DNA from: an uncultured cyanobacterium
Lineage (GTDB): Bacteria; Cyanobacteriota; Cyanobacteriia; PCC-6307; Cyanobiaceae
Assembly (NCBI GenBank): GCA_963697335.1
Contig: CAVONQ010000018.1
Coordinates: 288,001 to 352,000, forward strand
DNA length: 64,000 nt
Reading direction: 5' to 3'
Positions 1 through 64,000 of the stretch are shown here, one piece after another. The notes under the pieces were generated by a model, which saw only the letters and a program-made list of their open reading frames with translations, did not search any database and was not told where the DNA came from. Made by a program: the position numbers and the translations under genes. How positions within the stretch are numbered: position 1 is the first letter of the stretch; every line of letters starts with the position of its first letter.

Positions 1-258
1 GATGCCCACGTCCTCATTGGTGTGGTGATCATCGATGTGGGTGTCGCCGTCGGCGCTGATCTCCAGATCCAGCAGGCCATGGCTGGCCAGCTGGTGGAGC
101 ATGTGGTCGAGGAAGGGCACGCCGGTGCTCACCTGGCAGAGGCCGCTGCCATCGAGGCCCAGCCGCACGCGCACGTCGGTTTCGCCGGTGAGCCGGTGCA
201 CCGTGCCGCTGCGGCCGCCGCCGGGGCCATCGTGGTTGAGGTCCGGAAGGGAGGACAC
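1..258 (-). CDS. hisB: Imidazoleglycerol-phosphate dehydratase (5' part; runs off the window edge)
   Basis: Not in the ORF track. Manual minus-strand translation from GTG at 258 gives ...[24 protein letters not shown]...[43 protein letters not shown], the IGPD signature. Confidence 0.95.
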
Positions 259-344
259 GGGCCAAAGGGGCGGGACTGTACCAATCATGCCGAAGTCGAT
301 GACCGGTATCCGTCCACAATCACGCCCACCGCCCCAGCCGCCCC

Positions 345-965
345 TTGACCAACTCTCCCCAGGTGGTGCTCGCCGAGCTGCGCGCGGGCCATCGGCGCTT
401 CCTGGATGGTGAATCGCTCCATCCCCACAGCAGCCGCGAGCGCATGCTCGAGGTGGAATCGGGTCAGCACCCCACCGCGGCCGTGCTGGGCTGCGCCGAC
501 TCGCGGGTGCCCGTGGAGCTGCTGTTCGACACGGGATTCGGCGACCTGTTCGTGGTGCGCAACGCCGGCACCCTCTCCACCACCGCCGCCATCGCCTCGC
601 TGGAGTACGCCGTGGCCCATCTGGGCGTGCCGGTGATCGTGGTGCTGGGCCATGAACGCTGCGGCGCCGTGGAGGCGGCCCTGAACCCGGCGCTCACGCT
701 CACACCGAGCCTGGCCCAGCTGGTGGGCCAGCTGCGCATGGAGCTGATCAACCTCGGCGGCCACCACGACCTGGATCAGGCCTCCCGCCACCACACCCTC
801 AACGCCGCCCGCAACCTGGTGGATTCCAGCGTGCTGCTCACCGACCTGTTGCGCTCCGGCCGCCTCAGCGTGGAAGCGGCCTTCTACAACCTGCACACCA
901 CCACGATCGACTGGATGGGGGCGGTGATGCCGATGCGCACGGAGCAGTTCCTCAGCACCCCCTGA
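345..965 (+). CDS. Beta-class carbonic anhydrase
   Basis: [24 protein letters not shown] and [10 protein letters not shown] carry the Cys/Asp/Arg/His/Cys zinc-site motifs of beta-CA. Confidence 0.92.
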
Positions 966-977
966 AGGGGCAGGTGA

Positions 978-1760
978 TCACATGCCGGTGATGCAGTAGC
1001 CGGCGTCCACGTAGATCACCTGGCCGGTGATGCCCGAGGCCAGGGGGCTGGCCAGGAAGGCCGCGGTGGCGCCCACCTCGTCCTGGGTGACGGTGCGCTT
1101 GAGCGGGGCCTTCTCCTCCACGTTGTGGATCATGTCGAGGATGCCGCCGATGGCGGAGCTGGCCAGGGTGCGGATCGGCCCGGCGCTGATGGCATTGACC
1201 CGTACCTGCTGCTCTGGCCCCAACTCGGCAGCCAGATAGCGCACCGAGGCCTCCAGGGCCGCCTTGGCCACGCCCATCACGTTGTAGTTGGGGATGGCGC
1301 GCTCGGCGCCCAGGTAGCTGAGGGTGATCACGCTGGCCCCCTTGCTGAACAGGGGCTTGGCGTGGCGGCAGAGGGGGGCCAGGGAGTAGGCGCTCACCTC
1401 CAGGGCCCGGGCGAAGCCCTCGGGGCTGATGGCGGAGTAGTCGCCCACCAGCTCCTCCTTGCCGGCGAAGGCCAGGCAGTGCACCAGCACATCGATGCAG
1501 CCCCACTGGGCCCTCACCTGATCGAACACTGCTGCGATCTGGGCGGGGTCCTGCACGTTGAGGGGCTCGAACAGGCTGGGGTTCAGCGGCGCGGTGAGTT
1601 CGCGCACCTTGGCCTCGAAGCGGCCCTTCTCATCCGGCAGGTAGGTGACCCCCAGCTCGCAGCCGGCGGCGGCGAGCTGCTGGGCGATGCCCCAGGCGAT
1701 CGAGCGGTTGTTGGCGATGCCGGTGACCAGGGCCTTCTTGCCGCGCAGATCGAGGAGCAT
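978..1760 (-). CDS. fabI: Enoyl-ACP reductase
   Basis: MLLDLRGKKALVTGIANNRSIAWGIA, YNVMGVAKAALE, VNAISAGPIRTLA. Start placed at ATG 1760, not the ORF-track 2015. Confidence 0.96.
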   Translation of the reverse strand: MLLDLRGKKALVTGIANNRSIAWGIAQQLAAAGCELGVTYLPDEKGRFEAKVRELTAPLNPSLFEPLNVQDPAQIAAVFDQVRAQWGCIDVLVHCLAFAGKEELVGDYSAISPEGFARALEVSAYSLAPLCRHAKPLFSKGASVITLSYLGAERAIPNYNVMGVAKAALEASVRYLAAELGPEQQVRVNAISAGPIRTLASSAIGGILDMIHNVEEKAPLKRTVTQDEVGATAAFLASPLASGITGQVIYVDAGYCITGM

Positions 1761-2079
1761 GGGGGGAGCCGCAGTGGCACAGGGTGGGCGTGTCATCCTC
1801 CCGCAGCACCTTGCCTGACGACGAGGCGGCTCAGCGAGGCATGGATTGCTTCCCTCCGTAGCCAGGCTCTGAGCGTCAAGCTCCAGGGGCGCTCCGCAAT
1901 CTTCAAGCTGGTCCATCAGCCACCTCATCGCGGCGATGGGTTGAAGGGCCTCAGCACCCGCCTCCACCAAGAGCGCCAATGCTGCCAATTGAGAGTTTCC
2001 GGTGCTCGCAATCATCTGCTGACAGGATGATCGTGTTCTCGTGTAGATAGCCCGTCTGCCATGCGATTTCGATGCAGCG

Positions 2080-3489
2080 TCACAACGCTTTCAGCACTCT
2101 CTTGGCAAAGGTATTGGGATTAAATCCTTTGCCGGGTGTCTGGCCCAGCCGCACGATCACCACGTTGCGGGATGGAATGATCATCACCAGCTGCCCCGCG
2201 AAGCCCCTTGCATAGAACGTGTCGCGGGGGAGATCAGGGAAACGGCCACCTTGATTCAGCCACCAGTGAGCACCGTAGTTTCCCTCGGAGCCGGGGGTGG
2301 GTGTGATCGCATGCTTGACCCAGCCGTGGGGGAGAAGACGCCGATTGCCCCACACGCCATCGTGGAGATAAAGCAACCCGAAACGAGCCCAGTCTCGGGT
2401 CGTGGCGTAGGCAAGTGAGGAGCCCACAAACGTACCGGAAGGATCGGTTTCGAACACTGCGCTGCCCATCCCCAGGGGCTGGAACAGTTGCTCATAGGGA
2501 AAGCGCCAGTAGGCGGCGTCATCCGACATGGCAAGTCGCAGCCCCCTGGTGATGAGATTGCTGTCGCCGGAGGAGTAGTGCCACAGGGTGCCGGGTTTCG
2601 CCTCCAGCGGCTTCCCCGCTGCGTAGGCAGCGGCATCATCGCTGTGCAGGAGCATCTTCACAACATCCGTCTCGAAGTCGCCGTAGACCTCGGTAAAGGC
2701 GAGACCGCTGCTCATGCGCAGCAGCTGGTCGAGGGTGATCGCCCGCCGAGGATCCCCAGGCAAGTGCCACTCGGGAACCTGAACAGGCTTGTCCAGCTGC
2801 AGCAGATTCTCTTTCACGGCGATTCCGACCAAGGCGTGGGTCAGGGCCTTGGTCACGGACCAGCCGATCAGTGGTGTCGCGGGACTGACGCCGCGGGCAT
2901 AGCGCTCCGCCACCACCCATCCGTTTCGTACCACCACGACAGCTCGGGTGCGGCGTGGGTTCTGGGGATCGGGCTCCCTGAAGGCGTCATCCAATGCTTC
3001 CTGCAGCTGCTGTTCGTCTAGAACTCCAGGAGATGCGTCTGGCGCGAGGGGGGCCAGGCGCCAGGGCATGGACGTGCTGGGCGGGTCTGAGCTGACTGGC
3101 CTGGGTTGCTCCGGTAGGGCAACGGGAGGAAAGTCCTGGTGGTAGAGCGAACACCCCAGGTTCGATTGCCGCGTCGCCCGGGCTGAGACCAGTCCCCAAA
3201 GGGCATCGGTGACCACCTCTCCCCGATCATGAATGAGCTTGGCGTTCACCAGACCACGGGCTCGTGCGAGTTCTTCCCCCCAGAGCTGCGCAGCGTCCAT
3301 CTCTGCCATCAGGACCCCGCTGCAGAGGGTCTTGGCGACGTAGGCCGAGCCGGCCTGGGCCAAAACGAGCCGGACGCGGATCTAGTCATAGAGCGTCGCT
3401 GCGGCCGTTCCTGTCAGTCCGAGCAGCACCATCGAGGCCAAGACCATGCATCGCCGCGTCCGAAGCCAGTTCCCACGGCGATCATGCAT
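2080..3489 (-). pseudogene. Serine hydrolase (beta-lactamase class C / AmpC-like) with an in-frame TAG at 3382-3384 after the signal peptide
   Basis: Motifs GWSVTK (SxxK), ITLDQLLRMSSGL, WHYSSGDS, ARGFAGQ. An upstream in-frame ATG at 3489 encodes MHDRRGNWLRTRRCMVLASMVLLGLTGTAAATLYD*IRVRLVLAQAGSAYVAK. Confidence 0.75.
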
Positions 3490-3813
3490 ACTCCGCCCCA
3501 TTCATTGAATTGTCAGTTGAAAGCTAATTCTGAGGCAAAGATAGTAGCCCCAGCACACACTCATTGCGCGGCTAGATCGTGAGGGTTTGGGGTGGATTCT
3601 TGCCCCTGCTGCTGTTTGTGCTATGCAAGCTCTTGTTCCTCTCTATGTTGTCAAGAACAGTATGAGCGGGGTCAGTCCATGATCACAGAACAGAGGGGAG
3701 GCCTCCCCCAGCCACGCATTCCAAGCCATGGCTCCCAGGGCTGGTAACCTCTGTTCAGGCATAATCCTCTTGGTTTTCACGAATTGTTCCTTTGAAGCCT
3801 CTGACCCGGCCTC

Positions 3814-4527
3814 ATGGCTCAAGCAACTGATCTGGCACTCCTCAAGCCCATCCCGTGGCTCCCGGGATATTCCCTTTCGGAACTCCTGACTGCTGCGGAT
3901 GGCTGCCATCAAGATGATCAGCCCCTGCTCCTGGCAGTGAATCGTGGTGATGGCATCAGCGCTCCCGTTCTGACTGGTTTGGCCCGTACTCTGTCGGCAG
4001 AAGAGCAGTGCCGCCTTGGCGGCTATCGCCGCAAGGAGGATCAGGAGCGCTTTCTGCTGGGCCGAGTAATGCTGCGCCAGATGTTGGCTCTCTGGATGGA
4101 TCAGCAGCCCCAGCATGTGGCCATCGCCCTGGGTCCACAAGGCAAGCCCTATTGCCGCGGGGGGCCGCAGTTCAACGTCAGCCATTCCGGGGATCTGATT
4201 CTCCTGGCCCTCCACCGCTGCCGGCCTTTGGGGGTGGATGTGGAGCAGGAGCGGCCGGCGCTCAACTGGCAACCCATTGCGCGCCGACTGTTGTCGAGCC
4301 AGCAGGTTGACGCCCTCCTGCAGCGCCCTGTTGCAGACCAGGCCATGGCGTTTCTGCAGGCCTGGTGTCATCTGGAAGCCGAACTGAAGGCCGCTGGTTG
4401 GGGCCTGGCCGCGCCACCTGTGGGCGGATCGGGCGGCCTGATGTGCCACTGGCGGCTCTCCCTCAGCAGGGGTTACGTGGGTGCCCTGGCTGCCGGTCCA
4501 GCCTCAGATTCCTCGCTGAACGGCTGA
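3814..4527 (+). CDS. 4'-phosphopantetheinyl transferase, Sfp type
   Basis: GPQGKP, FNVSHSGD, LGVDVE and W-x3-EA-x2-KA-x-G-x-G motifs. Confidence 0.88.
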   Translation: MAQATDLALLKPIPWLPGYSLSELLTAADGCHQDDQPLLLAVNRGDGISAPVLTGLARTLSAEEQCRLGGYRRKEDQERFLLGRVMLRQMLALWMDQQPQHVAIALGPQGKPYCRGGPQFNVSHSGDLILLALHRCRPLGVDVEQERPALNWQPIARRLLSSQQVDALLQRPVADQAMAFLQAWCHLEAELKAAGWGLAAPPVGGSGGLMCHWRLSLSRGYVGALAAGPASDSSLNG

Positions 4528-4597
4528 GGCCGATGCGCTGCAATGGCCTGAGGCTTCGTCGTTGGGCGAGCCGCCCCCCAGGCCCTGCTGTCACCCG

Positions 4598-5950
4598 ATG
4601 CCACCCGCCGATGCTGCGGCTGATCTGCCCAGCACCTTCCTGGATCGGAAGGACCTCGCGCACACCATCGCCGAACTATTCCCCACGGCCTGTGGAGGGT
4701 TGAGCCCGATCCGCGGTGGCGGCGTGGCTGCCTTGGCCCAGCTCGCCCAGCTGGATCCGATCGCCTATGGCCGCAGCCGCAACCACCTCGACGGTGCCGT
4801 GAGCGGCCTCTCGCCCTACATCCGCCACGGCGTACTCAGCCTGGCTGAGGTGCGCGACGCGGTGTTCCGCTGGCTGGAGCAGCGGGGCTACGGACGCAGC
4901 GGACAGCGGGCTGAGGGCCGGCAGCTTGCCGGCAAGTTGATCAATGAGCTCGGCTGGCGCGACTATTGGCAGCGGCTCTGGCAACAGAGGGGCGACGGGA
5001 TCTGGAACGACCAGGAGCCCCTCAAGACGGGTCATCCCCCCAGCCGCTATGCGGCTGGGCTTCCGGCTGACATTGCGGCGGGCCAAACCGGTCTGGCTTG
5101 CATGGACGCCTTCGCTGGGGAGCTGCTGGGGCGCGGCTGGCTGCACAACCACGCTCGGATGTGGCTGGCCAGCTATGTGGTGCACTGGCGCCAGGTGCAG
5201 TGGCAGGCAGGCGCCCGCTGGTTTCTGGAGCACCTGCTGGATGGAGATCCGGGCAGCAACAACCTCAGTTGGCAGTGGGTGGCCAGCAGCTTCAGCCAGA
5301 AGCCCTACCTCTTCAACCGCGCCAACCTGGAACGCTTCGCGGGGGATCGCCACTGTCGCGGCTGCCAGCTGGCTGGGGGCGGCTGTCCTTTTGAGGCCAG
5401 CTACGAAACCCTCCAGCAACGGCTGTTCGCCCCCTCGCCGGAAGGTCTGGACCAAAGCCTCCCAGCACCGGTGCAGCGACTCGCGGCTCCCGCTCCGCCT
5501 CCGAGGTCGGGCCCACCGCTGGCCCGCCCGTTGGTGTGGGTGCACGGTGAGGCGCTGGGGCCTGCCAACCCTGCCCTGCGCGCCTGGCCCGGGGCGCCTG
5601 CGCTGTTCGTGTTCGACACCTCCCTGATCGCGGCCTCTGGCCTCAGCCGCCAACGGCTGGGCTTCCTCTACGAGTGCGCCCTGGAGCTGCCGGTGAGCCT
5701 CAGGCAGGGGGATGTGGCCGAGCAGGTGCTCGCCTTCGCCGCCCGTCATGGGGCTGATGGCGTGGTGACCTCCGCGGCAGTGGATCCTCGCTTCGAGCTG
5801 ATCTGTCGCCGGATTGCGGCGGCAGTGCCCGTGCAGGTGCTGGAGCCCGAACCCTTTGTGCGGCTGGAGTCGCCCCCCGATCTGCGCCGTTTTTCGCGCT
5901 ACTGGCGCCAGGCCGAGCCCGAGGTGTGGCGCAGCTTTCTCACGGGCTGA
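4598..5950 (+). CDS. Photolyase/cryptochrome-family protein with inverted domain order (FAD domain N-terminal, alpha/beta domain C-terminal)
   Basis: FAD-domain motifs YGRSRNHLDGAVSGLSPYIRHG, ELGWRDYW, GWLHNHARMW, LLDGDPGSNNLSWQW, followed by LVWVHGEALGP..PALFVFD..RLGFLYEC, which resembles the usual N-terminal photolyase domain. Confidence 0.85.
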   Translation: MPPADAAADLPSTFLDRKDLAHTIAELFPTACGGLSPIRGGGVAALAQLAQLDPIAYGRSRNHLDGAVSGLSPYIRHGVLSLAEVRDAVFRWLEQRGYGRSGQRAEGRQLAGKLINELGWRDYWQRLWQQRGDGIWNDQEPLKTGHPPSRYAAGLPADIAAGQTGLACMDAFAGELLGRGWLHNHARMWLASYVVHWRQVQWQAGARWFLEHLLDGDPGSNNLSWQWVASSFSQKPYLFNRANLERFAGDRHCRGCQLAGGGCPFEASYETLQQRLFAPSPEGLDQSLPAPVQRLAAPAPPPRSGPPLARPLVWVHGEALGPANPALRAWPGAPALFVFDTSLIAASGLSRQRLGFLYECALELPVSLRQGDVAEQVLAFAARHGADGVVTSAAVDPRFELICRRIAAAVPVQVLEPEPFVRLESPPDLRRFSRYWRQAEPEVWRSFLTG

Positions 5951-5955
5951 TGAGC

Positions 5956-6504
5956 TCAATCCCTGGGTTGTGTGGCGTCCCTGAGGAAGGTCTCCTCCCG
6001 CTCCAGCACGGCGGCGGGATCGCTGAGCAGATCCGGCTCCTCCAGCAGCGGGAAGGCCTCCACCTTCACCTGCTCGGGCGTCAGGGGCGGCTCCAGCCAG
6101 CGGAAGCTGCGCTTGGGGTCGGCCTGTTGACAGAGGGCCTCGCTCTGCTGGCGCAGGGCCCGGCGCACGTCCCGCCGCGCCACGGCCTCGAAGAACTCCT
6201 GGCGGCTGGCCAGCCCCGAGCTGAACGGCGCCGTGCCGTTGCCGTTGAACAGCCGCGCCGGGTCGGGCGTCCAGCGCGGCTGGCAGATGTCGCTCTCGCG
6301 CGTGTCGGTGGCGATCCAGATGTGCAGGCCGTAGCCATCGGGCTGGCTCACCACCGCCAGGCCGTCGTGGGGCACGCTGCGCTGCAGGGGAAAGATCGCC
6401 CAGCTGGCCTGGCGGTGGGCCGGCACGCAGCCGGCGCTGAGCAACAACCCCGCCAGGGCCGCGGCGGCCTGCAGGGGAGGGTTCTTTAGCGTGGGGGCAG
6501 GCAT
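5956..6504 (-). CDS. Conserved hypothetical lipoprotein
   Basis: MPAPTLKNPPLQAAAALAGLLLSAGC has a lipobox-like LSAG-C. Body PHDGLAVVSQPDGYGLHIW..PARLFNGNGTAPFSSGLA. Start trimmed to ATG 6504. Confidence 0.7.
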   Translation of the reverse strand: MPAPTLKNPPLQAAAALAGLLLSAGCVPAHRQASWAIFPLQRSVPHDGLAVVSQPDGYGLHIWIATDTRESDICQPRWTPDPARLFNGNGTAPFSSGLASRQEFFEAVARRDVRRALRQQSEALCQQADPKRSFRWLEPPLTPEQVKVEAFPLLEEPDLLSDPAAVLEREETFLRDATQPRD

Positions 6505-6522
6505 CGATGAGGGAACTGGCCC

Positions 6523-7143
6523 ATGGCGCTGACGCCCTCCACCATGCTGCCGTTGGGCACGCCCCTGCCGTTCGGAGTGATCAGGGCCCAGCTGGCCTCT
6601 GGTTCCGCCCAGCAGGTCAGTGGCGAGCCGCTCGACCTCGATCGCCTGGGCCCGCTGCCCCTGCTGGTGCTGTTTCTCTGCGCCCACTGCCCCTTCGTGA
6701 AGCATGTGGAGCAGGAGATCAGCCGCCTGCAGGCCGATGTCGCCGGCCCGCCGCCGCGGCTGCAGATCCTGGCGATCTCGAGCAACAGCGTGCAGACCCA
6801 CCCCCAGGACGGAGCCGAGGGTCTCAGGGCCCAGGCGGCTCGCCACGGCTGGACCTTCCCCTACCTGCTGGATGGCCACCAGGAGATCGCCCGGGCCTTC
6901 CGGGCCGCCTGCACCCCCGATCCCTACCTCTTCGCCCCGGCAGTCGACGGCGCTCTGCAGCTGGTGTATCGCGGCCAGCTCGATGACAGCCGCCCCGGCC
7001 AGGGCCGGGCCGCCGACGGCAAGGATCTGCGCGCTGCCCTCGCCGCCCTTGAGGCGGGAGGTACTCCGGCAGGAGAGCAGCGCCCGGCCATCGGCTGCAA
7101 CATCAAGTGGGATCCAGGTTCAGAACCGGAATGGGCCCGCTGA
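6523..7143 (+). CDS. Thioredoxin-fold / AhpC-TSA family protein
   Basis: MALTPSTMLPLGT, FLCAHCPFV (CxxC), AISSN, AACTPD, YRGQLDDSRP, IGCNIKW. Confidence 0.9.
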   Translation: MALTPSTMLPLGTPLPFGVIRAQLASGSAQQVSGEPLDLDRLGPLPLLVLFLCAHCPFVKHVEQEISRLQADVAGPPPRLQILAISSNSVQTHPQDGAEGLRAQAARHGWTFPYLLDGHQEIARAFRAACTPDPYLFAPAVDGALQLVYRGQLDDSRPGQGRAADGKDLRAALAALEAGGTPAGEQRPAIGCNIKWDPGSEPEWAR

Positions 7144-7164
7144 TCCCTGCCGCTCATTGCCTTT

Positions 7165-8430
7165 ATGGTGAGCCGCATGCAAGTGCCACCCTTCAGCCTC
7201 GGTGAGCAGATCCAGGAGCTGGGTGGCGCACTGGATGAGGCCGTGTTGACCGTGCTGCGTAGCGGCCAGTACATCGGCGGCCCCACGATCGCCGCCTTTG
7301 AGGCCGCCTTCGCCGAGGCCTGCGGTGTGCCCCACGCGGTGGGCTGCAACAGCGGCACCGACTCCCTGGTGCTCGCCCTGCGCAGCCTGGGGATCGGCCC
7401 CGGCGATGAGGTGATCACCTCCTCCTTCAGTTTCTTCGCCACCGCCGAGGCGATCAGCGCCGTGGGGGCCACGCCGGTGTTCGTGGACGTGGACCCCGCC
7501 ACCTACCTGATCAATCTGGATCTGGTCGAGGCGGCGATCACCCCGGCCACCCGGGCCTTGCTGCCCGTGCATCTGTTCGGCCGGCCGGTGGACATGGAGC
7601 GCATTGGTGCCATCGCCGCGCGCCATGGCCTCAAGGTGGTGGAAGACTGCGCCCAGGCCACCGGCGCCCGCTGGGCCGGCCGGCCGGTGGGCAGCTGGGG
7701 CGATGCCGGCTGCTTCAGCTTCTTCCCCACCAAGAATCTCGGTGCCGCCGGCGATGGCGGCGCCGTGGTGTGCAGCGATGCCGTGCTGGCCCAGCGGGTG
7801 CGGGAGCTGGCGGTGCACGGCATGCCGCGCCGCTACCTGCACACCGATCTCGGCTACAACAGCCGCCTCGACGCGCTACAGGCGGCGGTGCTGGCGGTGA
7901 AGCTGCCGCACCTGCCCCGCTGGCTCGAGTCCCGCCGGGCGATCGCCGCCCGCTACCACAGCCAGCTGGCGGGGCTGCCCGGGGTCGCCCTGCCGGCGGC
8001 CGGGCCGGAGGGCCACAGCTGGAACCAGTTCGTGCTGCGGGTGCCGGCCTGCCCGATCGGCGCTGCGGCCTGCGGCGCCGGGGGGGAAGCGCCCTGTGGT
8101 CCCGCCGCAGACATGGATGCCTTTGGCCTGCCGCAGGGCTGCTGCCGCGACTGGCTCAAGCAGCAGCTGCAGGAGGCGGGCGTGAGCACGATCATCTACT
8201 ACCCGATCCCCATTCACCGCCAGCCGGCCTATGCCGCCCTGGGCTACGGGCCCGGCAGCCTGCCCGTCACCGAGCGGCTCTGTGCCGAGGTGCTGAGCCT
8301 GCCAATCTTCCCGGAGCTCTCCCTGGCCCAGCAGCAGCGGGTGGTGGAGGCCCTGGGCCAGTTGCTGGCACGGCCCGGCGACGTTCCGGCCCCCAGCAGC
8401 CTGCCGGATCGGGCCAGCTGCGCGGTCTGA
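7165..8430 (+). CDS. DegT/DnrJ/EryC1/StrS PLP-dependent sugar aminotransferase
   Basis: NSGTDSL, VEDCAQA, FSFFPTKNLG (PLP lysine), GYNSRLD, LSLPIFP. Confidence 0.93.
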   Translation: MVSRMQVPPFSLGEQIQELGGALDEAVLTVLRSGQYIGGPTIAAFEAAFAEACGVPHAVGCNSGTDSLVLALRSLGIGPGDEVITSSFSFFATAEAISAVGATPVFVDVDPATYLINLDLVEAAITPATRALLPVHLFGRPVDMERIGAIAARHGLKVVEDCAQATGARWAGRPVGSWGDAGCFSFFPTKNLGAAGDGGAVVCSDAVLAQRVRELAVHGMPRRYLHTDLGYNSRLDALQAAVLAVKLPHLPRWLESRRAIAARYHSQLAGLPGVALPAAGPEGHSWNQFVLRVPACPIGAAACGAGGEAPCGPAADMDAFGLPQGCCRDWLKQQLQEAGVSTIIYYPIPIHRQPAYAALGYGPGSLPVTERLCAEVLSLPIFPELSLAQQQRVVEALGQLLARPGDVPAPSSLPDRASCAV

Positions 8431-8599
8431 ATCCTGACCTGCCTGTGCGGAGTGCATCGGTGAGCAAGCTGTGGCCCTGCACGTTCCCCAAGCCCTGCAG
8501 GGCTCGTGACGACACGGTGGCTCTTCTCTCTGAGGGAGCCTCGGCCAGCTGGAGGATTCAGTGGCTGACCTGGCTGAAAGGAGCGCCTATCGGCTGAGC

Positions 8600-10105
8600 T
8601 CAGCGCCCCAGCCCCGCATAGAGCCCCTTGAACCTGGCCTGCTGTTCCTTGTGGTTCACGATCGGCTCCGGGTAGCCGCGCCGCTCCAGGGGGGCGATGG
8701 CGCCGCTGATCAGATCGGCCGTGGCCACATGGCGCAGCTCCGGCAGCCAGGTGCGGATGTAGCGGGCCTCCGGATCGAACTTGGCGGCCTGGGTGAAGGG
8801 GTTGAAGATGCGCAGCGGTTTGGGGTCCATGCCGCTGCTGGCGCTCCACTGCCAGCCGCCATTGTTGGCGGCCAGATCACCATCCACCAGCCGCGCCATG
8901 AAGGCCCGTTCGCCCCAGCGCCAGTCGCAGATCAGATCCTTCACCAGGAAGGAGGCCACGATCATGCGGCAGCGGTTGTGCACCCAGCCGCTGGCGTTGA
9001 GCTGCCGCATCGCCGCATCCACGATCGGCACGCCGGTGAGGCCGTCGCACCAGGCCTGGAAGCGCCCGGCATCGTTCTCCCAGGGGAAGCGCCGCCACTG
9101 GGCCCGGTAGGGGCCATCGGCCAGCTCGGGGAAATGGAACAGGGCCTGCTGATAGAACTCGCGCCAGGCCAGCTCCTGCTCCCACACCGTGATCGACTGC
9201 TCGGCCTCACTGCTGCGGGCCAGCTGGCGGGCCTGCTGGGCGGCGGCCCAGGCCTGGCGTGGGCTGAGGGTGCCGAACTTCAGCGCCGCGCTCAGCCCGG
9301 AGGTGCCGGCCTCGCCGGGCAGGTTGCGGCCCGGCTCGTAGCCCAGCAGCGGCCCGCCATCGCAGAAGGCCTGCAGCTGCTCCAGGGCGGCGGCTTCGCC
9401 GGGGCGGCAGGGGCAGAGATCACGGCCGCTGAAGCTGGGGGACAGATGCAGCCCCGTGGTGGGATCAGGCTGCACGAACGAAAGGGCTGGCTCGGTGCCC
9501 TGTGTCAGCGTCGCCAGTTGGGACGGGTCGAGATCCCGCAGGCCAGTGGGAGCCGGCACGGGTTCGAGGCCGCCGCTGCTGGCGGCGCCCAGCCTGGCCC
9601 GAGCCTCCACCTGGCCGCGCCAGTTGCGCCAGAAGGGGCCATACACCCGGTAGGGATCGCCCTGGCCGGTGCGCAGCGCCTCCGGGGGAATCAATAGCTG
9701 ATCCCAGTCCACCAGCACCCGCTGCCCCTGGCCCTGCAGCGCCGCCGCGACCCGCCTGTCACGATCGCGGCCGTAGGGCTCCACATCCCGGTTCCAGGCC
9801 ACCACCGCCGCACCCAGGGCCAGGGCCAGCCGGGGCAGCACCACAGCAGGGTCGCCCCCCAGCACCAGCAGGCGGCTGCCGGCCTGGTGCCAGCGCTGCT
9901 GCAGCTCCCTGAGGCTCTCGGCCAGGAACCACAGCCTGGCGGGGGCCAGGTCCGGTGCCTCCAGGAGGCCGGGATCCAGCACGAACACACCGGTCACGGC
10001 CGGGGTGGCCCGCGCCGCGGCGGCCAGGCCGAGGTTGTCGGCCATCCGCAGGTCGCGGCGGTGCCAGAACAGCCAGCGCTCAGGCCTCTTCTGCGCTGCA
10101 GCCAT
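8600..10105 (-). CDS. phrA: Deoxyribodipyrimidine (CPD) photolyase
   Basis: LFWHRRDLRMADN, GTSGLSAALKFG, ELAWREFY, GWVHNRCRM, DGDLAANNGGWQW, RIFNP. Confidence 0.93.
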   Translation of the reverse strand: MAAAQKRPERWLFWHRRDLRMADNLGLAAAARATPAVTGVFVLDPGLLEAPDLAPARLWFLAESLRELQQRWHQAGSRLLVLGGDPAVVLPRLALALGAAVVAWNRDVEPYGRDRDRRVAAALQGQGQRVLVDWDQLLIPPEALRTGQGDPYRVYGPFWRNWRGQVEARARLGAASSGGLEPVPAPTGLRDLDPSQLATLTQGTEPALSFVQPDPTTGLHLSPSFSGRDLCPCRPGEAAALEQLQAFCDGGPLLGYEPGRNLPGEAGTSGLSAALKFGTLSPRQAWAAAQQARQLARSSEAEQSITVWEQELAWREFYQQALFHFPELADGPYRAQWRRFPWENDAGRFQAWCDGLTGVPIVDAAMRQLNASGWVHNRCRMIVASFLVKDLICDWRWGERAFMARLVDGDLAANNGGWQWSASSGMDPKPLRIFNPFTQAAKFDPEARYIRTWLPELRHVATADLISGAIAPLERRGYPEPIVNHKEQQARFKGLYAGLGR

Positions 10106-10665
10106 CAGAGCCCCAACAGCTGCTTGGCCCGCAGCCAGGCGCTGACGCTCTTGCCATCGAGGTATTCATCGCCGCTGGCCAGGGCCGCGTCCAGCTCATC
10201 GGGCTGCAGCAGCAGCACCTCCAGGTCTTCGTCGTCGTCGCCGGCTGGCTGGTCGGTGAGGGCCGTGAGCTGGCGGGCCAGGAACAGGTGGATCACTTCA
10301 TCGGAATAGCCGGGGCAGGGCAGCAGGGTGCCGAGCGGATCCCAGCGCTCAGCGCTGTAGCCCGCCTCCTCCTGCAGCTCCCGCTGGATCGTGCTCAGGG
10401 GCGTTTCGCCCGGATCCAGGGTGCCGGCGGGGAACTCCAGCAACCGGGTGGCCACCGCGAAGCGGTACTGGCGCAGCACCACCAGGCGGCCGTCGTCGAG
10501 CATCGGCACCGCCAGGGCGGCGCCGGGGTGGCGAATCACCCCGAAGCTGGCCTCCAGGCCCATGGGCAGGGCCACCCGGTTCACCTCAAACCGCAGCTTG
10601 TGGGCCTGCAGGGTGGCGATGGTGTCGAGATGGCGCGCGGGCTCGGGAGCGGGCAGGGGCGCCAT
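10105..10665 (-). CDS. NUDIX hydrolase (ADP-ribose pyrophosphatase-like)
   Basis: RHPGA, RQYRF, EFPAGTLDPGE..IQRELQEEAG (Nudix box), PGYSDE. Start at ATG 10665. Confidence 0.92.
   Translation of the reverse strand: MAPLPAPEPARHLDTIATLQAHKLRFEVNRVALPMGLEASFGVIRHPGAALAVPMLDDGRLVVLRQYRFAVATRLLEFPAGTLDPGETPLSTIQRELQEEAGYSAERWDPLGTLLPCPGYSDEVIHLFLARQLTALTDQPAGDDDEDLEVLLLQPDELDAALASGDEYLDGKSVSAWLRAKQLLGL
10469..10665. repeat. Direct repeat copy 1 (197 bp; 5' end of the intact NUDIX gene)
   Basis: Ungapped manual alignment to 12515-12711 with about 8 mismatches. Confidence 0.9.
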
Positions 10666-10771
10666 CGGCTGAGGTGCTTTGCGGTGGAGGCATTCTGGCG
10701 GCACCGCCGGCACCACAGCAGCGCCGGAATCGCTGTCGCCCTGGAACCGGCTGGGTCTGGGGTGGCCGCCC

Positions 10772-11740
10772 TCAGCGGCCGCACCACCAATCCCGCAGCA
10801 GCCGGGCCGTGGAGCGCTGGGCAAGGGCGGGAGACCGGGCGGCAGGAAAGGGACGAGCGCGTGCGAACAGTGGGCAGCGCCTGCTGCGGTGGAACAGCTC
10901 CGTGGCCAGCCACCGGTTGCCGCGCGCGTAGCGCTTCATGATGTGCAAGGAAAGCTTGGGCGACAGTGTCCGTTCCCTGCTCTGGGGGCGAAGGGATTGC
11001 ATGGCCAGCAGGAGTTCTCCCACCAGCAGATTTCCGTAGCGCATCCATGGCCGCCCATTCAGGCGGCGCTTCAGCTCGAGCAGTGGCGTGCCCAGCCGCT
11101 GGTTCTTTTCGGGTGGCATCCGAGCCCCCGCCAGCGTGGTGAGCCCAAGCGCCTGGGCATAGTCGCAGATGATGTTTCCCTCCTTGAGGCAGCCGGCTTC
11201 AAACAGACGCAGATCAACGACCGCGGCCCCCAGTCCATCGGCCCAAAAGCGATACAGCCGATCAAGGTCAATGGCCTTCGAACCCATGGTTCGCCTGGCG
11301 AACTGTGGCAATGTCTCTGTCAAGAGCCCTCGTTTAACCAGCTGGTTATGCATCGACTCACACCATTCATCCTGGCGTCGTGCATAGATGAGGACGCGAA
11401 CCTGATGGCCTTGCAGGCATTCTCGCAAGGTGGCCATCCGCGCTTTTGCCGACGTTCGCCAACGAATCCCGTTGATCCTCTCGTGGCTGATCACCAGGGT
11501 GCACCCCGGATGCTTATTGAGAATCGGCGCGAACGTTTGGTGCCAATAGGCCTTGACTGCAGTGAGGCCCTCCTCCTGAATGCCGTATTTCGTGAGCAGC
11601 TCGCCGAACTCCCGATTCATTCTGCGTGATGCGATGACAATGCCTCTACGCAGCAACAGTGAGCGGTTGCGGTAGCCAAAACTCTGCAGGCTCGTGCTCG
11701 CTGTTTTATGCAGTCCGATGTGGAGGATGACATGGCCCAC
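10772..11740 (-). CDS. Sulfotransferase-like P-loop protein (polysaccharide-associated)
   Basis: HIGLHKTASTSLQ (5'-PSB-like loop), VISHE, IYARRQD..ESMHNQ. Visibly lower GC than the flanking core genes. Confidence 0.7.
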   Translation of the reverse strand: MGHVILHIGLHKTASTSLQSFGYRNRSLLLRRGIVIASRRMNREFGELLTKYGIQEEGLTAVKAYWHQTFAPILNKHPGCTLVISHERINGIRWRTSAKARMATLRECLQGHQVRVLIYARRQDEWCESMHNQLVKRGLLTETLPQFARRTMGSKAIDLDRLYRFWADGLGAAVVDLRLFEAGCLKEGNIICDYAQALGLTTLAGARMPPEKNQRLGTPLLELKRRLNGRPWMRYGNLLVGELLLAMQSLRPQSRERTLSPKLSLHIMKRYARGNRWLATELFHRSRRCPLFARARPFPAARSPALAQRSTARLLRDWWCGR

Positions 11741-12072
11741 CTTGTGCTGTCCCTGGCATTTAACCCGGGTTCGATGCTAGGGCTTGATCAGTGCCTCGGC
11801 GGTGTGAGCGTTGTTCTGGCGTCGCGTCAATGGCCTCGCTCAGCCATGGTTCCCATGGCGCTGAAATCTTCGTCAAAATCCTTTAAAAGAGGGTGCAGCA
11901 ACACTCGGTTCCCAGTTCCATCTGTGCCTTCCGCCCGTGCAGAGCTGTGTCGATTCCTGATCGAAACCGGTTTGCAAGCCCTGGCGACAAGCGCTCTGCT
12001 CTGCCGGTGGCTTGGCGGTGTCGTGGCGAGGCAGGGCTGTGGTTGGCCGGGCCGCCTCGTGCCCCGATTGTC

Positions 12073-12522
12073 TCAGCAGGCGAGCGCCCGCCAACCTGGG
12101 CGTCGAAGCCCGGTGCGGGGGGCTGCTTCCCTGCCCTTGGGCCCCCTCTGTGGGTTGGCGCTGATCACCAGCGTGGCCTGGGCCTGTTCTACCAGTGAGC
12201 GCAGGCTCTGCGGCGACAGGGATCGGTAGGCCGTGGGCACCTGCTTGAACTGCACGAAGCCGGCGCGACCGGTGTGAAGGGCCAGGTCTTCGAAGCCCGA
12301 GGGTGGCTTTACCACCACGGCCGTCTGCGGGCTGTGCTGCCGGATCCAGGTGTAGAGCTCGGCCCGCGCCGTCGTGTCCACGAAGCCAAGGCTGCCGCGT
12401 GCCAGGGCCAGCCAGCGCCTCAGGCCCGCCGCCAGCAGCAGCCACAACCCCAGCATCAGCGCGCAGCGTGCCCCGTCGCCCGCCGATCAGCCGCCGGGCA
12501 ACTGGTTGTGGGGATGGCGCAG
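12073..12522 (-). pseudogene. Decayed fragment of a polytopic membrane protein (tentatively DUF6798-like), copy 2
   Basis: LRHPHNQLPGG*SAGDGARCALMLGLWLLL...ELYTWIRQHSP..VVVKPP..TGRAGFVQFKQVP, with an internal TGA and an apparently truncated structure. Confidence 0.55.
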
Positions 12523-12711
12523 CATCACCAGGCGGCCGTCGTCGAGCACCGGCACCGCCAGGGCGGCGCCGGGGTGGCGAATCACCCCGAAGCTGGCCTC
12601 AAGGCCCATGGGCAGGGCCACCCGGTTCACCTCAAAGCGCAGCTTGCCGGCCTGCAGGGTGGTGATGGTGTCGAGATGGCGCGCCGGCTCGGGAGCGGGC
12701 AGGGGCGCCAT
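12515..12711 (-). pseudogene. Truncated duplicate of the NUDIX 5' end (direct repeat copy 2)
   Basis: MAPLPAPEPARHLDTITTLQAGKLRFEVNRVALPMGLEASFGVIRHPGAALAVPVLDDGRLVMLR is near-identical to the N-terminus of 10105-10665 and stops before the Nudix box. Confidence 0.9.
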
Positions 12712-12789
12712 GGCGGTGAGGTGGAGTTGGTCCCAGCATGGCGCTCGAGGGGGCCTCAGCAGCCCTCAGGGTCGTTGCCAGGCCGTCCA

Positions 12790-13030
12790 GCACGAACAGC
12801 CCCAGCACCGGGGCGGTGCCGGCCCAGTCGCCTGCCACCAACCACCCGGCAGCAGGTGGAGGGGATTGCGCAGCACGACGGAGATCCAGCTGGCAGAGGG
12901 CAGGCAGGCGTTGCTGAGCCAGCCCGCTATCGAGCCCGCAGCACGGCGGCGTAGGCGAAGGTTTTCGGCTCGGCGCTGCCCACCATCCACTCGGCGGCCA
13001 CCACCCCCTGCGCCAGCGCGAGCGAGGATG
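12790..13030 (-). pseudogene. Decayed fragment of a polytopic membrane protein (tentatively DUF6798-like), copy 1
   Basis: Pieces in different frames: LALAQGVVAAEWMVGSAEPKTFAYAAVL, then WISVVLRNPLHLLPGGW, frameshift, then AGDWAGTAPVLGLFVL. Confidence 0.5.
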
Positions 13031-13134
13031 GAAGCTGGCGATCTGGGGACTGGGAAAGGCGGCTCCCTTGAAGAGGGTCGTCGCTGCCCTGGCCCACTTC
13101 CGCATCACCTGCGTCCGCGTCACCCGGGCCAGCG

Positions 13135-13758
13135 TCACTCGGGCCAACCGGCCTGGGGAGGGAGCCGCTGCGGTGGTGGGCTGCCGTCATCCGCCACAGC
13201 AGCCAGCAGATCGCCAAGCAGCTCTCCCACCCGGCGCCCGGCTCCCGGCGGCACCAGCTCCGCTGCCAGGGCCGCCAGCGGGGCCAGCACGAAGGCCCGC
13301 TCCAGGTAGAGCGGATGGGGCAGCCACAGGGCGGCGCTCTGGCGCTGATGGCCGCCGCACCAGAGCAGATCGAGATCGAGGCTGCGCGGGCCCCAGGGCT
13401 GCAGCCGCTGCCGGCCGAAGGCCGCCTCCAGGCCCTGCAGGGCCAGCAGCAGTGGCAGCGGATCTCCCCCGCTCGTCCCTGCGGCTGATCCGTTCCCGGC
13501 GGGCCCGCTGGCCAGCAGCACCGCATTGAGATAGGGCGGCTGGCCAGCTGGACCCCCCACGGGAGCCGTGAGGAACAGGGGCGACCAGCGCAGCCGCCAG
13601 GGGGCCACCGCCGGGTCCGCCCCGGCCCAGTGGTGCAGCACCTGGCCCAACAGCGGCCGCACCGCCGTGAGCGTGGCCAGCGGGTCGCCGAGGTTGGCCC
13701 CCAGGGCGATGGCCGTGCAGGGCTCGGGCGCTGGGGCGCTGGCAGCCGCTGGATTCAT
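13135..13758 (-). CDS. folK: 6-hydroxymethyl-7,8-dihydropterin pyrophosphokinase (HPPK)
   Basis: AIALGANLGD, TAPVGG..QPPYLNAV, LEAAFGRQR..WGPRSLDLDLL, LPHP..ERAFVLAPL. Confidence 0.95.
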   Translation of the reverse strand: MNPAAASAPAPEPCTAIALGANLGDPLATLTAVRPLLGQVLHHWAGADPAVAPWRLRWSPLFLTAPVGGPAGQPPYLNAVLLASGPAGNGSAAGTSGGDPLPLLLALQGLEAAFGRQRLQPWGPRSLDLDLLWCGGHQRQSAALWLPHPLYLERAFVLAPLAALAAELVPPGAGRRVGELLGDLLAAVADDGSPPPQRLPPQAGWPE

Positions 13759-13769
13759 CCCGCCTGCGT

Positions 13770-14279
13770 TCAGGGTTCCCCCAGGAAATCGCGCTTGCCC
13801 AGCACCACGCCGTTGTGGCGCAGGATCCCGTAGGCGGTGCTGGTGTGGAAGTAGACGTTGGGCAGCACGAAGCCGGAGAGGAACGGCCAGCCGATCATGG
13901 TGATGGTCTCCCCGCGGCCGATCGGCACGCTCAACTCCCGCTCGGCACTGCCCTCCAGCTGCTCGGCGGTAAAGCCACCCAGCTCGTTGATGGCGGCCTC
14001 CAGCCGCTCGATCAACTCCGCAAAGGTGGTCTCGTCATCGGCCACGGCGACGGCCTCCACGCCGGCGAGGCGGGCCACCCCGCGGCGGGCGATGTCGGCG
14101 GCGATCTGCACCTGCCGGGTCAGGGGGAACATGTCCGGGTAGAGGCGGCTGGCCAGCAGCACGGACGGATCGATGCCGCCGGCCTCGGCGTGCGCTTCGG
14201 CCTTGGCCAGCACCGCTGCCAGGTTGGTGAGCGTGCGCTGCAGGGGGGGCACGGCGGCCGCATGCATGGAGAGGGACAT
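13770..14279 (-). CDS. DUF1993 family protein
   Basis: RLYPDMFPLTRQVQIAAD and LPNVYFHTSTAYGILRHNGVVLGKRDFLG. Confidence 0.88.
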   Translation of the reverse strand: MSLSMHAAAVPPLQRTLTNLAAVLAKAEAHAEAGGIDPSVLLASRLYPDMFPLTRQVQIAADIARRGVARLAGVEAVAVADDETTFAELIERLEAAINELGGFTAEQLEGSAERELSVPIGRGETITMIGWPFLSGFVLPNVYFHTSTAYGILRHNGVVLGKRDFLGEP

Positions 14280-14390
14280 GGGGTGGCCCGGCCGATCAGG
14301 AGTTTTTGAGGCTAAGGGCTGTGCCGCCGTCGAGCTCCGTACAGGCCTATCGGCCAGACTGGCCTCCCTTCTCCTTCCGGCCCCGCCCCC

Positions 14391-16517
14391 ATGGTTGTCA
14401 GCGGCTCAGCAGCGTCTCCGGCCCCAGCCGGCCAGGGTGCTGATCGCTCCTTCCCGCTGGCGGCGATCACCGGCCACGGCACCCTCAAGCTCGCCCTGCT
14501 GCTGGCCGCCGTGGATCCCGGCCTCGGCGGCGTGGTGATCGCCGGCGGCCGCGGCACCGGCAAGTCGGTGCTGGCCAGGGGGCTGCACGCCCTGCTGCCG
14601 CCCATCGATGTGCTCGATCTGGGCGGGGCGGCGGTGCAGGCCCTCAACGTGGATCCCCAGCGCCCCGACGACTGGAACGAGGCCGTCTGCGAGCGCCTGC
14701 AGCAGCTGGGCGCCGACCCCAGCGGCCAGGACACCCAGGCCCTGCTGCCCACCCGCGTCATTCCCGCTCCCTTCGTGCAGGTGCCGCTGGGCATCACCGA
14801 AGACCGGCTGGTGGGCTCGGTGGATGTGGCCGCCTCCCTGGCCAGCGGCCAGGCGGTGTTCCAGCCGGGGCTGCTGGCCGAGGCCCACCGCGGCGTGGTG
14901 TACGTGGATGAGCTCAACCTGCTCGACGACGGCATCACCAACCTGCTGCTGGCGGCGGTGGGCAGCGGCGAGAACCGCATCGAGCGCGAGGGCCTCAGCC
15001 TCACCCATCCCTGCCGCTGCCTGCTGATCGCCACCTACAACCCCGAGGAGGGGGCGGTGCGCGACCACCTGCTCGATCGCTTCGCCATCTGCCTCAGTGC
15101 CAACCAGGCGCTGGACCTGGAGCAGCGGGTGGCGATCACCCGCTCCGCCCTCGACCATGCCGAGTCGGGCCAGGACTTCCGGGGGCGCTGGCAGGAGGAG
15201 ACCGACGCCCTCGCCACCCAGCTGTTGCTGGCCCGCCAGTGGCTGCCCGATGTGCAGATCAGCCGTGAGCAGATCACCTACCTGGTGACCGAGGCCGTGC
15301 GCGGCGGCGTGGAGGGCCATCGCTCCGAGCTCTACGCCGTGCGCGTCGCTCGGGCCCATGCCGCCCTCAGCGGTCGCGATCGCGTCGAGGCCGACGACCT
15401 GCAGGTGGCCGTGCGGCTGGTGATCGCCCCCCGGGCCCTGCAGCTGCCGCCCCCCGATCCAGACCAGCCCCTGGAGCCGCCGCCGCCGCCACCGCCCCAG
15501 GGCGAGCAGCCGCCGGAGGAGCCGCCTGAACCCGACCCGAACGAGCAGGAGCCCGAGGACGACAGCGATCCCGAGCAGCCCGACCAGGACGACGACACTC
15601 CCGAGGACCAGGCGCCCCCCTCGGTGCCGGAGGAGTTCATGCTCGATCCCGAGGCCGTGGCGATCGATCCCGAGCTGCTGCTCTTCGGGGCCGCCAAGGC
15701 CCGCTCCGGCGGCAGCGGCAGCCGGGCCGTGGTGTTCAGCGACTCCCGCGGCCGCTACGTGAAGCCGATGCTGCCCCGCGGCCCGGTGAAGCGCATCGCC
15801 GTGGACGCCACCCTGCGGGCCGCAGCCCCGTATCAGAAGAGCCGCCGCGAGCGCCAGCCCCACCGCAAGGTGGTGGTGGAGGACGGCGACCTGCGGGCCA
15901 AGCAGCTGCAGCGCAAGGCCGGCGCCCTGGTGATCTTCCTGGTGGATGCCAGTGGCTCGATGGCCCTCAACCGCATGCAGAGCGCCAAGGGCGCCGTGAT
16001 CCGGCTGCTCACCGAGGCCTACGAAAACCGCGACGAAGTCGCCCTGATCCCCTTCCGCGGCGAGCAGGCCGAGGTGCTGCTGCCGCCCACCCGCTCGATC
16101 ACCGCCGCCCGCCGCCGGCTCGAATCGATGCCCTGCGGCGGCGGCTCACCCCTGGCCCATGGACTCTCCCAGGCGGCGCGGGTAGGGGCCAACGCCCTGG
16201 CCACGGGCGACCTGGGCCAGGTGGTGGTGGTGGCGATCACCGATGGCCGCGGCAACGTGCCCCTGGGACGCTCCCTGGGGCAGCCGCAGCTGGAGGGGGA
16301 GGAGCCGGTGGATCTCAAGGAGGAGGTGAAACAGGTGGCCAGCCGCTACCGCGCCCTGGGCCTCAAGCTGCTGGTGATCGACACCGAGCGCAAGTTCATC
16401 GGCAGCGGCATGGGCAAGGACCTGGCCGAGGCCGCCGGCGGCAAGTACGTGCAGCTGCCCAAGGCCAGCGATCAGGCCATCGCCGCCATCGCCATGGAGG
16501 CGATCAGCGCGGTGTAG
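14391..16517 (+). CDS. chlD: Magnesium chelatase subunit D
   Basis: [26 protein letters not shown], Pro/Glu-rich linker, vWA motif DASGSM. Confidence 0.97.
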
Positions 16518-17496
16518 GCATGGGGTAGGCCTTGTGCTCCTTGCCGGCTGGCGCTCCCTGTGGTTCGGCCTTGTCGCGGCTGGCCTTGTCGCGGGCGGCG
16601 CCCGTCTGGGCCGGGTAGAGCTCCTCGAAGAACTTGCCCAGGCCCACCGCCACGCTGCGCAGCCCATCCAGGAAGCGGGGATCGGAGGTGAGCTGGTTCA
16701 CATCGCCGCCCACCGCATCCCAGCGGGCCGTGAGCTGCTCGGCGTTGCTCACCGTCTGCTGCAGTTCGGCCACGGTCTTGGGATTTTCCAGGGCCGCCAT
16801 CAGCCGCCGCAGGTGGGCCGAGCTGGCGTTGAGGTTGGCGATGGTGGGCTGGGCATCCTGCACCGAGCGCTCGAGGCTGTTCACCAGCGATTCCCCCTGG
16901 CCCACCAGCACCTGGCCCTCCTTGAGGAAGGCGGTGGCTTCCCGGGAGGTCTGATCCGCGCTGGTGGCCAGGCCGGCGAATTTCTTGATCAGCTGCTCCC
17001 GGTCGCCCTGCTCCAGCAGCTGCTGCATCAGGCTGGTCACCGTGGACAGGTTCGGGGTTTCAGTGCCCGTGATCGAGGAGCCGTCGCAGAGCATCTCCTT
17101 GCGGGGGCAGCCGGGCGATCGCGGCGATGGCGCCGAGGCCTTTGGGGCTGGGCCGCTGCTGATCAGGGCCACCTGGGCCTCGCCGCCCAGCAGCGATCCC
17201 TGGCCCACCTCAGCCCGGGCCGGCAGGGAGAGGCGCAAGGTGGGGTTGGTGATCTCCAGCTCGGCCTCCACCGCGTCGGGGGTGACCCGCACGGAGCGCA
17301 CACTGCCCACCATCACCCCCCGATACACCACCGGCGAGCGGGCGGCCAGGCCGGAGGCTTGCTGAAAGCTGGCCTTGAGGGTCCAGAACTGGCGCGTGAG
17401 CGAGAGCCCGCGCAGCCAGAAGGAAAATCCCACCGCTCCGGCGACGGCTCCCACCAGGGAGAACCCCACGATCGCCTCACGCACAGAGCGGCGCAT
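16504..17496 (-). CDS. mlaD: MlaD/MCE-family lipid transporter substrate-binding protein (Ycf22/TGD2-like)
   Basis: [12 protein letters not shown] plus TM helix, then [18 protein letters not shown] (MCE domain) and a coiled-coil tail. Confidence 0.88.
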
Positions 17497-17499
17497 TGC

Positions 17500-18300
17500 T
17501 CAGGCCTCTGCCGGCTGGATGGGTCCGCGCAGGCTACCGCTCCTGAACTGAACCACATAGGGATTGTCCGTGTGCCGGTAGGCCTCCAGGTCGCCGGCCC
17601 AGCGAAAAATGCCGTCGTAGAGCATCACGATCTGGCCGCCGGTGCGCTCGATCGTGCTGTGCACGTGGCTCACCACCACCGAGCTGGCCCGGGCCACCGC
17701 CGTGGTGCGCACGATCAGATCCTCAATGCGGGTGCAGGCCACCGGATCCAGCCCCGCCGTGGGTTCATCGAACAACAGCAGGGGCATCTGGGGCGAGTTC
17801 AGCAGTTGGGGGGCCGGAATCAGGGCTCGGGCAAAGCTGACGCGCTTCTGCATGCCGCCGCTCAGTTCCCCCGGCAGCCGCTCCTCGATCCCACCCAGCC
17901 CCACGGCCTCCAGGGCCTCCGCCACCCGCTGGCGGATCTCGTCCTCCTTGAGCCGTCCGTAGCGATAGAGCAGGAAGCCCACGTTCTCGCGCACCGTGAG
18001 GGAGCCCAGCAGGGCTGGGTTCTGGAACACCAGCCGCACGTCGGGGGGGTTCTCCTGATCGATGCGCAGGTAGGTCTGGGGCTCACCGTGCAGCAGCAGG
18101 CTGCCGCCGCTGGGCAGCAGCAGGCCGGCGAGCAACCGCAGGATCGTGGACTTGCCCGCTCCGGAGGGCCCGACCACCACCAGCTGCTCGCCGGGCTGCA
18201 GACAGAGGTTCACGCCATCCAGCACCACCGTGCGGCCCCAGCCCATGCTGAGGTTGCGGAGTTCGGCCAGGGGTGGGGCTGGGGAGGCCAGCGGCGGCAG
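17500..18300 (-). CDS. mlaF: MlaF/Mkl-family ABC transporter ATP-binding protein (start uncertain; first ATG at 18246)
   Basis: GPSGAGKS, LVFQNPAL, ELSGGMQKRVSFARAL, FDEPTAGLDP. Adjacent to mlaD. Confidence 0.88.
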   Translation of the reverse strand: MPPLASPAPPLAELRNLSMGWGRTVVLDGVNLCLQPGEQLVVVGPSGAGKSTILRLLAGLLLPSGGSLLLHGEPQTYLRIDQENPPDVRLVFQNPALLGSLTVRENVGFLLYRYGRLKEDEIRQRVAEALEAVGLGGIEERLPGELSGGMQKRVSFARALIPAPQLLNSPQMPLLLFDEPTAGLDPVACTRIEDLIVRTTAVARASSVVVSHVHSTIERTGGQIVMLYDGIFRWAGDLEAYRHTDNPYVVQFRSGSLRGPIQPAEA

Positions 18301-18341
18301 CGCGATCGCATCCCATCTTCGCGTCTGGTGGCCGAACTACA

Positions 18342-19832
18342 GTGAAGAGGCTCCCTGAGCACAGTCCCACGCCCTCGCCCCCCCCTGCGCCGGCTTCCAG
18401 GCCGCGGCGGTCTCGCCGGCTCAGACCACGGGCCAGCTGGGTTGGCCGGGGCGAACTCCGCCAGCGCGATCTGGTCAGCCGTTCGCGCCGGGCCGTGCGC
18501 TGGCTGCAGCCCGGCCTGGTAGTGAAACGCTGGGTGCTCACCTCCGGTCTGGGCCTGTTGATCGCCCTGCTGGGTGCCGCGGTGTGGGCCGATCTCCAGC
18601 CCATCTACTGGACGATCGCCGGCATTCAGTGGCTGCTCAAGAACCTCACGACCGTGCTGCCGAGGGGGATCACCGGACCGTTGGTGCTGGCGATCGGCGC
18701 CGCGCTGATCTGGCTGGGACAGAGCCGCAGCTTCGGCTCCATCCAGCAGGCCCTTGCCCCAGACCGCGGCACCCATCTGGTGGATGCCCTGGCCGCCCAG
18801 GGCCGTCTGAACCGCGGTCCCAGCATCGTGGCCGTGGGCGGTGGCACCGGCCTTTCCACCCTGCTCAGTGGCCTGAAGCGCTACAGCAGCAATCTCACCG
18901 CCATCGTCACCGTGGCCGATGACGGTGGCAGCAGCGGTGTGCTCCGCCGCGAACTGGGTGTGCAGCCTCCCGGCGACATTCGCAACTGCCTGGCCGCCCT
19001 GGCCCGGGAGGAGCCCCTGCTCACCCGGCTTTTCCAGTACCGCTTCCAGGCGGGCCTGGGGCTGGAGGGCCACAGCTTCGGCAACCTCTTCCTCTCGGCC
19101 CTCACGGCCATCACCGGCAGCCTCGAGTCGGCGATCACCGCCAGCAGCCGGGTGCTGGCGGTGCAGGGTCAGGTGGTGCCCGCCACCAATGCCGACGTGC
19201 GCCTCTGGGCGGAGCTTGAGAGCGGCGAGCGGATCGAGGGTGAATCGGCGATCGGCCGTGCCGATAGCCCGATCGTGCGGCTGGGCTGCTCGCCTGAGCA
19301 TCCACCGGCCCTGCCCCGGGCGATCGAGGCCATCGCCCACGCAGACCTGATCGTGCTGGGTCCGGGCAGCCTCTACACCTCATTGCTGCCGAACCTGCTG
19401 GTGCCGGAGCTGGTGGCGGCGATTGCCCGCAGCAAGGCGCCCCGGCTCTACATCTGCAACCTGATGACCCAGCCCGGCGAGACCGACCGTCTCGATGTGG
19501 AAGGTCACCTGCGGGCGATCGAGGCCCAGCTGGCCAGCCTCGGGGTCGAGCAGCGCCTGTTCAATGCCGTGCTGGCCCAGGAGGATCTGGAGGACACGCC
19601 GTTGCTGGATCGCTACCGCCAGAAGGGGGCCGAGCCGGTCCGCTGCGATGCCCGCAAGCTGCAGCGTCAGGGCTACCAGGTGATGCAGGCGCCCCTCCAG
19701 GGCGCGCGCCCTACCGCCACCCTGCGCCACGATCCCCGCAGCCTGGCGGTGGCGGTGATGCGGTTCTATCGCAGCTACCGCGGCAGCCAGCGGCCGGCGC
19801 GTCCGCTGCGCCCGGACCCAAGCCCCAGGTAG
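18342..19832 (+). CDS. yvcK: YvcK/CofD-like gluconeogenesis factor (UPF0052)
   Basis: WLQPGLVVKRW N-terminal TM region, GGGTGLS, VTVADDGGSSG, PPGDIRNCL, GHSFGNL, GPGSLYTS, NLMTQPGET. Confidence 0.92.
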   Translation: MKRLPEHSPTPSPPPAPASRPRRSRRLRPRASWVGRGELRQRDLVSRSRRAVRWLQPGLVVKRWVLTSGLGLLIALLGAAVWADLQPIYWTIAGIQWLLKNLTTVLPRGITGPLVLAIGAALIWLGQSRSFGSIQQALAPDRGTHLVDALAAQGRLNRGPSIVAVGGGTGLSTLLSGLKRYSSNLTAIVTVADDGGSSGVLRRELGVQPPGDIRNCLAALAREEPLLTRLFQYRFQAGLGLEGHSFGNLFLSALTAITGSLESAITASSRVLAVQGQVVPATNADVRLWAELESGERIEGESAIGRADSPIVRLGCSPEHPPALPRAIEAIAHADLIVLGPGSLYTSLLPNLLVPELVAAIARSKAPRLYICNLMTQPGETDRLDVEGHLRAIEAQLASLGVEQRLFNAVLAQEDLEDTPLLDRYRQKGAEPVRCDARKLQRQGYQVMQAPLQGARPTATLRHDPRSLAVAVMRFYRSYRGSQRPARPLRPDPSPR

Positions 19833-19841
19833 CCTCCGCCC

Positions 19842-20657
19842 ATGGCGGCTTCCGACCACCACTTCCTGCACCTGCCCGGCCACCATCTGCTCTACGGGCG
19901 TGTGCCCAAGGCGGCCAACAGCAGCGTCAAGGCGGCCCTCACCCGACTGATCAGGCCGGAGCTGCAGCGCAACCGCCGCAGCCTGGGCCAGCGGTTGCTG
20001 CGGGGACTGCGGCCCCAGCGCTCCTGGCAATCCCTCTCCTCCCAGGTGGACCAGTTCTGGGATCTGCTGCCCAACACGATCGCCCGCCCCGTGGACCGCG
20101 CCACGGCCAGGCAGCTGCGGGCGCACTGCTTCAGCTTCGCGGTGGTGCGCAACCCCTTTGATCGCCTGCTCTCGGCCTACAACAACAAGGTGATCGAAAA
20201 CCCCAGCTGCACGGCGCGGCTGCGGGCCATCGGCGTGGAGCGGGGCATGGCGCTGCCCCCCTTCATCGAGAGCATCTGCGCGGCGGAGTCGGCAGCCCTG
20301 GACGTGCATGTGCTCCCCCAGGCGGAGATCCTCTGCCTGGACAGGGAGCCCCTGCCCACCTGGGTGGCCTACGCCGAGAGCCTGGAGCTGCACTGGCCCT
20401 TTCTGGTGCAGCGGGCCCGCCGCGCCGGAGTGCCCGGTCTGATGCGGCAGCTGCCGGATAAGAACAGCCGGCGCCAGGGCCAGAGCACGGATCTCGAGCA
20501 ACTGCTGGCCCAACCGCAGCTGGTGCGCCTGCTGCGCCAGCGCTATGCCGACGACTTCAACATCTTCTACCCCTGGCTGGCCGAGGGGGAGCTGAGTGTG
20601 GCGCAGGTGCGGCAGGGTGGCCCGCGCCGACCGCGTCATTTCGTGCCGGCTCAGTAG
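19842..20657 (+). CDS. Sulfotransferase family 2 (carbohydrate sulfotransferase-like)
   Basis: [11 protein letters not shown] (5'-PSB), [15 protein letters not shown] (3'-PB), HVLPQ, Y-x-DDF-x-x-F-Y terminus. Confidence 0.82.
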
Positions 20658-21208
20658 GCGTCCTGCATCTCATAGAAGTCAGGCTGCACATAGTCCTTGC
20701 GCAGCGGCCAACCCTTCCAGTCCTCCGGCATCAGCAGCCGCTTGGGATGGGGATGGCCCTCGAACTGGATGCCGTACATGTCGAAGGTCTCGCGCTCCTG
20801 CCAGTCGGCGCCGCGGAACAGGCCGTAGAGGGTGGGAATGGTGAGGGCCCCATCGCGCTGCAGGAACACCTTGAGGCGCACCTCCTGGGGGCGTACTTCG
20901 GCGGGCAGCCTGGCCAGGCCGGCACTGCTGTCGGCCAGGCTGCCCAGCTTCACCAGGTGGTAGAAACTCACCAGTCGGGCCCCCGGGCCCTCGTCGTAGC
21001 CGCCCTGGCATTGCAGGTAGTCGAAGCCGTCGGCCTTGAGGGCGGTGGCCAGCAGCGGCAGGAAGGCCGGCTCCACGCCGATCACCTCCACGCCGAGGTG
21101 GTCCGGGGGAAGCACCTCGTGGTCGAAGCCCTGGCTCTTCAGCCACTGGCTCACCGGCCCGGGCTCCACGGTGGCGAGGGCCTCAGGGGCGGGGGTGGAC
21201 TCAGGCAT
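20651..21208 (-). CDS. ndhJ: NDH-1 subunit J
   Basis: [16 protein letters not shown] and [37 protein letters not shown]. Confidence 0.97.
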
Positions 21209-21974
21209 CGCTCGACTCGGCGGTGGGGGGGGTGCTGTCTGCTGCGGCCACGGGCAAGGCTGCCTCGGATTCGAGGCTGCCGAGGGGCAGGCCGGCCGCG
21301 GCGGCCAGGGCCTTGCGCTGGCTTTCGGCCGCCAGATAGGCGCCTGTGACGATCGGCTGGACGGGCGTCATCTGGTGGGCCACGGTGCAGTAGCGGTGCG
21401 TGGGTCGCAGCTTGCCCCGCTCGGCCAGGGACTCATTGCCCACCTTCTTGCGCAGCTTGATCACGGCATCGAAGATCGCCTCAGGCCGTGGCGGGCAGCC
21501 GGGCAGGTAGAGGTCCACGGGGATCAGCTTGTCGACACCGCGCACCGCCGTGGTGGAGTCGGCGGAGAACATGCCGCCGGTGATCGTGCAGGCGCCCATG
21601 GCGATCACGTACTTCGGCTCAGGCATCTGCTCGTAGAGGCGCACCAGGGCCGGGCCCATCTTCATGGTCACCGTGCCGGCCACGATCAGCAGGTCGGCCT
21701 GGCGCGGGCTGGAGCGGGGCACCAGACCGAAGCGGTCGAAGTCGAAGCGGGAGCCGATCAGGGCGGCGAACTCGATGAAGCAGCAGGCCGTGCCGTAGAG
21801 CAGGGGCCAGAGGCTGCTGAGGCGGGCCCAGTTGTGCAGGTCGTCGAGAGTTGTGAGAATCACGTTCTCCGACAGGCCTGAGGTGACAGCCGGGCTGCCG
21901 ACTGGGCCGCAACTGGCGGCACGCACGTCCCGCAGGGCGTCGATGCTGGGGCTGGTCTGGGGGGTGAGGGTCAT
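21201..21974 (-). CDS. ndhK: NDH-1 subunit K
   Basis: [51 protein letters not shown]. Confidence 0.97.
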
Positions 21975-21982
21975 GGGTTCCG

Positions 21983-22345
21983 TCAGCTCCACTCGAGGGC
22001 GCCTTTGCGCCAGGCATAGGCCAGGGCCACCACAAGGATGGCGATGAACACCAGGGCTTCAATGAAGGCCAGGAGCCCCAGCCGGTGGAAGGCCACCGCC
22101 CAGGGGTACAGAAACACGGTCTCCACGTCGAAGATCACGAAGACCAGGGCAAACATGTAGTAGCGGATGTTGAACTGAATCCAGGCTCCGCCAATGGGCT
22201 CCATCCCGGATTCGTAGGTGATCTCCCGCTCGCCGCCCCTGCTGGTGGGCGAGAGCAACTTGTTGGTGACAAGGGCAAGCACGGGAACGGCGGCCGAGAT
22301 CAGCAGAAAGCCGAGGAAGGCGTCGTAGCCGGAGAGCACGAACAT
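21983..22345 (-). CDS. ndhC: NDH-1 subunit C (3)
   Basis: [53 protein letters not shown]. Confidence 0.97.
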
Positions 22346-22448
22346 GGGGGCGAGCCCAACGTGCGGGGCAGTCTGGCATCTGCAACCGGAAAGCCATGGC
22401 TTCGACTGCAGCACGGTTCCTAGAGTCAGCATCCCCAGCCCGACTTCG

Positions 22449-22889
22449 GTGACCGACGAGATCACTCCGCAGGGGCAGGAGAGCCCTGCCCAGCAGCAGC
22501 CCCAGCAGGCTGCCGCTGCTCCGCAGGCGGTTCCAGCTCCACCGGAACCGGTTCCCGGCGAGCCTGTCGATGATCCCGACAGCCACCGCTTCGAGTGCCG
22601 CAGCTGCGGCTTCGTCTATGACCCGGCCGAGGGGGTCAGGAAACTGGCGATTGCCCCTGGGACACCCTTTTCCGGGCTCGACCCCGTGTCCTTTCGCTGC
22701 CCGGTGTGCCGCAGCAAGGTGGGGGCCTTCAAGGACATCGGCCCGAGCAGCAAGCCCAGCGGCTTTGAGGAAAACCTCAACTTCGGCCTCGGGGTCAACC
22801 GGCTCACCCCGGGGCAGAAGAATGTGCTGATCTTCGGCGGCTTTGCCCTGGCCTTCGCCTTCTTCCTCTCCCTCTATTCCCTGCGTTGA
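22449..22889 (+). CDS. rubA: Membrane-anchored rubredoxin
   Basis: [12 protein letters not shown] and FRCPVC (two CxxC) plus a C-terminal TM helix. Directly upstream of ycf48. Confidence 0.93.
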
Positions 22890-23929
22890 TGCCCGCGCCG
22901 ATGAACCGCCCCCCCTCCAGCTCCCCGCTCCGCCCCCGCCTGCTCTCCTCGCTGTGCTCCCTGCTGCTGGTGCTGGGGATCAGCCTGGGGCTGGGCGGCT
23001 GCGTCACCACCGGCCTGGCCCGCACGGTCGACAGTCCCTGGCAGTCCGTGCCCCTCAACACCACCGCCAACCCTCTGGCCGTGGCCTTCTCCGACGCCGA
23101 CCACGGCTTCCTGGTGGGGAGCAACCGGCTGATCCTGGAAACCAACGACGGCGGTGCCAGCTGGGAGGAGCGGGCCCTCGATCTGCCCGAGGAGGAGAAC
23201 TTCCGCCTGATCAGCATCGACTTCCGCGGCGACGAGGGCTGGATCGTGGGCCAGCCCGGCCTGCTGCTGCACAGCTCCGATGCCGGCCGCAACTGGAGCC
23301 GCCTGTTCCTCGACACCAAGCTGCCCGGTGAGCCCTATCTGGTCACCGCCCTGGGCCGGGACACCGCCGAACTGGCCACCAGCGTGGGAGCCATCTATGA
23401 CACCAGCGATGGCGGCGCCAGCTGGCAGGCCCGGGTGGGTGATGCGGCCGGCGCCGTGCGCGAGCTGCGCCGCAGCCCCGATGGCCGCTACGTGAGCGTC
23501 AGCAGCCTGGGCAATTTCTTCTCCACCTGGAATCCCGGCCAGGAGGTGTGGCAGGTGCACCAGCGGGTGAGCAGCCAGCGCCTGCAGACCATCGGCTTCC
23601 GCCCTGACGGCACGCTGTGGATGCTGGCCCGCGGCGCCCAGATCCGCTTCGGCAGTGATGCCGCCGACCCCGAGCAGTGGAGCAAGCCGGTGATCCCGAT
23701 CACCAATGGCTACGGCTACCTCGACATGGCCTGGGACCCGCGCGGTGGGATCTGGGCCGGCGGCGGCAGCGGCACCCTGCTGGTGAGCAGCGACGACGGC
23801 CGCAGCTGGCAGCAGGACCCGGTAGGGGCCCAGGAGCCCTCCAACTTCACCCGGATCGTGTTCAGCCGCGACGGCAGCAAGGGCTTCGTGCTGGGCGAGC
23901 GCGGCTCCCTGCTGCGCTGGGTGGGCTGA
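22886..23929 (+). CDS. ycf48: Photosystem II assembly factor Ycf48/HCF136
   Basis: Lipobox LGGC, BNR repeats (TNDGGASW, SSDAGRNW, SDDGRSW), VSSLGNFF. Lies upstream of psbE. Confidence 0.96.
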   Translation: MMPAPMNRPPSSSPLRPRLLSSLCSLLLVLGISLGLGGCVTTGLARTVDSPWQSVPLNTTANPLAVAFSDADHGFLVGSNRLILETNDGGASWEERALDLPEEENFRLISIDFRGDEGWIVGQPGLLLHSSDAGRNWSRLFLDTKLPGEPYLVTALGRDTAELATSVGAIYDTSDGGASWQARVGDAAGAVRELRRSPDGRYVSVSSLGNFFSTWNPGQEVWQVHQRVSSQRLQTIGFRPDGTLWMLARGAQIRFGSDAADPEQWSKPVIPITNGYGYLDMAWDPRGGIWAGGGSGTLLVSSDDGRSWQQDPVGAQEPSNFTRIVFSRDGSKGFVLGERGSLLRWVG

Positions 23930-24049
23930 GGGACCGGCTGGGATCCGGTGGTGTTTCTCAGGCTCGCCAACTTCTGTAACCAAGGGGGGCTGCCGCTCTC
24001 CCTGGGCCAGGGCCTCCCCCTAGGATCGCCGGGCTGAACGCTTGTCGCT

Positions 24050-24298
24050 ATGGCTGCCGGCTCTACAGGGGAACGTCCGTTCTTCGAAATCATCACCAGC
24101 ATTCGCTACTGGGTGATCCATGCGGTCACCTTGCCTGCGATCTTTCTTGCTGGCTTCCTGTTCGTGTCCACTGGCCTGGCCTATGACGCCTTCGGCACGC
24201 CTCGCCCTGACGCCTACTTCCAGGCCCAGGAGAGCAAGGCTCCCGTCGTGAGCCAGCGCTACGAGGGCAAGAGCCAGCTTGACCTGCGCCTGCCATAA
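24050..24298 (+). CDS. psbE: Cytochrome b559 alpha subunit
   Basis: [38 protein letters not shown]. Confidence 0.98.
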
Positions 24299-24304
24299 AC
24301 CCCC

Positions 24305-24442
24305 ATGACCCAGTCTCCCGTCTCGACCACGCCGCGCAACTACCCGATCTTCACGGTGCGCTGGCTCTCCGTTCACGCCCTGGGCATTCCCACGGTGTTC
24401 TTTCTGGGGGCCCTGGCGGCCATGCAGTTCATCCGTCGCTGA
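24305..24442 (+). CDS. psbF: Cytochrome b559 beta subunit
   Basis: Manual translation [45 protein letters not shown]. Confidence 0.97.
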
Positions 24443-24453
24443 GGTCCACTGCC

Positions 24454-24573
24454 ATGCAACGCAACCCAAACCCCAACAACCTGCCGGTTGAGCTCAACCG
24501 CACCAGCCTCTACCTGGGGCTGCTGCTGGTCTTCGTCACCGGTGTGCTGTTCACCAGTTACTTCTTCAACTGA
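24454..24573 (+). CDS. psbL: Photosystem II protein L
   Basis: Manual translation [39 protein letters not shown]. Confidence 0.97.
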
Positions 24574-24588
24574 TCCGGAGGCCACCCC

Positions 24589-24789
24589 ATGAGCGGCAAG
24601 AAATCCAACATTCCTGACGGCCGGATCCCGGATCGCCTGCCCGACGGTCGTCCGGCAGTGGCCTGGCGCTCCCGCTGGACTGCAGGCGTATTACCCCTGT
24701 GGCTGGTGGCCACCGCCGGCGGCATGGCCGTGATCTTCGTGGTGGGCCTGTTCTTCTACGGCTCCTACACCGGCGTCGGCTCTGCCTGA
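24589..24789 (+). CDS. psbJ: Photosystem II protein J
   Basis: [34 protein letters not shown]. Last gene of psbEFLJ. Confidence 0.96.
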
Positions 24790-24835
24790 ACCCTGGCCTG
24801 AACTCCGGCCCAAGCCACCCCCAGCGATGCATCTC

Positions 24836-24868
24836 CCCCGGTGGACAGCCAGGCTGCCACCGGGGTTT
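24836..24868 (+). terminator. GC-rich hairpin after psbJ (putative terminator or 3' stabilising stem)
   Basis: CCCCGGTGG(A)CAGC-CAG-GCTG-CCACCGGGG followed by only TTT. Confidence 0.6.
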
Positions 24869-24924
24869 CCTGTGGGAGATGGCTTCTGTGCACCTCTGAC
24901 CCCCGGCCCGTTCCCCGCTCTCCG

Positions 24925-25596
24925 GTGAAGAAGCGCACCCTCCTGAATCACGGGGCCCTGGCCTGGGTTGCGGGTGCTCTGCTCAACGCCTACGGCCAGC
25001 TGATCCTGCTCACCTCCCGCATCGTGGTGCGCCCTGACCAGCTCAGTGCCAGCTTGATCGGCCCGCAGGGGCGCCCGGTGATCTATGCGCTCTGGCATTG
25101 CCATGTGTTCTTCATGCCGATCCTGCGCATCAGCAGCGGACGGCCCGTGGCGGTGCTGCTCAGCGCCCACCGCGATGCTCAGATCGTGGGCGTGGCGGCC
25201 CGCATGCGCGGCGTTGAGCTGGTGGCCGGCTCCTCCACGCGTGGTGGTGTGCGCGCCTATCTGCAACTGATCCAGCTGCTGCGCAGGGGCCGTTCCATCT
25301 GCATCACCCCGGATGGCCCCAGGGGCCCCGCCCGGCGCGTCAAGCCAGGCGTCGTGCACCTGGCCCAGCAGTCCGGCTGTGCCGTGGTGCCGGTGGGCCT
25401 GGCCGTGCGCCGGGGACGGCGGCTGCGCTCGTGGGACCGCACCCTGCTGCCGTTCCCCTTCTGCCGGGCCGTGCTCACCCTGGGGGCGCCCCTGTGGTTG
25501 CCGCCCGTGGACGATGCCGAGGCCCTCGCCCTGCAGGCTGAACAGCTGGAGGCGGCCCTGGAAGCTGCTTCGGAGCAGGCCACCCGTGCCTTCTGA
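24925..25596 (+). CDS. DUF374 family acyltransferase (LpxJ-like lipid A late acyltransferase)
   Basis: IYALWH, LLSAHRDAQIV, AGSSTRGG, ITPDGPRGP, SWDRTLLPFPF (DUF374 motifs). First gene of the lipid A operon. Confidence 0.82.
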   Translation: MKKRTLLNHGALAWVAGALLNAYGQLILLTSRIVVRPDQLSASLIGPQGRPVIYALWHCHVFFMPILRISSGRPVAVLLSAHRDAQIVGVAARMRGVELVAGSSTRGGVRAYLQLIQLLRRGRSICITPDGPRGPARRVKPGVVHLAQQSGCAVVPVGLAVRRGRRLRSWDRTLLPFPFCRAVLTLGAPLWLPPVDDAEALALQAEQLEAALEAASEQATRAF

Positions 25597-26923
25597 GCCG
25601 CTGAGGCCGCTGTTGCTGGGCCTGCGCCTGCTGCAGACCCTGCTCACCCCCGGGATCCTGCTGCTGCTGCTGCTGCGGCTGTTGCAGGGCAAGGAGGAGT
25701 TCCGTCGCTTGCCGGAGCGGCTGGGCTGGGCTGGCCAGGAGCGCCCCCCCGGCCCCCTGATCTGGCTGCATGGCGCCAGCGTCGGTGAGCTCACGGCGCT
25801 GTTGCCCCTGGTGCGGGAGCTGGGCGCAGCCACGGCCCCACCAGGTCTGGAGCCCCCGGTCGTGCTGGTCACCTCGGTGAGCCGCAGCTCGGCCCAGCTG
25901 GCCCAGCGGCTGCTGCCGCAGGGGGTGATCCATCAGCTGGCGCCGGTGGACCACTGGCTGGCCATGGCCCTGTTCCGGCGGCACTGGCGGCCCCAGCTGG
26001 GTCTGCTGGCGGAGGCTGAACTCTGGCCGGAGCTGGTGCTCGCCATGCCGCGGTTGCACCTGGTCAATGCCCGCATGAGCGAGCGCTCCTTCCGTCGCCA
26101 CCGCCGCCTGCCGGCCTATGCCGCCTGGCTCTATGGCCGTGCCCGCCTCTGCTGGGCCCAGTCCGAGCCCGATGCGGCCCGCCTGCGTCGGCTCGGCGCT
26201 CCCCGGGTGGTGGTGGTGGGCTCCACCAAGCGGGACGCCGATCCCCTCGCCACGGACGGGGCGATCCTGGCCCGGCTGCAACCGCTGCTGCGCCGCCCGG
26301 TGCTGCTGCTGGCCAGCAGCCATGCCGGTGAGGAGCACCTGCTGCTCCAGGCCCGCCCGCTGCTGCAGCAGCACCTGGGCCCGCTCACCCTGGTGCTGGT
26401 GCCGCGTCACCCGCCGCGGGCTGCCGCCGTGCTCGAGCTGGCCCGGCGGCAGGGCCTTGTGGCCATTCTCTGGAGGGAGCTGGCCGCCGGAGGCCCGGCT
26501 GACCATGCTGAGCTCGACGTGCTGGTGGTGGATGTCCTGGGGGCGATGGGCAGCTGGATGGCGGCGGCGGATCTGGTGGTGATGGGCGGCAGCCTGGCTG
26601 CGGGGGGACGGCGGGTGGGGGGCCACAATCCCCTGGAGGCGATCCGCGCCGGCAAGCCGGTGGTGTGCGGGCCGGACATGGCCAACTTCGCCGGCCTGAG
26701 TGAGGAGCTTCAGGCCGCCGGTTGGCTCCATGCCTGCCCCACCGCCGAGCTGCTCTGGGCTCGGGTGGTGGAGCTGCTGAGCCGGGGAGCGCCGTCGCCA
26801 CCCCCCTTGCGTCTGGAGGGTCCCTCGCGCCGCATCGCCAGGCGCCTGATCGCTGAGCTGGCCACTGCCGAGCTCGCCGCGGCCCGCCTTGCCGAAACCA
26901 GCCTGGCCCGGGAGGGCCGTTGA
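25586..26923 (+). CDS. waaA: 3-deoxy-D-manno-octulosonic acid (Kdo) transferase
   Basis: GKEE..RLPERLG, IWLHGASVGE, HQLAPVD, HWRP..EAELWP, VNARMSERSF, ASSHAGEE, LVPRHP, MGGSL..GGHNPLEA, GPDMANF. Confidence 0.9.
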   Translation: MPSEPLRPLLLGLRLLQTLLTPGILLLLLLRLLQGKEEFRRLPERLGWAGQERPPGPLIWLHGASVGELTALLPLVRELGAATAPPGLEPPVVLVTSVSRSSAQLAQRLLPQGVIHQLAPVDHWLAMALFRRHWRPQLGLLAEAELWPELVLAMPRLHLVNARMSERSFRRHRRLPAYAAWLYGRARLCWAQSEPDAARLRRLGAPRVVVVGSTKRDADPLATDGAILARLQPLLRRPVLLLASSHAGEEHLLLQARPLLQQHLGPLTLVLVPRHPPRAAAVLELARRQGLVAILWRELAAGGPADHAELDVLVVDVLGAMGSWMAAADLVVMGGSLAAGGRRVGGHNPLEAIRAGKPVVCGPDMANFAGLSEELQAAGWLHACPTAELLWARVVELLSRGAPSPPPLRLEGPSRRIARRLIAELATAELAAARLAETSLAREGR

Positions 26924-28014
26924 TGCTGATCAGGCCGCCTGCGTTCCTCTACCAGCGCGGCCCCTGTCTGAGGGCCCGGCTGCTGCGGCCCCTGGCCGTG
27001 CTCTATGCCCTCGCCACCGGGCTGCACCGTGGTTGGGTGCAACCCCTGCGCCCAGAGGTGCCGGTGGTGTCGATCGGCAACATCACCCTCGGCGGCACCG
27101 GCAAGACCCCCCTGGTGATCGGTCTGGCCCGGGAGCTGGGCCGGCGGGGGGTGCGCCTGGCCGTGCTCACCCGCGGCTACGGCAGCGGCCGCCGCACACC
27201 GATCCGCCTGGAGGGCGGCCGCGGCCGGGAGCCGCTGGCGCTGGAGGCGGGGCGGCGCGCCGCCCTGCGGCAGGTGGGAGATGAGGCCCTCGAGCTGATG
27301 GGCAGCCTGCCTGGCGTGCCGGTATGGGTGGGGTCTGATCGCCGCTCCTCGGCCCGCCAGGCGGTGGCCGAGGGGGCCGAGCTGCTGCTGCTGGATGACG
27401 GCCTGCAGCACTGGTCTCTGGCCCGCGACTGTGACGTGACCGTGCTCGATGAGCGCCATGGCCTCGGCAATGGGCTGCTGTTCCCTGCCGGACCCCTGCG
27501 CGAGCCGGCCTCCCAGCTGGGGCGTGCCGACCTGCTGGTGCTCACCGGCAGCGGTGGTTCTCCCACCGCCGGCGGCGACTCCAGCGAGGGCCTGCCCGAT
27601 CTGGGGGGGCGCGTCGAGCCCGAACAGCTGGGCTGGCCCTCCGGCAAGCCCTGGTTGCGGGTGCCCGCCACGCTGCAGCCCGCCCCCAGCCTGCGGGGAC
27701 GGCCGCTGCTGGCCTTCTGCGGCATCGGCTTGCCAGGCAAGTTCTTTGCGGCGCTGCGCCAGGCGGGGTTGCAGCTGGTGGGGAGCGAGGCCTTCCCTGA
27801 CCACCACCCCTATGCTCAGGCCGATCTGGAGCGGCTGCTGGCCATGGCCCAGGCCCGGGGAGGAGCCACGCTGGTGACCACCGTGAAGGACTGGCATCGC
27901 CTGCCCCCCCACTCCCGCAGCGTGGTGGCGGCCGTGCCCCTGGTGCTGCAGCCTGAGGCGCTCAAGGCCCTGGCTGATCTGGTGCAGGAGCGGTTGCGTC
28001 TGGCATGGAGCTGA
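26923..28014 (+). CDS. lpxK: Tetraacyldisaccharide (lipid A) 4'-kinase
   Basis: PVVSIGNITLGGTGKTP, LTRGYG, GDE, LDDGLQH, GNGLLFPAGPLRE, AFCGIG.P..F, FPDHH, TT.KD. Confidence 0.93.
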   Translation: MLIRPPAFLYQRGPCLRARLLRPLAVLYALATGLHRGWVQPLRPEVPVVSIGNITLGGTGKTPLVIGLARELGRRGVRLAVLTRGYGSGRRTPIRLEGGRGREPLALEAGRRAALRQVGDEALELMGSLPGVPVWVGSDRRSSARQAVAEGAELLLLDDGLQHWSLARDCDVTVLDERHGLGNGLLFPAGPLREPASQLGRADLLVLTGSGGSPTAGGDSSEGLPDLGGRVEPEQLGWPSGKPWLRVPATLQPAPSLRGRPLLAFCGIGLPGKFFAALRQAGLQLVGSEAFPDHHPYAQADLERLLAMAQARGGATLVTTVKDWHRLPPHSRSVVAAVPLVLQPEALKALADLVQERLRLAWS

Positions 28015-29141
28015 GCCCGGCCCCATTGCGGCTGCTGGTGGTGGCGGGTGAGGCCTCGGGTGACCTGCACGGCGGCGCCCTGCTGCAGCAGCTGCGCTCA
28101 CGCCTGCCCGAGGCCCAAATCCTGGGCGTGGGGGGAGAGCGGATGCGGGCCGCCGGCCTGCTGCAGTTGGCCGATGTGCGCCATCTCTCCGCTGCCGGGG
28201 TGGTGGAGATCCTGGGCAGCCTGGGCCGCCACTACCGGGTGATGCGGCTGCTCAAGCGCCAGATGGACCGCCACCGCCCGGCGGCCGTGGCCCTGATCGA
28301 CTACCCCGGCTTCAATCTCCTGGTGGCCCAGGAAGCTCACCGGCGCGGCATTCCGGTGTTCTTCTACATCGCCCCCCAGGTGTGGGCCTGGGGCCGGGGC
28401 CGGGCTCGGCGGATGGCCGGCTACATCGATCGCCTGGCGGTGATCTTTCCCTTCGAGGAGCCCCTGTTCAACGCCCATGGGCGCAGCTTCGCCCGCTACG
28501 TGGGCCATCCCCTGATGGATGGGCTGGCGGTGACCTCCAGCCGGGAGGCCACCCTGCAGCGCCACGGCTTCGATCCCGAGCGGCGCCTGCTGCTGCTGCT
28601 GCCCGGCAGTCGCCGCGCCGAGATCCGCTTGCTGCTGCCGGCCCTGCTGGCCGCCGCCGCCGTGTTTGGTCAGGATGGCTGGCAGGTGGGCCTGCTGCGG
28701 GCCCCCACGGTGGACCAGGCCTTTCTGGAGCAGGTGGCCGGCGATGCTCCCCTGCCCCACTGCATCTCCGGTGACGACACCTACAACCTGCTCCACGCCG
28801 CCGATGGCGCCCTGGTCAGCTCCGGCACCGCCACCCTGCAGGCTGCCCTGCTGGGCTGTCCCCACGTGATCGTCTACCGCTTCTCGCGGCTCACCTATCT
28901 GCTGGCCAGCCTGGCCACCCGCCACCGGGTGATCGGCCTGCCCAACGTGATTCTCGGCCGGGTCGTCTTTCCGGAGCTGGTGCAGCGGGCCGTGACCCCG
29001 GCCAACCTGGTGCGGGAGCTGCGCCAGCTGCTGGCCGATCCGGCCGGGGTGCGGCAGGCCGTGGAGGAGCTCCGCAGCAAGATGGGCCCGCCGGGCGCCT
29101 CGGCCCGGGCAGCGGCTGAACTGGTGGATCTGGTGCGATGA
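28005..29141 (+). CDS. lpxB: Lipid-A-disaccharide synthase
   Basis: VAGEASGDLHG, IDYPGFNL, YIAPQVWAWG, IFPFE, YVGHPL, LLPGSRRAEI, SGTATL, IGLPNVI..PELVQ. Confidence 0.94.
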   Translation: MELSPAPLRLLVVAGEASGDLHGGALLQQLRSRLPEAQILGVGGERMRAAGLLQLADVRHLSAAGVVEILGSLGRHYRVMRLLKRQMDRHRPAAVALIDYPGFNLLVAQEAHRRGIPVFFYIAPQVWAWGRGRARRMAGYIDRLAVIFPFEEPLFNAHGRSFARYVGHPLMDGLAVTSSREATLQRHGFDPERRLLLLLPGSRRAEIRLLLPALLAAAAVFGQDGWQVGLLRAPTVDQAFLEQVAGDAPLPHCISGDDTYNLLHAADGALVSSGTATLQAALLGCPHVIVYRFSRLTYLLASLATRHRVIGLPNVILGRVVFPELVQRAVTPANLVRELRQLLADPAGVRQAVEELRSKMGPPGASARAAAELVDLVR

Positions 29142-30886
29142 GCAGGCCTGTGTACCGGCGTTTCCTGGCCTACGGGAAGCCCTATCTGTGGCCCACCTTT
29201 CTGCTGGCCCTGCTGTTCAACTTCGGCTACGGCGCCTCCACCGGCTTCGTGCCGCTGGTGATCCGCCACCTCTTCGACGACGTGCTGCCCAGCAGCGATC
29301 GGGGCCGGCTCTACAGCGCTCCGGCGGTGATCCTGGGGGTGATCGTGTTGCGGGCCGTCTGCCAGTACCTGGGGGCCTACCTCACCGAGACGGTGAGCCA
29401 GTCGATCACGGCGGACCTGCGCTCCGATCTGGCCGCCAAGGTGATGGTGCTGCCGCAGTCGTACATCGACCGCCATCCCTCCAGCACCCTGATCTCGCGC
29501 CTGCTCAGTGATGTGACGCTGGTCAAGACCGGCATCGTGGATGGCTTCTCCTCGATCTTCAAGGATTCGCTCACCCTGCTGGCCCTGGTGCTGGTGGCCA
29601 TCTACCAGGACTGGCTGCTGGCCCTGATCGCCTTCATCCTCTTCCCGGTGGCGATCCTGCCGGTGCTGCGCTCCTCGAAGAAGGTGCGGCGTCACTCCAG
29701 CCGGGGCCAGTCGAGCCTGGCGCGGCTGGCCAGCTACCTGCAGGAGTCGCTGGTGGGCTCCAGGGTGGTGAAGGTCTTCGGCATGGAGGCCTATGAGCTG
29801 CGGCGCTTCCGGGAGGAGAACACCGCCGTGCTGAAAGCCGCCCTGCGCACCACCCGCGCCAAGCTCGCCAACCAGCCCCTGATGGAGCTGCTGGGGGCAG
29901 TGGGGTTCAGTGCGGTGCTGGTGTATGGCGGCGAGGCGGTGATCAGCGGCAGCCGCACCACCGGCAGCTTCTTCGCTTTTCTCACCTCCCTCTACCTCTG
30001 CTACGCGCCCTTCAAGGGGCTGGCGAAGGCCAATGCAGTGCTGCAGCAGGGGGTGTCGGCTGCCCAGGACCTCTTCGCCATCCTCGATACCCCAGAGGAT
30101 CCGGTGGAGGCCGCAGCTCCGCGGCAGCAGCAGGGGGTGGCCCGGGAGCTGCGGGCAGAGGCCCTGAGCTTCGGCTACGGCACCGACCCCGTGATCCGCG
30201 AGCTGGAGCTGGTGATCCCCGTGGGCAGCACGGTGGCCCTGGTGGGCCCCAGCGGTGGCGGCAAGAGCACGATCATCGATCTCTTCTGCCGCTTCTACGA
30301 CCCAGATGGCGGCCGAATCTGCATTGATGGCCTCGACATCCGCGAGCTCTCCCTGGCCTCGTTGCGGAGCCTGATCTCGGTGGTGGATCAGAACACCTTT
30401 CTGTTTAACGACACGGTGGCCAACAACATCGCCTATGGCCATGCCGCGGCCTCGCGCCAGGCCGTGGAGGCCGCTGCCCGGGCCGCCAATGCCCACGGCT
30501 TCATCGCCCAGCTGCCCCAGGGCTATGACACGCTGATCGGCGAGAACGGCACCCTGCTGTCCGGCGGCCAGCGGCAGCGCATCGCCATCGCCCGCGCCCT
30601 GATCAAGAACGCCCCGATCCTGTTGCTCGACGAGGCCACCTCGGCTCTGGATTCCGCCTCGGAGCAGGTGGTTCAGGAAGCCCTGGATCGCCTGATGAGC
30701 AACCGCACCACCCTGGTGGTGGCCCATCGGCTCTCCACGGTGGTGAACGCCGACCGGATCTGCGTGATCGAGGCCGGCGCGATGGTGGAATCCGGCACCC
30801 ACGCCGAGCTGATGGCTCACGGCGGCCGGTACGCCGCCTTATTTTCGACACAATTCGCAAACCCAACCTTGGTGTCGCCCCGATGA
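29138..30886 (+). CDS. msbA: MsbA-type lipid A export ABC transporter (fused permease/ATPase)
   Basis: N-terminal TM domain plus GPSGGGKS, LSGGQRQRIAIARA, LLDEATSALD, VVAHRLST. Overlaps lpxB (ATGA). Confidence 0.85.
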   Translation: MSRPVYRRFLAYGKPYLWPTFLLALLFNFGYGASTGFVPLVIRHLFDDVLPSSDRGRLYSAPAVILGVIVLRAVCQYLGAYLTETVSQSITADLRSDLAAKVMVLPQSYIDRHPSSTLISRLLSDVTLVKTGIVDGFSSIFKDSLTLLALVLVAIYQDWLLALIAFILFPVAILPVLRSSKKVRRHSSRGQSSLARLASYLQESLVGSRVVKVFGMEAYELRRFREENTAVLKAALRTTRAKLANQPLMELLGAVGFSAVLVYGGEAVISGSRTTGSFFAFLTSLYLCYAPFKGLAKANAVLQQGVSAAQDLFAILDTPEDPVEAAAPRQQQGVARELRAEALSFGYGTDPVIRELELVIPVGSTVALVGPSGGGKSTIIDLFCRFYDPDGGRICIDGLDIRELSLASLRSLISVVDQNTFLFNDTVANNIAYGHAAASRQAVEAAARAANAHGFIAQLPQGYDTLIGENGTLLSGGQRQRIAIARALIKNAPILLLDEATSALDSASEQVVQEALDRLMSNRTTLVVAHRLSTVVNADRICVIEAGAMVESGTHAELMAHGGRYAALFSTQFANPTLVSPR

Positions 30887-32433
30887 CCATCGCCCCCAGC
30901 CGTTCCCCGGCCCCCTCCGGCGCCACCTGGCAGCGGGCCGACTGGGCCAGCTCCTTCCGCAACGTGGGCACCGAGCTCGCCGATGTGGCCGTCACGGCGA
31001 GTCGGGGCACCATCCCGGCCGAGCTCCGCGGCAGCCTCTACCGCAACGGCCCGGGCCGGCTGGAGCGGGGCGGGCAGTGGGTGCACCACCCCTTCGATGG
31101 CGACGGCATGATCACGGCCCTGCGCTTTGAGGGCGGCGCGGCCCGGCTCAGCAACCGCTTCGTGCGCACGGAGGGCTGGCAGGCCGAGGAGAGCGCCGGC
31201 CGCTTCGTCTATCGCGGCGTGTTCGGCACCCAGAAGCCGGGGGGGGCTCTGGCCAACGCCTTCGACCTGCGGCTCAAGAACATCGCCAACACCCACGTGG
31301 TGCGCCTCGGCGACCAGCTGCTGGCCCTCTGGGAGGCGGCCGAGCCCCATGCCCTCGATCCCCAGACCCTCGAAACCCGGGGCCTCAGTCGCCTTGAGGG
31401 GGTGCTCAAGCCAGGTGAGGCCTTCAGCGCCCACCCCCGCTTCGACCCCGGTCACCGGGGGGCGCCGCGGATGGTGACCTTTGGGGTCAAGAGCGGGCCG
31501 CGCAGCACGATCCGGCTGATGGAGTTCGCCACGGCCGACGACCCTGCCGCCGGCGTGCGGGCGGGCCAGCTGCTGGCGGAGCGCCACGACACGATGGCGG
31601 GCTTCGCCTTCCTGCACGACTTCGCCATCACCCCCAACTGGGCCGTGTTCCTGCAGAACGCCATGGCCTTCAACCCCCTCCCCTTCGTGTTTGGCCAGAA
31701 GGGGGCGGCCCAGTGCCTGGCCTCCAAGCCCGGCGAGATCGGCCGCTTCTTTCTGGTGCCCCGTCCCGGCAGCGCGGCGGCGGAGCGCCATGCCAAGCCC
31801 CTGGAGGTGCCAGCACCCGAGGGCTTTGTGTTCCACCACCTCAATGCCTTCGAGGATGAAGCCACGGGCGAGCTGGTGCTCGATTCGATCTTCTACGCCG
31901 ACTTCCCCTCGATCGGCCCCGGGGAGGACTTCCGCTCCGTGGACTTCGAGGCCATTCCCGAGGGGCAGCTGAAGCGCTGCCGCATCGATCTGGAACGGGC
32001 CGCCACTGATCCCGCCGGGGCCGTGAGCTCCGACTGGCTCGAGCAGCGCTGCTGTGAGTTCGCCACGGTGCATCCGGCCCGCCAGGGACGCGAGGCCCGC
32101 TTCGCCTGGATGGCCGTGACCGAGCAGGAGCGCGGCAATGCGCCGCTGCAGGCCATCGAGAAGCTGGATCTCAGCAGTGGGGAGCGCCGTGTGTGGTGCG
32201 CCGGGGCACGCAGCTTCGTGAGCGAGCCCGTGATGGTGCCCCGCGCCGCCACAGGGTCTGAAGCCGCCACCGGTTCTGAAGACGACGGCTGGGTGCTCTG
32301 CGTGGTGTGGAACGGCGCCCGCTGCGCCAGTGATCTGGTGATCCTCAACGCCGACGATCTCTCGGAGCAGGCGGTGCTGGAGCTGCCCCTGGCCATCCCC
32401 CATGGCCTGCACGGCAGCTGGGTGGCGGCCTAA
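30883..32433 (+). CDS. Carotenoid cleavage oxygenase (RPE65/ACO family, Diox1-like)
   Basis: GSLYRNGPG, HPFDGDGM, KNIANT, FSAHP, FLHDFAIT, FVFHHLNAFE, CEF, FVSEP, HGLHGSW (four Fe-binding His). Confidence 0.94.
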   Translation: MTIAPSRSPAPSGATWQRADWASSFRNVGTELADVAVTASRGTIPAELRGSLYRNGPGRLERGGQWVHHPFDGDGMITALRFEGGAARLSNRFVRTEGWQAEESAGRFVYRGVFGTQKPGGALANAFDLRLKNIANTHVVRLGDQLLALWEAAEPHALDPQTLETRGLSRLEGVLKPGEAFSAHPRFDPGHRGAPRMVTFGVKSGPRSTIRLMEFATADDPAAGVRAGQLLAERHDTMAGFAFLHDFAITPNWAVFLQNAMAFNPLPFVFGQKGAAQCLASKPGEIGRFFLVPRPGSAAAERHAKPLEVPAPEGFVFHHLNAFEDEATGELVLDSIFYADFPSIGPGEDFRSVDFEAIPEGQLKRCRIDLERAATDPAGAVSSDWLEQRCCEFATVHPARQGREARFAWMAVTEQERGNAPLQAIEKLDLSSGERRVWCAGARSFVSEPVMVPRAATGSEAATGSEDDGWVLCVVWNGARCASDLVILNADDLSEQAVLELPLAIPHGLHGSWVAA

Positions 32434-33047
32434 GGGCTGGCGAACAGCTGGCGCAGCTGGGGTTCGAGGGCCGCGAAGGCGCGGCCCCGATGGCCCAGGC
32501 GGGCCTTGGTGGCACTGTCCATCTCGGCAAAGGTCTGGCCGGCCTCGGGCACGTGGAACACCGGGTCGTAGCCGAACCCCCCTGTGCCCCGGGGCGCCTC
32601 CAGAATCACGCCCGGACAGTGGCCCTCCACCGCCAGCCGCACCCGGCCGCGGGGGTCGGCCACGGCCAGGGCGGCGCTGAACTGAGCCCTGCGCTCCTCG
32701 GTGTCAGCCAGTTCCTCGTCGGCCAGTTCCTCCAGCAGCCGGGCGATGCGGGCGGCATCGGTGGCGGCGTAGCGGGCTGAATGCACTCCAGGGGCGCCGC
32801 CCAGGGCCGCCACGCAGAGGCCGGAATCGTCGGCCAGGGCCCAGCACCCTGTCAGGCGGGCCACGACGCTCGCCTTGATGGCGGCGTTCTCGGCGAAGCT
32901 GCTTCCCGTTTCCTCCACCTCCAGGCCTTCGGGCTGGGGCCTCAGCTCCAGGCCCAGCCCCGCCAGCAGCCGGCTGAATTCGCCCACTTTGCCGGCGTTG
33001 CCACTGGCGATCACCAGCACGCCGGGTTTGCCGTTCGTGGCGTCCAT
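32430..33047 (-). CDS. rdgB: Non-canonical purine NTP pyrophosphatase (Ham1 family)
   Basis: ASGNAGK, VEETG.SF.ENA..KA, ADDSGL..ALGGAPGVHSARY, GFGYDP, HRGRA. Confidence 0.94.
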   Translation of the reverse strand: MDATNGKPGVLVIASGNAGKVGEFSRLLAGLGLELRPQPEGLEVEETGSSFAENAAIKASVVARLTGCWALADDSGLCVAALGGAPGVHSARYAATDAARIARLLEELADEELADTEERRAQFSAALAVADPRGRVRLAVEGHCPGVILEAPRGTGGFGYDPVFHVPEAGQTFAEMDSATKARLGHRGRAFAALEPQLRQLFASP

Positions 33048-33057
33048 GGCTGCGGCC

Positions 33058-34527
33058 TCACACCTGCTCGGCCAGCTGCTGCGCCCAGGCGAGCACGCAG
33101 GCCACCCGTTCCGGGCTGGGGGCCTCGCAGTAGAGCCGCAGCAGTGGCTCGGTGCCCGAAAAGCGCAGCATCAGCCAGTGGCTGGGCCCCAGCCGCAGCT
33201 TTACGCCGTCGGTGCGGATCACCTCCTGCACCGGCAGCCCGGCCACCTCGGCCGGCGGCTGGGCGGCCAGCAGGGCCTCAAGCCTGGCCCGGGCCGCCAT
33301 GTCCGGCAGGCGCAGGTCGAGCCGGTCGTAGGCCGCAGCCCCGCCACAGCGCTGCTGCAGGGCATCGAGGCGCTGGCCCAGGGGCACACCACCCTCCACC
33401 AGCGCCTCGATCAGCAGCAGGGCGGCAAAGGGGGCGTCCCGTTCCGGCAGATGCATGCCGAACCCCACGCCGCCCGATTCCTCGCCCCCCACCAGCACCT
33501 CGCCGGCCAGCATTTCGGCGGCGATGTACTTGAAGCCCACCGGTTTTTCCAGCACGGTGCGGCCCAGCCCCTCGGCCACCTGCTGCATCAGGTCGGAGCC
33601 GCTCACGGTCTTGATCACCAGCCCAGGCAGCTGGCGGGCCCGGGCCAGGTGGTCGATGAACAGGGGCATCAGCAGCTGGGTGCTGCAGAAGCGGCCCTGT
33701 TCATCCACCGCCGCGAGGCGGTCGCCATCGCCGTCGAACACAATCCCCATGGCCGGTTTGCCGGCCGCCGTGCTGGCGCGCACCGCGGCGATGAGCTCCT
33801 GCAGGTAGGGGGCCAGGGGCTCGGGGGGATGGCCGCCGAAGAGGGGGTCCCGCTGGCTGCGGATCTCGTGGATGGCCCCGCTGGCCAGGGCCTGGGGACC
33901 CAGCAGGGCAGGCAGCACGCCGGCGGCGGAGCCGTGCATCGGATCCACGATCACGCTGAGGCCCAGGCGCTCCAGCCCCGCCGCCAGGGCGTCGGTGTCC
34001 ACCTTGGCCCGCAGGCCGGCCAGGTAGGGGCCGAGGGCATCAAACCGGGGCGTGTCGGCCGGCCGCGGCACGGTGATGCCGCCGGCGGCCAGGCGCGTTT
34101 CCACCCGCTGGGTGAAGTCTCCCTCCACCGAGCCGCCGAAGGGCCCCTTGATCTTCAGGCCGAGCCATTCGGGCGGGTTGTGGCTGGCGGTGATCACCAG
34201 GGCGCCGAGGGCGCCGCGCTCCACCACCGCCCAGCTGCTGGTGGGAGTGGGGGTGGGGGTGGCGGCAAGCACCGGCTCCAGTTCGGCGCCGCGCACGGCG
34301 GCGCAGATGGCCTCGGCCAGCTCCGGTGCCAGGAAGCGGCGGTCATAGCCGATCACCACTTCGCGGCTGCGCAGCTCCGCCGGTGCCGAGGAGGCCAGTT
34401 CGCGGGCGGCGGCCGCCGCCACCGGCAACAGCCGCTCCACGGTGATGTCCACCCCGAGGATGCCCCGCCAGCCATCGGTGCCGAAGCTGATCGGAGCCGC
34501 GTCCAGGGGCAGCGGGGCTGAAACCAT
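33058..34527 (-). CDS. Phosphoglucomutase/phosphomannomutase family protein
   Basis: FGTDGWRG, ITASHNP, FDGDGDR, VGFKYI, GGEESGG, RFSGTEPLLRLY. Confidence 0.94.
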   Translation of the reverse strand: MVSAPLPLDAAPISFGTDGWRGILGVDITVERLLPVAAAAARELASSAPAELRSREVVIGYDRRFLAPELAEAICAAVRGAELEPVLAATPTPTPTSSWAVVERGALGALVITASHNPPEWLGLKIKGPFGGSVEGDFTQRVETRLAAGGITVPRPADTPRFDALGPYLAGLRAKVDTDALAAGLERLGLSVIVDPMHGSAAGVLPALLGPQALASGAIHEIRSQRDPLFGGHPPEPLAPYLQELIAAVRASTAAGKPAMGIVFDGDGDRLAAVDEQGRFCSTQLLMPLFIDHLARARQLPGLVIKTVSGSDLMQQVAEGLGRTVLEKPVGFKYIAAEMLAGEVLVGGEESGGVGFGMHLPERDAPFAALLLIEALVEGGVPLGQRLDALQQRCGGAAAYDRLDLRLPDMAARARLEALLAAQPPAEVAGLPVQEVIRTDGVKLRLGPSHWLMLRFSGTEPLLRLYCEAPSPERVACVLAWAQQLAEQV

Positions 34528-34714
34528 GAACCTTGGGTGTGGTGTCCGCCAGCTTGCCGGATCCTCAGCTGACTAGCGTTCCCCCGCTGCCGGACCCCAG
34601 CACCGGACCCCAGGGCCTGGGCCGGTTGAGGATCCGGGCCAGGCCCTGCTCCGCTGAGCTCTGCCCTCCCTCGCCCCCACGGCTCTGCCCCTTTCCCCAG
34701 CTCACGATCCGCCG

Positions 34715-36196
34715 ATGACCCAGGTGGTGCTCACCGACCGGCTGTTGCGCAGCTGGCTGCGCTGCAAGCGCCGGGCCTGGCTGGACCGGCACGGCGATCC
34801 GGAGGCCCGGCGCTGGACGGCCCATCGCAGCCTTGCCCTCAGCGACCAGATGGCCAGTTTCCAGAGCCTGCTGGCGCGGAAGCCCGGCCATGGGGAGGCG
34901 GCCTGCGTTGCCGGCGCGCCGGGGGTGGTGGGGCTGCGGCTGCACGGGGAGGGGCCCGCGGGTCTGCAGCTGCAGGCCCATCCCTCCCTGCTGGAGCGGC
35001 TGCCTGGTCCCAGCCGCTGGGGGGACCATGCCTATCGCCCGGTGCTGGGGCGCCAGGGCCGCAACCTCACCCGTGAGCACCGGCTGCTGCTGGCCCTGTG
35101 GGGCCGCCTGCTGGCCCTGCATCAACAGGCCCCGGTGCCCCAGGCGCTGGTGGTGGCGGGCTCGGGCCGGAACCTCCAGCGCGACACCCTCAGCCTCAGC
35201 GCCGGCCTGCAGCACCAGCTCGATGACGCCCTGCAGCGCCTCGCCGACACCCTGCAGAACCCCACGCCGCCGCCCCTGGTGGCCGATCGCAAAAAGTGTG
35301 TGCTCTGCAGCTGGCGCGGCCAGTGCGACCAGGAGGCGGCGGCTGAGGGCCATCTCAGCGAGGTGAGCGGCATCGGCGGCAAGCGGCGCGAGATGCTGCT
35401 GGAGCTGGGGATCACCAACCTCAAGCAGCTGGCGGCCGCCGATCCGGCCTGGCTGGGGGAGGCCCTGGCCGTGCACGGCGAGCAGCATCGCGACAACGCC
35501 GCGGTGCTGGTGGCCCAGGCCCGCGTGCAGGCCCTGGGGCGGGCCGAGCGGCTGGAGCCGGGGTCCCCTGGGGTCGAGGGGGCAGGGGGCCGCGAGGCGC
35601 TGCCCGAACTGCGCCACTGCCCGGGGGTGCTCCTCTATGACATCGAGTCGGATCCCGATGCCCGTGACGATTTCCTGCACGGGTTCGTGATCGTGCCCCG
35701 CGGCGCCGACGGTGCCTGGCCGGCAGGGCCGGTGCCCGCACCGGGCAGCTGGCGTTACCAGCCCCTGCTGGCCCTCTATGACCACGGCGAGGCCCTGCTG
35801 TGGCAACGGCTGCGGCGGCTGCTCGGGCGCTATCCGGCCTGGCCGGTGCTCCACTACGGCGAAACCGAGTCGATCGCCCTGCTGCGCCTGGCCCGGCGGC
35901 AGGGGGCCGGGGAGGCGGAACTGGCCGCCCTGCGCGATCGTCTGGTGGACGTGCATGCCAGGGTGCGGCGCCACTGGCGCCTGCCGGTGAACAGCTACGG
36001 CTTGAAGGCCGTGGCCAGCTGGCTCGGCTTTCGCTGGAGCCAGGGCGGCGTGGATGGCGCCCGCTGTCTGCTCTGGTGGCGCCAGTGGCGCCGCGACGGC
36101 GGCAGCCAGCGCCTGCAGCGGATCTTCACCTACAACCGTGACGACAACCTGGCCACCTGGGCCGTGGTGCGCTGGCTGCTCGACGGCCCAGGCTGA
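34715..36196 (+). CDS. TM0106 family RecB-like nuclease with C-terminal RNase H-like domain
   Basis: RCKRRAWLD, C-x2-C-x5-C, HhH-like VSGIGGKR, YDIESDPD, HYG, SYGLKAVA, YNRDDNLAT. Confidence 0.85.
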   Translation: MTQVVLTDRLLRSWLRCKRRAWLDRHGDPEARRWTAHRSLALSDQMASFQSLLARKPGHGEAACVAGAPGVVGLRLHGEGPAGLQLQAHPSLLERLPGPSRWGDHAYRPVLGRQGRNLTREHRLLLALWGRLLALHQQAPVPQALVVAGSGRNLQRDTLSLSAGLQHQLDDALQRLADTLQNPTPPPLVADRKKCVLCSWRGQCDQEAAAEGHLSEVSGIGGKRREMLLELGITNLKQLAAADPAWLGEALAVHGEQHRDNAAVLVAQARVQALGRAERLEPGSPGVEGAGGREALPELRHCPGVLLYDIESDPDARDDFLHGFVIVPRGADGAWPAGPVPAPGSWRYQPLLALYDHGEALLWQRLRRLLGRYPAWPVLHYGETESIALLRLARRQGAGEAELAALRDRLVDVHARVRRHWRLPVNSYGLKAVASWLGFRWSQGGVDGARCLLWWRQWRRDGGSQRLQRIFTYNRDDNLATWAVVRWLLDGPG

Positions 36197-36197
36197 C

Positions 36198-37199
36198 TCA
36201 GCTGGCCCCGGAGGCGGTCCCGGAGCCGGCGCCCACCGGCGGGGCGATGAACCCAGCCGGGGTGGACATCTGCACGCAGGGTCCGCCGGGGCCGAGCCGC
36301 AGTTCGGTGGCGGCAAGGGCCTGGCGGCGCACCAGGGCCAGGCCGATCCAGGCGCCTGAGGGGAGACGCAGGGCAGAGGTCACGCTGCCGCAGCGCCCGG
36401 CATCGGACTCGTCGCTACTGAGCAGCACCGTGCCGATGGGAGCCGCCGCCAGCGGCGTTGGCTGCTCCGCCCCGGAGCCCTCTGCCGGCTGGGGCAGATG
36501 CCAGCGCCGCAGCTGCTGCTTGACGCCGTCGTAGGTGGCCAGCTTGGCCAGGGTTTCCTGGCCCACGTAGCAGCCCTTCGAGAGGCTCACCCGATCCGCC
36601 AGGCCCAGCTCAAACGGGTTGGTGCCGTCGTTGAGTTCCGCCGGTTCGGCCGGCAGGCCCTGCTGCAGCCGCCAGCGCTCCTGCCCGGCTGCGTCCAGGG
36701 GCGGCAGGGCCTCCAGGTCCGCGGGCAGGGCCGTGAGCTGGTGGAGCAGCCAGCTCGGCCCCAGCCGCCAGCCCTGATTCGCGGGCAGGGCCTGCCACTG
36801 GAGCGGCACTGGCGGGCTGGCCAGGCTGGGTGCGGCGATGGCGGGGCTGGGGGTGGGGAGCGGCGTCAGCAGCCAGGCGGGCTGCAGGGCCCCCAGCTCC
36901 ACCTGATCGGCGGGAAAGAGCACCCGGTCGAGGCTGGAGCGGATGGCGGCGGCATCGCCGTGGGTCACCACCAGCCAGGCGCCCTCGCTCTCCACGAGTA
37001 CCTCCGCCAGGGCCCGCATGCGGCCGGTGGGGGAAATGCAGCAGGTGCGGATCCAGGCCCCCGCTGGGGCGCGTTCCAGATCAGCGCTGGTCTGACCGTG
37101 CAGAAACCGCAGGGTGTCGGGCCCGCGCAGGTGCAGCAGGGACACGGGCTGCTGCAGCCGTGCCGCGGGGGCGGGTTGCCAGGTCCAGGGATCGTGCAT
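36198..37199 (-). CDS. ygfZ: YgfZ/GcvT-like folate-binding protein
   Basis: GPDTLRFLHGQTS and the KGCYVGQE signature. Confidence 0.88.
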   Translation of the reverse strand: MHDPWTWQPAPAARLQQPVSLLHLRGPDTLRFLHGQTSADLERAPAGAWIRTCCISPTGRMRALAEVLVESEGAWLVVTHGDAAAIRSSLDRVLFPADQVELGALQPAWLLTPLPTPSPAIAAPSLASPPVPLQWQALPANQGWRLGPSWLLHQLTALPADLEALPPLDAAGQERWRLQQGLPAEPAELNDGTNPFELGLADRVSLSKGCYVGQETLAKLATYDGVKQQLRRWHLPQPAEGSGAEQPTPLAAAPIGTVLLSSDESDAGRCGSVTSALRLPSGAWIGLALVRRQALAATELRLGPGGPCVQMSTPAGFIAPPVGAGSGTASGAS

Positions 37200-37207
37200 G
37201 GGGGAGT

Positions 37208-37759
37208 TCAGGGCAGAGCGCTGGCCGTGGCCGCCAGCTCGTCGAGCAGAAACAGGCTGCGCAGTTCCAGGCCGACGGCCGTCATGGCCTCAAGACCCCC
37301 CTCCTGCCGGTCCACGATGGTCACCACCCGCTCCACCGTGTAGCCCGCCTCCCTCAGCTGGTGCACCGCCTGGAGCGAGGAGCCGCCGGTGGTCACCACG
37401 TCCTCCAGCACGGTGATCCGGCTGCCGGGCGCCGGCAGGGGACCCTCCAGCCAGGCGCCCGTGCCATGGCCCTTGGCCTGTTTGCGCACGATCAGGGCCG
37501 CCAGGTCCCGGCCCTCCAGGGCGGCCCGCAAGGCCACGGCGCTCACGAGCGGATCCGCCCCCAGGGTGAGTCCGGCCACGGCCGCCGCCTCGTCTTCCAC
37601 CTCGGCCAGCATCAGGGATCCGAGCAGGGCCAGCCCCACGCCGCTGAGGCTCACGGGCTTGCAGTTCACGTAGTGGTCGCTGCTGCGACCCGAGGCCAGG
37701 GTGAAACTGCCGTGCCTGTAGGCCTGGTGGGCCAGGCGCTGTAGAAGTTCCTGGCGCAT
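37208..37759 (-). CDS. pyrE: Orotate phosphoribosyltransferase (start may be slightly upstream)
   Basis: [46 protein letters not shown]. Confidence 0.95.
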
Positions 37760-37896
37760 GACCAACGGCGTTGCGGACGGGGCCAGACAGGTGGGGGGAG
37801 AGGGCAAGAGCACGGCTTGGCGATGAACAGGCGGTTCGCTGTGGAAGAAACGAATCACAGTGGGTAGTCTGCGCTGTAAGTGGCATGGGCATGGGG

Positions 37897-38505
37897 ATGG
37901 ACGCGCGCGCAAGGCTCCTGATCCGGCTGCGGGGTGGCGGACCCGGTTCCGACCACCTCACCGCGCCTGCCGGACTGGTCGTATCCGCCGGACTGGCCGC
38001 TTCGGTGGGGCTGCTCGCTGGTGCATTGGTGAGCGCCGAGCCTGCCCAGGCCGGCCCGATGATCTGCACCACCACCCTGGAGGCTCCCCTTGATCAGCCC
38101 TCCCGACCGGGTCTGCCCCCGGCTCCGGTGGAAGTCACCCGTTGCAACGCCCTGCAGACGGTGCCCGACCTGGTGCAGCGTCGCTACTACAGCTACACCG
38201 CTCCCTTCGCCCAGGCCGTGAGCCTCGGCAACCAGATCACCGAGCTGTTTGGCATCGCCATGGGTGGTGGCGATGGCACCCGGGTGATGGGCCTCGGCTT
38301 TTCCGACCAGGCGATCGTCTGGGACAGCACGGCGATCGAAAACACCTTGCGGGCCCTGAACGAGCGTCAGAGCGACCCCATGCCGCTGCGCACGGCGGAT
38401 GTCTCGAGTGGCTTCAACGGCAACCTCGGCTCTGAGCAGGCCCTGCCCACGGCATGGCAGGACCCTGGGCCCACCTGGTCGCCGCCGGTTCGCGGCCTCT
38501 GGTGA
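37897..38505 (+). CDS. Hypothetical exported protein
   Basis: Signal-like hydrophobic segment ending [15 protein letters not shown], then VEVTRC and [10 protein letters not shown]. No function recognised. Confidence 0.6.
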
Positions 38506-38548
38506 GGCCGGCTGGAACCGAGCGATCCACGGCCTCAAGCCATTCCTC

Positions 38549-38621
38549 GGGGGTCTAGCAATCTGGTGAATGCAGCGGGCTCATAATCCGCCTTAGGCGA
38601 GTTCGATCCTCGCGACCCCCA
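38549..38621 (+). tRNA. tRNA with CAT anticodon (probably tRNA-Ile2, lysidine-modified; Met not excluded)
   Basis: Acceptor stem GGGGGTC/GACCCCC+A, anticodon arm GCGGG-CTCATAA-TCCGC, T arm GCGAG-TTCGATC-CTCGC. Confidence 0.9.
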
Positions 38622-38743
38622 TGTCGGCTGGGCGCCTCCGGCGGCTACCGGCCTTAGCGTCAACAGACGACCGCCCCCCAAGGACGCCCTCTCCGCGTGC
38701 CCCACCCGCTGTTTCCTCCTCCTCGGCCGGCCCGGCTGCCCGC

Positions 38744-40087
38744 TTGGTGATCCTGCTGCTAGCCCTGCCGGTTCTGGTGCTGCTGCAGGCTTTCTTCTCG
38801 GCCGGCGAGCTGGCGGTGATCAAGCTGCGCCCCAGCCGTGTGAGCCAGCTGCTCGAGAGTGGCGAACCCGGGGCCAGGGCCGTGGCGGCACTGCAGCGGC
38901 GGCTGCGGCGGGTGCTGGTGGCCACCCAGCTCGGCGCCGTGCTGGCCCTGGTGGCGATCGGCTGGGCTGGACGCACGGTGGCCGATCGGCTCACCGAGGC
39001 CTGGGCGGCCCTCGGGCTCCCCGCCGCCTGGCTGGATGGGGGGGTGTTCCTGGCCCTGGTGCTTGGGGCCACCGTGCTCGGCGGCCTGGCCCCCAAGGCC
39101 TGGGTGCTGCACAGCCCCGAGGGCTCGGCCCTGCGCCTCTCTCCCTTGCTGGTGGCGGTCAGCAGGAGCCTGGCCCCGGTGATCGGCCTGATCGAGCGGA
39201 TGTCGGCCGTCGTGCTGCGGCTGCTGGGCCTGCCCCGCAACTGGGATGAGCTGGTGCCGATGCTGTCGGCCGGTGAACTGGAAACCCTGATCGAATCGGG
39301 CAGTGTCACCGGGTTGATGCCCGATGAGCGCAACATCCTCGAGGGGGTGTTCTCCCTGCGCGACACCCTGGTGCGGGAGGTGATGGTGCCCCGCTCCGGC
39401 ATGGTCACCCTCCCCATCGACGTGACCTTCGCGGAGCTCATGCGGGCGGTGCATGACACGGCCCACGCCCGCTTCCCGGTGCTGGGCACTTCCCTCGATG
39501 ATGTGAAGGGTCTGCTGGATCTGAGGCGCCTGGCCGATCCGATCGCCCGGGGACTGCTGAGCCCCGACACCCCCCTGGCCCCCTATGTGGTGCCGGTGGC
39601 CCAGGTACAGGAGAGCACCCCCCTGGCCGAGCTGCTGCCCCTGATCCGCAGCGGCCAGCCGCTGCTGGTGGTGGTGGATGAGCATGGCGGCACCGAGGGT
39701 CTGGTCACCGTGGCTGACCTCACCAGCGAGATCGTCGGGGATGACGACGATCCCCAGGAGCGGCTCGACGAGCTGCAGCAGCTCCGGGAGGGCTGCTGGT
39801 TGGCGGTGGGGGATCTCGAGATCGTGGAACTGAACCGACAGCTGCCCGTGCCCCTGCCGGAGGCGGAAGGCCATCACACCCTGGCGGGCTTTCTCCTGGA
39901 GCGGTTGCAGCACATCCCCGCCGCCGGCGAGAGCCTGCGCTGGAATGGCTACCACTTCCGCATCCTGGCCATGGAGGGTCCCCGGATCGCCCAGGTGGAG
40001 ATCGAGCGGCGCCCCGACAGCAGCCCGACCGCGGCAGCCCAGGACGCTGATGGCTCAGAACGGCAGCAGGGGAGCGGCGATCATTGA
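38744..40087 (+). CDS. Hemolysin-C/CorC family CNNM-CBS membrane protein
   Basis: AFFSAGELA, TQLG, APK, VREVMVPR, HARFPV, VVDEHGGTEGLVT, HTLAGFLL (CorC domain). Confidence 0.9.
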   Translation: MVILLLALPVLVLLQAFFSAGELAVIKLRPSRVSQLLESGEPGARAVAALQRRLRRVLVATQLGAVLALVAIGWAGRTVADRLTEAWAALGLPAAWLDGGVFLALVLGATVLGGLAPKAWVLHSPEGSALRLSPLLVAVSRSLAPVIGLIERMSAVVLRLLGLPRNWDELVPMLSAGELETLIESGSVTGLMPDERNILEGVFSLRDTLVREVMVPRSGMVTLPIDVTFAELMRAVHDTAHARFPVLGTSLDDVKGLLDLRRLADPIARGLLSPDTPLAPYVVPVAQVQESTPLAELLPLIRSGQPLLVVVDEHGGTEGLVTVADLTSEIVGDDDDPQERLDELQQLREGCWLAVGDLEIVELNRQLPVPLPEAEGHHTLAGFLLERLQHIPAAGESLRWNGYHFRILAMEGPRIAQVEIERRPDSSPTAAAQDADGSERQQGSGDH

Positions 40088-40115
40088 TAATTCACGCGGT
40101 CTGCACGCCCCTGCC

Positions 40116-41108
40116 ATGAACCCTGTGCGCGTGGGTGTCATCGGCATCGGCAACATGGGCTGGCACCACGCCAGGGTGCTGAGCCTGATCAAGGATGCCC
40201 ACCTGGTGGGGGTGGCCGACCCGGATGCCCGACGGGGCGCCCTGGCCACCGACCAGTTCGGCTGTCCGTGGCACGCCGGCTTCGAGGAGCTCCTGCCCCT
40301 GGTGGACGCGGTCTGCATCGCCGTGCCCACCCTGCAGCACCACGCCGTGGGGATGCGCTGCCTGGAGGCCGGCAAGCACGTGCTGATCGAGAAGCCGATC
40401 GCCGCCAGCCGCGACGAGGCCGCCGCCCTGATCAAGGCCGCCGAGGCCGCGGGGGTGCTGCTTCAGGTGGGCCACATCGAGCGCTTCAATCCCGCCTTCC
40501 GCGAGCTGATGAAGGTGGTGGCCAGCGAGGAGGTGGTGGTGCTGGAGGCCCGCCGCCACAGCCCCCATCCCGACCGGGCCAACGACGTGTCCGTGGTGCT
40601 GGACCTGATGATCCACGACATCGACCTGGTGCTGGAGCTGGCCGGTGCGCCGGTGGTGCGCCTGGCGGCGGCGGGGGGCCGCTCCGCCGAGGGCCCGATC
40701 GACTACGTCAACGCCACCCTGGCCTTCGCCAACGGGGTGGTGGCCAGCCTCACCGCCAGCAAGATGGCCCACCGCAAGATCCGCAGCCTCAGCGCCCACT
40801 GCCGTTCCTCCCTGGTGGAGACAGACTTCCTCAACCGCACCCTGCACATCCACCGCCGTGCCCACGAGACGGTGAGCGCTGAGCACGGCGAGCTCGTGTA
40901 CCGCTCCGACGGGGTGATTGAGGAGGTGAGCACCACCTCGATTGAGCCGCTCTACGCCGAACTCGAGCACTTTCTGCAGTGCGTGCGCGGTCGGGAGGTG
41001 CCGGCGGTGGATGGTCTGCAGGCGTCACGGGCGCTGCAGCTGGCCGATCTGATCGAGGAGTGCGTCGAGCAGCCCAGCCTCTCGATGACCCTGGAACAGC
41101 CGATCTGA
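40116..41108 (+). CDS. Gfo/Idh/MocA family oxidoreductase
   Basis: VGVIGIGNMG, HVLIEKPIA, VGHIERFNP, DLMIHDID. Confidence 0.92.
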   Translation: MNPVRVGVIGIGNMGWHHARVLSLIKDAHLVGVADPDARRGALATDQFGCPWHAGFEELLPLVDAVCIAVPTLQHHAVGMRCLEAGKHVLIEKPIAASRDEAAALIKAAEAAGVLLQVGHIERFNPAFRELMKVVASEEVVVLEARRHSPHPDRANDVSVVLDLMIHDIDLVLELAGAPVVRLAAAGGRSAEGPIDYVNATLAFANGVVASLTASKMAHRKIRSLSAHCRSSLVETDFLNRTLHIHRRAHETVSAEHGELVYRSDGVIEEVSTTSIEPLYAELEHFLQCVRGREVPAVDGLQASRALQLADLIEECVEQPSLSMTLEQPI

Positions 41109-41117
41109 GCTGCCTGC

Positions 41118-44100
41118 TCAGGCCTCCAGGGTGAGCTGGCGCAGGGCTTCGAGCTGCCAGGCGCGGCAGTCCGCCGGAGAGGCCTGGTAAAAAGCCTCCC
41201 AGGCTCCGGCCTTGAAGCGGCCGTAGTCCTCGGGCGGCACCTGGGGATGGCGCTGCTGCCAGCCCACCCGCACGGCATGGCCGATCACCACGTCGAGGGC
41301 GAGGTCGTCGTCGAAACGCACCTGGGGGTTCGCCCCCACGAAGGCCATCAGGGTCATCAGGGTTTCGGTGCAGAGCTGGCGGTATTCCGGGGCCTCGATC
41401 TTGCTGAGCAGGTGCTCGATCAGGGCGGCGAAGTTCTTCTCCCCGGGCGTTTTCTCACTCAGCAGCGGCCCGCTGGCCAGGCGGTTGCGCCGCTCCAGCT
41501 TGTCGCCGATCACGATGCCGCGGCAGTGGTGCAGCAGCTCCCAGATCCCGGCATAGAAGTGTCGCGGCACCTGGCTCAGGGCCCCCAGGCGGATGCGGTG
41601 CTGCAGCCAGTTCCCGGCCTTGGGCAGCTCCTCCAGCGGTGGCGGCACACTCCAGTGCACGCGCCCGCTCAGGTGCAGCTGCTCCTTGCGCATCAGCGAG
41701 GCCTTGGCGTGCTCCACATCCGCCAGCAGGGCCTGCAGGCGACGGCGAACGGCATGGGGGGGCTGGGCGCAGAGGGCCTCAAAGGCCTCACTGGGGCTGA
41801 GCTCGGCCGCGGCGGCCAGCTCACTGGTGAGCAGCAGGACCAGCTGGCCAAGCTGCAGGGTGAGACTGCCGCTGAGCAACCGGGGCTCATGGCGCGCCAG
41901 GCCGTCGAGGGCCAGCAGCAGCTCCTGCTGCAGCATCCACTCGCGGCTGTCCTCACCGCTGAAACGACGGATCATGGCGGCGATCGCGGCGCTTCCTTGG
42001 GGCTCGCTGAGCAGGGATTCGCCGGTGTAGTTCCGGCCCACCACCACCTGGCGCTGCCGCACCAGCAGGTCCGTGAGGGCATCCTCCAGCTGGGGGTGCA
42101 CCAGCTCCAGCCAGCCGGCCGTGCGGCGCACCACGTCCCAGTCGGCCTCCACAAGGGCCCGGTGGTATACCTCCTCCAGCAGCCTGCGCAGGGCCACCGG
42201 CTCGCTGCCTTGCGGCCCGTGCAGCCGCGCCCCCAGCCCGAGACGGCGCACCAGCTGCTCCAGCACCTCCGCCTGCTCTTCCAGGGAGGTGCTCTGCCAG
42301 AGGCGCTCGCCCAGCTCGCCGATGGAGAGATCGTCGCGTTCGAGGTCCTGTTCCTCTTCTGGTGAGAGCGGGGCCTGGCGCCTGCTGGCCTGCAGCGGCA
42401 GGTCAGCCGATGGCCCTGGCCCTGCCGCTGCGGCGCCTGTGGCCGCCTCGACGGGCAGCGACACCCACTGGGCCTGGTCGGCCAGGTCTTCGAGGCGGGC
42501 CAGCTGCACCGGCACGCCCCCCAGCTCTCCTGCCTGCAGCTGGGCCCCCAGGGCCAGAAACGCCTGCGGCTCCCGGCCGAAGACGGCGTCGGCCACCGGG
42601 ATCAGCAGCAGAGGTGCACCCTTGCCGCGCCACTGGCGCTGCAGCATGCGCAGCTCGGCCTGCACCGTGTCGATCAGCTGTTCGGCATCGTCGGCGAGAT
42701 AAAACGTGCCCTCCTCCAGCACCGCCGGCACGAAGGCCAGCTGCTCCTCGCCGCTGGCTCCAGGCCGGGGGCAGCGGTAGAGCCGCGCTGTGGCGAGGGT
42801 CTCTATGCGCACGGGTGGGTGTCCAGTGAGCCCCAGGCGCGGGTTGGCCCCCACCTGGGCCAGGCGCCGGCCGAGGGCCTCCGACCCCTGCACTGTGATC
42901 GGGCCGCCGCCCTGGTCGCCCTCGCCGCCGCTGCAGGGCAGGCCGTGCTGGGCCAGCACCGCGGCCACGGCGGCGCTGCCGGGCACCAGGGCCACCAGCA
43001 CCTGCTCCGCCCCCGCCGGCTCCGGCCTGCGGCGGCCGCTGGGGTCGAGGTCGGCGGGGGTGATCAGCCCGCCCAGCAGCAGGTCCCCCAGCCAGGTGAG
43101 GCTCTGGGTCCAGAGCAGCGGCACGTTGGCGTTCGGCTGGCGCGGCTGGCTGCCTGGCTGGCGTCGCTCCCGCTCCACGGCCTCCTGGGGCACCAGGTAG
43201 AGCTCCGGCAGCAGCGGCACCCCCCCATGAAGCACGCTCACGCTGGCCAGGCGGCCGCGCCACTGCCTGGCCTCGCTCCAGCGCTCCTCGCAGCAGGCCG
43301 TGACCAGCTCGTAGGCCCAGAACAGCGGCCATTCGCACTCGATGTGCTCGAACTGGGCCAGCTCTTCGCGCTCGTAGTGCAGGCGGGTGTGGTCTTCCAC
43401 CACGGTCTGGTGACCGTCGCGGCGGAAGCGCTTGTAGCCGTAGGCGCCGCCCAGCTCGGCGCGGATCTTGTTGCGGGTGCGCTCAGCCAGCTCGCGGTCT
43501 TCCACAGCCCAGGCGGGGTAGCCGATCACGGCCAGGCAGGCGGCATCCACCTCCTTGCTGCCGGATTCCCGCGGCAGCATGCCATCGAGGGCCCGGCGCA
43601 GGCGCACGATGGCGTCGTGGGGGATCACCAGGCAGCAGCTGCCATCGCCTTCGGGCCCGTAGAGATCGAGGTCGTCGAGGGCCTCAAGGGCCGCCTTCAC
43701 CAGCCCGATCGAGCTGGCATTGCGTTCCGGCAGACCGTGGTTGCCCTTGTCGCCGCGCTCCCAGATGCCGTAGTCGGCCACCCGGTAGGCCCTGGCCACG
43801 TAGTACACCAGGTTCTGCACGAAATCTCTTTCGTGGTTGCTGCGCACCACCACCAGGCCGCTGCGGGTGAGTTGGGCGAGCTGCAGCAGGAACAGGGCCG
43901 TGGCGTCGAGCTGCAGATGGCCCCAGCCGTCGTCGGGCACCACGGGGGCGCCGCTGCTGGTGTCGAACTTGGCGTGCAGGGCGTCGCGGCGGTCGAGGCT
44001 GTGCTTGAAGCGCTCCACCTTGGCGGCCTGACGCTCCATGGCGTTCAGCAGGCCCCGCATCAGCTGCAGCACCCGCTGCTCCAGCTCGAAGGCCCGCCGG

Positions 44101-44348
44101 CAAGGGCCCCGCAGCCGCCTGTGGGCCAGGGCCAGCCCCCACACGCACTGGATGGAGTAGACGCCATCGCGCACCCAGGCATCGCCATAGTTGCCGTGCA
44201 CGGTGTTGGCGGTGCTGGCCGGCAGCAGCCCGCTGATCGGGTCCTGCCGGTCCAGCACCACCGCGGAGATCTGCTGGTCCAGCTCCGCCAGCAGCTCGGC
44301 GGCAGTGTGGTCAACCATCGCCACCGGCCTGGGCGGCTTGGGGGCCAT
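41118..44348 (-). CDS. Glycoside hydrolase family 15-like / phosphorylase-kinase regulatory subunit-like protein
   Basis: QDPISGLLPAS, AWVRD, LHAKFD, WGHLQLDAT, DYGIWERGDK, PRESGSKEVDA, GYKRFRRDGHQT, IECEWPLF, IEAPEYRQL. Confidence 0.85.
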   Translation of the reverse strand: MAPKPPRPVAMVDHTAAELLAELDQQISAVVLDRQDPISGLLPASTANTVHGNYGDAWVRDGVYSIQCVWGLALAHRRLRGPCRRAFELEQRVLQLMRGLLNAMERQAAKVERFKHSLDRRDALHAKFDTSSGAPVVPDDGWGHLQLDATALFLLQLAQLTRSGLVVVRSNHERDFVQNLVYYVARAYRVADYGIWERGDKGNHGLPERNASSIGLVKAALEALDDLDLYGPEGDGSCCLVIPHDAIVRLRRALDGMLPRESGSKEVDAACLAVIGYPAWAVEDRELAERTRNKIRAELGGAYGYKRFRRDGHQTVVEDHTRLHYEREELAQFEHIECEWPLFWAYELVTACCEERWSEARQWRGRLASVSVLHGGVPLLPELYLVPQEAVERERRQPGSQPRQPNANVPLLWTQSLTWLGDLLLGGLITPADLDPSGRRRPEPAGAEQVLVALVPGSAAVAAVLAQHGLPCSGGEGDQGGGPITVQGSEALGRRLAQVGANPRLGLTGHPPVRIETLATARLYRCPRPGASGEEQLAFVPAVLEEGTFYLADDAEQLIDTVQAELRMLQRQWRGKGAPLLLIPVADAVFGREPQAFLALGAQLQAGELGGVPVQLARLEDLADQAQWVSLPVEAATGAAAAGPGPSADLPLQASRRQAPLSPEEEQDLERDDLSIGELGERLWQSTSLEEQAEVLEQLVRRLGLGARLHGPQGSEPVALRRLLEEVYHRALVEADWDVVRRTAGWLELVHPQLEDALTDLLVRQRQVVVGRNYTGESLLSEPQGSAAIAAMIRRFSGEDSREWMLQQELLLALDGLARHEPRLLSGSLTLQLGQLVLLLTSELAAAAELSPSEAFEALCAQPPHAVRRRLQALLADVEHAKASLMRKEQLHLSGRVHWSVPPPLEELPKAGNWLQHRIRLGALSQVPRHFYAGIWELLHHCRGIVIGDKLERRNRLASGPLLSEKTPGEKNFAALIEHLLSKIEAPEYRQLCTETLMTLMAFVGANPQVRFDDDLALDVVIGHAVRVGWQQRHPQVPPEDYGRFKAGAWEAFYQASPADCRAWQLEALRQLTLEA

Positions 44349-44421
44349 CTCGGACTGGGGCATGCGGGCAGCGGGGAGGGCCAGGGCTAGCCATAGATTC
44401 TCTCGCGCAGCGGCACACTCC

Positions 44422-45159
44422 ATGGCAGCAATGGCAACGGCAGCGCCAACCCCCGGCCGTCGCACGCGGGTGCTCGGCGTGCCCATCGACGCCTGCCTGG
44501 ATGTGCGGGCGGCGGCCCTGGCTCTGCATGCCGGCGGCGGCGGCCAGATCGTGACGCTCAATGCCGAGATGACCATGGCCGCCCTGGCGGACCCGGCCCT
44601 GGGCGCCGCGATCGCCGCCGCCGACCTGGTGATTCCGGATGGTGCCGGCGTGGTTTGGGCCCTTGGGCTCCAGGGACTGCGGGTGCGCCGCACGCCCGGG
44701 ATCGAACTGGCCCATGCCCTGCTGGAGCACGCCGCCAGGGTGGGTTGGCGCGTCGCCCTGGTGGGAGCCTCGCCCCAGGTGATGGGGCTGTTGCGTCAGC
44801 AGCTGCAGGCCACGCTGCCAGCCCTCCAACTGGTGCTGGCCGTGGATGGCTACCAACCCGATGGGGCCTGGCCAGGCCTCGAGCGCCAGCTGCTGGCCGC
44901 CCATCCGGATCTGGTGCTGGTGGCCCTGGGGGTGCCGCGCCAGGAGCTCTGGATCCAGGGGCTGGCGGGTCAGCGCAAGGGCCTGTGGATGGGGGTGGGC
45001 GGCAGCTTTGACGTGTGGGCCGGCATCAAGACCAGGGCACCGCGCTGGATGGGCAGGCTGCACATCGAGTGGCTATACCGGCTGATTCAGGAGCCGAGCC
45101 GCTGGCGCCGCATGCTGGCCCTGCCCCACTTCGTCTGGAAGGTGCTGAGCCAGGGCTGA
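44422..45159 (+). CDS. WecB/TagA/CpsF family glycosyltransferase
   Basis: IVTLNAEM, VIPDGAGVVW, PGIEL, ALGVPRQE, GVGGSFDV, RAP, EWLYRL.QEP.RWRR. Confidence 0.93.
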   Translation: MAAMATAAPTPGRRTRVLGVPIDACLDVRAAALALHAGGGGQIVTLNAEMTMAALADPALGAAIAAADLVIPDGAGVVWALGLQGLRVRRTPGIELAHALLEHAARVGWRVALVGASPQVMGLLRQQLQATLPALQLVLAVDGYQPDGAWPGLERQLLAAHPDLVLVALGVPRQELWIQGLAGQRKGLWMGVGGSFDVWAGIKTRAPRWMGRLHIEWLYRLIQEPSRWRRMLALPHFVWKVLSQG

Positions 45160-45162
45160 GCT

Positions 45163-45306
45163 TCAGCGGAAGCCCACGGAGGCCTGCCACACGAAGGCGA
45201 GCAGCAGAAAGAAGAAGGGGATGATCGGCAGGATGTCCACCAGGGGACCGAAGGCCTGGTAGGCCTCAGGCAGCTGGGCCAGGGTGGAGCCTGAAAGGGG
45301 GTGCAT
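45163..45306 (-). CDS. psbK: Photosystem II protein K
   Basis: Not in the ORF track. Manual translation [47 protein letters not shown]. Confidence 0.96.
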
Positions 45307-45369
45307 CGAAGCGTTAGCGAGCAGCGCGGAGACGACCATCCCTGCAGATCCATCAGCGAGAGCCGGACG

Positions 45370-46506
45370 CTACCACGTGTGGGCGGCCGCGGAGTGCGGT
45401 TCCCAGGGAGCGAAATCCTCTGCAAAACAGCCCTCGCGGATCGCCTGGGCCATGGCGTTGCTGAACCGCTCCAGCTGGGTGATGTTGTGAAGGCTGAGCA
45501 GGATCCGGGCCAGCATCTCGCCGGCGCGGATCAGGTGGTGCAGGTAAGCCCGGGTGTGGCTGCGGCAGGCGGGGCAGGGGCAGCCACCGTCGAGGGGGGT
45601 GTGGTCGTGGCGGAAGCGGGCATTGCGCAGATTCCAGCGTTCACCACCCACCAGCGCCGTGCCGTGCCGGCCCAGACGGGTGGGAAGCACGCAGTCGAAC
45701 AGATCGAAGCCCTGGGCCACGGCCACGGCCATCTCCCGCAGGCTGCCCACCCCCATCAGGTAGTGGGGCGTGTGCTCGGGCAGCAGCGGGCCCACCTGGC
45801 GCACAATCCGATGCATCTCCTCCACCGGTTCGCCCACGCTCACCCCACCCACGGCGATGCCCGGCAGGTTCATGGAGGCCACCACCCGGGCTGACTCGGC
45901 CCGCAGCCGGGGGAAGCAGCCGCCCTGCACGATGCCGAACAAGGCCTGGCCGGGCTGCTGATGGCTGGTCAGGCAGCGCTCCAGCCAGGTATGGGTTCGG
46001 TGGCAGGCGGCCTCCACCTCGGCCTCGCTGGCCGGATAGGGGGGGCACTGGTCGAAGGCCATCGCCACGTCGGCGCCGAGGGCCATCTGGATCGCTATCG
46101 CCCGCTCCGGAGTGAGCACGATGCGGCTGCCGTCCCGGGGCGAGCGGAAGGTCACGCCGTCGTCGTCGATGCGGTTGATGCCGGCGAGGCTGAACACCTG
46201 GTAGCCGCCGGAGTCAGTGAGCAGGGGCCCGGACCAGCCCATGAACCGGTGCAGCCCGCCCGCTTCGGCCACGATGGCCTCGCCGGGCTGCAGGTGCAGG
46301 TGGTAGGTGTTGGCCAGCACCATCTCCGCCCCGGTGGCGGCCAGCTGGGGGGCCATGACCCCCTTGACCGTGGCCAGGGTGCCCACCGGCATGAAGCGGG
46401 GCGTGGTCACCGGCCCGTGGGGGGTCTGGAAGCAGCCACAGCGGGCCCGGGTGCGGGGACAGCGGGCTGTGGCCGTGAAGCTGAAGGGTGGCGGTGTGAA
46501 GCTGAT
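45370..46506 (-). CDS. tgt: tRNA-guanine transglycosylase (probable non-canonical start near 46506)
   Basis: [56 protein letters not shown], CxCxxC..H zinc site. Confidence 0.95.
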
Positions 46507-46549
46507 GGGGCCGCGCCGGCGCTGCTCCGACGCTAGAGGTCGTCTGCCT

Positions 46550-47368
46550 GTGTCCAGGGAACCCCGCCACGCTGCACGCTCTGAGCCCGACTGGTTGCGG
46601 GACCTGGCTGGCGCCTGGATCTTCTACACCGTGCTGCCGGGCTGGCCCTGGATCCGCCCCCGCTTCGAGCGCATCGCCCGCTTCGCGCCGCTGATCGGCC
46701 TGGTGCTGGGCGGCCTGCAGGCCCTGGTCTGGCTGGGCACTGCCGGCTGGCTGCCGCTGGGGGCTCAGGTGCTCCTGGTGATCGCCCTCGCCCTGGGGCT
46801 CAGCGGTGGGCTCCACCACGACGGCGCCCTCGACACCGCCGACGGCCTGGCGGCTGGGCCCCGGGCCCTGGAGGCCATGGCCGACAGCCGGGTGGGCGCC
46901 GCCGCTGTGCAGGCGGCCCTGCTGCTGGCTCTGCTGCGGGGGGCCGGCTTGGTTTGTCTGGCGGGCGCGGCGCCCATGGCCCTGCTGTGGACGGGCTTCT
47001 GGGGACGGTTGTCGCCGCTGCTGGCGATGGCCAGCTTCCCCTACCTGCGCCAGGATCCCGCCGCCGGTGGCAGTGCCGGCTTCCACCGCCGGCACTGGCG
47101 AGGCCTGCCCCGGGAGCTGCTGCCGGCCCTGCTGGCGGGGGGGCTGGTGGCTGGCCTGGCGCTGGTTCTGGATCCGCCACCCGCCCCGGCAGCGGGCAGC
47201 TTCGGCTGGCTGCCGCTGCTGGGGCTGGTGCCCGCCGTTCTGGTGCCGTTCTGGCTAGGGCGCCGCCTCGGCGGCCACAGCGGCGACAGCTATGGCGCCT
47301 GCGTGGAGTGGAGTGAGGCCCTGGCCCTGCTGCTCATGGGGCTGGTGCTGCGGGCGCTGGCAGGGTGA
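46550..47368 (+). CDS. cobS: Adenosylcobinamide-GDP ribazoletransferase
   Basis: [46 protein letters not shown]. Confidence 0.92.
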
Positions 47369-48461
47369 GACAGAAGGCATTGCCCTGCGCCGGCAGTGCT
47401 GGGTCGAGGTCTGAAGGGGCGCTGGCCAGCACCAGCTCGCCGCCGAGGTGGTGGGCCAGATCCGCGGCCAGGGCCAGGCCGAGGCCACTGCCGGGCTGGG
47501 TGACCCCCGCCGTGCCCCTCTCCCCCCTGAGAAAAATCCGCTGGCGCTCCTGCGGCGGGATCGATGGCCCGCCGTCCCACACGATCAGCTGCCAGCCCCC
47601 CGCTGCCGTGGGCTGGCACTGCAGCCCCACCGCCGAGCCGCAGGGGCTGTAGCGAAAGGCGTTCTCGAGCAGGTTGGCCACGATTTCGGCCACCGCGCCG
47701 CTGTCGCCTTGCCACCGGGGCAGGGCATCGGGCCCCTGCCAGGGGCGCCCCTGCAGTGCCGCTGTGGCGCAGGCCCGCTGCACCAGGCGCTCCAACAGGG
47801 CACCGAGGGGCTGGACGGCGGCTCCGCCGAGGCTGGGGGGCAGCAGCAGCGGCCCAGGCCCCGGCTCCCGGGCGGGCTCGAGGCTGCCCCCCCCCAGCTG
47901 ATCGATGGCGTCCACATAGCGCTGCAGCTGCCGCTCCTCCTGCAGCAATCCCTCCACCAGGGGGCGGTTGCGCTCGTCCCCGTCCAGCCGCCGCAGCAGC
48001 AGCTGACCGAAGGTGCGCAGGGCGGCCAGGGGATTGCGCAGCTGATGCAGCAGCACGGTGAGTTGCTCGTGCTGGGCGAGCAGCTGCTGCTGCAGGCGCT
48101 GTTGCTCCAGGTCGAGGCAAAGCCCCTCGGTGAGGCAGAGGGCCACGGCCTGCAGGCGCTGGCGCAGGGGCTCGGGCCAGGGCAGAGCCGCGGTGTCGAC
48201 CTGCAGGGCCCCGAGCAGCACACCGCCGTGACGCAGCGGCAGCCAGCGGCGCAGATCGGCCACGGCGGTCAGCGGATTGTCCAGGGCCACCGCCGCAAGG
48301 GTGCGATTCGCCATCGGCCACTGGCCCACCGGCAGAAGCTGCGGGGTCTCTCCCTCCCCCACGTCGGCCACGTACACCACCAGCGAGGTCACGTCAGGCC
48401 GGTCGGCGAACTGGGCAAGCTGGAACTGGAGCAGGCTGAGAAAGCTCTTGGAGACAGCCAT
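47334..48461 (-). CDS. Sensor histidine kinase (Hik2-like)
   Basis: HQLRNPLAALRTFGQLLLRR (H box), NLLENAFRYS, VWDGGP.I, IF.RG.RG, GSGLGLAL. Confidence 0.9.
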   Translation of the reverse strand: MAVSKSFLSLLQFQLAQFADRPDVTSLVVYVADVGEGETPQLLPVGQWPMANRTLAAVALDNPLTAVADLRRWLPLRHGGVLLGALQVDTAALPWPEPLRQRLQAVALCLTEGLCLDLEQQRLQQQLLAQHEQLTVLLHQLRNPLAALRTFGQLLLRRLDGDERNRPLVEGLLQEERQLQRYVDAIDQLGGGSLEPAREPGPGPLLLPPSLGGAAVQPLGALLERLVQRACATAALQGRPWQGPDALPRWQGDSGAVAEIVANLLENAFRYSPCGSAVGLQCQPTAAGGWQLIVWDGGPSIPPQERQRIFLRGERGTAGVTQPGSGLGLALAADLAHHLGGELVLASAPSDLDPALPAQGNAFCLTLPAPAAPAP

Positions 48462-48540
48462 GACCCGGGCCCGGTGCAGCAGTCCAGAAAAGAATTTGGC
48501 GGAACGGGAAGCAAACCGAGAAAAAAAGCTTAATATCTCG

Positions 48541-48554
48541 GTAGCGACCACTAC
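48541..48554. promoter_or_regulatory. Putative NtcA binding site (GTA-N8-TAC)
   Basis: GTA-GCGACCAC-TAC next to an AT-rich tract in the divergent kinase/DUF3155 intergenic region. Confidence 0.55.
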
Positions 48555-48876
48555 TCCCTGAGCCGTCTTGGGCCTGGAGCGGTGTCTGGTCGGCTTCAGT
48601 TGCGCTTTTGCTCAAACGAAGCTACAGCAGTGGCAGGGCAGCCCGTTCGTCGGGCCGCTCCTCCTGCTGGGTTCCGCGCCTTCAGGGCTTTGCGGAACTT
48701 CCGACCCTGCTCTGCCCGTTCTGGGGCCACGGTCGTTTGCGCCACCCTTTGGATGCTGCCCAGCGTCCATCCAGTCCGTCAGCCCCTCGGCTCCACGCCG
48801 CCGGTCCATGGCCATCGGGCACTCCCCGTTCGGCCTCTCCAGTCCCCTCTCTCTCCCCGCCGCGGGAGCTGCCTCC

Positions 48877-49248
48877 ATGTCGAAGAAGCGCAAGCGGATC
48901 AGCCGCCGTCGTCTCGCCGGTCAGCGCGTCCTGGCCCATGTCTCCACGTTCAACCTGGAGACCGGCTCCCACAAGCCCGTGACGGCCGCCCGTCGCTACA
49001 TCGCCGAGCAGGCCCTGGTGCCGCCGGCGCTGCTCAACGTGCGCCGCAACGAGCACACCACCGACCGCTTCTTCTGGGGTGAGAAGGGGCTGTTCAGCGC
49101 CCAGTACGCCGAAGAGAACCACTTCCTGTTCCCGTCGCTGCGCTCCATTGTCGACAGCATCGGCGAAGAGGTGCTGTTCGAGGGCATCGAGGCCCTGGCC
49201 TCCGACGACTGGGAGGAAATGGAAGAGTACGAATACGCCTTCGTCTGA
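48877..49248 (+). CDS. DUF3155 family protein
   Basis: MSKKRKRISRRRLAGQRVLAHV..KPVTAARRYI..VRRNEHTTDRFFWGEKGLFSAQYAEENHFLFPSL. Confidence 0.88.
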   Translation: MSKKRKRISRRRLAGQRVLAHVSTFNLETGSHKPVTAARRYIAEQALVPPALLNVRRNEHTTDRFFWGEKGLFSAQYAEENHFLFPSLRSIVDSIGEEVLFEGIEALASDDWEEMEEYEYAFV

Positions 49249-49271
49249 TCTCCACCTGCTTCTGAGTCGGC

Positions 49272-49910
49272 TCAGGCCTCCATCCAGGCGTCTGCGATGG
49301 CGCTGCGGATGGAGGGGATCAGGGCGGTGTCAATGGTGTGACCGCCCGGGAAGCCCAGCAGTTCCACGCCGTGGCCGCCTGCGCGCAGCAGCCTGGCCAG
49401 TTCCACGCTGGCGGCGTAGGGCACCACCTGATCCTGCTGGCCGTGGGTGAGCAGCACCGGAAAGCCCTGACCGCCCGTGTCTCCCGGCTGCCAGCCCGGG
49501 TGGGGGTAACCGCTGCACGCCACCACCCCCGCCACGGCCAGGCCGGCACCGCCGCTGCTCACATTGAGGGCCATGGCGGCACCCTGGGAAAAGCCCAGCA
49601 GCACCGTGCGCCCCAGCGGCACCTCCTGGCCCAGGGCCTCCAGCCGCTGGCGCAGGTTCTCCAGGGCTCCAGGCAGTTGCGGCCAGCCGCTCTGCTGCAG
49701 GTCATACCACTGGCGGCCCATGCCACTCGGGTGCACTCCAGGGGCCCTCAGGGCCACCACGCTGGTGTCTGAGTCCACCAGCAGGTCGGCCAGATCGAGC
49801 AGGTCGTCGGCGTCGGCGCCCCAGCCGTGCAGCAGCACCAGACGCCGATCGGCGCTGCTGGGTCCCCGACGCAGCAGCGCCTCGGCCGATGGCGGTTGGG
49901 GGGCGGGCAC
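49272..49910 (-). CDS. Alpha/beta hydrolase (phospholipase/carboxylesterase)
   Basis: [32 protein letters not shown] (Ser-Asp-His triad). Confidence 0.92.
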
Positions 49911-49993
49911 GGCGGTGGGGCGGGGCTGGCGCCAGAAGTCTGGGCCACGGGCCGCTGCGTAGGTTGGCCTCCTGCCCCTCCCCAGCTGCCGCC

Positions 49994-51574
49994 ATGGCCC
50001 CCACGGCTCTCCTGAGCGTGTCCAACAAGGACGGTCTGGTGCCCCTGGCCCAGGGCCTGATCGAGGCGGGCTACCGGTTGATCTCCAGTGGTGGCACCGC
50101 GGCGGCGCTGCAGGCTGCGGGCCTGGCGGTGACCCGGGTGGCCGAGCACACCGGGGCCCCGGAAATCCTGGGTGGCCGGGTCAAGACCCTCCATCCCCGC
50201 ATCCACGGCGGCATCCTGGCGCGGCGCCAGGACCCCTCCCACCAGGCGGATCTGGATGCCCAGGCCATCGACCCCATCGATGTGGTGGTGGTGAACCTCT
50301 ACCCCTTCCGCGAAACGGTGGCCGACCCGACCGTGCCGTTCGACACCGCCATCGAGACCATCGACATCGGAGGGCCGGCCATGGTGCGGGCGGCGGCCAA
50401 GAACCATGCCGATGTGGCGGTGCTGACCAGCCCGGAGCAGTACGGCCCCTTTCTCGAGGCCCTGGCCGCCGGGCCCCTCAGCCACGATCTGCGCCGGCGC
50501 CTCGCCCTGGAGGCCTTCGCCCACACGGCCGCCTATGACGGGGCGATCAGTCGCTGGCTGGCCGAGCGCCTGGCCGCGGAGCCAGGGGCTCAACCAGCGG
50601 CTCTGCCAGGGCCTGAAGCACCCGCGGAGCCCCTGCAGCTGGCGCTGCCGGCCCGCCAGGCGCTCCGCTACGGCGAAAACCCCCACCAGCCGGCCACCTG
50701 GTACAGCGCAGCCACCGCCGGCTGGGGCGCGGCTCGGCAACTGCAGGGCAAGGAGCTCAGTTACAACAACCTGATTGACCTCGATGCCGCCCTGGCCACG
50801 GTGCGGGAGTTCGGCTACGGCCCGGCCGCCCAGCCTGCGGCGGTGGTGGTGAAGCACACCAACCCCTGTGGTGTGGCCACGGGCAGTGGCTGCGCCGATG
50901 CCCTGCACCGCGCCCTGGAGGCCGATCGCGTGTCGGCCTTCGGCGGCATCGTGGCCCTCAACACGCCGGTGGATGGCGCCGCAGCGGCCCATCTCACCAG
51001 CCTCTTCCTGGAGTGCGTGGTGGCCCCGGCCTTAGAGCCCGAGGCCCGGGAGCAGCTGGCCGGCAAGGCCAACCTGCGCCTGCTGGAGCTGGACCCCGAG
51101 GCGATTGAGCGGGCGCCGCGCCAGCAGCTGCGCACGGTGCTGGGCGGCGTGCTGGCCCAGGAGCTCGACGATCAGCCCGCTGAGCAGAGCAGCTGGCAGG
51201 TGGTGAGCCAGCGCCAGCCCACGCCGCAGGAGCTTGCCGACCTGCGCTTCGCCTGGAAGCTGGTGCGCCACGTGCGCTCCAACGCCATCGTCGTGGCCCG
51301 GGACGGCCAGAGCCTGGGGGTGGGGGCAGGCCAGATGAACCGGGTGGGTTCGGCCCGGCTCGCCCTGGAGGCAGCAGGGGAGCGGGTACGCGGGGCCGTG
51401 TTGGCCAGCGACGGCTTTTTCCCCTTCGACGACACGGTGCGGCTGGCGGCCGGCCTGGGCATCCGGGCCGTGATCCAGCCCGGCGGCAGTGTGCGCGACA
51501 AGGACTCGATCCGCGCCTGCGACGAGCTTGGGCTGGCGATGCTGCTCACCGGCCGGCGCCACTTCCTCCACTGA
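49994..51574 (+). CDS. purH: Bifunctional AICAR transformylase/IMP cyclohydrolase
   Basis: [63 protein letters not shown]. Confidence 0.97.
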
Positions 51575-51651
51575 GCCCCAGGCCGGGCTGGACAGCGCCG
51601 TGGCGGGGCTCAGTTGTAGCTTCGCTGCATCGTCTCCGCCCCGGCCACGCC

Positions 51652-52119
51652 ATGCCTGAGTCGCTCGCCTACGGCCTCAACTTCCTGCATCCGCTGATGA
51701 TGTGGAGCCTGCTCGGGCTGTCCGGTTACGGGCTGTTCCTGGGCATCAAGGCCAAGAAGCTGCGCACGGCCCCCGATGCCGAGACCCGCAAGCAGCTGAT
51801 CAAGGGCCAGTACGCCAAGCGCCATTTCCAGGTGGGCAGTGTGCTGCTGGCCCTGGTGGTGCTTGGCTGCTTCGGCGGCATGGCCGTCACCTACCTCAAC
51901 AACGGCAAGCTGTTCGTGGGTCCGCACCTGCTGGTGGGGATCGGCATGACCTCCATGGTGGCCCTGGCGGCCGCGCTCACCCCCCTGATGCAGCACGGCA
52001 ACCTGATCGCCCGCAAGGCCCACGTGGGGCTGAACATGCTGATGGTCACCCTGTTCCTGTGGCAGGCGGTGAGCGGCATGCAGATCCTCAACAAGATCTG
52101 GGAGAACCGCCCAGCCTGA
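51652..52119 (+). CDS. DUF4079 family membrane protein
   Basis: FLHPLMMW, RHFQVGS, GGMAVTYLNNGKLFVGPHL, RKAHVGLN; four TM helices with conserved His. Confidence 0.82.
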   Translation: MPESLAYGLNFLHPLMMWSLLGLSGYGLFLGIKAKKLRTAPDAETRKQLIKGQYAKRHFQVGSVLLALVVLGCFGGMAVTYLNNGKLFVGPHLLVGIGMTSMVALAAALTPLMQHGNLIARKAHVGLNMLMVTLFLWQAVSGMQILNKIWENRPA

Positions 52120-52128
52120 GCCGCCCGC

Positions 52129-52872
52129 TCAGAACTGGGCCCGCCGCCTGGGGGGGCGCTCCAGGCCGTGGCTGGCGTGGAAATCCTCCTGCACCTTCCA
52201 GGTGAGCTTGCGGGACACCTGGCGCACGATCTGGCGCAGCAGGCGCTCACCACTGCTCTGCACCAGGCCATCCGGCAGCAGGGTGATCACCCCGGGCAGC
52301 CGGATCCACACGCTCAGGGCCAGCTCCCAGCGCACCAGCGTGAGGGGCGCCTCCAGCTCGGCGGAGTTGTCAAGCCGCAGTGAGGCCTGGAAGTCCACGT
52401 CGTAGAGACCCTCGAGGCCGGTGTCTCCCGCCGGGATGGGCATCGTGAGAATCCGGTAGACCCCCTCGCTCTGGGGCAGCAGCTCCAGGGCGATGGTGGG
52501 CTCCACCTCGAAGCCGAAGTTGCCGAAGCGCCCCAGGGTGAGGCTGTAGCCATTGGCTCCGAGGGGAGTCACGGCCATCGGCGCGGCGCAGCGGCGGAAC
52601 CAGCCCTCGTGGCGGTCGAGATAGAGGGCAACCGCCTCGCTGGGCGCCCCCATCTCCATCAGATCGGCGAAGTTGCTCTGGTACAGACGCACCCTGCTGT
52701 CGTCGGACTGGCGCAGGGGTGGGACGTCGTCCCGGTGGGCCGACTCGAGAGGTGCTGTCGACAGGGGGGTGGACGACAACAGCGACGGACGCAACGACAG
52801 GTTCAACCGGAACCGGCTCGGCAGACCCGGGACCTGAGCGCGTGGCTCCAGCCCATGGATCACTGTGCTCAA
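52129..52872 (-). CDS. DUF1997 family protein (start uncertain)
   Basis: YLDRHEGWFRRCAAPM..LGRFGNFGFEVEP..QIVRQVSRKLTWKVQEDFH. Confidence 0.82.
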   Translation of the reverse strand: MSTVIHGLEPRAQVPGLPSRFRLNLSLRPSLLSSTPLSTAPLESAHRDDVPPLRQSDDSRVRLYQSNFADLMEMGAPSEAVALYLDRHEGWFRRCAAPMAVTPLGANGYSLTLGRFGNFGFEVEPTIALELLPQSEGVYRILTMPIPAGDTGLEGLYDVDFQASLRLDNSAELEAPLTLVRWELALSVWIRLPGVITLLPDGLVQSSGERLLRQIVRQVSRKLTWKVQEDFHASHGLERPPRRRAQF

Positions 52873-52904
52873 GGTTCCACAGGAACCAATCTAGTGGCCC
52901 AGCC

Positions 52905-54131
52905 TCAGGCCTCGCTCAGCTCGATCAGCCGCTCGATCACCGCTTCCACGATCCGGTCCGGGGTGGAGGCCCCGGAGGTGATCCCCACCCGGATCGGTCC
53001 CTCCGGCAGGAAGGGCAACTCCTCGGTGAGTTCACCGCCCAGGGGCATGTGCTCAATGCGGTTGCCAGGACCGATGCGCTCGGGGGTGTCGATGTGGAAG
53101 GAGCGGATGCCTCGGCTTACGGCGATTTCCTGCAGATGGGTGGTGTTGGAGGAGTTGTAGCCGCCGATCACCACCATCAGGTCGAGGGGCTCATCCACCA
53201 GGGCGAACATGGCGTCCTGGCGCTCCTGGGTGGCATCGCAGATCGTGTTGAAGGCCAGGAAGTGCTCGTTCAGCTCGGCGGGGCCATGGCGCTGCAGCAT
53301 CGTGCGCTCCACCAGCCGGCCGATCTCCTCGGTCTCGCTCTTGAGCATGGTGGTCTGGTTGGCCACCCCGACCCGGATCAGGTCGCGGTCGGGATCGAAG
53401 CCCGGCGAGCAGGCCTTGGCGAAGCGGGCCATGAAGGCCTCCCGGGCGGCGGCCCGCTCCACGGCGCTGAGCTTCTGGCTGCCGAGCAGCACGTAGTCGC
53501 ACACCAGCTGCGCTTCAGCCAGGTCGAGCACCACCAGGTAGGTGCCGGCAAAGGAGCTGGTGGCCAGCGTTTCCTCGTGCTTCACCTTGCCGTGGATGAT
53601 CGAAGTGAAGGCATGCTTCTTGTGCTTCTCCACGGTGTTCCACACCTTCGAGACCCACGGACAGGTGGTGTCCACGATGTGGCAGCCGCGCTCGTTGAGC
53701 AGCTGCATCTCCTGCACCGTGGCGCCGAAGGCCGGCAGGATCACCACGTCGCCGCTGGCCACGTCGGAGAAGTCCTTCACACCCCCTTCCACGGCGATGA
53801 ACTGCACGTTCATGTCGCGCAGATGGTCGTTCACCGAAGGATTGTGGATGATCTCGTTGGTGATCCAGATCCGCTCGCTGGGGTAGTGCCGGCGGGTCTC
53901 GTAGGCCATCGCCACGGCGCGCTCCACACCCCAGCAGAAGCCGAAGGCCTCGGCCAGGCGCACGCTCAGCCGACCGCGCTGCAGCGCGTAGCCATTGCCC
54001 CGCAACTTGGCCACCAGATCGCTCTGGTAGGCCTGCTCGAGGCTGCCGGCCACCTCCTCGCCCAGGCCGAAGCCCCGGCGGTTGTAGCGCTCCGAATGGT
54101 GCAGGGATCGCTTAAACGCACGGGTATCCAC
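52905..54131 (-). CDS. ispH: 4-hydroxy-3-methylbut-2-enyl diphosphate reductase
   Basis: [54 protein letters not shown]. Confidence 0.97.
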
Positions 54132-54213
54132 GGCGGCCCACAGCAGTGGCCGAACTCTATGGGCCCTCGCGCACGGTTGCCGAATTGCCGCAGCGGGGCC
54201 GTGGAGAGGGCTG

Positions 54214-54969
54214 TCAGAGCGGCTGGCGCGGCTCCACCTGCGCCAGTCCCTGCCAGTGGACGCCGCTGGCCGTGAAGCTGAACACGCAGGGCAGCACCTC
54301 CACGCCCGCCGCCAGGGCGGCCCGGAACAGCTCTCCATAGCGGGGATCGGCGGCATCCCCGGGGGCAAAGCGCTCCACGTCGCCCCGGCTCAGGCAGGGC
54401 AACAGCACCGCGCGGGCCCCCGGCAGCAGGGCCGTGAGCTCCACCAGGTGCTTCTGGCCCCGCTCGGTCACCGTGTCGGGAAAGAGGGCCAGCCGGCCCT
54501 GGGTCCAGGTGGTGTTCTTCACCTCCACGTAGATGGGGCGCAGATCGGCGGCCCCTGCCGCTGGCGTGAGCAGCAGGTCGATGCGGCTGCGGCGGTTCTG
54601 GCCATAGGGCACTTCGGCCCTGATGGCGCCGATTGGCCCGAGCTGGGGCTCCAGGCAGCCCGCCTCGATCGCCGCCCGCACCAGCCGGTTGGGCAGGGCG
54701 GTGTTGATGCCCACCCAGAGCGGCTTGCCGTCGGCGCCGTCCACCTCGGCCTGCTCCCAGGTCCAGGCCAGTTTGCGGCTGGGGGAGGGGGCATGGCGCA
54801 GTCGCACCCGCCCGCCGGGATGCAGCACCCCGGTCATGGGTCCGGTGTTGGGGCAATGGGCCGTCACCACGCTGCCGTCCTGCAGCTGCACGTCGGCCAG
54901 AAAGCGCTTGTAGCGCTTGAGCAGCACCCCCTCCACCAGGGGGCCCAGCTCCAGGATCAGCGGGGCCAT
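54214..54969 (-). CDS. sfsA: Sugar fermentation stimulation protein A (DNA/RNA nuclease)
   Basis: [50 protein letters not shown]. Confidence 0.95.
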
Positions 54970-55044
54970 GGGGCGGTTGCCGGTGCGGCGAAGGGACGCC
55001 CGCCATACTGCCGCTCGAGCCGACGGGGCCAGGGGCCCGCATCC

Positions 55045-56667
55045 ATGCCCCAATCCCTGCGTCGCATTGCCCTGATCGTGGCCGCTGCCACGGCGATCAG
55101 CAAGGTGGCCGGCCTGGTGCGCCAGCAGGTGATCGCCGCCTCCTTCGGGGTGGGCGTGGCCTACGACGCCTACAACTACGCCTATGTGCTGCCGGGCTTC
55201 CTGCTGATCCTGCTGGGCGGCATCAACGGTCCGTTCCACAGCGCCATGGTGAGCGTGCTGGCGCGGCGGCCCCGCCAGGAGGGCGCCCACGTGCTCGCGG
55301 CCATGAACACCCTGGTGGGCGCCGGCCTGCTGGTGGTGACCGTGCTGCTGCTCGTGGCAGCTGGCCCGCTGATCAGCCTGGTGGGGCCGGGCCTCGATGC
55401 CGAGCGCCACGCCATCGCCGTGGTGGAGCTGCGCTGGATGGCGCCGATGGCCCTGTTCGCCGGCCTGATCGGCCTGGGCTTCGGGGCGCTCAACGCGGCC
55501 GATGAGTTCTGGCTGCCCTCGGTGAGCCCGCTGCTCTCCAGCGTGGCGGTGATCGCCGGCCTGGGGCTGCTCTGGTGGCAGCTGGGGCCGGCCATCACCC
55601 TGCCGGAAAACGCCCTGATCGGTGGCGTGGTGCTGGCGGGCAGCACCACCCTGGGAGCTGTTCTGCAGTGGCTGATCCAGCTGCCGGCCCTGGCGCGCCA
55701 GGGGCTGCACCGCTTCCGGCTGGTGTGGGACTGGAAGGATCCCGGCGTGCGGGAGGTGCTGCAGGTGATGGGTCCGGCCACCCTCTCCTCCGGCATGTTG
55801 CAGATCAATGTGTTCGTGTCGCTGTTCTTCGCCTCGGGAATCCCGGCGGCGGCGGCGGGGCTCGGCTACGCCAACCTGCTGGTGCAGACCCCCCTGGGGC
55901 TGATCTCCAACGCTCTGCTGGTGCCGCTGCTGCCGGTCTACGCCAGGCTCACCGCTCCCCAGGACCGCCCCGAGCTGGTGGCGCGCATCCGCCAGGGACT
56001 GATGCTCTCCAACGCTTCGATGCTGCCGCTCGGGGCGCTGATGACCGCCCTGGCGGTGCCGATCGTGGCCCTCGTCTATGAGCGGGGGGCCTTCGATGCC
56101 GGAGCCGCCACCCTGGTGGGCCACCTGCTGATGGCCTACGGCATCGGCATGCCGGCCTACCTGGCCCGGGATGTGCTGGTGCGGGTGTTCTATGCCCTGG
56201 GCGACGGCGTCACTCCCTTCCGCTGGTCCTTGGCGGGGATCGGCCTCAATGCCATCTTCTGCTGGGCCTTTGTGGGGGGCCCCGTCCCCGGGGGCGGCCA
56301 GCTGCTGCCGGGGCTCTATGCCGGTGCCGCCGGGCTGGTGCTGGCCACCGTGGCCGTGAACCTGATCACCTGTGCCGCCCTGTTGCTGGCGCTGCAGGTG
56401 CGGCTCAACGGCCTGCCCCTGTGGCGCTGGGGACGCGACACCGCCCTGCTGCTGGCCGCTGCCGTGGCGGGTGCCGTGGCGGCGCGGGCCCTGGCCCTGC
56501 TGGTGGGCTGGCCCGACAGCCTGGTCGGCAGGGCCCTGCAGGTGGGCCTGAGCAGTGGGCTGGGGTTGCTCGTGTACGCCGCCCTCTCCCACTGGGCCAG
56601 GGTGCCCGAGGCCCAGCAAGTGGTGAACCAGCTGGGCCGCCGCCTGAGCTGGCCTCGCCGTCGCTGA
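55045..56667 (+). CDS. murJ: Lipid II flippase MurJ (MviN)
   Basis: SKVAGLVRQQVIA..FGVG..YDAYNYAY, GGINGPFH, YERGAF, RVFYALGD. Confidence 0.95.
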   Translation: MPQSLRRIALIVAAATAISKVAGLVRQQVIAASFGVGVAYDAYNYAYVLPGFLLILLGGINGPFHSAMVSVLARRPRQEGAHVLAAMNTLVGAGLLVVTVLLLVAAGPLISLVGPGLDAERHAIAVVELRWMAPMALFAGLIGLGFGALNAADEFWLPSVSPLLSSVAVIAGLGLLWWQLGPAITLPENALIGGVVLAGSTTLGAVLQWLIQLPALARQGLHRFRLVWDWKDPGVREVLQVMGPATLSSGMLQINVFVSLFFASGIPAAAAGLGYANLLVQTPLGLISNALLVPLLPVYARLTAPQDRPELVARIRQGLMLSNASMLPLGALMTALAVPIVALVYERGAFDAGAATLVGHLLMAYGIGMPAYLARDVLVRVFYALGDGVTPFRWSLAGIGLNAIFCWAFVGGPVPGGGQLLPGLYAGAAGLVLATVAVNLITCAALLLALQVRLNGLPLWRWGRDTALLLAAAVAGAVAARALALLVGWPDSLVGRALQVGLSSGLGLLVYAALSHWARVPEAQQVVNQLGRRLSWPRRR

Positions 56668-56692
56668 CCGGCCAGGCCAGCCCGGGACTGAA

Positions 56693-56953
56693 TCAGGGCC
56701 TGGGCCCCACCTGGCGCTCCTCGCGCACCTGCAGCGGCAGCTCCAGATGGGAGCGACCCAGCAACTGGGGGCCCTGCACCGACACGATGCGGGCCTCGAT
56801 GCCGAAGTCGCGGAAGGCGGTTTCCAGTTCCTGGATCAGGGCCTTCTCGACCTGGGCCTCCGCATCCACCACCTTGCCGATCAGGCGGCTGCCCAGTTTG
56901 CCGATCCGCTTGCCGACGACATCGCGGGCATTGGTGACCTCAATCAGCAGCAC
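56693..56953 (-). CDS. Hypothetical protein
   Basis: Protein-like 86-aa ORF LLIEVTNARDVVGKRIGKLG..DAEAQVEKALIQELETAF..FGIEARI, co-oriented with DUF3181. Confidence 0.75.
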   Translation of the reverse strand: MLLIEVTNARDVVGKRIGKLGSRLIGKVVDAEAQVEKALIQELETAFRDFGIEARIVSVQGPQLLGRSHLELPLQVREERQVGPRP

Positions 56954-57006
56954 GGCCCATGGGCATGGGGCGCAACCTTATCGGCCTTCATCGCAAAACG
57001 GCCCAT

Positions 57007-57297
57007 CTAGCTGCAAAAGGGTTCGAGCACGTCTTCCAGATCCCGCAGCTGCCCGGGGGGCACCAGCCGGGCCAGGGGCAGGCGGGTGCTGCCACCGCCG
57101 ATCGGCACCTGCACGGCCTCCAGGGCCTGGCGGGCACACACGCCACTGCCGGCGTCGAGCCGGGCCGCGCACTCGATGGCCAGGGTCTGGGCCAGGCCGG
57201 CATCGCCCAGGTAGAGGTGCCAGCCGGCCACCTGCAGGTAGAGCCGGTCGGCCAGGGCGAGTTCCAGGTCCTTCAGTTCACTGGCGGAGAGACTCAT
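57007..57297 (-). CDS. DUF3181 family protein
   Basis: LADRLYLQVAGWHLYLGDAGLA..VQVPIGGG..LPL. Confidence 0.82.
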   Translation of the reverse strand: MSLSASELKDLELALADRLYLQVAGWHLYLGDAGLAQTLAIECAARLDAGSGVCARQALEAVQVPIGGGSTRLPLARLVPPGQLRDLEDVLEPFCS

Positions 57298-57533
57298 GCT
57301 TCAGGGCTCGGACGCATGGCGATCACCACCCCAATGTGCATCAGCAGGCCCGTCAGCCAGAGAAGGCTCACCAGGTTGAGGTGCGTCCAGGGGTGACGCA
57401 GCTCCTGCACCACCCAGAGGCCGCTGTTGATCGCAGCAAACAGGGCGGCGTGCAGGGTGAGGTTCACGATCCGCTCGAAGTGCCGGAAGGTGGGGTCTTC
57501 CGGGTTGGAGGGGCCGTACCAGCGGATGGGCAT
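57294..57533 (-). CDS. Small two-TM membrane protein (2TM-domain-like)
   Basis: MPIRWYGPSNPEDPTFRHFERIVN..H..LFAAINSGLW with two hydrophobic helices. Confidence 0.75.
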   Translation of the reverse strand: MPIRWYGPSNPEDPTFRHFERIVNLTLHAALFAAINSGLWVVQELRHPWTHLNLVSLLWLTGLLMHIGVVIAMRPSPEA

Positions 57534-57604
57534 GGGAGAGCTCTGGAGGATCAGGGGCGGACCGATTGACGGATGGGCCCTCCGTGCGCTGAGAATGGTG
57601 CCAT

Positions 57605-57678
57605 GCGCTTGTAGCTCAGCGGATTAGAGCATCTGACTACGGATCAGAGGGTCGGGAGTTCGAATCTCTCCAGGCGCG
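57605..57678 (+). tRNA. tRNA-Arg(ACG)
   Basis: Acceptor stem GCGCTTG/CAGGCGC, anticodon arm TCTGA-CTACGGA-TCAGA, T arm GGGAG-TTCGAAT-CTCTC. Confidence 0.97.
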
Positions 57679-57694
57679 CTTCTCAGACCACCCT

Positions 57695-57722
57695 GCCCCG
57701 GCCTTGCCGGGGCTCTTTTTTT
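57695..57722 (+). terminator. Rho-independent terminator after tRNA-Arg
   Basis: GCCCCGGC-CTT-GCCGGGGC followed by TCTTTTTTT. Confidence 0.85.
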
Positions 57723-57798
57723 GGCTTCTCCCCTCGGCGCGGCGGGCGCCCACCGCTGACGTGTCTTTACGATCAGCGCAAGACCCAGGACTGCTCCA

Positions 57799-59112
57799 AT
57801 GGCCGACCCCGCGCGTGCTGCCTCCGTGATGGCCATGGCCGCCAGCCACAACCAAACCCTGGCGGCCGCCGACCCCGCCATCGCCGCCCTGATCGGCAAG
57901 GAGCTGGAGCGTCAGCAGACCCACCTCGAGCTGATCGCCTCGGAGAACTTCACCTCCCGCGCCGTGATGGAGGCCCAGGGCTCGGTGCTCACCAACAAGT
58001 ACGCCGAGGGCCTGCCCTCCAAGCGCTACTACGGCGGCTGCGAGCACGTGGACGCCATTGAGGAGCTGGCGATCCAGCGGGCCAAGCAGCTGTTCGGCGC
58101 TGCCTGGGCCAACGTGCAGCCCCACAGCGGCGCCCAGGCCAACTTCGCCGTGTTCCTGGCCCTGCTGCAGCCCGGGGACACGATCCTGGGCATGGACCTC
58201 AGCCACGGCGGCCACCTCACCCACGGCTCGCCGGTGAACGTGAGCGGCAAGTGGTTCAAGGCCGTCCATTACGGCGTGGACCCCCAAACCCAGCAGCTCA
58301 ACTTCGACACCGTGCGCCAGCTGGCGCTGCAGCACCGGCCGAAGCTGATCGTGTGCGGCTATTCCGCCTACCCCCGCAGCATCGACTTCTCGGCCTTCCG
58401 CGCCATCGCCGATGAGGTGGGTGCCTTTCTGCTCGCCGACATGGCCCACATCGCCGGCCTGGTGGCCGCCGGCGTGCACGCCAACCCCGTTCCGGTCTGC
58501 GATGTGGTGACCACCACCACCCACAAGACCCTGCGCGGCCCCCGCGGCGGCCTGATCCTCTGCCGCGACGCCGAGTTCGGCAAGCGCTTTGACAAAGCGG
58601 TGTTCCCGGGTAGCCAGGGCGGCCCGCTGGAGCACGTGATCGCCGCCAAGGCGGTGGCCTTCGGTGAAGCCCTGCTGCCCTCCTTCCGCACCTATAGCGA
58701 GCAGGTGGTGCTCAATGCCCAGGCCCTGGCCCGGCGCATCCAGGAGCGGGGCATCGCCGTGGTCAGCGGCGGCACCGACAACCACCTGGTGCTTCTGGAC
58801 CTGCGCAGCATCGGCATGACCGGCAAGGTGGCGGACCTGCTGGTGAGCGACGTGCACATCACCGCCAACAAGAACACGGTGCCCTTCGATCCCGAGTCCC
58901 CCTTCGTCACCAGCGGCCTGCGGCTCGGCACCGCCGCCTGCACCACCCGCGGCTTTGATGCCGAGGCCTTTGTGGAGGTGGCGGACGTGATCGCCGACCG
59001 CCTGCTCAACCCCGATGATGTGGCGACCGAGGAGCGCTGCCGTCAGCGCGTGGCCGCGCTCTGCGCGCGCTTCCCCCTCTATGCCCCCGCCCGCGAGCTG
59101 CAGCCGGTCTGA
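57799..59112 (+). CDS. glyA: Serine hydroxymethyltransferase
   Basis: [50 protein letters not shown]. Confidence 0.98.
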
Positions 59113-59179
59113 GCCGCCCACCTGCCCGTAATGTGGCGCTCTACGCCCTGCCCCCAGGCGCCCGCGTCGGCTCGCTGTC

Positions 59180-60283
59180 GTGACTCTTGCCTACAGCCCC
59201 AACGCTGCAGCGCTGCTCACCTTTGCCGTGGCTGCCGTGCTCACCGCCCTGGTGGTGCCGGTGGTGCGGCGCCTCGGACTGCGCTGGGGGCTGATCGACG
59301 CCCCCGATGCCCGCAAGCAGCACACCACGCCGATGGTGCGGCTTGGGGGGATCGGCATCGTGATCGCCTTCAGCCTGGCCCTCGCCCTCACCTGGCAGCT
59401 CGGGGGCTTCGCCCAGCTGGAGGCCAGCAAGGATGCCCTGATCTGGACCACCCTCGGGGGCTCGCTCTGTTTCTTCGTGATCGGTCTGGCGGACGATCTG
59501 TTCGCCCTGCCGCCCTTGCCGAGGCTGCTGGGCCAGCTGCTGGTGTCGACGGCGGTGTGGCTGGAGGGGGTGCGGATCGGCAGCATCGATCTGCCCTTCG
59601 GCTGGATGGGGGCACCCTCCGCCGTGCTGCAGCTGCCTGACTGGCTGAGCCTGCTGGCCACGCTGGTGTGGCTGGTGGGCATCACCAATGCGATCAACTG
59701 GCTCGATGGCCTCGATGGCCTGGCCGCCGGGGTGAGCGGCATCGCTGCGGTGGGTCTGCTCTCGGTGAGCTTCAGCCTGGATCAACCTGCCGCCGGCCTG
59801 CTGGCCGCTGCCCTGGCCGGCAGCTGCCTCGGCTTTCTGCGCCACAACTTCAACCCCGCCCGCATCTTCATGGGGGATGGCGGCTCCTACTTCCTGGGCT
59901 TTGCCCTGGCCGCTGTGAGCATCGTGGGGCCGGCCAAGGGGCTCACCAGCGTCAGCCTGCTGCTGCCGCTGCTGATCCTCTCGCTGCCCCTGGCCGACAT
60001 GTCGGCGGTGATCATGGGCCGCCTCAGTGAGGGCCACTCGCCCTTCTATCCCGATCGCCGCCACCTGCACCACCGCCTGCTGCGCACGGGCCTGAGCCAT
60101 CGCCGCACCGTGCTGCTGATCTATGCCTTCACCCAGTGGCTGGCCTCCCTGGCCCTGGTGCTGGTGAATGCCGAGATGCGCTTCCTCTGGCTCGCCCTGG
60201 CCACGGCGGTGCTGATCTGGGTTCTGGTGACCACCCGCCGTGCCTTGCAGCGCCAGGACAGGCCCACGGCTCCGCTGCGATGA
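59180..60283 (+). CDS. MraY/WecA-family polyprenyl-phosphate GlcNAc-1-phosphate transferase
   Basis: [51 protein letters not shown]. Confidence 0.92.
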
Positions 60284-61560
60284 CCTCCGTCCCTGGCGGC
60301 ATTCCCCAGCCGGGCAGTGCCGAGATCCTCTGCATCGGCACCGAACTTCTGCTCGGCACGATCACCAATGGCAATGCCCGCTGGATCGCCGAACAGCTGG
60401 CCGTGCTCGGTGTGCCCCATCTGCGTCAGGAGGTGGTGGGGGACAACCGCGAGCGGCTGATGGCCGCCGTGCAGCAGGCCTCGCGCCGCTGCCGCATCCT
60501 GATCACCACCGGCGGCCTCGGCCCCACCCCCGATGACCTCACCACCGAGGCCATCGCCGCGGCCTTCGCCACCCCCCTGCAGGAGCGGCCGGAGGTGTGG
60601 GCCGACATCACCGAGAAGGCCCGCAGCCGCGGCCGGGAGCTGTCGCCCAGCCTGCGCCGCCAGGCCCTGCTGCCGAAGGGCGCGGCGGTGCTGCCCAACC
60701 CCACCGGCACAGCGGCCGGCATGATCTGGAGCCCCCTGCCGGGCTTCACGGTGCTCACCTTTCCCGGGGTGCCAAGTGAAATGAAGGCGATGTGGCAGGC
60801 CACGGCGGCCCCCTGGCTGCGGCAGGCGGGCCTCTCCCAGGGGGTGTTCGCCAGCCGGCTGCTGCGGTTCTGGGGCGTGGCCGAATCGACCCTCGCCGAG
60901 CAGGTGGGCGACCTGCTGACGGGCAGCAACCCCACCGTGGCCCCCTACGCCGGCGCCGGCGAGGTGAAGCTGCGGATCACGGCCCGGGCGGCGTCGCCAC
61001 AGCAGGCCTCCACCCTGCTGGCGCCGGTGGAGGCGGAGATCCGCCGGCGCGCTGCTGAGGCCTGCTTCGGCGCCGACGACGACAGCCTGGCCTCGGTGGT
61101 GCTGGCGGCCCTGCAGCGCCGGGGCGAGAGTCTCGCCGTGGCGGAGAGCTGCACGGGGGGCGGCCTCGGCGCCGCCTTGGCGGCCATCCCCGGGGCCTCC
61201 GCGGTGTTCCTCGGTGGGGTGATCGCCTACGCCAACGCGGTCAAACAGGGGGTGCTGGGGGTCCCGGCGGAGCTGCTGGAGCGCCACGGGGCGGTGAGTG
61301 ATCCGGTGGCGGCGGCGATGGCGGAGGGAGCCTGCAGGCTCACTGGTGCCCACTGGGGGGTGGCCGTGAGCGGCATCGCCGGTCCAGGGGGCGGCAGCGT
61401 GGAGAAGCCCGTGGGGCTGGTGCACATCGCCGTGGCGGGCCCCGATGGCACCCACAGCGCCGCGGTGCGCTTCGGCAGCAGCCGTGGCCGCTCCTGGATC
61501 CAGACCCTCACCACGGGAGAGGCGCTCGATCGGCTGCGCCGGCGCCTGGCCGCCGGCTGA
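60280..61560 (+). CDS. cinA: Competence/damage-inducible protein CinA (with NMN deamidase domain)
   Basis: [57 protein letters not shown]. Confidence 0.95.
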
Positions 61561-61872
61561 TCAATCCCCCTTACGGCGGCCGTCAAGCGGCACATCCGCT
61601 GATCTATGGCCCAAACATGTGGTGTGCCGGCGCCTGGTCCCCCAGGCGTTCCGGCTCTACATCAACCACAGCCGCTGGTTTGCCCGTCGCAAGGTGGCTC
61701 GCAAGTGGGAGCGCTTCGAGCAGAGTCTGTTGGTCCGCTACCTGCACAATCCTTTTCCGGCCCACCTTCTGGGCCGCCTGCCTGCCCGGAAGGTGGCTCC
61801 CTCACAACCACAATGGCGAGCGCTTTGACGGCCCTGGCCCCCAGGTGGCATCCTGGGCCCTTTGGTGCTGCG

Positions 61873-62175
61873 ATGCGGCTGTCGCTGCTGCTGGCTGCCG
61901 CGTTGCTGACTGCGGTGCAGGGCCAGGCCCGGGCCGCCGCCACGGACTGGCAGCGCTACCGCGACTTCTACCTCGGCGAAGGCCGCCCGCAGCTGCTGCG
62001 CTTCTGTGCCGTGTGGCGCGATGCCAATGCCCAGGGACACTCGCTCTGGGAGCCGGGGCTGGTGCGTCAACTCAACGCACCCCTGGCCCGGGATGGCTTC
62101 ACGGAGGCCCAGATCGATGCCATCACCGCCGGCCAGGTGGTGGCCATGAGCCAGGTCTGCACCGGCATCCGCTGA
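61873..62175 (+). CDS. Small secreted hypothetical protein
   Basis: [21 protein letters not shown] signal peptide; mature part has two Cys (RFC...QVC). Confidence 0.6.
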
Positions 62176-62263
62176 ACAGGGAAGCCGCTACAGGCCGGGC
62201 TCGAGCCCCTGGCAGGGGAAAGCCATTGACTACCCTGGTCCATTGCGCCTCAAGAGGGATCCG

Positions 62264-63700
62264 GTGAGCGCCGCCACGCTGTACGACAAGGTCTGGGACC
62301 TGCATCGGGTGGCCGAACTGCCCGGCGGAGCCACCCAGCTCTTCATCGGTCTGCACCTGATTCACGAGGTGACCAGCCCCCAGGCCTTCGCCGCCCTCCA
62401 GGATCTTGGCCTGGGCGTGCGTCATCCCGAGCGCACTGTGGCCACGGTGGATCACATCGTGCCCACCACATCCCAGGCGCGGCCCTTTGCCGATCCCCTC
62501 GCCGAAGCAATGCTCGCCACGCTCGAGCGCAACTGCGCCCAGCACGGCATCACCCTGCACGGCCTCGGCAGCGGCCGCCAGGGCATCGTGCACGTGATCG
62601 CCCCCGAGCTGGGCCTCACCCAGCCCGGCATGACCGTCGCCTGCGGCGACTCCCACACCTCCACCCACGGCGCCTTCGGCGCCATTGCCTTCGGCATCGG
62701 CACCAGCCAGGTGCGCGATGTGCTGGCCAGCCAGAGCCTGGCGATGGGCAAGCTCAAGGTGCGCCGCATCTGGGTGGAGGGCCGCCTGCAGCCGGGGGTC
62801 TATGCCAAGGATCTGGTGCTGCACATCATCCGCAGCCTCGGCGTGAAGGGCGGCGTGGGCCATGCCTATGAATTCGCCGGTCCGGCCATCGCCGCCCTCT
62901 CGATGGAAGAGCGCATGACCCTGTGCAACATGGCGATCGAGGGCGGCGCGCGCTGCGGCTATGTCAACCCAGACGCCACCACCTTCGCCTACCTCAAGGG
63001 CCGCCCCTACGCACCCGCCGGTGAGGCCTGGGAGCGGGCCGTGGCGTGGTGGACCAGCCTGGCCAGTGGTCCGGAGGCGGTGTTTGACGACGAGGTGCGC
63101 TTTGATGCCGCTGCCATCGCCCCCACCGTGACCTGGGGCATCACGCCCGGCCAGGGCATCGGCGTGGATGAAGCCATCCCAACCCTGGATCAGACCCCTG
63201 CCGATGAGCGCCCCCTTGCTGAGGAGGCCTACCGCTACATGGATCTGCTGCCCGGTGCCCCGATCGCTGGCACACCGGTGGATGTGTGCTTCATCGGCAG
63301 CTGCACCAACGGCCGGCTCAGCGATCTGCAGGCCGCTGCCGCCGTGGCCCGCGGCCGCCGGGTCGTCCCTGGCCTCAAGGCCTTTGTGGTGCCGGGTTCC
63401 GAGCAGGTGGCGGCTGCCGCCGAGGCCGAGGGCCTCGATGCGGTGTTCACCGCCGCTGGCTTCGAATGGCGCGAGCCCGGCTGTTCGATGTGTCTGGCCA
63501 TGAACCCCGACCGCCTCGAAGGCCGCCAGATCAGCGCCAGCTCCAGCAACCGCAACTTCAAGGGCCGCCAGGGCTCGGCCTCGGGCCGCACCCTGCTGAT
63601 GAGCCCCGCCATGGTGGCTGCCGCCGCCGTGACCGGTCGGGTGTGCGACGTGCGTGAGCTGTTGGCCACAGCGCCTGCCCCCCCGGTGCCCGCCGCCTGA
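62264..63700 (+). CDS. leuC: 3-isopropylmalate dehydratase large subunit
   Basis: [57 protein letters not shown]. Confidence 0.97.
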
Positions 63701-63745
63701 AGCTGCTGCCTGAGCCCTCCCCCCATGCCCGCCGTGCCCCGCGCT

Positions 63746-64000
63746 ATGACCACTGCTCCCTTCCCCAGCGGCGCCATCAGCCAGGTGGCCGGCACCGCCG
63801 TGGTGCTGCGCGGCGATGACATCGACACCGATCGGATCATTCCGGCCCGATTTCTCAAGTGCGTCACCTTCGAGGGCCTCGGCGAGCAGGTCTTCGCTGA
63901 CGACCGGGCCGAACGGCAGGGGGCCCATCCCTTTGACCGGCCCGAGCACCGCGGGGCGAGGCTGCTCCTGGTGAACCGCAATTTCGGCTGCGGCTCCAGC
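63746..64000 (+). CDS. leuD: 3-isopropylmalate dehydratase small subunit (5' part; runs off the window edge)
   Basis: Manual translation ..[30 protein letters not shown]. Confidence 0.95.

Follow-up and report, generated by a model that had tools for sequence, protein, structure and literature searches.

A Cyanobium-like lineage of picocyanobacteria has probably completed the canonical Raetz pathway through the ancient acquisition of ‘late’ lipid A genes, as judged from the sequence of the window (the whole 64-kb stretch of DNA that was analysed) and from related genomes. The core of the set is a module of five open reading frames, encoding a DUF374/LpxJ-like protein, WaaA, LpxK, a second LpxB and MsbA, all on the + strand, stop-free and overlapping. 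The preliminary description had reported five intact, co-oriented, overlapping frames after psbJ, and the coordinates, junctions and stop-free frames bear this out; its motif assignments for the five proteins are upheld by profile matches, with MsbA falling just under the TIGR02203 cut-off. The window contains only part of the late pathway: two further loci carry lpxI, of alphaproteobacterial type, and a gene for an acyltransferase of the LpxL family, in the same genomes as the module.

The first gene of the module (24925..25596, + strand; 223 aa, GTG start) encodes a predicted late (3′ secondary) lipid A acyltransferase. Its product matched PF04028 (78.5 bits, cut-off 26.8) and kept 18 of the 20 columns that are at least 90% conserved among 29 non-cyanobacterial homologues; the gene immediately precedes waaA, an arrangement also found in alphaproteobacteria. 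An excerpt of one paper equates DUF374 with LpxJ and gives the activity as known for the enzymes of Helicobacter, Campylobacter, Wolinella and Rickettsia (PMC6148475). The module protein is, by these matches, a member of the LpxJ family and a predicted late acyltransferase. The waaA gene, for a putative Kdo transferase of family GT30 (25586..26923, + strand; 445 aa), starts with the GTG at 25586 and overlaps the DUF374 gene by 11 nt. The protein scored 149 bits against PF04413, the N-terminal GT30 domain (cut-off 23.9), matched the solved WaaA structures 4bfc (E = 1.6e-14) and 2xci (E = 8.8e-14) in the PDB, and retained 45 of the 47 columns that are conserved across 41 homologues from outside the cyanobacteria. 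It lies below the NCBIfam equivalog cut-off (best model NF004387, 239 bits against 617); since the NCBIfam models describe narrow subfamilies, its membership of the wider family stands, but equivalence to those subfamilies does not.

The lpxK gene (tetraacyldisaccharide 4′-kinase; 26923..28014, + strand; 363 aa) begins at ATG 26923, within a TGATG shared with waaA. Its product matched PF02606 over its full length (277 bits, cut-off 27) and TIGR00682 (192 bits, cut-off 92), carries the P-loop GGTGKTP in the translation, and has all 22 columns that are invariant in a 30-sequence alignment, including G57, G58, G60, K61, D158, D159 and H294; it is predicted to be the 4′-kinase of the disaccharide 1-phosphate. 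The second lpxB (lipid A disaccharide synthase; 28005..29141, + strand; 378 aa) starts at ATG 28005, with a 10-nt overlap. Against TIGR00215 (cut-off 190 bits) its product scored 270 bits and the native copy 293 bits, and 33 of 34 columns conserved in homologues outside cyanobacteria were kept. The two LpxB proteins are 36% identical and both copies are intact; the native gene lies on contig C7, and the module gene is its xenologue. An ESM Atlas query with the module protein returned generic LpxB clusters only, with uninformative taxonomy. The last gene, for an MsbA-type lipid A flippase of the ABC exporter class (29138..30886, + strand; 582 aa), starts at ATG 29138 within an ATGA. Its product scored 580.5 bits against the TIGR02203 cut-off of 602, 21 bits short. 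Orthologues with 71–89% identity were found solely in module-bearing genomes, the remaining matches being at most 39% identical, and in a tree the protein fell inside a 39-row clade (support 99) of lpxK-linked MsbA, apart from six in-family paralogues.

The preliminary description had proposed searching the rest of the genome for a native lpxB and for lpxI, and both were found. The lpxI gene is solitary, flanked by hisS and hisB, and sits about 25 kb from the module and some 0.4 kb before the window. Its product exceeded the Pfam cut-offs of 25 bits for each of its two domains (PF17930 and PF06230; LpxI_N 75 bits, LpxI_C 132 bits), kept 27 of 31 columns conserved in homologues outside cyanobacteria, and scored 192 bits against 400 for the NCBIfam equivalog NF047836. 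A search of the genome for LpxH found none, LpxI being present in its stead. The native bamA-lpxC-fabZ-lpxA-lpxB operon is retained, and lpxA and lpxC are thus present.

As for the supply of Kdo, kdsD, kdsA and kdsC were found in this genome, and the CMP-Kdo pathway, whose absence was to have counted against the original reading, is thus partly in evidence. The assembly yielded no canonical kdsB, and its sole cytidylyltransferase looks to be of the PseF/NeuA type (115 bits, under the cut-off), but all five module-bearing relatives have kdsB. The same holds for lpxD, which is missing here and present in six of six congeners. The whole lpxD neighbourhood of one relative, G077, has no counterpart in the assembly, which makes assembly gaps likely, and the absence of both kdsB and lpxD is probably due to such gaps. 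The kdsA gene occurs in 64 of 151 family genomes and is common among those without the module; Kdo synthesis is thus native to many picocyanobacteria, Kdo itself is not foreign, and it has other uses in the module-free genomes.

From these assignments we infer the enzyme activities, the order of the steps and the identity of the product with the outer-membrane lipid A of the cell. Native LpxA and LpxC, together with the LpxD seen in congeners, would produce UDP-2,3-diacylglucosamine, which the acquired LpxI would convert into lipid X. An LpxB, probably the module's copy, would then form the disaccharide 1-phosphate, LpxK would turn this into lipid IVA through phosphorylation at the 4′ position, and WaaA would transfer Kdo onto lipid IVA from CMP-Kdo. 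Secondary acyl chains would be added by the LpxJ-like enzyme and the unlinked LpxL-family enzyme, and MsbA would flip the product across the inner membrane. A fuller statement, possible in our view if short of probable, is that a Cyanobium-like lineage widespread in fresh and brackish water makes a canonical lipid A, bis-phosphorylated, Kdo-linked and secondarily acylated, by a captured alphaproteobacterial-type pathway, perhaps alongside a native phosphate-free lipid A and with two separate LpxB enzymes.

The predicted chemical steps are those of the Escherichia coli Raetz pathway (LpxA, C, D, H, B, K, WaaA, LpxL, LpxM and MsbA), and the two share the protein families of LpxK, WaaA, LpxB and MsbA; the differences are LpxI in place of LpxH and a DUF374/LpxJ-type enzyme in place of LpxM, with a sequence compatible with the transfer of either one or two Kdo residues. 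The closest known arrangement is the alphaproteobacterial msbA-DUF374(lpxJ)-waaA-lpxK cluster together with the lpxI-lpxB pair of those organisms; its core DUF374-waaA-lpxK matches the module in order and strand, LpxI likewise replaces LpxH, and the proteins are the nearest in the LpxK, WaaA and LpxI trees. Here, however, msbA is last rather than first, a divergent lpxB lies between lpxK and msbA, lpxI stands alone between its two his genes rather than paired with lpxB, and the genes reside in an oxygenic cyanobacterium, which has also kept an lpxB of its own. With the four-enzyme cyanobacterial pathway (lpxA, lpxC, lpxD and lpxB) the genome shares the native operon, to which lpxI, lpxK, waaA and the lpxJ-like, lpxL-like and msbA genes are additional. 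According to reviews and comparative studies, cyanobacteria have just those four genes and an LPS without Kdo or phosphate (PMC3087551, PMC4515613). Kdo and phosphate are absent from the LPS of two marine Synechococcus strains, WH8102 and CC9311, and both strains are reported to lack the 4′-kinase (PMC4515613); a 2026 paper still describes cyanobacteria as lacking canonical LPS (PMC13018214). The module had been put forward as the best candidate for an undescribed system. A literature search, covering papers outside subscription-only journals, found none describing these genes in picocyanobacteria, but the lpxK homologues in public genomes already bear that name in NCBI records, and what is undescribed is the biology alone.

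The trees of LpxK, WaaA and LpxI show a foreign ancestry of alphaproteobacterial type. In the LpxK tree the picocyanobacterial clade (15 rows, support 99) is sister to unnamed proteins with named kin among Proteobacteria and Alphaproteobacteria MAGs, the next sister group being 57 alphaproteobacterial rows; WaaA is sister to that of a metagenome contig, L262 (support 97), within an alphaproteobacteria-dominated clade; and LpxI is nested among alphaproteobacteria (100/100). The LpxK copies of the phylum's other class form a separate clade from the picocyanobacterial ones, and its LpxI lies in a different, well-supported clade. These placements, beside or inside the Alphaproteobacteria and away from the other class, agree with the horizontal acquisition first proposed. 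The suggestion that it was an old, ameliorated one also holds: the GC3 of the module (0.86–0.90) equals that of the native neighbour RPE65 (0.90), which indicates an old transfer; the nearest outside contig, L262, by contrast has 52% GC. The label of a proteobacterial-type operon is supported by the trees for LpxK and WaaA, but not for LpxB and MsbA as alphaproteobacterial proteins. Module LpxB forms a clade of its own, outside the alphaproteobacterial LpxB clade (97/96), in a tree with just seven alphaproteobacterial rows and with long branches, and MsbA lies outside a 19-row alphaproteobacterial clade (support 97), in a trichotomy with a Syntrophaceae MsbA whose locus reads lpxB-msbA-lpxK. 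Both are foreign, though not demonstrably from an alphaproteobacterial donor, and a single donor for all the genes is therefore unsupported.

This leaves room for a composite origin, in which an alphaproteobacterial-type donor supplied the DUF374-waaA-lpxK block and lpxI, lpxB-msbA came from another donor or at another time, and the genes were joined into the present operon within the cyanobacterial lineage. Besides the positions of LpxB and MsbA in their trees, gene order points the same way: DUF374-waaA-lpxK occurs in 20 of 80 named proteobacterial loci, with msbA upstream in 12 of these, and L262 reads msbA-DUF374-waaA-lpxK, whereas msbA is downstream here. Against this, the sparse sampling and long branches of the LpxB tree are compatible with one unsampled donor that had the present order, and we consider the composite origin a serious contender but unlikely.

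A rather more doubtful proposal is that two lines run in parallel, native LpxB leading to the main, phosphate-free lipid A and an acquired LpxI-LpxB2-LpxK-WaaA-LpxJ-MsbA line leading to a second, minor or conditional, canonical Kdo-lipid A. The intactness and divergence of the two LpxB proteins and the retention of the native operon agree with it, and a module with its own LpxB, together with an LpxI restricted to module holders, is what would be expected if native LpxB lay off the lipid X route. The difference in substrate between the two LpxB enzymes is, however, an assumption, and two copies could equally be plain redundancy.

Our preferred reading, an ancient acquisition that completed the Raetz pathway, is also supported by the distribution of the genes. 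In a family sample of 151 genomes, LpxK (with one further weak fragment), WaaA, DUF374, LpxI and the LpxL-family protein (with four weaker matches in another genus) each gave nine strong matches, and the holders are the same nine throughout: G000, four genomes of genus g1 and four of g47. LpxI thus occurs only where the module does. The LpxK holders span two genera, at least 55 family genera have no strong match, and a further 30 listed families of the phylum sample (175 genomes) gave one strong LpxK match, 29 of these families having none. The original statement that cyanobacteria generally lack lpxK and waaA is in keeping with these counts, by which both genes are a rarity among oxygenic cyanobacteria, and the alternative it had allowed, that they are widespread in picocyanobacteria, is contradicted by nine holders in 151. 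At least 120 homologues with 53% identity or more are among the matches listed, many of them metagenomic, which means that the lineage is no rarity in the environment. That the late genes descend from the ancestor of the phylum and were lost in nearly all oxygenic cyanobacteria but this lineage is very improbable: the other class does keep lpxK, lpxI and lpxB (the remaining families of the phylum sample have LpxK in 175 of 225 genomes and LpxI in seven of eight tested), but its LpxK and LpxI belong to other clades than those of the picocyanobacteria, with good support, the picocyanobacterial genes branch next to or among those of alphaproteobacteria and share their DUF374-waaA-lpxK order, and, given the genera and families without strong matches, dozens of independent losses would be needed. 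Under the fuller statement given above, ‘cyanobacterial LPS’ would comprise more than one chemical kind, and neighbouring picocyanobacterial genera would differ sharply in surface charge, in recognition by phages and grazers and in the readings of endotoxin assays. The lineage offers a natural test case in which sister genera that have or lack the module can be compared for the structure of lipid A, the charge of the outer membrane, the susceptibility to phages and grazers and the response in endotoxin assays, and it would be a clean example of a pathway completed through gene transfer at three separate loci.

The position of the module is conserved. Its left border is formed by the native photosystem II genes psbE (24050-24298), psbF (24305-24442), psbL (24454-24573) and psbJ (24589-24789), identified from their translations, all on the + strand and immediately upstream in eight of eight relatives. 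The right border, again in all eight, is a native core gene for an RPE65-type carotenoid cleavage oxygenase (30883..32433, + strand; PF03055, 418 bits), found in 41 of 41 family genomes with 58–81% identity. The order psbJ-module-RPE65 is identical in the eight relatives, three of which are single-contig assemblies. Contigs of run X1, possibly the source sample itself, span 24000-27252 and 27263-32500, and a contig of run X12 joins msbA to RPE65 (30700-31838). An assembly chimera or contaminant contig, which the preliminary description had raised as an alternative, can be set aside, as the native genes psbJ and RPE65 flank the module on a 543-kb contig, the shared arrangement and host-like GC3 rule it out, contigs of other runs bridge the junctions, and nothing was found in its favour.

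In a poorly resolved tree of RPE65, a single gene, the module holders did not form one clade (AU p = 0.004), genome G085 falling apart from the others; one gain followed by vertical descent would on this showing need later losses or internal transfer. An empty site, with psbJ directly followed by RPE65, was found at none of 27 loci in module-free genomes, and in five complete genomes the two genes lie on opposite strands, 16–30 kb apart in four and 480 kb in one, which places the module at a rearrangement junction with no clean insertion scar definable. Within 23800-33200 a promoter scan gave no sigma-70-like promoters, and there were five terminator-like sites against 2.4 expected, none of them between psbJ and the DUF374 gene, where the spacer folded no better than shuffled sequences (z = −0.82). 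The start of RPE65 overlaps the stop of msbA through an ATGA, a junction that the preliminary description had missed.

The five late lipid A genes lie on the forward strand at 24925–30886, directly downstream of psbE, psbF, psbL and psbJ (24050–24789), in a window of about 70% GC, itself from a contig of 543 kb in a genome of 2.58 Mb (18 contigs, completeness 98.8%). All are stop-free ORFs, encoding in order a DUF374 protein (PF04028), WaaA (PF04413), LpxK (PF02606; TIGR00682, 192 bits against a cut-off of 92), LpxB (TIGR00215, 270 against 190) and an MsbA-type ABC exporter, which, at 580.5, scored under the TIGR02203 cut-off of 602. The co-orientation and the overlaps of 11 nt, TGATG, 10 nt and ATGA, as read in the preliminary description, were confirmed from the sequence. 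A further ATGA (30883–30886) is shared between msbA and the gene that follows, which encodes an RPE65-type carotenoid oxygenase; this adjacency is conserved in all eight relatives compared. Because the start of this native core gene lies inside the msbA stop, it may be translationally coupled to the foreign operon. Shortly upstream of the RPE65 start, and still within the final 70 bases of msbA, we also observed a GC hairpin resembling a terminator, with TTATTTTC after it (30820–30848). The AT skew over the module (24001–30000) is about −0.21, compared with roughly 0 to −0.15 in the rest of the window.

A chimeric assembly was excluded, because the order psbE to psbJ–DUF374–waaA–lpxK–lpxB–msbA–RPE65 is identical in 8/8 relatives, four from g1, the genus of the source genome, and four from g47, with three of the eight being single-contig assemblies. 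Furthermore, contigs from sequencing run X1, possibly the source sample, cover the region as two segments, which show 20 and 16 differences, and a contig from run X12 joins msbA to RPE65.

Across 151 genomes sampled evenly from the family, LpxK matches were found in ten, namely the source genome, 4/4 of g1, four of g47 and one 32-bit fragment. WaaA gave nine strong matches (147–160 bits) in the same genomes as strong LpxK, together with five weak ones (19.6–27.4 bits) in two other genera, and DUF374 was found in the same nine of the 151. MsbA orthologues (71–89% identity) were confined to module holders (five of 61 genomes searched, including the source genome), the remaining matches, its own paralogues included, reaching at most 39%. 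The expectation that lpxK with waaA would be rare was therefore borne out by the survey, with strong matches in 9/151. The fragment (G026:C151:28–183, locus L011) comes from a third genus, g27, where a 1.7-kb contig carries it in a genome that is 89% complete and in 300 contigs; it may be either real or a binning contaminant. Across a phylum sample of 401 genomes, 179 had LpxK matches, 175 of them in 12 families (225 genomes), where the hits listed all belonged to another class; these families, with small genomes of 1.6–2.5 Mb, presumably represent the non-photosynthetic class. The 30 singly listed families (175 genomes) gave one strong match (G047, own family) and two at E ~5e-5. This rarity agrees with the literature, which credits cyanobacteria with only lpxA, lpxC, lpxD and lpxB (PMC3087551) and describes Synechococcus WH8102 and CC9311 as being without a 4′-kinase, Kdo or lipid A phosphate (PMC4515613).

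The late lipid A pathway extends beyond the window. A solitary two-domain lpxI (C18:286740–287570, forward strand; locus L222:8740–9570; LpxI_N 75 bits, LpxI_C 132 bits), flanked by hisS and hisB, ends 431 bases before window position 1 and is limited to exactly the nine module-bearing genomes of the 151; no LpxH was found in the genome. Some 150 kb away, upstream of a DUF2227 gene, an LpxL-family acyltransferase is encoded (C18:164549–165568, reverse strand; locus L223:6549–7568; PF03279, 100 bits); this acyltransferase misses every NCBIfam cut-off, and the family was found in the same nine genomes, with four weaker matches in genus g8. The native lpxB, whose existence had been anticipated, was located on contig C7 in the operon bamA–lpxC–fabZ–lpxA–lpxB, and its product is 36% identical to the module LpxB.

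Among the matches listed, the named LpxK homologues with 53–78% identity were all Cyanobium, Aphanothece, Synechococcus or Prochlorococcaceae records, and beyond that group the score falls from 385 to 270 bits for P0121, an unnamed representative with 49% identity, and to no more than 214 bits after that. An LpxK tree was built from 134 rows: the window, eight relatives, 10 of 20 loci from the other class, 79 of 80 named loci (one dropped for its short length), six named proteins and 30 representative proteins. The picocyanobacteria formed a clade of 15 rows (SH-aLRT 99), whose sister group (91) consisted of seven unnamed proteins; one of these was P0121, which has Proteobacteria and Alphaproteobacteria MAGs as its named kin. 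The two groups together had as their sister (91) a set of 57 rows, mostly from alphaproteobacteria; LpxK copies of the other class grouped elsewhere, in a clade shared with Nitrospirota, Nitrospinota and Planctomycetota (96). Contig L262 (52% GC), with an LpxK 97% identical to P0121, has the order msbA–DUF374–waaA–lpxK, and picocyanobacterial WaaA was sister to its WaaA (97) within an alphaproteobacteria-dominated clade. The order DUF374–waaA–lpxK recurred in 20 of the 80 named loci, 12 of these with msbA upstream. LpxI was nested among alphaproteobacteria (100/100), far from LpxI of the other class. The module LpxB occupied a long branch of its own, outside the alphaproteobacterial, native cyanobacterial and other-class clades, and the module MsbA, a true lpxK-linked MsbA, nevertheless fell outside the alphaproteobacterial clade. 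Horizontal acquisition, proposed in the preliminary description for the whole module, is accordingly supported by alphaproteobacterial-type LpxK, WaaA and LpxI, but the placement of LpxB and MsbA means that a single donor for all module genes does not follow.

The acquisition had also been judged old and ameliorated, in keeping with the GC3 of the five genes (0.86–0.90), which matches that of native RPE65 (0.90). Identity of the module proteins to relatives declines in step with RPE65, from 90–96% (RPE65 97%) at the G106 locus to 52–75% (RPE65 76%) at the G047 locus, and g1 and g47 were reciprocally monophyletic in every module-gene tree and in the LpxI tree. This pattern would fit one old acquisition followed by descent. 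In the RPE65-only tree the genomes with the module do not group together (AU p = 0.004, owing to G085), so losses or internal transfer may have intervened. RPE65 itself is a core gene (41/41 genomes), found next to psbJ at none of 27 loci in module-free genomes; in five complete genomes the two genes lie on opposite strands, separated by 16–30 kb in four of them and by 480 kb in the fifth.

Positions conserved among outside homologues are almost all retained in the encoded proteins, WaaA has solved WaaA structures among its matches, and DUF374 is the LpxJ family, whose members act as 3′ secondary acyltransferases (PMC6148475). Judged from these sequences, the genes most likely encode a working LpxI–LpxB–LpxK–WaaA–LpxJ/LpxL–MsbA line that would yield phosphorylated Kdo-lipid A. 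The enzymes and the pathway are themselves textbook; what is new is a late lipid A pathway in a defined picocyanobacterial lineage, by old transfer. NCBI records already carry names for the lpxK homologues, for example in Cyanobium sp. NIES-981, and our searches of the openly available literature found no published description of them in picocyanobacteria.

For Kdo supply, the expected kds genes were found in part: contig C3 carries kdsD (KpsF/GutQ type), kdsA (388 bits against a cut-off of 314) and kdsC side by side, and searching the assembly gave no canonical kdsB, its sole PF02348 protein being PseF/NeuA-like. kdsA exceeded the cut-off in 64 of 151 family genomes and 28 of 64 genera, so Kdo is not foreign to picocyanobacteria. 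Canonical kdsB is present in 5/5 module-bearing relatives, and the closest of the relatives, G106, has it in a 19-kb region (C1:258000–277000, locus L199) without counterpart in the source genome. Similarly, lpxD was not found in the assembly, although 6/6 congeners carry it, and the lpxD neighbourhood of G077, flanking genes included, has no counterpart there. The absence of both surroundings indicates that the assembly is probably gapped, despite its estimated completeness of 98.8%. In G106, kdsB occurs twice within its 19-kb region, at a spacing of about 0.6 kb, and inverted copies of a ~0.6-kb repeat that matches C8:113088–113714 of the source genome mark the boundaries of the region. The kdsD–kdsA–kdsC locus lies at a contig end (C3:1–6038, locus L034), where its neighbours are an IS110-family transposase and a DDE-associated gene, and about 2.9 kb of it is without counterpart in G106. 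The PseF/NeuA-like cytidylyltransferase belongs to a KpsS/KpsC capsule-like cluster on contig C7 (locus L040:3526–15720), which also encodes a KpsS–acyltransferase domain fusion, a KpsC-like protein in which PF05159 stretches are repeated, three DUF6716 glycosyltransferases, a sulfotransferase and NeuB fused to CBS and xylose-isomerase-like domains; this cluster is a possible second consumer of Kdo.
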